A DNA stretch of 64,000 nucleotides from Macrostomum lignano (Eukaryota): contig NIVC01002596.1 of assembly GCA_002269645.1 (NCBI GenBank), forward strand, positions 94,885 to 158,884, given 5' to 3'. Each line of letters begins with the position of its first letter. Position 1 is the first letter of the stretch. The notes beneath the pieces are model-generated. The model was not told the DNA's origin. It searched no databases and saw nothing but the letters and a program-made list of their open reading frames with translations. Of the stretch, positions 1 to 64,000 are shown one piece after another. The translations under genes were made by a program, and so were the position numbers.

Positions 1-2477
1 ATCGTCGGAACTTTAAATAGATTGCTTTGTTGCTTAGAAATAGTTTGTTGTTGTCTTTTGTTTTCTCGGAAGACTGGACTTGCTTTAGAAGAGGTAGGAA
101 TGGGTGGATCTTCTTCAAACAGAGAATCCATCATGCAGCTACTTTCGCTGCTTGTGCTATCTTTTCGTTTTTCAAACTCCTCAAGGACATTGATTGTGAA
201 ATCCGGCATAAGATCCTCTATCTTAAACTCTGGTTCGATGACTTGAGTGTATTCCGGTTCAATAGCTTGAGCATATTGTCTGCGGACCTGAGTAGGCTGT
301 CTTGGAGGAGGAGGATTTCTTTGTTGTCGATAAGGTACCAAGGCATTTCCTTGTCTATTCTGTGGTGGGTTCCAATTGCGATTTTGAGGACGAGTCCAAT
401 TTTTTCTTCTGTTGTCATTATATTGTCTTGGATTGCCACGTGATCGGCAGTCTCTGGCGTAATGACCAATTCTTCCACAGGTGTAACAAGTGGGTGGCGG
501 AGCGTATCTCTGTCGCTGTGGCATGATTGCAGAAGTTTGGTACTGCTGCATGAGTTTGCTCAATTGTTCTCCCAATTGTGTCGTATCACTACTACGAGAA
601 GTCAGGAGTGGGGCACTTGCTTCCCATTGCATGCCGCAACGAATTAATTGTTCCTCTGTCTCAATGGTTTCTCTTAACAACCTGTCTCGCAGCGAAGGTT
701 GAGCATTATTAATGACATGGAGGATTAGGCTTTGTTCTTGGTCAGCAAGGCGTTGTCTTTCTCGTGCAGCTAGTTCTGCTGGTCCGATAGGCTGAGCTCC
801 TGGGTTCGGTGGTGGTGGCTGGTGCAACGCTTTAATAATTTTGCGGACGTCATCGACGAAAGTAAGGAAGGATTCCGTCGGACTCATTTTTCGATTATGA
901 AGTTTGTGTAGAAGCACAGATCGATTGGTTCCACATCTGGCGAATTGTGCTCTCAGTTGTGTAACTAAAGTATGATAGTCTTGCTGTGCGGCGGCATTTA
1001 GTTTGCCATAAATTTCTCGAGCAGTACCTTCTAACAGTGGAGGAAGAAGAAGTGCCTTTTCTGGATTTTGTAGTCCGTATTCGCGAGTTACAAGGTCGAA
1101 GTGTTCAATGAAGGTGTTAAAATCTTTATCCATGGTATACATTCCAACAGTTTCCTTGACATCGCGATGCACTGTAGGGTTTCTTCGAGCCATATTTTCA
1201 AATGGGAACGGCAAGAGGACCAGATCTGGATCAATTTCCAAAGGATTTTCCAGATTGGACTTTCAAAGTGGCGAACAAGTGTTGTGTGTGTGTGCAAGCT
1301 CTTATTTACTTAAAGGAAGAAAGGAAAATGGACACGGGGGCAAAAAAAATTCTGTGTTGCCTTTACCAAAGAAAGAAATTGAGATAGGATATTCGCAAAT
1401 TTAACAAAAGTATAAAACGGTGCACGAAGAATCAAAGGGTCTCTATGCAAACAATGGCGGTTCGGTAAAAAGTTCAGAAAAATTTGCGCAAAGAACTTGT
1501 GTCAAAGTACTTTCAGCGATCTAGCCTGGTAGCGCTTGAGCCTGGGCGAGATCACCAGTTGAAGAGTTTAAGAGTGGTGATCAGTCACTCAAAAACTCCC
1601 ACTTCTAGACACGGGGGAACAAGTGCCTAGGTATTTATCAGTTCAAATAACTTACTTCAGCGGGTCCTCTTGGGGTCGGCAGCCGGTGGAGTTCTGTGGC
1701 GCGTCGGGATAGCAAGCTTGCTGAGCGGTTACGGCGACCGGTTCCGGTGAACCACTGTTTTTCTTTGGTGTCCTTAACTTTATCTGTGGGTCGACCAAAC
1801 GAGAGCGAATCAGAACTTCTTAACGGTCCTCGAGCTCGGAATTCACAATAGAACTTGCGCCCTAATGAACAATTGAATTCTCTAATTTTCTGTGATAGGT
1901 CCTCCTGAAGGGCGGCTTCTTCGTTACGTCCGAAACGTAACGGATAACTCAATTAAATCAATAAATCCTCTAGGAATATCCTAGGAAACAAGGAGGCCTT
2001 TCTCAAATGTATCGACAATGAACTGCTCTCGTATACTCAATCAAACACTTTATTAGCGCTATTAACAATTAACTAAATCGGGTAAACGCTTACCAATTGG
2101 ACAGGGATGGTCCCTCAGAGATTGGTCTTCTTATTTCTTCGGTGTCTTCTTAGAGACCGCTCCGAGTCTGAATTTTTGACTTGAATTTTCACTTATATTT
2201 ATAGCAAAATTTTGGAGAAAAACCGGTTTGGGATTGGGTATTTACTTAGGTCAAAAATGTTTGATTAAGCGGTCATGCATGTTTGAGCATTACCATATAT
2301 GGAGTTAAACAAATACAGCTGTTGAAATCCGGTTCCTTGATCAAACAATGTAGGGTTCTAAATCATTCTGTTTGCGCGTGATTCCTAAAATAGATATGAC
2401 TCATTTTGAAAGAAATTGACTTCCTTAGAATATTACTTTAAGTAGAGCATTACGGTATGGTCTAATAACTCTCTACA
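1..2477 (-). mobile_element. LTR retrotransposon, 5' part (5' LTR 1560-2477, PBS, 5' UTR, gag); runs off left edge; lies antisense in a DDX3 intron
   Basis: On the minus strand the LTR starts TGTAGAGAGTT (2477) and ends AACTCTTCA (1560), an imperfect terminal inverted repeat. It contains TATAAATATAAG (2190-2203) and AATAAA (~2050). It is followed by PBS-like TGGTGATCTCGCCCAGG (1541-1557; tRNA-Val-like 3' end, inferred). Confidence 0.8.
3..1193 (-). CDS. gag: Gag (retrotransposon capsid-like region plus CCHC zinc knuckle), open to the window edge
   Basis: Hand translation from ATG 1193: MARRNPTVHRDVKETVGMYTMDKDFNTFIEHFDLVTREYGL...CYTCGRIGHYARDC (knuckle ~447-488), then a Q/R/P-rich tail with no stop before base 1, which is why the ORF track omits it. 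Confidence 0.85.
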   Translation of the reverse strand, partial: MARRNPTVHRDVKETVGMYTMDKDFNTFIEHFDLVTREYGLQNPEKALLLPPLLEGTAREIYGKLNAAAQQDYHTLVTQLRAQFARCGTNRSVLLHKLHNRKMSPTESFLTFVDDVRKIIKALHQPPPPNPGAQPIGPAELAARERQRLADQEQSLILHVINNAQPSLRDRLLRETIETEEQLIRCGMQWEASAPLLTSRSSDTTQLGEQLSKLMQQYQTSAIMPQRQRYAPPPTCYTCGRIGHYARDCRSRGNPRQYNDNRRKNWTRPQNRNWNPPQNRQGNALVPYRQQRNPPPPRQPTQVRRQYAQAIEPEYTQVIEPEFKIEDLMPDFTINVLEEFEKRKDSTSSESSCMMDSLFEEDPPIPTSSKASPVFRENKRQQQTISKQQSNLFKVPT

Positions 2478-2503
2478 GTATTTTCACCGCGCTACTATTA
2501 TAA

Positions 2504-3001
<498 letters not shown>

Positions 3002-4204
3002 GGCGTTGGAGCTGCAGTGTTGGCTTTATTTGACCTACTTTAGCAGGTATTAATTGCAGACTTGACTACCTGGTTTGTGTGGGAATTGTTTTCTTCTGCG
3101 CCTTCACCCGTTCTCATCCCCGTTCTCATTTCACTGCCTAATAATTAACAGTAGAACTCTGAATATACTGCTGGAAAGGACTTCATCATTGAGATGCATT
3201 AAGTTGAGTTTCTTTTTCTAGGTTTGAGTCCCGCTACTGTTAATTAGTAGGCCAGCTGGCGTGAGTAACTTGTTTTTTTTACGATGCCATCTCTGCACGA
3301 CCTGAGCTGCTCTGAAATATCTGTCTAAAATAAGTAAGTTTTTTTTGTTTCAACTAAGTAACTGATGAGTTCTTAAAGGGGCAATCATTTGTTTTACTAA
3401 ACCAGCCGTGTTAACGCAGCCCTACACACTAATTATCTGCTAACTATTAATATATACATAATTGTTTTGGTGTATGCGTCCCCCACTCCCACAGTTTTTT
3501 ATCCTGGTCCCATATATATATAATAAATATTTAACGTTGTTGATTTAATAATTAATGGAACTAATTAATTAGTTATTATCATATCCGCGTTCAGCCCCAA
3601 ACGCATTGGCTGTTAGCCTCAATTGATGTAATTTGTTCAACTGTCGCCCAGCAAAAAATAGTCCTTGCGCAGGTGTCTCTTCTCTCTTGCATCGACTCAA
3701 TAAAATAAGTTTGTGTGTAAAATCAGCTTTGTTATAATTAATATTTCTCTAATTTCAACAGGCGGAAACTAGGAAAGCTCCGAGGCAGTCTTTCATAGAT
3801 TCCGCTGCTCTTGTTTTCACTCATTTATATGTCATAATAATTTACTTACTAGTAGCCGATAACATCATTGCTTAGTACCTAGTTTTTTGTTGCTCCTTTA
3901 AGCTCGTTATTATGTTAATATTACTATTATTAATATTAATAATAATAATAGCTGCTGTTGTTACTCGTGCCGAAGCGAATTCTTAATTCCTTGGAACAGC
4001 CGTCAGGCCTCTGCCGTATCATTTGCTACCCTTCTCTTGCTACCGTTAGGCAATCCTTATATAGTTCAGTGTCTAAAAACTATAAAACTATGATTTATTA
4101 ATGCTTACTACGCTGCGTCATCGGATCCTGTCTTTGTACACCCCATTCAGCAGTTTGGACTGTTTCTCAAACTGTGCACTCTTATCTGTATACACAGGTA
4201 CTAA

Positions 4205-4662
4205 AATAACTAGATGGGCCACTCAGGCATATATACTTACAGTAAAACAGCTTTCTACTTTCAGTTCAGTAGCAAAGAAGAATACATAAGCTATTCTATA
4301 AAAATAAAGACAGCTGAAATGACTTTGATAAGTTTAGAAGCCCAAGCTTGCAGGCGTAAACAGCTTGCTAATTGGTTCAGCAATAATGTACATTAGCCAG
4401 TCCACTAAAATGTACATGGCAGCTTTAGGCTGGAATTCCGAGAAAGGCAATAAAAATTGGGGCGGGCCGGGGGGGGGCAGTGTGGAAAGGCGCGGTTGGA
4501 GGGATTAAGCTGGGGTGATAAATAATTAATTATTTATCAGGTAATTAAACAGCCAATAAATAAGCCTTGGCTTTAAAAATACAGTAAAATGCTTCTGTTT
4601 CACTTACTACTGAACTGAAAGTAGCATACACGCAAATGTGCTGAGTGGCCTATCTAGTTATT
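4205..4662. mobile_element. MITE-like element, copy 1
   Basis: 22-bp TIRs AATAACTAGATGGGCCACTCAG (4205-4226) and CTGAGTGGCCTATCTAGTTATT (4641-4662), one mismatch. Subterminal inverted motif TACTTTCAGTTCAGTAG. A second copy lies inverted at 41169-41589. Confidence 0.8.
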
Positions 4663-5348
4663 CCTGTATCTGTGGCTCTATATTATATTTGCATGTATTT
4701 ATTGAATATGAAAACGGCCCACACCGCCCCTTCCACCATGATTAGTTGGCCCCGTCCGTTTTGCGTTTTGTTTTGCTTCATCAACCCTGCCTCCCAGATC
4801 GCTCTGCGTAGGCCAGCCAAGCGAGTTGTGCGTCCGCGCAGAGCTCAGCAACCTTGTCGACGCAGCTCGCGTCTCCCTTCTCTCTTTGTTTGTTTCTTGT
4901 GTGTTTTTTCGTGTTTCTTGTTTGTCTCTCACTTGTCCTGCTTGACGATTGAAATATTTATTTATAGCTATTTATTTTTGCTGCCGCCGCCGAGTCTGAA
5001 AGGCCAACTCCGCCTCCTGAAGTGAATTTGCTTTTTTTCCTCCGGAGAACTTCTGGACGCGGCAATTCCTGCTCCGGCCCAGACTCCCCAATGATGCGGC
5101 AGCAAGCTTGAGAAAATTAATTAGAAAGGCAAGTGGTTTAAAGAAACACAAACAGCGTTATAATAAATTCGATATGAGAGACACAGAGTGCTGACAGCCA
5201 GTGCCGTTAAAAATGAAAAAATCACAAAATATGCTTTTGCACTGAGCCCAACTGCTTTTGCCTTTTCATTTCTTTCTTCCAAAACAAATTTCCGACTTTG
5301 AACTGGAAACTCGGTTTTTGCCAATTGTGTTTCGACTTGGGGCTGTAC

Positions 5349-6660
5349 TTCAACTAGTCCCCCGCTTCAGCCTTCAACTAGTCCCCCGCTTCAGCCTACA
5401 ACTAGTCCCCCGCTTCAGCCCACAACTAGTCCCCCGCTTCAGCCTAGTCCCCGCTTCAGCCTTCAACTAGTCCCCGCTTCAGCCTACAACTAGCCCCCGC
5501 TTCAGCCTACAACTAGTCCCCCGCTTCAGCCTACAACTAGTCCCCGCTTCAGCCTTCAACTAGTCCCCGCTTCAGCCTACAACTAGTCCCCCGCTTCAGC
5601 CTACAACTAGTCCCCCGCTTCAGCCTACAACTAGTCCCCCGCTTCAGCCTACAACTAGTCCCCCGCTTCAGCCTAAAGCTAGTCCCCGGCTTCAGCCTAC
5701 AACTAGTCCCCGCTTCAGCCTACAACTAGTCCCCCACTTCAGCCTACAACTAGTCCCCCGCTTCAGCCTACAACTAGTCCCCCGCTTCAGCCTACTAGTC
5801 CCCGCTTCAGCCTACTAGTCCCCGCTTCAGCCTACAACTAGTCCCCCGCTTCAGCCTACTAGTCCCCCGCTTCAGCCTACAACTAGTCCCCCGCTTCAGC
5901 CTACAACTAGTCCCCCGCTTCAGCCTTCAACTAGTCCCCCGCTTCAGCCTAGTCCCCGCTTCAGCCTTCAACTAGTCCCCCGCTTCAGCCTACAACTAGT
6001 CCCCCGCTTCAGCCTACAACTAGTCCCCCGCTTCAGCCTAGTCCCCGCTTCAGCCTAGTCCCCGCTTCAGCCTTCAACTAGTCCCCCGCTTCAGCCTACA
6101 ACTAGTCCCCCGCTTCAGCCTACAACTAGTCCCCCGCTTCAGCCTACAACTAGTCCCCCGCTTCAGCCTACTAGTCCCCCGCTTCAGCCTACAACTAGTC
6201 CCCCGCTTCAACCTACAACTAGTCCCCCGCTTCAGCCTACAACTAGTCCCCCGCTTCAGCCTACAACTAGTCCCCCGCTTCAGCCTACTAGTCCCCGCTT
6301 CAGCCTACAACTAGTCCCCCGCTTCAGCCTACAACTAGTCCCCCGCTTCAGCCTAAAGCTAGTCCCCGCTTCAGCCTTCAACTAGTCCCCGCTTCAGCCT
6401 TCAACTAGTCCCCGCTTCAGCCTACAGCTAGTCCCCCGCTTCAGCCTACTAGTCCCCGCTTCAGCCTACAACTAGTCCCCCGCTTCAGCCTACAGCTAGT
6501 CCCCGCTTCAGCCTACAACTAGTCCCCGCTTCAGCCTACAACTAGTCCCCCGCTTCAGCCTACAACTAGTCCCCGCTTCAGCCTACAACTAGTCCCCCGC
6601 TTCAGCCTACAACTAGTCCCCGCTTCAGGCTAGACTACATAGGACCTGCTTCAGCCTACA
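5349..6660. repeat. ~24-bp minisatellite (CAACTAGTCCCCCGCTTCAGCCTA)n
   Basis: Direct tandem units with 1-4 nt indel variants. Confidence 0.95.
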
Positions 6661-6843
6661 GCTAGGTGGGTTAAGACATGCTTTTTGTGTAAAAGGCACA
6701 AAATGTTATAATTATTCTACTAAAGGCATTATAAAACGAACACAGTTTAAGGTGGTTCAGTCTAACAAAATGTTATCAGAGCACAGTTTTTTGGTTTCAA
6801 GAAGAGGCAGTGCATTTTAACTGAAGGAATAAACTACCAGTAT

Positions 6844-9800
6844 TGTAGTGACTGTGCATCGGGCCTAGGTGTTGTAACTAACTAACTTTGAGGCTAGAAT
6901 TGTTCAATTACTTTATATGCATCGTGCGTTCAATCATGGTATTGTTGTTTCGATTGCGTAACACTGTTTTCAACGTGCACATGAGTATAAATATATTGAG
7001 CGAGACTCAAGTGTCTCCAACTGAATTGAATTTAATCAATCAACTAGAACACAACAAATGGCGACGAGCGGACTCCCGTACCCAGCGGAGTTTCAACCAG
7101 TACCAGGCGAACCTCCTGTGCCATGGGCAAGGTGGATCAAGTCATTTGAGAACTTCCTGGTAGCTGGAGCTCTCGAAGAGGCATCAGAGAGTCGGAAAAA
7201 GGCGATCCTCCTGCATCTGCTTGGTGAGGAAGGACGCCGCCGAGCTGCAAACGTCGATGCAAGCAAGTCGCTTCAGGAGACCAAAACGGCACTGAAGGCG
7301 ATTTTCAGCTCGTCGAGAAGCGTCATAGCAGAGCGCTTCGCCTTTCGGCAGCGAGCCCAGCACGACGGCGAGAGCATCGGAGACTACGTGATGGCCCTGA
7401 GAGAACTGGCAACAAACTGCAAATTTGGCACCTTTCACGACGAAATAATTCGAGACCAACTTGTGGAGAAAACCTGCGTACCTCGCATTAGGGAAAGACT
7501 CCTGATGGAGGAGGACGATCTGACGCTAGATGACGCCATCAAGAAGGCTGAGCGAATCGAAGCAGCCATCAGAGATGCCAAGCAGGTCAGCGGCCCAGAG
7601 CTCCACGTGAAGGCGCTGAGCAAGAAGCCGAAGCCAGCTGCTCGCCATGAGAAGACCGCAGCAGCAGGTCCAAAGTGCACTCGATGCGGAGGCAACCACG
7701 GACACAAGGGCGAATGCAAGGCGATGGGCCAGAAATGCAGACGATGCGGCAAGACGAACCATTTCGCGAAAATGTGCCGCATGAAAGCGGTCTCTGCGAT
7801 CGACACCAAAGAGCCTGCAGAGTCCAGTCTGACGGTCCTGGCCGTGAACAACAAGAGCACAGACAGCTTATTCTGCGAATGCCGTCTGGGCGGACAGCTG
7901 ATTCGACTGCAAATCGACTGCGGTGCTGCCGTTTCGTTGCTCAACATGGAGACGTTCAAGAAGTCCTTCGCTAGGCACCCGCTGCTTCCGACGAGCACAA
8001 AACTGGAGGCATACGGCGGATCTGCGATCAAGACCATCGGCAAGGTCGAGCTTCCAGTGACGTTCAACGGCATCAGGACAGAAGCCACATTCTACGTCGC
8101 CGACAAAGGAGCGAACATCCTGGGCCGCGACCTGTTTCAGGCCCTCGGATTCAAAATCTTCCAAGGTGACAACAGAGTGATGAGCATCAGCGAGACTACG
8201 ATCGAGCGCGACTTCCCCGGAATCTTCGACGGTCTGGGCCGGTCCAAGAGCTTCATTCACCGGACAAAGATCGACGCCTCGGTCAAGCCAGTGTCTCAGC
8301 CAATGCGGAAGCTGCCGATCGGCCTGAAGGACGAAGTGACGTCAGAGATCAGCCGGATGGAGCAACAGGGCATCATTGAGAAGGTCGACGCGTCCGAGTG
8401 GGTTAGCAACGTTGTCGTGACGCGCAAGAAGGAGTCCAACAAGGTTCGTCTCTGCGTGGATCTGCGGCAGGTCAACAAGGCGGTGATCGCGGACCGCTAT
8501 CCGGTACCGTCAATCGAGGACCTATCGGCCAGCATCAACGGCTCGAAGTGCTTCAGCAAGCTGGACCTGCGTCAAGGCTACCAGCAGATTCCGCTGCATC
8601 CAGACTCTCGAGGACTGACGTGCTTCATCACCGATGCCGGCCTGTACCAGTTCACCGTGGTGCCATTCGGGCTATCTAGCTCCGGAGCTGCCTTCCAGCG
8701 AGCCCTGCAGACGGTGCTTCGAGGAGCTCCTGGCGCCATCAACATCGTGGACGACATCCTGGTGCACGGCAAGGACGAGACTGAGCACGACAAGAACCTC
8801 CGAGAAGTCCTAGGGCGGATTCATCGCGAAGGCTTCACACTCAATCGAGAGAAGTGCAAATTCCGGCAGGCGAGCGTGGATTTCTTCGGATTGGTCATCT
8901 CTGCAGACGGCATCAAACCGACCAAGTGCAACGTCGACGCAATTCTAAGAATTCCTGAGCCATCAACGGTCGCGCAAATTCAATCGTTTCTCGGGGCAGT
9001 GAACTTTTTGCACAAGTTCATACCGCATTACTCAGCAATTGCCGAGCCTCTGAGACAACTGCTCAAAAAGGACGCGGACTGGCACTGGGGTGAGCGGGAA
9101 CGTACAGCCTTCCGTACACTCAAGTCAGCCGTAACCAGCAGCCCAGTGTTAGCTCATTTTGATTGCCAAGCTGAGACGTACGTCACCTGCGATGCAAGTC
9201 TAGACGGACTGGGGGCAGTGCTCAGCCAAGTACAAAACGGAAAAGAGGTGCCAATCGCGTTCGCATCGAGAGCACTCAGCCCAGCGGAAAAGCGATACTC
9301 AGCCGGAGAGCGAGAAGCCCTGGCCTGTGTATGGAGCATCGAACGCTGGCACTACTATCTATACGGCAGACGAGTAACGCTGCGCACCGACCACAAGGCC
9401 CTGACAACTCTGCTCGACTCGAAAGGCATGGGGCACAGGCCTCTTCGCATTCATCGATGGGTCGAGAGACTTCGCGGCTACGACGTTCGGTTTGAGCACA
9501 TCCCTGGCGCTGACAACAAGTGCGCGGACATGCTGTCCAGATGGGCCACGACGGAGCGCGTTCCAGCCGAGGAGACCGACGAGGAGGGCTACGTCTACGC
9601 AGTCGTCGACTCGAAGACAACGCTGACGGCAGACGCACTGGCAACGGCGACCAAGGAGGACGAAGTGCTGCAGGCGGTTTTGCAGTACATCTCGGGCGGC
9701 TGGCCAACGAAGGTGGACAGCTCTCTAAAGCCGTACTTCAACGTCCGGGACGAGCTGTTCTGCTGGAACAACGGTCAGTGCCTCGGTCGTGGTGAACGCG

Positions 9801-11168
9801 CGATCATCCCGACGAGCCTGCGACTTCAAGTCATCGAGGAGGCCCACGAAGGGCATCCGGGCGTCGTTCGGTCAAAGCAGCGGTGCCGCGACACGGTCTG
9901 GTTTCCTGGAATTGACCGGCAGGTGGAGGACTACGTCAAGAACTGCACGGCCTGCACTCTGGCGGAGAAGTCCGGCAAGCCTCAACAGACGATCGTGACA
10001 CCAATCGAGTGGCCAGATGGACCGTGGGACAAGGTCGAGATCGACATCTTCGGCGAGGTCGCCGCGGCTCCTCGACACCAGCGGTTTCTACTGGTGATCC
10101 ACGACCTGTACAGCAAGTGGCCGGAGATTGCAGCCATGGAAACCGTCACCTCTGCCAACATCATCAAGACGCTTCGGAAGCTATTCGGCCGGTGGGGAGT
10201 CCCGAAGATGCTGATCAGCGACAACGGACCCCAGTTCGTCAGCGACGAGTTCGAAGAGTTCCTGCGAGCCGAGGGCATCAAGCACAGCCGAGTGAGCCGG
10301 TACTACCCGCAAGGCAACGGCGGAGTCGAGCGATTCAACCGGAGTCTGAAGGAGGGCCTGGCAGCGAACCTGAGGGCGGGAGCGAAGTTCGAGGACGCTA
10401 TCGACCTGGTGCTCAAGACCTACAGGTCCAGCCAGCACGCTCTCACTGGGCTGACTCCAGCCGAGCTGATGATCGGGCGCAAGCTGCGGTCCGGACTGCA
10501 GCTGCTCAGGCCAACTCCAGTGCAACAGCGGGACGACAGCGACCTGCGAGACAGTATCGCACAGAGGCAAGCCAAGAATGCCGACTACACCAACAAGCGA
10601 AGGCGAGCTCGTGACTCTATGCTCCAGGCCGGAGACTGGGTCTGGCGACAGACGCCGCACCGAGCGCACAAGCTGGCGACCCGACTGAAGGAACCGCTAA
10701 AGATCGCCTCCAAAGCAGGGCGCAACACCTTCGTGCTGTCCGACGGTACAAAGTGGCAAGCGAGTCGGCTGGTTAAGTGCAACAGCCCACCGGCTGACAA
10801 CGGCGCGGCCGACCAAGAGGACGACTGGTTCGATTTGCCGCTGCCGCCGGCTCCGCCCCCACGGACGGGCGAGCCGCCACCTCCACCTGAACGTCGAAGG
10901 TCAACTCGAGCTCGACGGCAACCGGCGCGTTATCCTCTTCCGGAAGGGGGGAGAATGTAGTGACTGTGCATCGGGCCTAGGTGTTGTAACTAACTAACTT
11001 TGAGGCTAGAATTGTTCAATTACTTTATATGCATCGTGCGTTCAATCATGGTATTGTTGTTTCGATTGCGTAACACTGTTTTCAACGTGCACATGAGTAT
11101 AAATATATTGAGCGAGACTCAAGTGTCTCCAACTGAATTGAATTTAATCAATCAACTAGAACACAACA
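6844..11168 (+). mobile_element. Full-length Ty3/Gypsy LTR retrotransposon (Mag-like by inference), 213-bp LTRs, 5-bp TSD
   Basis: LTR1 6844-7056 and LTR2 10956-11168 (TGTAGTG...ACAACA) read as identical. TSD AGTAT at 6839-6843 and 11169-11173. PBS TGGCGACGAG 7059-7068 (complement of tRNA-Ser(GCT) 3' end). PPT AAGGGGGGAGAA 10944-10955. Confidence 0.97.
7058..10960 (+). CDS. pol: Gag-Pol polyprotein, 1300 aa (Gag, zinc knuckles, protease, RT, RNase H, integrase)
   Basis: CRRCGKTNHFAKMC knuckle; protease QIDCGA; RT SKLDLRQGYQQ, PFGLSS, NIVDDIL; RNase H CDAS, EREALA, TDHKAL; integrase HEGH..CTAC, IDIF, SDNG, VERFN. PR-RT-RH-IN order. Confidence 0.97.
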   Translation: MATSGLPYPAEFQPVPGEPPVPWARWIKSFENFLVAGALEEASESRKKAILLHLLGEEGRRRAANVDASKSLQETKTALKAIFSSSRSVIAERFAFRQRAQHDGESIGDYVMALRELATNCKFGTFHDEIIRDQLVEKTCVPRIRERLLMEEDDLTLDDAIKKAERIEAAIRDAKQVSGPELHVKALSKKPKPAARHEKTAAAGPKCTRCGGNHGHKGECKAMGQKCRRCGKTNHFAKMCRMKAVSAIDTKEPAESSLTVLAVNNKSTDSLFCECRLGGQLIRLQIDCGAAVSLLNMETFKKSFARHPLLPTSTKLEAYGGSAIKTIGKVELPVTFNGIRTEATFYVADKGANILGRDLFQALGFKIFQGDNRVMSISETTIERDFPGIFDGLGRSKSFIHRTKIDASVKPVSQPMRKLPIGLKDEVTSEISRMEQQGIIEKVDASEWVSNVVVTRKKESNKVRLCVDLRQVNKAVIADRYPVPSIEDLSASINGSKCFSKLDLRQGYQQIPLHPDSRGLTCFITDAGLYQFTVVPFGLSSSGAAFQRALQTVLRGAPGAINIVDDILVHGKDETEHDKNLREVLGRIHREGFTLNREKCKFRQASVDFFGLVISADGIKPTKCNVDAILRIPEPSTVAQIQSFLGAVNFLHKFIPHYSAIAEPLRQLLKKDADWHWGERERTAFRTLKSAVTSSPVLAHFDCQAETYVTCDASLDGLGAVLSQVQNGKEVPIAFASRALSPAEKRYSAGEREALACVWSIERWHYYLYGRRVTLRTDHKALTTLLDSKGMGHRPLRIHRWVERLRGYDVRFEHIPGADNKCADMLSRWATTERVPAEETDEEGYVYAVVDSKTTLTADALATATKEDEVLQAVLQYISGGWPTKVDSSLKPYFNVRDELFCWNNGQCLGRGERAIIPTSLRLQVIEEAHEGHPGVVRSKQRCRDTVWFPGIDRQVEDYVKNCTACTLAEKSGKPQQTIVTPIEWPDGPWDKVEIDIFGEVAAAPRHQRFLLVIHDLYSKWPEIAAMETVTSANIIKTLRKLFGRWGVPKMLISDNGPQFVSDEFEEFLRAEGIKHSRVSRYYPQGNGGVERFNRSLKEGLAANLRAGAKFEDAIDLVLKTYRSSQHALTGLTPAELMIGRKLRSGLQLLRPTPVQQRDDSDLRDSIAQRQAKNADYTNKRRRARDSMLQAGDWVWRQTPHRAHKLATRLKEPLKIASKAGRNTFVLSDGTKWQASRLVKCNSPPADNGAADQEDDWFDLPLPPAPPPRTGEPPPPPERRRSTRARRQPARYPLPEGGRM

Positions 11169-11407
11169 AGTATTATTTCATGCTTCACAGCTCTCTGCTT
11201 TCAGTTAATTTGAGCTCACGCATCGGCCTGTTGTAATTCGATACTGCAAGTCTACTGTACAGGATTAACCGGGGCCTGTTGTACTTTTAGAATGTTGGTT
11301 GCGAATGGTTGGATTGTCTGCATAGTTGGTTCTATTACAACTGGTGACTACGAATATATGAGTGACACCTTTTAATACTGATTGTATACGAGTTACTTGT
11401 CTTTTGA

Positions 11408-11736
11408 GGAATGCGTCATTTCAGGAATGTGTCATTTAGGGAATGTGTCAATTAAGGAAGGTGTCATTTAGGGAATGTGTCAATTAAGGAAGGTGTCAGT
11501 TAGATAATGTGTAAAAATTAAGGAATATTTCTTTAAAGAATGTGTCATTTAGGAAACGTGTAAATTAGGGAATGTGTAAATTAAGGAATGTGTCATTTAG
11601 GGAATGTGTAAATCAAGGAATTTGAATTAAGGATTGTGTCACTTGGGAAATGTGTAAATAAGGAATGTTAGTTACGGAATGTGTCATTTAAGAAAATGAA
11701 GGAATGTGTCAGGGAATGTAAATTAAGGAATGTGTC
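11408..11736. repeat. Degenerate ~20-bp minisatellite (GGAATGTGTCATTTAG core)
   Basis: Repeated ggaatgtgt(c/a)a motif. Confidence 0.85.
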
Positions 11737-12005
11737 ACGAAATTCCCAAACTGCACTGCGTCTCTCTCCCACAACCCTAGCAGCCGTCTGCCTGCCCTGC
11801 AGTCATTGGTCAGTGTTGGCCTGCCACTCGCGCATAGAGACTGGCGTTTGGGACTCAAAAAGAAGTTCGCTACGATCTTGACTGAGCAATGTGGCATGTC
11901 ATCTTTATCAATTATGTGTACTTTGTTGTTCCGTAGTAATTTAGTCTAGCGGCTAGCGAGGTCCCCGGTACGGTACCAGCAGGTGAGAAACCCAGGTGAG
12001 TTTCC

Positions 12006-23136
<11,131 letters not shown>

Positions 23137-23869
23137 AAGTTTACAATAAATACAGTACTAATGTTGAAAGAAAAGATGAATTTTAATTTACCGATGAAAA
23201 TTTTGATTTCGTGTCGGAGTAACATGCTGCTGAAATTGAAAAAACATGCAATGCACTTTTACACTCTTCAAATCGGAATGCGGAATGTACTTTTATGCTC
23301 TCTGCGTGGGGGGTAGTCATAAAAGACTTATGAAATGAGAATTGGGAATGTACTTTTATTAGGAATCAAATGGTAGTGAAATCGATTCATCCTGTAGACA
23401 GTTAATTATTTCATTTTACTATTTACTTATCAGCTCTACATACGCAGTTACTTACATCAGTGCATCAGCCGTTAAGTTACTATTAGTAGTAGTAACCAAG
23501 CACCCATAGAGCTATTTTTAGTTTTTTGTGCACCTCACGTCTAATTAGTCCATGAGAATTTTTGTTTATTTAAACTCTCTACAGCGGACAAATTAAATCA
23601 GTTCAAGTTCGTTTTATTTTGCGGTTTTTGGTTAAAACTATGCGAACCACAATAATACATGTTGATTGCGTCTTATCTATTGAAAACAGAAGCTAACACG
23701 CCGTATATTCTACTTAATTGTGTAAGTAGCTTGAATGCTTGCTACTCATTGTAGTGTTTATTAAAATAAAAAACAGCATACATGTACGCCATACATACTT
23801 TAAGTAGCATACTTTGACTTACAGAATTAGGCGAACATTTGTGATACAGCTCTTCTGATCTTATGGATC

Positions 23870-24600
23870 CTTTAGGAGACCATAGCACCCTTCAGAAGAC
23901 TATAGCACCCCCAGGAGACCATGACACCCTTCAGGAGACCATGACACCCTTCAAGAGACCATGACACCCTTCAGGAGACCATGACACCCTTCAAGAGACC
24001 ATGACACCCTTCAAGAGACCATGACACCCTTCAGAAGACTATAGCACCCCCAGGAGACCATGACACCCTTCAGGAGACCATGACACCCTTCAAGAGACCA
24101 TGACACCCTTCAAGAGACCATGACACCCTTCAGGAGACCATGACACCCTTCAGGATACCATGACACCCTTCCGGAGACCGTGACACCCTTCAGGATACCA
24201 TGACACCCTTCAGGAGACCATGACACCCTTCATGATACCATGACACCATTCAGGATACCATGACACCCTTCCGGAGACCGTGACACCCTTCAGGATACCA
24301 TGACACCATTCAGGATACCATGACACCCTTCCGGAGACCGTGACACCCTTCAGGAGACCATGACACCCTTCAGGAGACCATGACACCCTTCAGGAGACCA
24401 TGACACCCTTCAGGAGACCATGACACCCTTCCGGAGACCGTGACACCCTTCAGGATACCATGACACCCTTCAGGATACCATGACACCATTCAGGATACCA
24501 TGACACCCTTCAGGATACCATGACACCATTCAGGATACCATGACACCCTTCAGGAAATTATGACACCCTTCAGAAGGCTATAGTAGCCTTCAGGAGACCA
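23870..24600. repeat. 20-bp minisatellite (CCATGACACCCTTCAGGAGA)n between the convergent NCKX and protocadherin 3' ends
   Basis: Exact 20-nt periodicity visible in consecutive lines. Confidence 0.95.
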
Positions 24601-24680
24601 AGTAATGAAATTTCAGGAACGCAGAGTTACGCTAGATCAGACATAAGTGCAATTCTGCACGGAAAGCGAAGCCAGAGAGC

Positions 24681-27600
24681 TCAAAAGTCCATCGTCATCT
24701 TCATGCAGACGCTGCGAGTCTCTGTGCCCCGATGTGCCAGTAGCATTCTCTGAAATTCAATTATTGCCTTTATTACTACTGATAATAATCGAAATTCAGT
24801 AGAGTGAATAGAATTGTATTTTGAAAAAGCACTACCTGATTGGCTGATCGTCGCTTCCTCAAAATTCTGAAGCATAAAATATGAAGACACATCATTCCCT
24901 GACACATCAACATTATAACCAATACGATCGTAAATAATGAGGCACAAGGAAACAAGGAAAACAATCATGAAATCAACCAACCTCCGTCGGCTGCCTGCCC
25001 GTGTCGGGCGTCAACGGCGCTGTGTACACGTTTGCACTGTCCGAGTCGGGCGAATCTCTCGGACAGCTGCCCCCGGACAGTGGCCGGACTGCGGGTTTGC
25101 AAAGCGAATAGTTGGAATCGCGATTTTGGGATTCTGGGGAAGGCCAAGCAGGGGACTATCCATCTAATTGCAGCACCCCCTCTCCTCCTGTCCCCTGTGA
25201 CAGCACCCTCCCCTCCGCTCCTGTCCCTGTGACAGCACCCTCCCCTCCGCTCCTGTCCCTGTGACAGCACCCTCTTCTCTCCTCCTTTCCCCTGTGACAG
25301 CACCCTTCCCTCTCCTCCTGTCCCCTGTGACAGCACCCTCCCCTCTCCTCCTATCCCCTGTGACAGCACCCTCCCCTCTCCTGTCCCCTGTGACAGCACC
25401 CTTCCCTCTCCTGTCCCCTGTGACAGCACCCTCCCCTCTCCTCCTGTCCCCTGTGACAGCACCCTCCCCTCTCCTCCTGTCCCCTGTGACAGCACCCTTC
25501 CCTCTCCTGTCCCCTGTGACAGCACCCTCACCTCTGATGCTGTCCCCTGTGACATCACCCTCACCTCTGCTCCTGTCCCCTGTGACAGCACCCTTCCCCT
25601 CTGCTCTGTCCCCTGTGACAGCACCCTCTTCTCTCCTCCTGTCCCCTGTGACAGCACCCTTCCCCTCTGATCCTGTCCCCTGTGACAGCACCCTCTTCTC
25701 TCCTCCTGTCCCCTGTGACAGCACCCCCTCTCCTCCTGTCCCCTGTGACAGCACCCTCCCCCTCTCCTCCTGTCCCTGTGACAGCACCCTCCCCTCCGCT
25801 CCTGTCCCTGTGACAGCACCCTCTTCTCTCCTCCTTTCCCCTGTGACAGCACCCTTCCCTCTCCTCCTGTCCCCTGTGACAGCACCCTCCCCTCTCCTCC
25901 TATCCCCTGTGACAGCACCCTCCCCTCTCCTGTCCCCTGTGACAGCACCCTTCCCTCTCCTGTCCCCTGTGACAGCACCCTCCCCTCTCCTCCTGTCCCC
26001 TGTGACAGCACCCTCCCCTCTCCTCCTGTCCCCTGTGACAGCACCCTTCCCTCTCCTGTCCCCTGTGACAGCACCCTCACCTCTGATGCTGTCCCCTGTG
26101 ACAGCACCCTTCCCTTCTGCTCCTGTCCCCTGTGACAGCACCCTCTTCTCTCCTCCTGTCCCCTGTGACAGCATCCTCCTGCTGGTATCTCATCAGCCCC
26201 CTCACCAGTGGGCGGCTTGCACGCTGACAGGACTTCCGTCTCCTCGGGGTTGCCTCCTGGCGCACCCGGTTGCCGGGCGGTTCGCCGGCTCCAGCGCCCG
26301 CGGCCTCTCCGACACCGCAGGCAGGCGATGGCGGCCAGCAGCGGCGCTGAGACGCCTAGAGTGGCCGTTACCATAGCAACCAATACTACTATACTGGCGT
26401 CCGAAGCGACTGAAGCCACGGCCCAAGAAGACGAAGGAAACTGCCGGGCTGGCGGCGGCGGCGGCGTCTCAACAATGGTGACCTGCAACAGCGATTGTCT
26501 GTGAGGCGTCATCCACACCGATCCAGCCGGGCACTTGAGCTCCCATACCCTGACACCTAAGTCTCCATACCCTGACACCTAAGTCTCCATTCACTGACAC
26601 CTAAGCTCCCATACCCTGACACCTAAGCTCCCATTCCCTGACACCTAAGCTCCCAGTCCCTGACACCTAAGCTCCCATACCCTGACACCTAAGCTCCCAT
26701 TCCCTGACACCTAAGCTCCCATTCCCTGACACCTAAGCTCCCATTCCCTGACACCTAAGCTCCCATTCCCTGACACCTAAGCTCCCATTCCCTGACACCT
26801 AAGCTCCCATTCCCTGACACCTAAGCTCCCATACCCTGACACCTAAGCTCCCATTCCCTGACACCTAAGCTCCCATACCCTGACACCTAAGCTCCCATTC
26901 CCTGACACCTAAGCTCCCATTCCCTGACATGATGAAAAGATGATGATGCCGGGCACAATTTAAAAGTCAAAGAGGCTGCTGTACACCCTGTGTGAGCGTG
27001 GGCGCACTCAGAAAAGTCCCCAATCCCTCGGGCACCTGCAGCATCGCAGTGCTGGACATCGGCGGCTTCCCGCAGTCCTCAGCCGTCAGCTCCAGCACGA
27101 AGACCGCGCCCAGCAGCTTCCGCCGCGTCTCCTTCGTCAGCGTTGCCGCCAAAGTTGTCAGGTCGCCGGAGCCTGGCGCCACTTCAAAGAGTTGCCGACC
27201 TTCCTCGGGTCGGACACTTTTCAGTCGATAGGCGACTTTGCCGTTGGCTCCGGCGTCCGAGTCCGCAGCCCGGAGGCGGAGGATCGGTCGGCCTGCCGGG
27301 TGCTCCAGGCTGACGTTCACGGCGGCGGCGGAGGAGGCCGGCGGCTGCTGCCAGACGGGCCGGTTGTCGTTGAGGTCCAGGACCCGGACTCGAACCCGGG
27401 CTGACGATCGGCCGTCCGCGCCGTCGTCAGCGACGATCTGATGGCGATTTTTTTAAAAGTTTTCATTGTTAATGAAGGGATGCTTGAAGCCTGAGAACCT
27501 CAGGCTGGCCCAGCAACTGAAGATCTTGGAGGCTGGCACAGCAACTGAAGATCTGGGAGGCTGGCCCAGCAACTGAAGATCTGGGAGGCTGGCCCAGCAA

Positions 27601-29846
27601 CTGAAGATCTGGGAGGCTGGCCCAGCAACTGAGGACCTGGGAGGCTGGCCCAGCAACTGAGGATCTGGGAGGCTGGCCTAGTAACTGAGGATCTGGGAAG
27701 CTGGCCCGCCAACTGAGGATCTGGGAGGCTGGCCTAGCAACTGAGGATCTGGGAGGCTGGCCTAGCAACTGAGGATCTGGGAGGCTGGCCTAGCAACTGA
27801 GGATCTGGGAGGCTGGCCTAGCAACTGAGGATCTGGGAGGCTGGCCTAGCAACGGAGGATCTGGGAGGCTGGCCTAGCAACTGAGGATCTGGGAGGCTGG
27901 CCCAGCAACTGAGGACCTTGGAGGTTCAAAAGATGCTGCTGAACTCGAAGCGGCTCGCCTGAAAATCGTAGACTTCGCGGGCCTCCCGGTTCAGCAGACG
28001 CCGCCCAGTGACCAGCCGGCCATCGTCAGTGACTTCGAAGGCGGCGTCGACCTCGCCGTCCGGCAGCAGCCGATAGGCGACTCGCCGATGCCTCGGCTCT
28101 GCGTCGCCGTCGATGGCCGCGACGCTGCCGATCAGCCGGCCGGGCGGCGAGTTCTCGGCTACGGCGAAGTCGAACCCGCCGGTGGGGGCGCCGACGAACT
28201 CCGGCCGGCAGTCGTTGACATCGACAATCTGGACAATGACGGTGGCGGTGGTGGTGTGGCGCGGCCGACCGGCCGGATCTTCGGAGTCGCCCAGATCCAC
28301 GGCGCAGACCGTGACGTTGACCACGGGATCGAGCAGCGACTCGCGGTCGAAGCTGCGACGAGCTCGCAGCTCCCCGGTCAGTCGGTCGACGTCGAAATCC
28401 GGCGAAGAGGCCGGCGTTGAAGCTCCGCCGCTGCCGCAAAGTTGGTAGCGCAGCTCCGCGTTTTCGCCTTCGTCGGCGTCAACGGCAGAGAGCTGGGCGA
28501 CTACTAGACCGGGAGGTTCGTTCTCGGGTAGGCGCACCGTCAGGGGGCTGCGCTCGAACACCGGCGGGGAGTCGTTCTCGTCGGTGACTCGAATCTGGGG
28601 GAGGGGTTTGGGATCAGGGGAGATTCGGGTTTGGGATCAGGGGAGATTCGGGTTTGGGATCAGGGGAGATTCGGGTTTGGGATCAGGGGAGATTCGGGTT
28701 TGGGATCAGGGGAGATTCGGGTTTGGGATCAGAGGAGATTCAGGTTTGGGATCAGGGGAGATTCGGGTTTGGGATCAGGGGAGATTTGGGTTTGGGATCA
28801 GGGGAGATGTGGGTTTGGGATCAGAGGAGATTCGGGTTTGGGATCAGGGGAGATTTGGGTTTGGGATCAGGGGAGATGTGGGTTTGGGATCAGAGGAGAT
28901 TCGGGTTTGGGATCAGGGGAGATTCGGGTTTGGGATCAGGGGAGATGTGGATTTGGGATCAGGGAAGATGTGGCTTTGGGATCAGGGGAGATGTGGATTT
29001 GGGATCAGGGGAGATTTGGGTTTGGGATCAGGGGAGATGTGGGTTTGGGATCAGGGGAGATGTGGCTTTGGGATCAGGGGAGATTCGGGTTCGGGATCAG
29101 GGGAGATTTGGATTTGGGATCAGGGGAGATTCGGGTTTGGGATCAGGGGAGATTTGGGTTTGAGATCAGGGGAGATTTGGGATCTGGCAACTCACCTGAA
29201 GTCGCCTCTCTGTCAGCAGACTCGGCGAGCCGTTGTCGTTGCAGACGATCTTGACGCTGGTCACGCCGGGCGGCGGCAGGGACTCGCGATCGAATCGGCG
29301 ACTGGTAACCAGGCGGAACTGGCCGCGAGCCGACCTGTACAGCGGCAGCAGCCCGAAGTCCGATTGGGGCTCTGACTGGCAGCTCACAGGCGGCTGCTGC
29401 TCAGGGCTGCTGCGGTGATGGAGCATCGGGGACGGGCGATTGATGGTCGTGATGGTGATGATGAGGATGATGATGGTGATGATGATGATAGTGGTGATGA
29501 TGGTGATGATGAGGATGATGATGATGATGGTGATGATGATGGTGATGATGATGGTGATGATGATGGTGATGATGATGGTGGTGATGATGATGGTGATGAT
29601 GATGGTGATGATGATGGTGATGATGATGATGATGGTGATGATGATGGTGATGATGATGGTGATGATGATGATGGTGATGATGGTGGTGTTGATGATGGTG
29701 ATGATGGTTATGATGATGATGAGGATGATGATAATGATGATGATGATGGTGGTGATGATGATGTTGGTGGTGATGATGATGGTGATGATGATGGTGATGA
29801 TGGTGATGATGATGGTGGTGATGATGATGGTGATGATGATGGTGAT

Positions 29847-29879
<33 letters not shown>

Positions 29880-32800
29880 GATGATGAGGATGATGATGAT
29901 GATGGTGATGATGATGGTGATGATGATAATGATGATGACTAGCTTATCAAAAGTCACCCAGCAAAGTCCCGCACCCTGGCCATTTGTCATCGCCGTCACT
30001 GACATCCAGCGAAGCCACCAAGGTGTTCACTGGCGCGTTCTCGGCCACCTCCAGCTGGTCAGGATCGGAGCCGGCGCCCATGACGGAGATCACGGGTGGG
30101 TTGTCGTTCTCGTTGATCAGTTCCACCTGGAGGGTTGATGTTGTCCTGGTGCTTGGAGACTTTATGTCCAATGATTTTGATTGCTGATTCACTGGCTCAT
30201 GATTCAATGACTCCTGATTCCCCGACTCCTGATTCACTGACTCCTCATTCACCGACTCCTCATTCACTGACTCGTCATTCACCGACTCCTCATTCACTGA
30301 CTCCTCATTCACTGACTCTTCATCCACCGACTCCTCATTCACCGACTCCTCATTCACCGACTCCTCATTCACTGACTCCTCATTCACCGACTCCTCATTC
30401 ACTGACTCGTCATTCACCGACTCCTCATTCACCGACTCCTCATTCACCGACTCCTCATTCACCGACTCCTCATTCACCGACTCCTCATTCACCGACTCCT
30501 CATTCACCGACTCCTCATTCACCGACTCCTCATTCACCGACTCCTCATTCACCGACTCCTCATTCACCGACTCCTCATTCATCAAATTCTCATTCACCGA
30601 ATCCTCATTCACCGACTCCTCATTCACTGACTCCTCATTCACCGACTCCTCATTCACCGACTCCTCATTCACCGACTCCTCATTCACCGACTCCTCATTC
30701 ACCGACTCCTCATTCACCGACTCCTCATTCACCGACTCCTCATTCACCGACTCCTCATTCACCGACTCCTCATTCACTGACTCGTCATTCACCGACTCCT
30801 CATTCACTGACTCGTCATTCACCGACTCCTCATTCACCGACTCCTCATTCACCGACTCCTCATTCACCGACTCCTCATTCACCGACTCCTCATTCACCGA
30901 CTCCTCATTCACCGACTCCTCATTCACCGACTCCTCATTCACCGACTCCTCATTCACTGACTCCTCATTCACCGACTCCTCATTCACCGACTCCTCATTC
31001 ACCGACTCCTCATTCACCGACTCCTCATTCACCGACTCCTCATTCACTGACTCCTCATTCACCGACTCCTCATTCACCGACTCCTCATTCACTGACTCCT
31101 CATTCACCGACTCTTCATCCACCAAATCCTCATTCACCGAATCCTGATTCACCGACTCCTCATTCACCAACTCTTCATTCATCAACTCCTCATTCACCGA
31201 ATCCTGATTCACAAATTCCTCATTCACAGATTCGAGATTCACTAACTCCTCATTCACCGACTCCTGATTCACAGATTCCAGATTCACTGACTCCTCATTC
31301 ACCAACTCCTCATTCACCGAATCCTGATTCACCGACTCCTCATTCACCAACTCTTCATTCATCAACTCCTCATTCACCGAATCCTGATTCACAAATTCCT
31401 CATTCACAGATTCGAGATTCACTAACTCCTCATTCACCGAATCCTGATTCACAAATTCCTCATTCACAGATTCGAGATTCACTAACTCCTCATTCACCGA
31501 CTCCTGATTCACAGATTCCAGATTCACTGACTCCTGATTCACCAGTTACTGATTCACATATCCTTCTAATATAGTATATATTGAGTATAACTTATACAAT
31601 ATACAGGGCAGCTATCCAGCTTCAGTCTCAACAAAGCCAACACCCCAAAAGTCACCTGACAAGTCTTAACTCCCTGTCTGTGTGTCAGTGAGCCAGCTTG
31701 AAAAAAATCAAAGCAAGGCGAAAAAAGCTCGGATCAAATGACCCCCAGGGCAGAAACCGAGCCCAGCTTATCTATCGGATTTCCAACCTCCCCATCAACC
31801 GGAATCTCTTTGATGAGCGTGGATCAAACAAAAAAACGACGGAACAAGCAATACTCCCAGTCCTTTGAAGTTAGAGTTGGTACTGTTTTAGGTCACAGTC
31901 AAGTTGGATGTTAATAACTGCATTTCCAATTATCCTTTTGTATGTATTGGTGACGATGTTGTTGTGCATGTTTTACTCGTTCATCATAAACACCCTCTGA
32001 ATGACCTCAGTTGAATCCAGTTGGATGGAGATGAGGTTGGGATGAGGATGGAGATGAGGCTGGGGATGAGGATGGAGATGAGGTTGAAGATGAGGTTGGA
32101 GATGAGGATGTAGATGAGGATGGAGATGAGGTTGAGATGAGGATGGAGATAAGGTTGGAGATGAGGCACAAGATGAGGATGGAGATGAGGATGGAGATGA
32201 GGCTGGGATGAAGCTGGGGATGAGGATGGAGATGATGAGGCGGGGGATGAGGATGGAGATGAGGCTGGGATGAGGATGGAGATGAGGCTTGGGATGAGGA
32301 TAAAGATGAGGCACAAGATGGGGATGGAGATGAGGCTAGAGCTCAGGCTTGGGATGAGGCTGACGATGAGGAGGGGATGAGGCTGGGAATGCGGATGGAG
32401 GTGAGGCTGGGGATGAGAAGGGTGATGAGGCTAAAGAGGAGCAGCTCAGGCATTCTATCCCAAGGCTCACCAGAACCGCAGCCTCAGCGCCGTGTTGGCC
32501 ATCCGAGACGCTCAGCGGCAGGCGGTACCGCCGTCGAGTTTCAAAGTCAAGCGGCCTGGCTGGCGCTACGGCGCCGGTGACAGCGTCGACATGAAAGTCA
32601 GCGGCCGTGCCGGGGTCGGCGCCGTCGCCCAGCCGGTAGGTCAGCCGGTCGTTAGAATCGATGTCCACGGCTGCCAGCCGGAGGAACTCGCGGCCAACAG
32701 GCTGGGACTCGGACAGACCGAGGCGGGCGGGAACGCTGCCGGCCGGGAATCGAGGCGGATTGTCGTTGATGTCGACAACGGTGACGAGCACCGTCAGGGA

Positions 32801-35189
32801 GCCGGTGAGCGGCGAGGGCCGGCCGTCGTCTACTGCCAGAAGGATCAGCTGGTGCCTCGTCGGCTGGTCAGCGTCGTCAGCGTCCAAGTCGACGAGCAGC
32901 TCGAGGCTCGGCGGTGGCGGCGGCGGCGGCGTCACCAGCGACGATGAGAAGTCGCCAGCAGCGTCAACAAGTCGAAACCGACCGCCAGCTGAGTCCGCCA
33001 GGGTGTACCTCCGGGTGCTGTTCTGCGGCGCCCTGTCTGGGTCCGCGGCGGGTGGCAGTGCGAAGCGGCTGCCCACCTGAGAGTGCTCCCGGATGTCCAG
33101 CCTCAGCTGCGTCGAGTTGCTGCCACCGCCGCCAGCCGCTGCTGCCGGCCGCCAGCTCGGCGCGTTGTCGTTGACATCCTTGATAAGGAGGTTCAGCCGG
33201 ACAACGGCTCGGAGACGCCCGCCCAGTGGCAGCTCCACCACGGCGAGCGTCAGACTGAGCTGGACGTCCTGGCGGCTGCAGGTGCCGGCCTCGGGGCAGA
33301 GCAACTCGCGGTCCACCTTCGGGTGATGACGAATCTGCAGATGTGACTGCTTTAGCTCTCCCTATTCCCCCTCATCTCCCGCTCTCTCCATATTCCCCCT
33401 CATCTCCCGCTCTCTCCATATTCCCCCTCATCTCCCACTCTCTCCATATTCCCCCTCATCTCCCACTCTCTCCATATTCCCCCTCATCTCCCGCTCTCTC
33501 CATATTCCCCCTCATCTCCCGCTCTCTCCATATTCCCCCTCATCTCCCGCTCTCTCCATATTCCCCCTCATCTCCCGCTCTCTCCATATTCCCCCTCATC
33601 TCCCACTCTCTCCATATTCCCCCTCATCTCCCGCTCTCTCCATATTCCCCCTCATCTCCCGCTCTCTCCATATTCCCCCTCATCTCCCGCTCTCTCCATA
33701 TTCCCCCTCATCTCCCGCTCTCTCCATATTCCCCCTCATCTCCCACTCTCTCCATACTCCCCCTCATCTCCCGCTCTCTCCATATTCCCCCTCATCTCCC
33801 ACTCTCTCCATATTCCCCCTCATCTCCCGCTCTCTCCATATTCCCCCTCATCTCCCACGCTCTCCATATTCCCCCTCATCTCCCGCTCTCTCCATATTCC
33901 CCCTCATCTCCCGCTCTCTCCATATTCCCCCTCATCTCCCGCTCTCTCCATATTCCCCCTCATCTCCCGCTCTCCATATTCCCCCTCATCTCCCACTCTC
34001 CCTATTCCCCCTCATCTCCCACTCTCCCTATTCCCCTTCATCTCCCGCTCTCTCCATATTCCCCCTCATCTCCCACTCTCTCCATATTCCCCCTCATCTC
34101 CCACTCTCCCTATTCCCCCTCATCTCCCACTCTCTCCATATTCCCCCTCATCTCCCGCTCTCTCCATATTCCCCCTCATCTCCCACTCTCTCCATATTCC
34201 CCCTCATCTCCCACTCTCTCCATATTCCCCCTCATCTCCCGCTCTCTCCATATTCCCCCTCATCTCCCGCTCTCTCCATATTCCCCCTCATCTCCCACTC
34301 TCTCCATATTCCCCCTCATCTCCCACTCTCTCCATATTCCCCCTCATCTCCCACTCTCTCCATATTCCCCCTCATCTCCCACTCTCCCTATTCCCCCTCA
34401 TCTCCCACTCTCCCTATTCCCCTTCATCTCCCGCTCTCTCCCTATTCCCTTCCCCTTCATCTCCCGCTCTCTCCCTATTCCCTCCCCCTCATCTCCCGCT
34501 CTCTCCCTATTCCCTTCCCCTTCATCTCCCGCTCTCTCCCTATTCCCTACCCCTCATCTCCCGCTCTCTCCCTATTCCCTTCCCCTTCATCTCCCGCTCT
34601 CTCCCTACTCCCTCCCCCTCATCTCCCGCTCTCTCCCTACTCCCCCCTCATCTCCCGCTCTCTCCCCACTCCCTCCCCCTCATCTCCCGCTCTCTCCCTA
34701 CTCCCCCCTCATCTCCCGCTCTCTCCCTACTCCTTCCCCCTCATCTCCCGCTCTCTCCCCACTCCCTCCCCCTCATCTCCCGCTCTCTCCCCACTCCCTC
34801 CCCCTCATCTCCCGCTCTCTCCCCCACTCCGATCCCCACAGAACTGGGACACGAACCCTCCTGGCGAGCGCGACTTCCCCGCTGCGGCCACTCAGCCTGA
34901 AGAAGCGGCCGCCGCCTCCCGCATCCAGCAGCCGGTATTCGCAGTCGCCGCCGCAGTCCAGCACCGAGCGCCGAGCCGCCTCCCGATCAACACCGTCAAG
35001 AAGCTGCCGACACAGCCAGGGAACACTGGCCACCACCGTGCCGACTGGGAGCTCCTCGGGGAATTCGTGACTGAGCCAAACAGCTTGCTGGATTGTTGCG
35101 GCATCAACGCAGTCTGTCGCAGCTGTCAGGAGCAGCAGGCTGGCACAGGCGATGGGGAGCATGGCAAGTCTGCAGTATGGAGGGCTCAT
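24681..35189 (-). CDS. Protocadherin-like protein: signal peptide, 7 cadherin repeats, TM helix, short cytoplasmic tail; 9 coding exons
   Basis: Phase-consistent exons 35189-34857, 33316-32471, 30126-29975, 29409-29196, 28594-27959, 27437-27036, 26482-26206, 25133-24982, 24749-24681. Motifs EE/E, DRE/LDFE, AxDxG, DxNDNxP in each repeat; TM IVVLVAMVTATLGVSAPLLAAIACL. The last two exons are less certain. Confidence 0.88.
25175..26172. repeat. 27-30-bp minisatellite (CTCCTCCTGTCCCCTGTGACAGCACCCTCCCC) in protocadherin intron 7
   Basis: Tandem units with a ~549-bp higher-order duplication (25261 vs 25810). Confidence 0.95.
26545..26928. repeat. 22-bp minisatellite (CCCTGACACCTAAGCTCCCATT)n in protocadherin intron 6
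   Basis: Tandem units. Confidence 0.95.
27500..27920. repeat. 29-bp minisatellite (GGCTGGCCTAGCAACTGAGGATCTGGGAG-like) in protocadherin intron 5
   Basis: Tandem units; the 29-aa period over three units in ORF translations confirms unit length. Confidence 0.93.
28603..29185. repeat. 23-bp minisatellite (GGGATCAGGGGAGATTCGGGTTT)n in protocadherin intron 4
   Basis: Fills almost the whole 601-nt intron. Confidence 0.95.
29440..29940. repeat. (GAT/GGT)n trinucleotide microsatellite in protocadherin intron 3
   Basis: Produces spurious poly-D/M/I ORFs. Confidence 0.97.
30195..31555. repeat. 15-bp minisatellite (CTCCTCATTCACCGA)n in protocadherin intron 2
   Basis: Exact 15-nt periodicity, degenerate at both ends. 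Confidence 0.97.
32030..32440. repeat. Degenerate GGATGA/GAGATGAG repeat in protocadherin intron 2
   Basis: Purine-rich short units next to donor 32470. Confidence 0.85.
33355..34830. repeat. 28-bp minisatellite (CTCTCCATATTCCCCCTCATCTCCCGCT)n in protocadherin intron 1
   Basis: Fills ~1.48 kb of a 1.54-kb intron. Confidence 0.97.
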
Positions 35190-35465
35190 TGTTTAGAACA
35201 ATGTCGGACAAACTGCGTCCCAACTCGGAGCGCTCAGTCAAGGCGGTATTTGAAGCATTCACCGATTAAAAATCATCAGTGACAACGTGCTTCTTTATTG
35301 TTCTGCACTTCAACAATCCATCTTGATTGGTCTCTCAAACTAAACAGCTGGGAACTCCGCGTGCGCTTAGTTGCCACCCGGATCTCACGTTGGGATCGAT
35401 GGGATCTAAGTCAAAAAGCACAAAAGTTCGCTTTCAATTTCAGTAATAATGTAACTTGAAAACGG

Positions 35466-35922
<457 letters not shown>

Positions 35923-38267
35923 CCCTCCATAGAAGCAGCATGCAGGCAGCACCGTGCAGACCATAAAGTTGTTGCTACCCGCTGTGGCACTCGTAAAACC
36001 CTGTCTGCCAGCATTGTTTCCGGGCACAGTTTACGCCTGTTTTCTTTCTGTCTCGATATTCTTTCAGCAGAATTTATGCACCCAAAGCCTATTCTAGGTT
36101 CTCCTTCCTCGGATGCTGATTGGCGCTTAATTAGCTGTGCATTATACGAGGTGTAGTTTTGTAACTTAAAAAGTGCTCTTTCTCTACATATCGGCTCCAG
36201 TATTCCCTCGATAATGTGGGGTCAAATCTTCAGTAAGTTTTTCACTGGTTCCAAACTTTTGTGCACCGACTTCGATTTTGCGTATAGATAAAATCATTGA
36301 GGTAATTGGAATAAATATAAACAGGACTCGAACTCGGGACCTTTTGGCTTAAGACAACGTTTCTGCGTTTTATTTGCGAGTCTTTAATTGACCTCTATGG
36401 TTCAAACGGATTCCTGATTTCTTTATTTTCACACTTACAGCTGAAATCCATCAATTCAACTCGCAGTTGGACTGACAGCTTTGCTAATTAACTGCATTTC
36501 CTGTCTTCGGCGTCTTTCTGTGTTTTTTAGCTCGCTTCAGTAAATTTTCCTTTAAACTGTTGTCGTTTAAAAAATTCTGTCCAGCTGCTTTCACAAAGAA
36601 TGATGGAAATTGTCGCTTTTGCAAGTATTTGAGGACTAGCAATGCTAGACTTCCCTGCATCATAGCTTGAGTTGCTATCCTATACTTGCTTGGCCAAGAA
36701 CAAATGAAAGGTTATTTGCAATTGTTCGAGTTGATTCGAGCATGAACTAATTAGTACAATAGTACGATTTTTAATTGCCCTGGGACAAGTTAAGATGGCT
36801 AGGATGATAGCTGAAGGCGATCCATGGAGTTCCGCACATAGAAACTGGAATCGCTAAATGTCAAATGTTTGATCAGATAGAAATAAAAATTGTTTTGTCT
36901 GAGGTTGATTCAACCGGCTTTCTCAAAAGGTTTTCCTTCTAAATACCTGCCCTGGAATAGGATTTTACCATAGACGAAAGTCACGAAACAGTCGTGATAA
37001 AATCCTGCTGGAAAATAAGACAATGCATATAGACAGAAACATCTTCCCAGTGCATTGTCCATAAGACACAGCCTGGAGTAATGACAAACTCAATTGGCCA
37101 TTATTTCAGCTTTGGCAGGCGGTTGAACCATAGACGATTAGTTAACTATGCATTTATTAACTGACATAAGGGAATAATCGCAAATCTGGAATTCCAGATT
37201 CAGAATTGTGGAATACACTGAAAAAAGGATAGTCAAGACATTTTAGCTAACAAACAATGGAAAACGCACACATTAAGCACAAAAACAACACAGTAGTCAT
37301 GGACTGTTCATCAGAAGTTGCTCATTAAAACTGAAACGTGCAATCTCCTCCGCTGCGGTCTCAAAGAAGCGAACTGCGCATTCCGAATCCATCCGACCTG
37401 CAGATTAATGGACAATGTAAAAAATTTAGTTTCTATATAGCCGTTAGTATAGCCACTAATTTACTTACAATTTTGACACTACTTACCATGCTTCGCCCGC
37501 ATCCCCTGTGTCACCTCCACTGAAGCAAGGTCGAACGGTTCGTTCAGTCGTCGACAAGAAGATTTTTCCAATTAATAAGCGGGGCTGTTTGACGAGATGC
37601 ACCATCAGCCATAGTTGTTTGACAAGACAAATAGCTTTCACTCGCACTACCCGCTTTCCTGATTTCTTGCAAGACGCAAACGAAATCAGCACTCATCACA
37701 GTGTTGTCTATGGTCAAACTAAGACACACATCTCAGTCGTCTATGGGTAAAATAACTCTCAAAACAGCCAATTAAGGCGTGATAAAAAGTGTGAAATAAT
37801 GACCGCTTCCGGCACGCTGAAATAATGGCCTCTATGTGTCTTATAGACAATGACGTTGCGTAGTAGGTAAGGGACTGAAATAAAGAACACAGAAGGTCAT
37901 CCATGAAGTTCAAAATAACACAACATATAACAAGAGCAAGCTTACTTATGATAACTTTGCAATGCTCTGACCAATTTGTTAGTCTGTAATTGGAGATGAG
38001 TGACTTAAGAATGAAAAAAATGGCCATGGGTATTTAGACAGCTGTAGGCAGTGCAACAGGGTAACCGGATCCTGCAGTGCTGGATCGGTTGTCACTACAC
38101 AGCGTAACAATGTACGCTTGTACAGAGAGATGATCGATTGCATCAGTGAGAGTGATCTGCCGATGTAAACATGATGTTTATCATCAATACGCGACTCGTT
38201 ATATTACTGAGGCTTCGTCACTATGCCATGGGGATTGAACCATGGACAGCGAAAGTAGCGCGAATCG

Positions 38268-38930
38268 ATCTGACACCCAATGTGGCGCCTATCTGACACT
38301 GAAAGTGGCGCCCGTCTAACACTCAAACTGGCGTCCATTTGACACTGAAAGTGGCGCCTATCTGACACTGAAAGTGGCGCCTGTCTGACACTGAAAGTGG
38401 CACCCGTCTGACACTCAAACTGGCGCCCATCTGACACTCAAACTGGCGCCCATCTGATACTGACAATGGCGCCCATCTGATACTGAAAGTGGCGCCCGTC
38501 TGACACTCAAACTGGCGCCTATCTGACACTGAAAGTGTCACCCGTCTGACACTCAAACTGGCGCCTATCTGACACTGAAAGTGTCACCCGTCTGACACTC
38601 AAACTGGCGCCTATCTGACACTGAAAGTGTCACCCGTCTGACACTCAAACTGGCGCCTGTCTGACACTGAAAGTGGCGTCCATCTGATACTGACAGTGGC
38701 GCCTATCTGACACTGAAAGTGGCGTCCATCTGATACTGACAGTGGCGCCCATCTGACACTGAAAGTGGCGTCCATCTGATACTGACAGTGGCGCCTATCT
38801 GACACTGAAAGTGGCGCCCGTCTGACACTCAAACTGGCGCCTATGTGACACTGAAAGTGGCGCCCATCTGACACTGAAAGTGGCGCCCATCTGATACTGA
38901 CAGTGGCGCCTATCTGATACCCCAATGTGG
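38268..38930. repeat. 23-bp minisatellite (CTGACACTGAAAGTGGCGCCCAT)n
   Basis: gacactg recurs at 38341 and 38364. Confidence 0.95.
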
Positions 38931-39130
38931 CGCACCGTTGGGAACCGATCGAAGGATCGGTGATTGAAAATCTCTCTACTCAAAATTTCCTAGGGGACTG
39001 AGAGACGCGTCAGCTGAGTGAAATCCAAAACTACCAATAAAAGCCAATGCACTTTTATTCCAATTTTCAACAAAATCCATTGGCAAAGGGCTTGACAGGT
39101 ATAAATATAAATACTGGTATTTTTGCTTAC

Positions 39131-39450
39131 CAATCCGTTGAGAAAAGATTCCAGCTGTCTCCTTCAACTTTTGGCGATAATAATTAATGGGAATATTTCT
39201 CTGGCGTGGGGAGGGGGAGGCGACTGCAGCAGGCAGCAGCAGCGGTCAGTTCGGGATAGCGCAGAAATATATGGGGATGACGGGACACTGGGAAGTGAAG
39301 GGGCAGCAGAGACACGCGGGAACCGAAGCGAAGCGGCTGACAAGCAGAAACAGGCCTTCCACCGAAACTCTCAGCATGCAGGCTCCACCGATTGTATCCC
39401 GAGCAGTTGTTTTGGGTCCAAAATAAAAAGCCTTAGGCGCTCATTAGAGA
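39131..39450 (-). other. Possible non-coding 5' exon of the protocadherin gene
   Basis: GC-moderate stretch ending in a strong minus-strand donor GATTG|GTAAGC at 39130; CCAAT-like motif near 39580. Inference only; the 5' end is arbitrary. Confidence 0.3.
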
Positions 39451-39879
39451 GACTGAGCGAAATTCTTTGCTTGCTTAGGTTGACTGGGGGGGGGGCTACT
39501 AGAAGCAGAAGCTGCTAAACGTTTTGGCATATTTTTATACGGCTGAGAGTTGCCCGACAGCTGCATCCTCCGCTGCGGTCCAATCAGTATTAGCTCATGG
39601 CAGTGCACCCAATGGGCTCGAATCCTTGCACTTGGGGCCCACAAAGGGCCAGCCACCCGTAGGCACAGGGTGTGTGCACTGACTGACTGACTGACGAAAA
39701 TCCCGGACCGCTGTACACTCTGTGTGAGCGGGCGTGTGTGCTAGATCATGCGGTGAATCTCTTTCGGATCAATAGCGTTTGATTGCGACTAGTGAGGATT
39801 TGTTTATACTCAAGGGGGCAGGGCAGCTCAGGGGTTAACGCGCCGGACTCTCGAGCTACAACCCCTGCACCCCACTGTG

Positions 39880-40645
39880 GCGACCCTGACACCCCAGAGT
39901 GGCGATCCTGACACTTCAGAGTGGCGATCCTGACACCCCAGAGTGGCGATCCTGACACCTCAGAGTGGCGATCCTGACACCCCAGAGTGGCGATCCTGAC
40001 ACCTCAGAGTGGCGATCCTGACACCCCAGAGTGGCGATCCTGACACCTCAGAGTGGCGATCCTGACACCCCAGAGTGGCGATCCTGACACCTCAGAGTGG
40101 CGATCCTGACACCTCAGAGTGGCGATCCTGCACCCCAGAGTGGCGATCCTGACACCCCAGAGTGGCGACCCTGACACCCCGAAGTGACGACCCTGACACC
40201 TCAGAGTGGCGATCCTGACACTACAGAGTGGCGATCCTGACACTACAGAGTGGCGATCCTGACACCCCAGAATGGCGATCCTGACACTACAGAGTGGCGA
40301 TCCTGACACCCCAGAATGGCGATCCTGACACATCAGAGTGGCGAATACTGACAACCTAGAGTGGCGATCCTGACACCCTAGAGTGGCGATCCTGACACCT
40401 CAGAGTGGCGATTCTGACACCCCAGAGTGGCGATCCTGACACCTCAGAGTGGCGAGCCTGACACCCTAGAGTGGCGATTCTGACACCCCAGAGTGACGAC
40501 CCTGACACCCCAGAGTGGCGAGCCTGACACCTCAGGGTGGCAAGCCTGACACCCCAGAGTGGCGATCCTGACACCCCAGAGTGGCGATCCTGTCCTGACA
40601 CCCTAGAGTGGCGAGCCTGACACCCAGGGTGGCGACTCTGACACC
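39880..40645. repeat. 22-bp minisatellite (GAGTGGCGATCCTGACACCCCA)n
   Basis: ggcgatc recurs at 39901 and 39923. Confidence 0.95.
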
Positions 40646-41168
40646 TTATCCTATAATAATTTCAGTGCCAAAGGAGATTCAAAGATTCCCTTCAGGAAAA
40701 AGGACCAAAGCTTTTCAAAAGACAAAAAAGCAAGACTTGAAAATAGCATAGCACCGAGTTGCGTTTTTTCAAGAGTTCAATAGAAAAATAACATTTTATT
40801 TGATTATGGATGCCTTTTTTCGAAGCTTTATTTCGAGTAAGTTGCAATATAGTTACGGATTCAGACAGGCGACGGATATAAAGTAAGATTGAGCACGGGT
40901 TTCAACTAATTAAACGCATTTTTCAGTAGAATACAACTATCAAACTAGAACTAAGTAGTAATAGAACTAAAAAAATCGCAAATTTCAATAAAGTTAAACG
41001 AAGTAGCACCGCGTTGAAACAAAATGCCTTACAATGCCTTAGAAGCTGTTGAAAAAAGTAATTATTTTGTAAAAGTAAGTATTAGAGAAGCAGACTAATA
41101 ATAATAAAAACTGACAGCATGCAGAACTTTTGGCTTTGATTAATATTAGTTTGGATCACAGATACTAG

Positions 41169-41589
41169 AATAACTAGTTGGGCCACTCAGCACATTTGCG
41201 TGTAAGCTACTTTCAGTTCAGTAGTAAGTTAAACTGAAGCATTTTAATGTATTTTTAAAGCCAAGGCTCATTTATTGGCTCTTACCCCTCCAGCTTAAAC
41301 CCCAAACTCCACGCAGAACCTCTACCCCCACCCCGCCCCAATTTTTATTGCCTTTCTCGGAATTCCAGCCTAAAGCTGCCATGTACATTTCAGTGGACTG
41401 GCTAATGTACATTACTGCTGAACCAATTAGCAAGCTGTTTACGTCTGCAAGCTTGGGCTTCTAAACTTATCAAAGTCATTTCAGCTGACTTTATCTGTAT
41501 AAAATAGCTCATGTATTCTTCTTTGCTACTGAACTGAAAGTAGAAAGCTGTTTACTAAGTATATATGCCTGAGTGGCCCATTGGTTATT
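41169..41589. mobile_element. MITE-like element, copy 2 (inverted relative to 4205-4662)
   Basis: TIRs AATAACTAGTTGGGCCACTCAG and CTGAGTGGCCCATTGGTTATT; the interior is the reverse complement of copy 1 with substitutions and indels. Confidence 0.8.
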
Positions 41590-41698
41590 TTAGTTTCTGT
41601 GGTTTGGATTAAAAACGCACACAGTATAAATAGCATATATGTACACACAGAAATTGTTGTCAGACTCCCCGCATGCTACTAACACTTACTCGAATCCG

Positions 41699-43711
41699 TC
41701 AGGCCACCTGCAGGCTACGGCGGGTCAGACGCCTCTGCTGTTGCTGCTGCTGCCCAGACACCCGCCTGCGCTCGTTGACTGCGGCGCTTTCAGCAGCGGC
41801 GGGTGGCCAGCCGCCGAGTCTGCAGGCCTCCAGCTGGGCGAATCTGCGACGAGTATCGACAATGTCAGCTTCGACATTTGACCAGGCGGCGTGCAGCTGG
41901 GCGGGCGACGGCTGACCGGCCGGCACCAGTTTGGCCTCGAATGCCGGCAGGGTGTCCCGGATGAGGCGGCCGGCCGCGGCCAGGGCGCCAGTCAGCTCGG
42001 ACAGCAGCGACTGGGGCACCGACTCGCTGATTGACACCTGGGAATAACAGTGCGTTGAGGCGGGAATGGGATGGTATTGGTAGGATAAAGAAGGGAAGAT
42101 TATCAAGGGGATAAACAAGGGGAGATTATCAAGGGGATAAACAAGGGGAGATTATCAAGGGGATAAACAAGGGGAGATTATCAAGGGGATAAACAAGGGG
42201 AGATTATCAAGGGGATAAACAAGGGGAGATTATCAAGGGGATAAACAAGGGAAGATTATCAAGGGGATAAACAAGGAAAGATTATCAAGGGGATAAACAA
42301 GGGGAGATTATCAAGGGGATAAACAAGGGAAGATTATCAAGGGGATAAACAAGGGGAGATTATCAAGGGGATAAACAAGGGAAGATTATCAAGGGGATAA
42401 ACAAGGGGAGATTATCAAGGGGATAAACTAGGGAAGATTATCAAGGGGATAAACAAGGGGAGATTATCAAGGGGATAAACAAGGGGAGATTATCAAGGGG
42501 ATAAACAAGGGAAGATTATCAAGGGGATAAACAAGGAAAGATTATCAAGGGGATAAACAAGGGGAGATTATCAAGGGGATAAACAAGGGAAGATTATCAA
42601 GGGGATAAACAAGGGGAGATTATCAAGGGGATAAACAAGGGAAGATTATCAAGGGGATAAACAAGGGGAGATTATCAAGGGGATAAACAAGGGAAGATTA
42701 TCAAGGGGATAAACAAGGGAAGATTATCAAGGGGATAAACAAGGGGAGATTATCAAGGGGAGAAAAAGGGGGAGATTATCAAGGGGATAAACAAGGGAAG
42801 ATTATCAAGGGGATAAACAAGGGGAGATTATCAAGGGGAGAAAAAAGGGGAGATTATCAAGGGGATAAACAAGGGGAGATTATCAAGGGCAGGCGCGTCG
42901 CCACCAATGCTTTGTGCAATGGGGGGCATGCCAATGCTTTGTCCATCAGTCAATCCTCGATAAAAATTACCTCTTTCCAATCGTCAATGAGAAAGCGAAT
43001 CAGCTCCCACTGCTGATGCAGCAGCATTCGATATTTGCGAATGGCATCCTCAGACTCTCTGGCCTTCTCTCGGGCCTGGTCTACAAGCGCGGCCTCCTCG
43101 TCTTCGTCGGCCTCTTCAACGTCGCAGAACAGGGTACGCCAGACCGCCTGCGGCGAAGTGCCATCGTCGGCGGCCGGCTGGGTGAGCCTGGGCGGTCGCT
43201 GAGGCGAGGCGGCAAGCAAACTATTATTAGCATTGGGCACGCAGCAGATGCTGTGCCGGCCGCTGGCGGCCAAGGACCGGCGGCCTCGGGGCCTGCAGTC
43301 AATCATTGGCGAGTTCATGATGGCCAAACAGCGCAGCTCCGGATCGCGGATTCGCAGCAGGTCAGTGGACTTTCTAGCGACTGGGATTCGCCTGGACTGC
43401 TGCTGCTGTTTCTGCTGCTGCTGCTGAGGCGGAGCCGGGGTCGAGAATCGAACCCCGGGAGACTGGATAGCCTGCTGCATCTGCTGCTGATGGCGCTGAG
43501 CAGTCGATGAAGCTGGAAAACTTGATTCAGTGCCAGCATGATGGCTGGTGCTAGGAGCATTCTGTTGCAGTTGCTGACGGGCGCTACCAGCCTGAGATGT
43601 GGCCAGTTTAAACAGTGCTGGAGAGCCAGCATGCTTGCTTAGGGCTGATGGCTGCTGCTGCTGTCTCTGCGGTGTTGCAGCACCAGCAATTGACCGCCTG
43701 TTCACTGGCAT
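41699..43711 (-). CDS. DLGAP5: GKAP/SAPAP-homology domain protein, DLGAP5/HURP/Mars-like; 2 coding exons, ~359 aa
   Basis: Exons 43711-42971 (donor GAG|GTAATT) and 42037-41699 (acceptor ttcccag|GTG), both phase 0. LTGALAAAGRLIRDTLPAFEAKL and QLHAAWSNVEADIVDTRRRFAQLEACRLGGW follow the GKAP-domain pattern (I.SAVG.A.LL...F.QF / DL.GFWD.V...VED....F..L..L...GW) from memory. The N-terminus is basic and Q/S/P-rich. Confidence 0.65.
42096..42888. repeat. 26-bp minisatellite (CAAGGGGATAAACAAGGGGAGATTAT)n filling the DLGAP-like intron
   Basis: tatcaagggg at 42101 and 42127; the variant ggaaag recurs 260 bp apart. Confidence 0.96.
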
Positions 43712-43815
43712 TCTTGAGCGCTTTGCTATTCATCAAGCGGAGTGTTGTGCTCTAATTTATGATTTACTGCATTACTAATCAGTGCATAATATTAAGAAGA
43801 GCATGCTTGGGATTC

Positions 43816-43905
43816 ATTGGCAACACATGAAAGTTGCTATTGGACAGAATAGCAGTCACGTGACAGCTCTCAGCCAATAGCGACTTAAATGTAGATGTTA
43901 CCAAT
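43816..43905. promoter_or_regulatory. Putative promoter of the DLGAP-like gene: four CCAAT boxes and a GTCACGTGAC palindrome
   Basis: ATTGG 43816 and 43839, GTCACGTGAC 43855-43864, CCAAT 43874 and 43901; 100-200 bp upstream of ATG 43711. Confidence 0.45.
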
Positions 43906-46816
43906 AGAAACAGCCAGGTGATTCCCAAGGTTGCGCATTTATGAAGGAGACATGCGCTTCAATATAAAATTGATGGAAACTTTGTTTCTTAGATATACAC
44001 TGCGAAGAAGGCAACTTTTATTTTAGTTTAGAACAAAAGAGCACTCCACTTCTCATTGATAATTTTTTTCAAGAAGCAGTGTTTTTGCAATTGCAAATTA
44101 CAATTTGTAAACAGTCTTAAATAGTATTTGCTAGTAGTAGCAATGAGTATAGATTAAATTTTTTTTATAGAGAAAAAGGTTTTAGCCTACAAAACAGTGT
44201 AGGCTAAAGAGGATGAAGGGGCAAATTGCCTAGTGCCAGGTAGAAAAAGGATTAACTCCCTAGGAAATTAAGGCATATTGTCTACACAAATAATTGAGAT
44301 TTTTAATAATAGACAGTGAACTTGTGAACTGCAATCCATTTTGATAAGCTAACACTAGCTTATAAAAAAAGCATATATATCATGCTAGCCCATACATTAC
44401 ACTCAAATTCAGAGCATACATAAAATAGATTAGTTCACTTTATAACCCAAAACTACACTAATAATGAGGTCAACTCCTCCTTTGGCAAAGTAAGGGGATA
44501 GAACTCCCATTCCCAGAAGTTCATTCTGTGAAATCCATTAGCTGAATCTCATGACCCAAATCCTATCCTCCAAATGCTCTTTAAATCTTCTATAAAACAT
44601 CTCAAATATCATATCTTGTTTTCCCTGTTGGCTAAAATTGACCACCATTATTCCAACTAAGACTCTCTCCTGTCTCCTCTCTCCTATCTCATTTTGTCTC
44701 TTTTATTTATACTGTTCTCTCTTATCTCTCTTTTTCTTTTTACCTCTCTTATCTCACATCTTTACTCTCTTATCTATTCTCTCTTCTACCTTGTCCTCTC
44801 TTTTCTATCATCTCTCCTCTTGTCTCCTTTCTATCTTTTAAATTCTCTTATCTGACTGACTGAAGGTGCCAATAATAAAACTAATTGAAATTTGTTACCA
44901 CCCTCTCCATTACTGAAATTACTTAAATGATAGCTAGCTTGAATGTGCATATGCAACCCCTCAACTTGATCTGACTTTGACCTATTGCAAAAATGACTAC
45001 AATCTTTGCAGAAAGTTAAAAGTATAGAAATTATTTTTTGAATGCTATGCTTTTTGTTTTTATATTTAAAGTAAACAACTTATATTCCCAAACTCAGCAT
45101 TGCAAGATCTTTCTAGCAATATAAGTCTTTCCTCTGAAATTTTAAAACCTGAGGAACAATTAGCATTTGAAATTTCCTAATTTCCTGTCTGCTTACTTGA
45201 GAAGCTTGCAAGTTTATTCTTTGAATTTCATTGCCTAGCTAACACAGTACTGCCTATTAAAAGGTACAATAATAAAACCAATTGAATCTCAACATAATCC
45301 TATCTATGTTTACACTGTATAACTGCTTGTATACTCAGCCCAAGCCCAACCCAACTTGTTTCAAGAGAATCATTAAATTTAATTTCACCTTAAAAATGTA
45401 GGGCAATAGTTGCATTAAATGCACAATACATTTCATTTACCTCTCTAATACCCAGCAACCTGCAGGTAGAGGTTAGAGTAGTTTTTTTATAAATAGACTG
45501 CTACCCCCTACTAGAAAGACAAAAGGGCCAAAAAAGGTTAAGAAAAGTTTTTTCTGCTTTTTTTCAGACTTAATTTTGAAAATTTTAACTTGAAATAGCC
45601 TATTTGTTGCATAGGAAAATTATGCATTAATTCAGAAGTCTCACAGTTGAGTTGGCAGCCAAGAAGAGGAGATACGTGTTAAACCTGGCTAGTCAATTGA
45701 TCAATCTACTCAGCTTTAGATAACATTGTGTCAGTTTTATTATATTTAGAGATAGATTCTAATGAGATTTTGAAAGTTATTTTTCAAATATTTTTTCCAT
45801 TTCATTTGAAAAGTTATTGCTTTAGAGTTCTTTCATAATTATAGGTACAATTAAATTGCATTTTGGTCAAAAAGTAAATCATACAGCTAGATAAAATTTC
45901 AAAGTTAAATATATATGCCATAGTTCAGAAGTCTCTGTATATATCCCAAAAAACAACCAAATGTTTTGGTATATGCCAATGTATACCAAATATATTTACC
46001 TTATAGAAGTTATGCAAAACTTCAAATCATCAATTTTGAATGTTATTACTAGACTAGTGATTTTGATATTTATTTTTAATTAGATGAAGTTAGCCACAAA
46101 AAATAGAATTTATAGAGTTTGTCAAAATTTAAAATCTTTCTTAGTCTTTTACCTTTTAAAAATACAAAAATCAATTTTTGCATTATATAGTTATCAAATA
46201 TTATAATTATACTACATGGACAACTATTGGGACTATTATTGATAAATGTGTTATTTTTTATCTTTGATGCATATCATGTAAGCCCCCTACCAAAATATCA
46301 ACATATATACCAAAAGCCCAAAATCACTTTTTGTATACCAACTATCTACCAAATTTCTTGAGTATATCCTAGAAATTTCCTATATAGATGTAGTCAATGA
46401 GTTTGTCTAGTAAAAACATTTTGGCCATAGACTAAGACTAGTAGTAGCTTTCTAGCATTAGATATATTATTATTATAACAAGTTTTATAGCATAGAATTA
46501 GTGCTTAGTAGCACATTAAACCCCATGGGGGCATTGAATTCAAAATCCAAATATTGAAAACATGAAAAATTGTTTTTTTGAGTATTTGACCTTCTTCTAA
46601 ATCTATTTTTCTTTGTTTGAAATTTTATATATACTCAGCAACATGGAAAAGTTGTCACTATATGCCAGTAAGCAATTTTTCATGGACTATTCTGAAATAA
46701 AATATACAAGAAGTCAAGAAAACTGATTAGATAGTTTTAATTCATCTAACAAAACCCTTACATACCTACTGCATCCCCCTCATTTCATTCCTTAACTCAA
46801 GCCTACTACAGTGTAG

Positions 46817-47306
46817 CCTGGATGGAATTCTTGCAGAAAAATCACAACGCGTTATGCGATTGCGCGAAAAAAATGCGATTTTGCGTCAAAAAATCCGGAA
46901 AAAATGCGTCGCAGAATTTCAGACAAAATTGCTAATTCTTAATATATGCAAAAGTGCGCTTGAGATATTGGATTTTGCAAAAGATAATCCTACTTGCTAA
47001 GATCACGAAGAAAAAAAGAATAAAAAGTAAAAACTAAATAAGGCACAAAAGTAAAAATTCGAAAAAATTCTATAAAAAGTAGAAACTCGTAACATTCTCT
47101 AACATACGTATTTGGACGAAAATTCAAATCACTACATTTTCTTAGAATGCATTTTTCGTTATTGTCTTTCGTTATTTCGTTATTTCGTTATTTTGCGACG
47201 TGCTAAGTATCAACATAAAAAATGCGACCAATAAAAAATATTTTGCGCGCCATAAAAAAATCGCATAATTCCGTTTGACTTAAGAAATACAAGAATTCCA
47301 TCCTGG
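46817..47306. mobile_element. 490-bp MITE with 8-bp TSD (hAT- or P-type)
   Basis: TIRs CCTGGATGGAATTCTTG / CAAGAATTCCATCCTGG (16/17). Perfect TSD CAGTGTAG at 46809-46816 and 47307-47314. Confidence 0.9.
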
Positions 47307-50300
47307 CAGTGTAGCAAGTTGCATTATTTGCAAAGATAAAGAAGCTTCACCTGCACTCTAAAAAGTAGTGACCATAGACTTTTCAATGTTGCTAAGAATA
47401 AAAGCACACTACAACACTAGGCCTAAGCCCCCAATGGTGGGCATTCAAGTAAAAAATTCAAACATTGAGAGCATTCCATATTCCAGATTATGTAGTATAT
47501 GCCCAAAAATTTGGACATGCATTGGCCTTGCATGCCAAAAGTAGGCGTGCACAGTTGGCATGCACTTCATAGAATCACATGGAAGAGTTATTGTGAAGTA
47601 GAAAAAAAGATGCAATGTTTTTTATTGTTATAACAAAAAAAGGTCATTTATTGTTGCAACACTGGTGTAGTTTAGAGAATGGGTGTGCACTCAATTTTTT
47701 TGGCATGCATTTGTAATAATTTGATTTTTGTTTGGTGTGCACCTAGCATGATCCGGACTGTGGAGAGCATTAAAAACTTTGTTTTTAAATTGGCCTAGTT
47801 GACCTACTTATAATTGCTAAAAATTTTATATACAAATTTGCCAATTGAATTTAAATCACTTGGGCCTATTATCTACTGCCCCTTATCTGCAACTGCGCTA
47901 CCTAGTGTTGCATTCATAAAAAAAGACAAACAAGATCAGAGCAGTTTAGAGGATTGATAAATTTTAAACTAGCTTTTTAATCCCCTTCTCATGCATCCAC
48001 TCTTTTATCAACAATAATAAAATTTAACCAGCCCTACAAATTACAAGCCCAAAGCCTGTCATATAGAGAGTCATAAAACTCCTTAGCTTAATTGTGAATG
48101 TATATTCTACATTGTAAATTGGCCCTAAGTTTTATATTAGGGCCTATCAATTATCAATAAAGTACTAAATAGTGGCATACAGTTTGTAGCAGTGATATTT
48201 ACAGTATGAGTAGGCCCCCTATATTGGATATGATCTAAAAGTGATTTGGCCATTTTTTATATATTATATCTTAAAGTAGGTTTTTAGATCTAGTTTCAGT
48301 AGTCCTAGCCTAGACCTATCACTATCAGACATAGTGCAAAAGTCATAATTTTGTCAATATTAAAAATATAAGCATAAAGTTTTACATAGAAGCATAGTTT
48401 ATTGCCCTGCATGTCTTTGATAAAAAACTCTAAAAATCCAGTAAAATAATTTATCGTCTTATTTTCTAGGCAATGCAATTAAAGAAGACGGCGGTTAAAG
48501 AAAATAGGTGAAAACGTATATTTAAGCATAATTGAGTTCTTAGAAAATTTTGATCAAACAGAATTTCGTATAAAAGTATAATTCCAGGATTAACTTGGCT
48601 GTTGTTTATTGTAACACGTAAAAGTAAACTTTTTAGTATGCTCGGTGATGTAAAATCTAAAGTTTTTTAAATACACATGAAAATGAATTTGTGCACAAAA
48701 TTAAGTGTGGAAAATTTTAACCAAGGACGACTTAAGTAGACCTTAAGTCGTCTACTTAAGTCGTCCTTGATTTTAACTTTTTCGTCCACGTTATGGCACT
48801 TGTTTACAAAAATTTCCTAAAAAAGGCTTAATGAAACTAATTGGCATCTTTTAGTGTTAGTTAAAATGTAAGTATGTAACTCTTACGGTAAATATTAATG
48901 TCATTGGCTATTCCTATCTAAAAACCTAAAAAATAGCAAATATTTTGCATTCTCTAAAAGTGAAATAGTACCAGTTTTTGTATCACAGAAACAGAGATGC
49001 TAGACCTAGGCCTAGGCCCTATAGCATCTTGATTTTCCAAATCATATCCTGAAATTGGACCTTGAATATTAATTATTATTGCATCTTATTCTTAATCTTA
49101 GTGTTAGCAAATAAACTAGCAACCCTGGCAGCCTGGCCTAACTAAAAGCTATAAGTATAGATTATTTATAATAAAATAGTGTTATTAGAAAAGATTACCA
49201 ATTTGCAATTGTTATTTGTCTGGTGACCAGACAAATAGTGACGTGGTTATTTGTCTGGTTACTGTTACTGGACAAATAACTATCTCATTATTTGTCTAGC
49301 TAGGCCCTAATTTGGCTTAGGCCCCCCTATAGCCAAAATATAGGGCCTAGCCATTTTGTTATTTGTCTAGTTTAATTGCTAATAAATAGCCTATACAAAT
49401 ATTTAACTTCAAAATATTAGTTAATGATTATTAATATTCTGGATTTTTTATTCTGAAAATTCACGCAGTCAAACCTTGCTTTTTTCCTGTGCTTTGCTTT
49501 ATAAAAAGGTACATAGCATAGAGGGGTATTAGTATAGGCCTAAGGAAGATAGGAAGTAGGCCTAGTCAAACTAAGTATAGACTAGACATACACTAGTTGG
49601 CCTATAACAACATTAATCAAGATAGAATCTATCTATGTGTCTAACAAGATAGATACATATAAGAAGCCTTTAATTTAAAATCTAGAAATATATTTTTTAA
49701 ATGTATAAATATTAGGCCTAAGCCTAATATCTTTTTAATTGGACAAATTACAAATTGGCTAATTACTAGACAAATAACAACTGCCTTATAAATTTATCCT
49801 AAAGTGTTTAAAACCTTAAAATATTATTTAGACAAACCTTAAATTAAAAAACTTCAAGGCTTTCATTAAACTACTTAAAATGTTTTTGATTTAAATATTA
49901 TTTCTATTTTTTTATCTTATCTATGACTATAGGGCCTATTATAATTTCTTACTAACTAAATCTGGGTTCAGCAAACTCTAGCCTGTGGGCCAGATCTGGC
50001 CTGCAATACTTTCAAATCTGGCCTGCAGCACTTTTACTATTTAACAATAGAAAAGTAGCCCACAAATCAATTTTATATTGAAATATTTAGCTTTAGAAGT
50101 AAAATTAGCTTTTACTCTATCATGGACCAGATGTCAGTTTTAATTGTAGGATTTTTTGTCATATTTGGTCCATGCTCTAATCATTTAAACTTGTCATTTA
50201 TAGCCTATATTTGTTGCATATTTTTTCTTTTAGCCCACTGTATTAGCCTAATCTTCCAATCTAGCCTACATTAAAAAAGATTGCCAATCCCTAGACTAAA

Positions 50301-51021
50301 TAATATATAAAGTTTAGTAATCATTCAATTTTGCATGTTTGATTATATTTCTCATCTGAGTATTTGTAGTTTTTGTTCAGTGTAACAATGAATATTATAA
50401 CAGTTATAGAAAACTTGGTTTATAGGTTTCAACAAATAGATTGTCACTTGTCAACTTATAAATTACTGAATAGCCTAAATAGGCAGTCCTATGGGTAGAG
50501 AAATTGTTTATAACATTTTATTTTAGGCCAAGTCTAGTGTAATATGTAAATATTCTTGGCTTTTTTACTTAGCCAAATAGAATGTAACATATTTTGCCAA
50601 CAGAGTTATTAATATATAAAATATATGCTGTAGGCCTATATGATATGATAAGCAAGTTATTTCTATGAATTTTAAAAATAATATATTTTATTAATTTTTT
50701 GTTTTTAAAATCAAATTAAAATAATAGTACATATGATATTATGGAATTAGGCAAACAATTTTTGTATAACTTATTACTAAAATTACTCTTCAAATTTTTA
50801 TAATTATGAGGGTTTTGCTATTTTTTGTTTGTGTTTTTTAAACTTAAGTCTCAAAAGATGATGCATAAACATGATTCTAAAGTATAGAAATCTACTAGTA
50901 GAATGTGCATATTATATTTCTATTCCTCATTGCAGCCTCAGCCCAATGAGTCATCACCGCAAGGCCTCAAGCACTCCAGTTAGAACTGGCCAACAGAGTG
51001 CAGTGGGCTCTGGGCCAGGCT

Positions 51022-54000
51022 ATGCTTCTGAGTCAACAGGTTACTACTTTGTAAATTTAACAGTGAGTAGTAGATCCCAGTATTTTTGGTCTCTGTTAAT
51101 GTTTTCTGTGGTCTAATTCATTGTTAGGCTGAGCTGATAGCAACAAAAATTTCCCTCCTTGTTTGCTAGGCCTTGGAGGAACAGAAGCAAAAACAACAAC
51201 AGCAGCAGCAGCAATCATCAAGCAGCAAGCCAGCAGCCGGAAAAACAACTGGCCAACTGAAGGGCTGCAGTCAGCTTCTGGCTGATATAATGACAAGTAG
51301 TTGTGAGTTATTATTTATCCTATTTTTTGCATGTTTGCAGTATTTATTAGTAATGCTACTTACAGTAGGTTAATTTATTTGGCAATCAATTGTATTATTA
51401 TATAAATCAAAATTCTGATCTAGTGTTTCTCTATAACTGCATTATTGAAGTTCTTCGACTGTCCCTTCTTGACCTTGTTAATGGTAAAAAAATTCGGTTG
51501 ATAGGCTTTTTAAGTACTTATTTCCCTAACTATAGCATGAGTACTATGTATTCTAACAGTAGTTGATTTTCTAATGCAAAAATTTTGCGAAGCAACATAT
51601 ATTATGTAAATAATATTAGTTTTTAATAAGATGCTTATTGATGACCATTATGTGCTTATCTAAAAAATAGCATAAAAGTCAAGCTAGATTTAAAATAAAT
51701 GCTGAATTGGTACTAAAATCTGTTGGAACTGCTTTCTGCTACTATCAATATTCCAACCCACAGCTGAGGATGAAGATATTGACAAGCTGGACCAGAGCAC
51801 CCTGTCTGCCAGATCTGCTGCCGAAGCTTCCAGTGAGTTTGCCCGCTTGTTTTCTTTATCACCCATCTGAATTATGATTTTGCTAATATTAGCTTTAGCT
51901 TAAAAAAATTAGTGACTGCACTGTTGTTGGGCCCCTGTCCCCTTCTGTCGGGCCTCTGTCTCCTTCTGTTACGTCTTTGTCCCCTTTTGTTAGGCCTCTG
52001 CCTCTTCTGTCTGGCCTCTGCCCTCCCTCTGTCTCCTGTTAGGTCTTTGTTCCCTTCTGTTAGGTCTCTGTCCCCTTCTGTTAGTTCTCTGTCTCCTTCT
52101 GTTAGGTCTTTGTCCCCTTTTGTTAGGCCTCTGCCTCTTCTGTCTGGCCTCTGCCCTCCCTCTGTCTCCTGTTAGGTCTTTGTTCCCTTCTGTTAGGTCT
52201 CTGTCCCCTTCTGTTAGTTCTCTGTCTCCTTCTGTTAGGTCTTTGTCCCTTTTTGTTAGGCCTCTGCCTCTTCTGTCTGGCCTCTGCCCTCCCTCTGTCT
52301 CCTGTTACGGTCTTTGTCCCCTTATGTTAGGTCTTTGTTCCCTTCTGTTAGGTCTTTGTTCCCTTCTGTTAGGTCTTTGTTCCCTTCTGTTAGGTCTTTG
52401 TCCCCTTCTGTTAGGTCTTTGTTCCCTTCTGTTAGGTCTTTGTCCCCTTCTGTTAGGTCTTTGTTCCCTTCTGTTAGGTCTTTGTTCCCTTCTGTTAGGT
52501 CTTTGTTCCCTTCTGTTAGGGTCTTTGTCCCCTTCTGTCTGGTCTCTGCCCCCTTTTGTCGGGCCTCTGCCCCCCTTCTGTCGCATGTGTTGTATCGTTG
52601 CTCTTTTCATTGTCAGCAAAGTAACTAAAATTATGTTTTACCAATGAATAACATATAGAATTTTAGCGGTGCATTATTAAACTAACAAGCAAAATTAAGT
52701 TTCATAATCCCATTTAATAGCTTACAGCCTGCCAAGCTACAAGCAAATGAGTATGACTTTTTCTCTTCTTTGCTCCGTTCTGTTTTAACCCAAAAAATAT
52801 TTTAGCAGTTTAATGTTTAATTCCTTTGTGTTTTGGTCGATGAATTTCAATTGATTGATTCGTGATTTTTGAGTATTCAAAGTCGGTTCAGGCAAGATTA
52901 GCATTGAAAGTTTCTGTTTGCTAGGCCCCGTATGAAAAGATAGACCTTGTATTTGTATTTTTACTCAGGTCATTTGCTTTAACCAACTGATATATTTCAT
53001 TGCAGATTCTGCAGCCCAGCCTCAGCCGGGTCAACAGCCAAGACAGCAGTCTCAGCCGCCTCCTAAACAGCATCGCGAGTTTGCTCAGACTGTTTACTCA
53101 AAACCGGTAGCGTCCCTAGCAACCGTTGCCAACCAAAAGCAGTATGATTACAGTTATGAATTCGGCAATTCTCCGCTGTTTGAATCGACGAAACCAAATT
53201 GGACGGCTGCTAATCAAAAGCAACAGCAAGAGCGGCATAGTCAAAATCATCGTTTGGAATCCACGGCGACCTTAGCAACCGTTGCCAACCAGCAGCAGCG
53301 GCAGTCTGGCCAGACTCTTCGCCCGGAGCCTACGGTACCCAAGCAGCAGCAGCAACATCAGTTTGCTCAGACTCTCCGCCCAGGTTTAAAAAAGCCCATA
53401 GCAACGGTTGCTAACGATGAGCAACATCATCAATTTGCTCAGACTCTTCGCCCCGAATCGAAAAAGCCCATAGCAACGGTTGCTAACGTTGAGCAACATC
53501 AATTTGCTCAGACTCTTCGTCCCGAACCGAAAAACGCCATAGCAACGGTTGCTAACGATGAGCAACATCAATTTGCTCAGACTCTTCGTCCCGAACCGAA
53601 AAACGCCATAGCAACGGTTGCTAATGGGCAGCAACAGCAAACGGAACCTCTAGCAGCCAGTTTGCCAATCATTCCCACTGGCTCGGAGTGCCCGGTTCGC
53701 GACACTGACCGCGAGCACCAGCATCGGCACCAGCATCAGCGTCGGTCAGTTTGTCGCCATGGCAACCCGGTAAAGTCTCGCCATCGTCAGTCTCAGCCTC
53801 AACCGGCTGTCAAGGTCATCAGCGATGCCGCAGGAGATAGTCAGGCCAAATGCACCGTGGGCGGCTGCCAGTCATCGCAGGAACTGCTCGCCCGCCTGGA
53901 ATCCACCGAGTCGGCGCTGGAGCGCAGCCGAGCCGAGGCCGAGGCTCGCCTAGCCGAGCTGTGCGCCCGCGAGAACGAGCTGATGCGCCTGCGGCACGAC

Positions 54001-54447
54001 GCTCTACGTCGGGAGGCTCGACTTCGCGCCGAAGCCGATAGGGAACGGGAGGCGCGCGCTTGCGCCGAAGCGCGAGCCGACGCTCTTGAGAAAGAGACGC
54101 GCCGGCTGGCTAGCGCGCTTGGCGAGCGCGACCTGCAGTTGCGCGCCTGTCAAGAGAAGATGCGGTGAGTAGCTTTTGTATTGGATATTAGCGATGAAAA
54201 ACCGTTTAACCGGAGCTTAATTCCAGTAAAAAAATAGACGGACAGACAGACAGACACTAAGACACTACGAGAGACAGGCAGACGGACGCTAAGACAGACT
54301 GACAGACAGATAGATAGACGCTAAGACAGACAGACAGATAGACAGACACTAAGACAGACACTAAGACACTAAGACAGACGCTAAGACAGACAGACACTAA
54401 GACAGACAGACAGACACTAATACAGACAGACAGATAGACAGACACTA

Positions 54448-54480
<33 letters not shown>

Positions 54481-54485
54481 CTAAT

Positions 54486-54560
<75 letters not shown>

Positions 54561-55235
54561 CTAATACAGACAGACAGATAGACAGACACTAAGACAGACA
54601 GACACTAAGACAGACAGACAAACAGAACTAATCGAAAGAATGCTACAGAATTTATTTTCATTAGCTTCTTATCACTAGTGTGAAACCCCCTATGGCGATC
54701 TAAAATCGATATTCAATCATCATTCAAATCCAGGCGCATTAACCGCAGTCTGGGCTACATAGCCAAGGCGTCCAGCGAGTTTGGCGTCGAATCTCCCAGC
54801 GCCGCCGCTGCCGCCGCCGTAGCGGCCGCCTCCAAGATTGCCGCTAGCGACGCCGGCTTCACCGACAAAGACGACGACGCCACGGAAGCCGACGATGCCA
54901 CCACCGACTGTGACGTTTCAATGAGTACCGGCTGCTCTTGCGCTGCTGAGGTCCCCCATCCAAGCCAGCCAAAGACCTACACGGTTTTGCCGTCGCCATT
55001 AGCAGCCGGGCAGCGTCATCAGCAACAGCGGCCGATTGAATCTGTGCAGCCTTCACCTCCGACACTTGACGTTTGCAAGCCGCCGCCGCAGGCTGAGAAA
55101 TCTGCTGCAACAATTGCCGCAGGCAAAACCGATGCCGAGGACGCTGACGATCGGGACTTCCGCCTCGGCCTCGCCCGCATTGACGATCAAATTCGACGAC
55201 TGCAGGCATCTTTAAAGTCGCCGAGTTACGCTTAG
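51022..55235 (+). CDS. Uncharacterised coiled-coil protein with internal 23-24-aa repeats; 5' end uncertain
   Basis: Phase-consistent exons (50980 or ATG 51022)-51039, 51170-51302, 51764-51832, 53006-54164, 54734-55235. Long E/R/A-rich heptad region; C-terminal [20 protein letters not shown] helix. Confidence 0.75.
51930..52580. repeat. 21-bp pyrimidine-rich minisatellite (TTCCCTTCTGTTAGGTCTTTG)n, intronic
   Basis: ttaggtc at 52327 and 52348; 133-bp higher-order unit at 51991, 52124 and 52257. Confidence 0.93.
54236..54620. repeat. (CAGA)n-based microsatellite with CACTAA interruptions, intronic
   Basis: Tetranucleotide units. Confidence 0.95.
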
Positions 55236-56786
55236 TTAAGTCAGCTTAGTGAACCGGTAATTTACGCTGACTTGATCATTTTTGCATTTGTTTTTTAATT
55301 TGACACTGTAATTACTGCTTAAAGTAGGCTGCTATGAGGCGTGCGCTTTCTGTTTTGTTAACAACAGAGCTGTATTTTTTCTGTTTTTTGCGTACTATTT
55401 CCGTAATATAAATGCACAAATATATGTATGATCTAAAGCATACATTCGAAATTTAGGTTTTAAACTTGTGTCCGTAAGTGTAGGTCTAAAATGTTTAGTT
55501 AAGAGCTTTTACTACCTTAAAAACTTTATTTTCTCAACTCTTCATTTCCACTTTTTATAGTTTGATTAACTTATTAGTGCGCTTTCTAAAGCATTATATA
55601 ATATATTTATGCTTTAATTTCGGCTTTTGTATTTACGGCGTCTACTGGTACCAGTGTATTTTTCATTGCTTTTCTAATTATTTTTTCGTATTAATTTTAC
55701 CTGTATTTTTATTTTTATAAAAAGTATAACATGCGTGCTCAATAGACTTGTCGCATTTACGGTGTGGCATTCTATAGTACTAAATTTGATCTACTAAGGC
55801 CAACGGAAAAATCAATTTACTTTTCTCAATACACGCTAGCGCTTTTAAGTTGACTTTTACCGCAAAGGTAGCGGTATTCGATATTATTAGAAATATGCTC
55901 CAATCAACAAGTGTTTATGTCAATTTTTATAAATATGCTCTTAAACCGTACATTATTTGATTTTTTATCATTGGGATTTCTTTTGGTATAAAAACGCAAA
56001 TGAGAATCAATCTTAGCTCTCGCTAGAAAAGACATTTATATTATTCGATGGGCAAGTATCAGTCTTAATAAGTCTAATAGTGACATGATGTAGAACTTTT
56101 TAATGCATGTAGATAATGGTTTTGTAAAAAAGATACGGGCTTAGTGCCTAACCATCCACGCATACTGTTTTAAAGATACTTATAGCAGTGGCTGAGGTCT
56201 AAGGTACACTCAGAAACTAGTATAAATTTTCCTTATCAAGCAGCAAGAATAAAGGTAAAAACGGGTAAAGTAAACGGGCTGCCGTGGTAAGAATTAAAAT
56301 CTATTTACATGCAGTTCCTTTCAAACGTGACGTTCCATTAATGGCCGTTAAATTTTGTGTACTGTACGAAGCTATAGAAATTTATTTTGAGTATAAAATT
56401 GAGCATTAAGCTTTTTCACGTAAGTTTAATTTATTTTTACTTTTTTTGTCATAATGTGTTGTAATAGCGCTACTTTAAAACTTAAATTTACATTTTAAGC
56501 TGACCGTCGTCTCGTCTCGTCACAGGCTGAGGGAACGCAAGACTGACAGACGCTTTGTATGTAACATTTGACATTCTTTTGATCTCAACGCAGTATTATC
56601 GAAACAATTTTAGGAGCGAAACTATTCCTCTAAACTCTAGTTTCTTGGCATAAATAAATTTTACTAGTGCTTTTCTATAGGCCCCTACAAATTGTACGGT
56701 CTAGATTTACCATTTTCTATAGAAAATATATATCACTATCAGTCTCGTTTTATTTTATCTAAGAATCGATCAACGCCACAAGCATA

Positions 56787-56952
56787 ATGGCGTTTAGTTC
56801 TGGAGTTGGGTTGAAGAGACGATCTTCAATGTTTCGTCTGACATCGGAAAATGATACAGAATTTGAGCTTTTTTACTTGGAAGGAAATGATGCCCTCCAA
56901 AACTACCAGAAAAGATGGGTTTTTGAAGTTGCATGGGAAGTTGTAAACAAAG
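56787..56952 (+). CDS. GYS: Glycogen synthase, first coding exon (rest not found in window)
   Basis: MAFSSGVGLKRRSSMFRLTSENDTEFELFYLEGNDALQNYQKRWVFEVAWEVVNK then phase-1 donor G|GTAATT. FEVAWEVxNK(VGG) is the conserved N-terminal signature of GT3 glycogen synthases. At 59 codons to the intronic stop, it falls below the ORF-track cutoff. Confidence 0.8.
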
Positions 56953-57114
56953 GTAATTACAAGTAACAACCTAACTTTTTCATTCATGACATTGCTATGC
57001 CTGGAATGATACTAATAGATCATTAAAAAAGCTAGCTAGCTTTAAGAAGAAAATTAATTTAAAATAATATATTGTTTTAAAGGCAATCTTTTACTTTACT
57101 GCATTTAATTTTTT

Positions 57115-57557
57115 TAATGGTTGAAGAAGTTGAACCAGTCCGTGGCAGTCCTGCTCAAGATGTGACACTCCCATTCAACTTAGTGAAGCAGCATGCCATG
57201 CATCCAGTGGTATACCAAATCCACTAGCTAGGTGATGATGAGGTGGGTGCCCTCAAAAAAGCTGCCCTTTATGATGCTTTTCTGCATCCTGCAGGTCGGA
57301 CATGCCCAGGCATAGCCATCAACAAATTGGGCTCCATCCCGCCTCTGTAGCCGCATGGCTGGAGCCTCAAGGCATCGTTCATATGCCCAAGAATTTCGCA
57401 GTAGCCCGTAAGTGGCCAGCCAGTGAATAGTTTGCTGGCTGTTAGATGTCAACAGCACAAGCTCATGTAGCTTGACATCAATGTCGCATAGCTTGGCTGC
57501 TGGCCTTAGATTGGCCTTGGGCACAATCGTAGTGGGCGCAAAAGGCCTTCTAGCCAT
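57115..57557 (-). pseudogene. Merlin/ISXO2 (IS1595-related) transposase N-terminal fragment
   Basis: WLATYGLLRNS..C..APAMRL...DGYAWACPTCRMQKSIIKGSFFEGTHL, then after a stop or shift LVDLVYHW..E..ILSRTATDWFNF. Matches the zinc-ribbon and SIRxGSFF pattern of Merlin transposases; no DDE region seen. Confidence 0.75.
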
Positions 57558-57661
57558 TAGTAAGTTGGCTGAAATGAGAAAAAAAGTGAAAAATAATTAA
57601 ATGCAATAAAGTAAAAGATTGCCATTTTAAATGACTGCCACTTATAAATTTTAATTTTGGT

Positions 57662-57933
57662 AATGGCTAAAGTTCCAGCACCAGAACCTGTTCTCTAATG
57701 GCTATAGATCTGGCAGTCTTCTGCAGGCAGTTATCTGATAAAGTCTGAACATTAGAAGTATCTTATTTTGAATATCATCATTTCATTTTGATCTTATCTA
57801 TTATCTTGAACAAAATCCCAATATCAACCACCTGTTAAAAAGTAAATGTTTCTGCTATATTGTACCCATAAACTGCACTACTAGAATCTATAGCCATTAG
57901 AAAATGGGTTCTGGTGCTGGAACTCTAGCCATT
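57662..57933. mobile_element. 272-bp MITE with ~46-bp TIRs
   Basis: AATGGCTAAAGTTCCAGCACCAGAACC..CTAATGGCTATAGAT mirrored by ATCTATAGCCATTAG..GGTTCTGGTGCTGGAACTCTAGCCATT. Confidence 0.85.
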
Positions 57934-57961
57934 GCTTTTAATTTTATATTTTTAGGCTAGG

Positions 57962-58463
57962 CCCACACTCTCGAATCTGTTATATGGTACGCCAGAAAAA
58001 ATGACCCTTTACGCCATAAATTTAAGTTTTCGCCAGAAAAAAATTTTGTACATGATATGTACGCCGCAACAAAATTGCAACGTTATGCCAAATTGAAATT
58101 CAAATTTTAGGTCCCTTTTCTTTTTGAGTAAAATTACCTTTTACTTTAATAAACACAAAAATCTAGGAATAAATAAATAGTAACTATGGTATAGTGTTTT
58201 TTGTTTTGTATTTTGTTTTAACATTTTGTTTGTAAAAACATTTTTAAATGTTTTTTGTATGTCAATTGAACATACAATAGGCGAATACCTCATTTTATAC
58301 GTCTACTGCCACGCCAGACATCTACGCTAGACACCAATATGCCGGCGCAGTGGCGCACAATTGGCATAGCTGTTGTGTTACGCCGGATGTTATACACCAA
58401 GCATATTTTCAGGTCTACTGTACGCCGGAATTTTCCGGCGTATATGTAAGATTCGGGAGTGGG
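57962..58463. mobile_element. ~500-bp MITE with near-perfect 8-bp TSD
   Basis: Ends CCCACACTCTCGAATCT / AGATTCGGGAGTGGG; flanks AGGCTAGG (57954-57961) and GGGCTAGG (58464-58471); internal TACGCC motifs in both orientations. Confidence 0.7.
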
Positions 58464-59179
58464 GGGCTAGGCCATTTTAATAAATGGCTGAAATAATTGT
58501 CATAGTTTGCTAAAAAATTATTTACTTATTTATTATTTTATAGGTTATACTTAATATATTTATATCAAAGATAAAATTAATTTTGTTTGAAACTAATAAT
58601 AATTTAAAATAAGTTTTGAATGAAATAAAAAGATAAAATATGGATGTAAGCTTGCATCTTAAGCTTAAAAAATAAATGCAAATATGAAAACCAGGATGCA
58701 ACTTGCATCTAGGTCTAAATTTAGAGAAAGTATTCAATGAAGTTTCAGAAAAGTATTGAAACAATATATTTATACATGATGTTTTGTTTGTAACTTTTGC
58801 TAAAAAATGATTTGCATGCATCTTGATTTAAAAAAATGCAGATGCACAAGTTGCATCTAGTGCCAAAAAGTGGGTGCAAATCTAAATTTCAGGGTATAAA
58901 CTAGCAATCTAAGCAATCTAGTGTGGCCCCCTTCAGGGTGTCCAATAAGCAAGGAGCAAAAATAGTTCATAGAAAAAAATTAAAAAAGCATATTTTCTTA
59001 AGAACCAATTCCTTCACTTTTAAAAATCACCTTATTCGTGTAAAATTGTCATATAATATGAACACACTAGACTACTAATACAGCAACCTAGGTTCAAATC
59101 TTAGTAGTGTAAATGAAAGTAGTATATTTTTTTTAATTGAAAGTTTTTATTAAAGGACTAATTAAAAAGACCTGGATTA

Positions 59180-59395
59180 TGGCCCTTGATAAACCAAGTA
59201 TTATTGCACTTGATAAACCAAGGATTATTGCACTTGATAAGCCAATGATTATTGCACTTGATAAGCTAAGGATTATTGTACCAGGTACTTGATAAGCCAA
59301 GGATTACTGCACTTGATGATCCAATGATTATTGCACTTGATAAGCCAATGATTACTGCACTTTATAAACCAAGAATTATTGCACTTGATAAACTA
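59180..59395. repeat. 24-bp minisatellite (GATTATTGCACTTGATAAGCCAAG)n
   Basis: gattattg at 59223 and 59247. Confidence 0.9.
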
Positions 59396-59491
59396 GTGAT
59401 GGACCGAATGTGGATTTTTGCAAGTTTCCGAAACCGAATCTGAATGTACAAAAAAAATCCGAATGTTTCCGAATATAAGCAAAAAGTGCAA

Positions 59492-59590
59492 GGTAAACGG
59501 CGGGAGTAACTATGACTCTTTAAATTTATGAAAATGTCTTGTCATCTAATTAGTGCGCACATAAATTGACTGACAAGATTCCATCTCTCC
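59492..59590 (+). pseudogene. Dispersed 28S rRNA fragment (not a functional rRNA gene)
   Basis: GGTAAACGGCGGGAGTAACTATGACTCT (28 nt) and GTCATCTAATTAGTG (15 nt) match the universal eukaryotic LSU sequence from memory; the intervening and downstream bases are diverged. Confidence 0.9.
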
Positions 59591-61121
59591 TGGGCTTATA
59601 TTCGTACTCGTACTTTTATCTTAAAGGTCGGATGTTATAGGAGGTTACGCGCCTGTCGAGTTAAGCGGCTAAATATGTTTGCTTGCGCCTCCTTTTGATT
59701 TCAATTAGCCTTTCAACTTTACTGGCTTTACTGTTCAATCGAAAGTTTAGAACACAAGTTTTTGTTCGAACGATAGTTGTTAGGCAGCCAGTTTGCTCGC
59801 TCGCAAGTTGGCCCATTTCTACTTTTCCGCACTTATATTTATACAACAAAATTTGCCTCAGTCAGCGTTATTTCAAACCAATAGCAATTGTAGCAAAAGA
59901 GTTCTAGATCAACGCAATTGCAAGAAAGTCTGGGAATTATTTTTTTTGGTGCGAAAGTTTGGATGCCTGCGTGCCAGTTTCATGTGAACAGCGAAATCGG
60001 ACAGCGCCGTTGTGCGTCATTCGGCGGCTCCACCAGTGTTGCAGCTGTATCGATGTCGCAATTTTGGGCGCTGATCTCAGCAGTTTTCGTGAGAGCCAGA
60101 CGTTCAGATGTTCTTAGTGCAAGCCAATTTCAGCCGGCTAAACTTTTCTAACTTTCACTCGTGCAAACAATTGAGCGTTGGGAAGCACAATGAACTCCTG
60201 CTGAACTGGTCTTGCTGTCCTGAGCCGATCGGCTGATTGTTGCATACTGCTGAGATCGTTGATGCTGCTGCTGCTGATGGTGCGAGCCGAGCTACGTTGG
60301 GTGTCTTAGACAAAGGCTAGCGTCCGCAACGTTGGGGCCTACTTCATAACTTTGGTCCCCTCGCTCCAGGCTCACATTGGGTCCTCTCGTTGCCGTCCAG
60401 CCTCGCCAGGTGACTCGACCAGGTGACACGACCAGGTGACCTAGCCTATCCCCGTTCCTAGACTTATGAGCATTTTCTTATGGCTCATATCCGCCCCTTG
60501 TTGAAACGCAGACCACTCCTGGTCTGAAAATGATGGCGTCTTGATCAGTGCTGGATATCCTCATCACGTCATTTGATTTGAGTTATGCTCCTTCGCGATA
60601 GTGTTGATTTTCTTGCTAGGGCTGTCGTCTTGGCGTCCACTTTTCACGCCTATGTCCCACCGCTAATCTAAAGGCCTAGTGCCTTACTACTGCCTAAGTT
60701 CAGTCACACGACACACAAGGGTTCTACTAACTATACCCTTAGTCAGGCAAACTGTCTCGCTTCGATCGCAGTGTTAGTCGAGACCAGGCAATCCCACTTA
60801 AAGGTACTTGCACGTGGAATGGGCATTTATACTATAACTTTGCTTCACGTGTAATAACTTTGTCTTTCTAAACTGTTTTCTACTGCAGGCGTTTTGTGTC
60901 ATTGTTATTCAATAGTTTGATGTCTCTTTATGACTTAACTCAACTTGCTTGATAATCCCATTTGGCGGACAGTAATACTCGTAGTTCATCTCAAAATATT
61001 GATAGCGTCGTAGATCTTCTCCATGGTAGGTCTCGTAATCAAACTCGTCCTCATACATGTACATTTTCGTCTGCTAATTCGCTTGGTGGTAAGTCCGTCG
61101 CCATGGATAGTCCATTCTGAA

Positions 61122-61630
61122 CTATCCCTCTACCCTCCTGTTGCTGTTAGTGTTGGATTTTGTCCCTGCTCCGCAAGTTGTATGCATGAGCGGGATGCTC
61201 TTCCAGTTCATCCAAGACTTGCGTGCCAATTGTTCTATATAGCGGCTTCCTCTGCTGTAGTGCCATTCTTCTAGGGTCCATCGGTTGGAAAAATCGGGCA
61301 AGAAAACAGATTCCTCCGGGTTCTGCATCTTTTTTAATCTGTCGACGTGTACCAGCATTGGTTCTTTGTTATTGTCTTCCGATCGGATGGCTACATTCGT
61401 TTCGTTGAATTTCCGAATCACTCTATACGGTCCAAAAATCGTGGTTGATGTTTTGCAGTTCTTAGTGGTTCTTGTAGCATGACTCTGTCACCTACTTGTA
61501 GAGTCGTTTGCTGTCGCCCCTTGTTGGCTTGTTTGTGCGTTCGCTTTTGTGCTTGCTGTAGATTGTGTCTGGCGATTTCTCGAGCTAATCTTAGAGCTTC
61601 CGCCTTGTATAAAGTATACTTGTCTTCTGC
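61122..61630 (-). pseudogene. Gypsy integrase C-terminal region (coiled segment, GPY motif, SH3-like end), frameshifted
   Basis: LRLAREIARHNLQQAQKR..LQVGDRVML..PRF / GPYRVIRKFNETN..MLVHVDRLKK; GPY codons at 61425-61433. Confidence 0.85.
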
Positions 61631-62550
61631 ACATGATGCATTCAGTTTTACTGGTCTCTGAAAGGTTAGCACATATGTCATATCTTCCGATTGAAACCAG
61701 TCCGTGTGCATGTATCCGACCAGTTGTCGTCCTTTCTAGTACTGGCATTGGTAATGTTCATGCACTGTCCATACCATCTGGTACAGTCTTGAACCTCGCA
61801 CTCAATATTCTCTGTCGTAGAAGTTTGTCACTGACCAAAGTCATTCTGGTAAAGTGCATTCTAGTGGCCATATTTTAAAATTTGCCGCTTTCTCGTCCCG
61901 TTGGCACTTGCTCTCCTTGTATTTGCATTTGTCTACTGGCACATACAACGAGTTCATTCCATTTCCCGAAACGTAGAATGGTACATTCGTCAACACAGTG
62001 CTGACTGTTATTTCTAATTTCTCTCCGGTCTTAGCCAGATTATCTAGGTCATTTCGAACCCATTTTTTCGTAGAGTATCGGCTGATGCAACCATCCACTT
62101 TGAGGTCTTCTTCCAATGTTCCATCTTCTGTTGTAGCTCCTGCATTCCACGAGTTACATTGTTCCACTGTGACTGTTTGTAGCTTAATTGCTACTGTCAA
62201 GTACACGAATACTGTTTTTCCTGCGATTTTGTACAGTTGCTGCGCTGTGAAATTGTAGTCTTCTCTGTGGCATATCTTCATGACACTTTTATGTGTCTCG
62301 GCGTTCTCATGGTGTAAAGTTAATTTAAGCTTTATCCGTCCATCTTGTCCTTCCTTTGGAATTTTGCAGTCCTGTTGTTCCGGCAGCCGAATTGCTATGG
62401 GGCTCTAATGTCGGTGCAAAATTTTGGACTGTCCACATATTGCGTGTGCATCGCTTCGATTTCGCAGAAACTTCCGGCAAAAATGAGCAGTCCCATCAGA
62501 ATCATTGGCCAGATTCGTAGGGTTTGTCTTGGCGCTATTGTTGTGTTTGC
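61630..62550 (-). pseudogene. env: Env-like Cys-rich glycoprotein ectodomain remnant (several frameshifts or stops)
   Basis: Hydrophobic WPMILMGLLIFAGSFC, then ICGQS, PIAIRLPEQQDC, TVTVEQCNSW..EDGTL, CKYKESKC..FKIW, CEVQDCTRWYG (sequons NIT, NAS, NWS), WFQSEDMTYVLTF..NASC. The order matches the Cys/Trp pattern I recall from nematode BEL/Pao and chuvirus-like envelope proteins. Confidence 0.65.
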
Positions 62551-62922
62551 TCCAGGGTTTTTTTTGTGCGCAGAGTGTGCGTATGCACCCTAAATTTTAA
62601 AATTGCACCCTGAAATTAAAAAAGTAGGTGCGGTTTAGGTGCGGTCTGTAAGATATTATAATATATGAAAAGTATATAAAAATCATTTGATCTTTGATCA
62701 CATTAAATTTGGCCTTTTTAATCAATGATGAATGATGATAATTTTAATTGGGGCGCAACGTTGGGGCCTACTTCATAACTTTGGTCCCCTCGCTCCAGGC
62801 TCACATTGGGTCCTCTCGTTGCCGTCCAGCCTCGCCAGGTGACTCGACCAGGTGAACGACCAGAGTGACCTAGCCTATCCCCGTTCCTAGACTTATGAGC
62901 ATTTTCTTATGGCTCATATCAT

Positions 62923-64000
62923 TGTAACAAGTAGGATTTTGTGTCCATCCTGCCTGCACCTTCTGCTCACGTCGGACAACAAAGAATTGAACTCGAAGCA
63001 CAGTATTTCTGGGCCCAGGCTGCTGCGGCCTACAGCCCAGCCGAGGCAATGGCCATGCCTTTAGGCCCGCTGATGCGGGCGAGAGGAAAGTGAAGCGAGC
63101 GCCTCCACTACTGTCTCTCCTTTTATTTAAAACACAGCAGAACATGCGTGTGGGAACGTAAACTCTTATAGGCTACATAGAACAAAATGCAAATTACGCA
63201 GCAAGTTTTAGGTGCAGCCGTCCTTCGCAAATATGACTGCATTCTATGCAGCTCATATCCCTCCATGGTTGAAAAAACTTCGACACCTCAAAGTATAGTT
63301 GAAATTTGAAACGCGCTTGAATACACCAGCAATGAGCTATAGCAATGTCGGACTCCTCCAGCCGGGTCGCTACCATTCTTCAATTCGCGCTGCTCTAAGG
63401 GGGTCAACCTTGAAGTCCGCCACCTCGGAAACGAGCATGCAGTCCTCGTGAGCTATCTTAAGTAGCTTCACTGGCATGTCCCTTGCATGCACAGATCGTG
63501 CTCCGGTCTTCCTGCCGGATGCATCGCAAATTTCCCTCACAGTCTTCTTGCTGTGGGGAGGCGACTCTTGGCCTTTGGGCCGAAACACTGCTCCACTTTT
63601 GAGACGCATCGCCTCTCAGGGCAGGAAACTTGATCTGCATGCCAGTCGCCGAGACAGTGACGCTGGGGCTGACTCTCTTCTTGTCGATCCATCCGAACGG
63701 CTGTTGAACACGCGTCAGTTGGGGCGGCGGCTGCACCGTGGTGGCAGTTGAACTGAACCACCGTTGCGACTTAATGCCGTCAAGCACGCCAACGACGCAA
63801 GATGTCTCCTCTGGTCGCCGCGATCTCGATCTGCTGATGTTGTGCTGTCCTTCAACCGGCTTCTATTCAACCCTCTGTTATCCTTCGTGACAGGAACTTC
63901 GTCTAGCAGACTCACGCGGTCAGGGAACCATTTAACAGGTAGGATTTTGTGTCCATCCTGCCTGCACCTTCTGCTCACGTCGACAACAAAAGAATTGAAC
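62923..64000 (-). mobile_element. Small non-autonomous LTR element (TRIM-like or internally deleted), tRNA-Glu PBS; 5' LTR truncated by window edge
   Basis: 62923-~62992 is repeated at 63931-64000 (offset ~1008). PBS TGGTTCCCTGACCG at 63917-63930 is the 14-nt complement of the tRNA-Glu 3' end. PPT-like GGAGGGATA then TGAGC at 63255, giving a ~333-bp 3' LTR and a ~675-bp interior with no recognisable domain. Confidence 0.75.

Follow-up and report, generated by a model that had tools for sequence, protein, structure and literature searches.

Near one end of a 64,000-nt stretch of the Macrostomum lignano genome (the whole stretch that was analysed, hereafter the window) lies a defunct Ty3/gypsy retrotransposon copy with an internal deletion; its relatives normally put a gB-like env before the enzyme genes. 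We hold it very probable that this is a decayed copy of the gag-env-pol kind, in which the join between env and integrase likely arose from the skipping of ~4.4 kb between short matching words. The features are listed in Table 1.

Table 1. Parts of the deleted element and of the neighboring mini-element, in window positions.
Feature	Position	Strand	Remarks
Separate non-coding LTR mini-element, 1.34 kb, 335-bp LTRs	62923..64000	-	5' end outside the window
5' LTR stub, first 165 bp	62754..62918	-	zero substitutions against the 3' LTR
Foreign AT-rich segment, terminated by the end of a very high-copy repeat	62553..62753	.	depth peak 62542-62658
Hydrophobic internal signal sequence before env (normally after Gag)	62464..62514	-	same position in related families
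Putative gB-type class III glycoprotein, N-terminal half, match to gB domains I-II	61605..62463	-	similarity to C368/C4628 env and structural alignment
Deletion junction, 7-nt word found in the integrase-bearing C20 copy, likely also on the env side	61598..61604	-	
Integrase C-terminal tail with GPY motif	61147..61597	-	frameshift near 61434; stop 61149-61147
3' untranslated region	60503..61146	-	no similarity to extra ORFs of relatives by tblastx against 20 loci
Polypurine tract (PPT)	60490..60502	-	
3' LTR, 854 bp, TAT...ATA ends	59636..60489	-	

Solo LTRs flanked by 5-bp target duplications served to define the LTR ends. The succession of PPT and LTR reported in the first-pass annotation was recovered, with the limits of the LTR refined from 60487-59633 to 60489-59636; the termini of the window-family LTR are not of the TG...CA type. 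The assignment to Ty3/gypsy draws on the LTR, the PPT and the 5-bp duplications at solo LTRs, on the RNase H-integrase (RH-IN) order of the C20 copy, in which tail and LTR are 98.5% shared, and on the full PR-RT-RH-IN order in relatives; the window family itself lacks RT, and the tree was built on RH-IN without named reference gypsy clades. The integrase tail matches Pfam Integrase_p58_C (E 3e-10). The foreign segment of ~200 bp has taken the place of gag and the primer site, and also of the 5' LTR apart from its stub. Elsewhere in the window, at 12400-42900 and 59160-59400, numerous tandem arrays occur, their units being 8-28 nt long.

The neighboring mini-element is TRIM-like, occurs in many copies with 5-bp duplications of its own and starts with TATGAG like the window-family LTR; its primer site is presumably tRNA-Glu-like. 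In the window, mini-element and element together are bounded by a single 5-bp repeat: the 5 bp after the 3' LTR (59631-59635) recur before the mini-element. The inner joint between the two resembles a primer-site start set against a PPT end. Composites of the mini-element and the window-family LTR were found at three sites, each within one target duplication; in the composite on C832 (L126, L138) 4 of 5 bp match, and in that on C1626 (L093) 5 of 5 match in inverted orientation. ARAGORN detected no tRNA beside the C1626 LTR. These composites suggest that mini-element and window family use one integrase and are packaged together, and two unprocessed cDNAs may have been joined end to end before integration. 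Such co-packaging would fit template switching, without proving it.

The env remnant

The env-like region comprises ~285 Cys/Trp-patterned codons on the minus strand; the hydrophobic, signal-like stretch seen in the first-pass annotation was confirmed and precedes it, from 62514. In the window copy it is interrupted by three in-frame stops (61843-41, 61804-02 and 61738-36) and is 34-38% identical to the env of the C368/C4628 families. A genome search with the 187-aa open env piece, in which all 138 candidates were scored, gave 130 matches at E<=1, many of them in frames of 1,000-2,866 aa, and the env-like signal is therefore not a product of chance. The claimed richness in N-glycosylation sites did not hold, as 2 sequons in 268 codons compare with 1.5 in shuffles, which is the chance level. 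Pfam searches with the window's own env pieces returned no relevant match; of the related families scanned, three matched the Pfam family Monjiviricetes_fusion (E 2.5e-8 to 2.6e-4). A signal-like segment precedes the env match in relatives and a membrane segment follows it, so that signal peptide and membrane anchor are both present there, the anchor being deleted in the window copy. A basic furin-like site was found in 6 of 7 aligned env rows of relatives.

A profile of 8 env sequences matches EBV gB (E 3e-11). The Foldseek comparison that had been proposed was carried out with an ectodomain model of the relative C368 and matched herpes gB (E 2e-19) and nyamivirus G (E 6e-25), together with chu-like and entomopoxvirus glycoproteins (best E of the group with nyamivirus 6e-25); the model has a mean pLDDT of 61 and a pTM of 0.39, TM-scores are 0.2-0.4, and C368 is 36% identical over the part kept in the window. 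Because the global fit is poor, the gB assignment rests on the agreement of profile and fold and not on a good model. Residues ~33-298 of the family model align to ~120-435 of HCMV gB (Z 9.1-9.5, about 9-10; rmsd 6-7), a part which we take to be domains I-II. The window env keeps approximately model residues 1-285; the anchor is gone, as are the long helix (324-369) and the domains after it, and no helix, furin site or membrane anchor was detected in the window piece. By these models the window env is the N-terminal half of a class III gB-type glycoprotein remnant. The viral fusion glycoprotein first suspected here is thus borne out as class III (gB/chuvirus/nyamivirus-like) by the profile and Foldseek matches of the relatives. 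A single-sequence fold of the C678 env part was too poor to use (pLDDT 31).

Two families, C247 (L069) and C1695 (L073), carry a Thr/Ser/Pro-rich, mucin-like insert of ~200-300 aa at the furin loop of env. The putative fusion-loop positions (columns ~85-115 and ~155-175 of alignment A1) are aromatic-rich in C103, C1470 and C717 and mostly polar in C368 and C4628, with which the window family groups.

Gene order in related families

Six long ORFs from six contigs place env N-terminal to protease and RT; five of them reach integrase, and in four the Gag zinc knuckle comes first, the single-frame order in the relatives being Gag, Env, protease, RT, RNase H, integrase. As related families in the genome encode this order in one frame, the position of env before integrase is native. 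A native layout of this kind, which the first-pass annotation had named as its alternative, holds both in the related families and in proteins from outside, and the env-carrying Gypsy lineage it expected in this genome is present, since long ORFs of relatives join env to Gypsy pol. Among 25 outside proteins, chosen for length from the 150 matches listed (a full HMMER search found 459), env precedes RT/RNase H in 12 of the 12 bearing these, and one env-first protein is that of the nematode Globodera rostochiensis. A word-indexed protein search with the env alignment gave no match at E<=0.001 in near or longer lengths. A variant order, with the aspartyl protease before the env match, is seen in the outside proteins P0016 and P0037.

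LTR pairs with 99-100% identity, located 10-13 kb apart, were identified in 3 related loci; the stretches were too short for pairs to be recovered at more than 3 of the 9 loci. One related family is 99.8% identical to a named Macrostomum lignano protein. The genome thus holds several divergent single-ORF gag-env-pol lineages, with env 21-60% identical. Extra ORFs occur after pol in some of them: in C717 (L083:7623-8420) the ORF between pol and 3' LTR encodes RING fingers (Pfam zf-C3HC4_3, E 5e-7), and C368 (L075:7303-8100) and C4628 (L079:7149-8027) share a visibly related ORF of 266-293 aa that has no convincing Pfam match. The latter ORF has no match in the window family.

Copies and origin of the join

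The whole env-integrase stretch is present at four genomic places (window, C1551, C2718 and C678). C1551 and C2718 were considered as independent insertions and rejected: with shared flanks and 0 substitutions in 2,912 nt they represent the same site as the window. C678 shares the join but lies between different flanks, diverges by 1.45% and has an open frame of 572 codons; as it lacks a 5' LTR, its standing as an independent insertion is read from the different flanks only. In C20 the same tail and LTR are located behind RNase H and the integrase core. The remaining LTR matches have no internal 3' region next to them; several of these are solo LTRs flanked by 5-bp duplications. The window family has only 4 close env matches and 1 close pol match. 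The proposed genome-wide LTR and env search for intact copies yielded the native order from relatives and no undeleted member of the window family among the candidates scored (env DNA 40 of 288, crowded by a repeat; env protein 138 of 138; pol DNA 17 of 17; LTR 40 of 95).

Missing at the join are the rest of env, the membrane anchor, PR, RT, RNase H and the integrase core, with ~150 last integrase codons kept. Identity of the DNA with C20 sets in at 61604; the residues ahead of that point agree with the C368 env strand LYKSE, so ~7 nt at the join could derive from either side; the junction lies at LYK(AE)ALRL and not, as first placed, at EDK|YTLYK. It is bridged by contigs of two runs from two studies (X2 and X8). 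When the natural fusion ORF of C678 is compared with a single named polyprotein, its residues 141-423 match 689-970 and its residues 422-568 match 2691-2851, in collinear succession, and the span between the motifs in the C368 layout is 1,482 aa, or ~4.4 kb. The env-integrase fusion is a collinear internal deletion of ~4.4 kb, shared by two sites with different flanks; the order is native, and the scrambling by template switching or rearrangement that had been assumed for this copy is not what produced it. The described run of env into the integrase tail is correct insofar as the frame is unchanged at the join, while the three stops break it within env; the GPY motif does not share the frame of env in the window copy, being preceded by the frameshift.

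The crossover likely took place at the 7-nt shared word, the env side of which we infer, since no undeleted env of the window family was found. A template switch of reverse transcriptase or microhomology-directed DNA repair would have skipped the ~4.4 kb between two short matching words, and the join is compatible with either. The join recurs at another, independent site, which makes it likely that the deleted form underwent one or more rounds of copying; this non-autonomous form would have been packaged and inserted in trans by the enzymes of a complete relative, and a later insertion would then have removed the 5' part of the window copy before it decayed. In complete relatives, the internal signal sequence would thread Env into the ER, signal peptidase would free Gag, a furin-type site would split Env, and the membrane anchor would return Pol to the cytosol, where the protease would release RT and integrase; Env itself may act as a class III fusogen. 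The window copy can make none of these Gag, Env and Pol products.

Between window and C678 we counted 42 substitutions, 29 of them C-to-T or G-to-A towards the window. Own changes in the three-way region of 1,925 nt number 18 at the window site, 9 in C20 and 5 in C678, and the codon changes between window and C678 are 4 silent, 11 missense and 3 stop; the decay of the window copy is neutral-like. Three small indels (near 62402, 62243 and 61293) occur in neither of the two same-site copies, and the contigs of 4 runs out of 4 speak against them; they are thus likely assembly errors. The variants seen over this region in one sequencing run, presumed to be RNA, do not resemble the window copy, and that run was left out of the evidence.

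The copy might also be a chimera in which the integrase tail and LTR come from a different family than env. In favor of this are the lack of an undeleted counterpart for the env side and the composites that the window-family LTR makes with another element at three sites; the env and pol trees, however, both place the window family with C368 and C4628 (supports 95/99 and 100/100), with env represented by C678, pol by C20 and long branches in the env tree. These common nearest relatives argue against a distant donor, a close sister being compatible with them, and we regard a chimeric origin as improbable. Soluble env restriction factors are known from mammals, and an invertebrate counterpart would be at hand if the in-frame deletion had been kept, the mobile non-autonomous element encoding a secreted, anchorless decoy of gB domains I-II that blocks the entry of related particles. 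Signal sequence and the two N-terminal domains are indeed retained in frame, and the 572 codons of C678 are open; yet the window copy has its three stops, C678 lacks a 5' LTR promoter and is so young (5 own changes in 1,925 nt) that its frame would be open by chance in ~84% of cases (substitutions only), which makes this a very unlikely explanation. Scrambling of a normal gag-pol-env element, with env thereby placed before the integrase tail, has the textbook order of retroelements (env after integrase) and the local join in its favor and nothing more, and deserves hardly any credence as env follows integrase in no ORF or locus examined and the fusion is collinear with single polyproteins. The collinear deletion within a gag-env-pol element is the reading followed below.

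Relation to known elements

Both the env-before-pol order and gB-type env are already published (PMC13524379, PMC6431247). Chary and Hayashi (eLife, PMC13524379) describe 'ancient errantiviruses' of the order GAG-ENV-POL, their ENV being of HSV/gB type, from Platyhelminthes, Nematoda and Bryozoa, by which the earlier premise that gB-type env belongs mainly to BEL/Pao and follows integrase is out of date. By order and predicted fold the window element belongs with these GAG-ENV-POL gB-type elements: the pol is of Ty3/gypsy type and the gB-type env lies between gag and pol in the nearest relatives, gag being lost in the window copy. The sole M. lignano entry listed there has the primer site of the C717 family. 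The window family is a different one, with a pol 37-40% identical to that of C717/C1470. Known as fragments, solo LTRs and a deleted form, the window family falls outside the 'intact' class as that source describes it (two LTRs enclosing gag, env and pol without interruption). The word 'polyprotein' is absent from the main text of PMC13524379, and env is not discussed in the accessible part of PMC12801592.

Burro/GYPSM1 of Schmidtea mediterranea, the single polyprotein of which includes env in frame, with gag before and pol after it, is termed the first such case by Arkhipova and Yushenova (2019, PMC6431247), and its env matches mononegavirus fusion glycoproteins. As described there, Burro differs in its ~30 kb, ~4,900-aa ORF and many cargo domains, whereas the relatives found here measure 11-13 kb with ORFs of up to 2,866 aa. 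Non-canonical nematode ERVs also have env before pol (Sacco et al. 2022, as cited in PMC13524379). The G. rostochiensis protein shows the same order, with pol ~29% identical and in a separate clade. Herpesvirus gB and nyamivirus/chuvirus-like G resemble the env studied here in profile and fold, at 10-15% identity; the window copy retains the N-terminal half only. Env-bearing BEL/Pao elements (Tas, Anakin) differ, as the elements described here have a gypsy-type Pfam set with no Pao families matched, and env before pol.

The window copy is a deletion scar in a dead element, and the locus adds little. Its host is a tractable model for testing how such a polyprotein crosses the ER and is cut, and whether particles pass between cells, a test to which this locus contributes nothing special. 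The M. lignano genome contains more gag-env-pol lineages than the one entry listed for it in PMC13524379.
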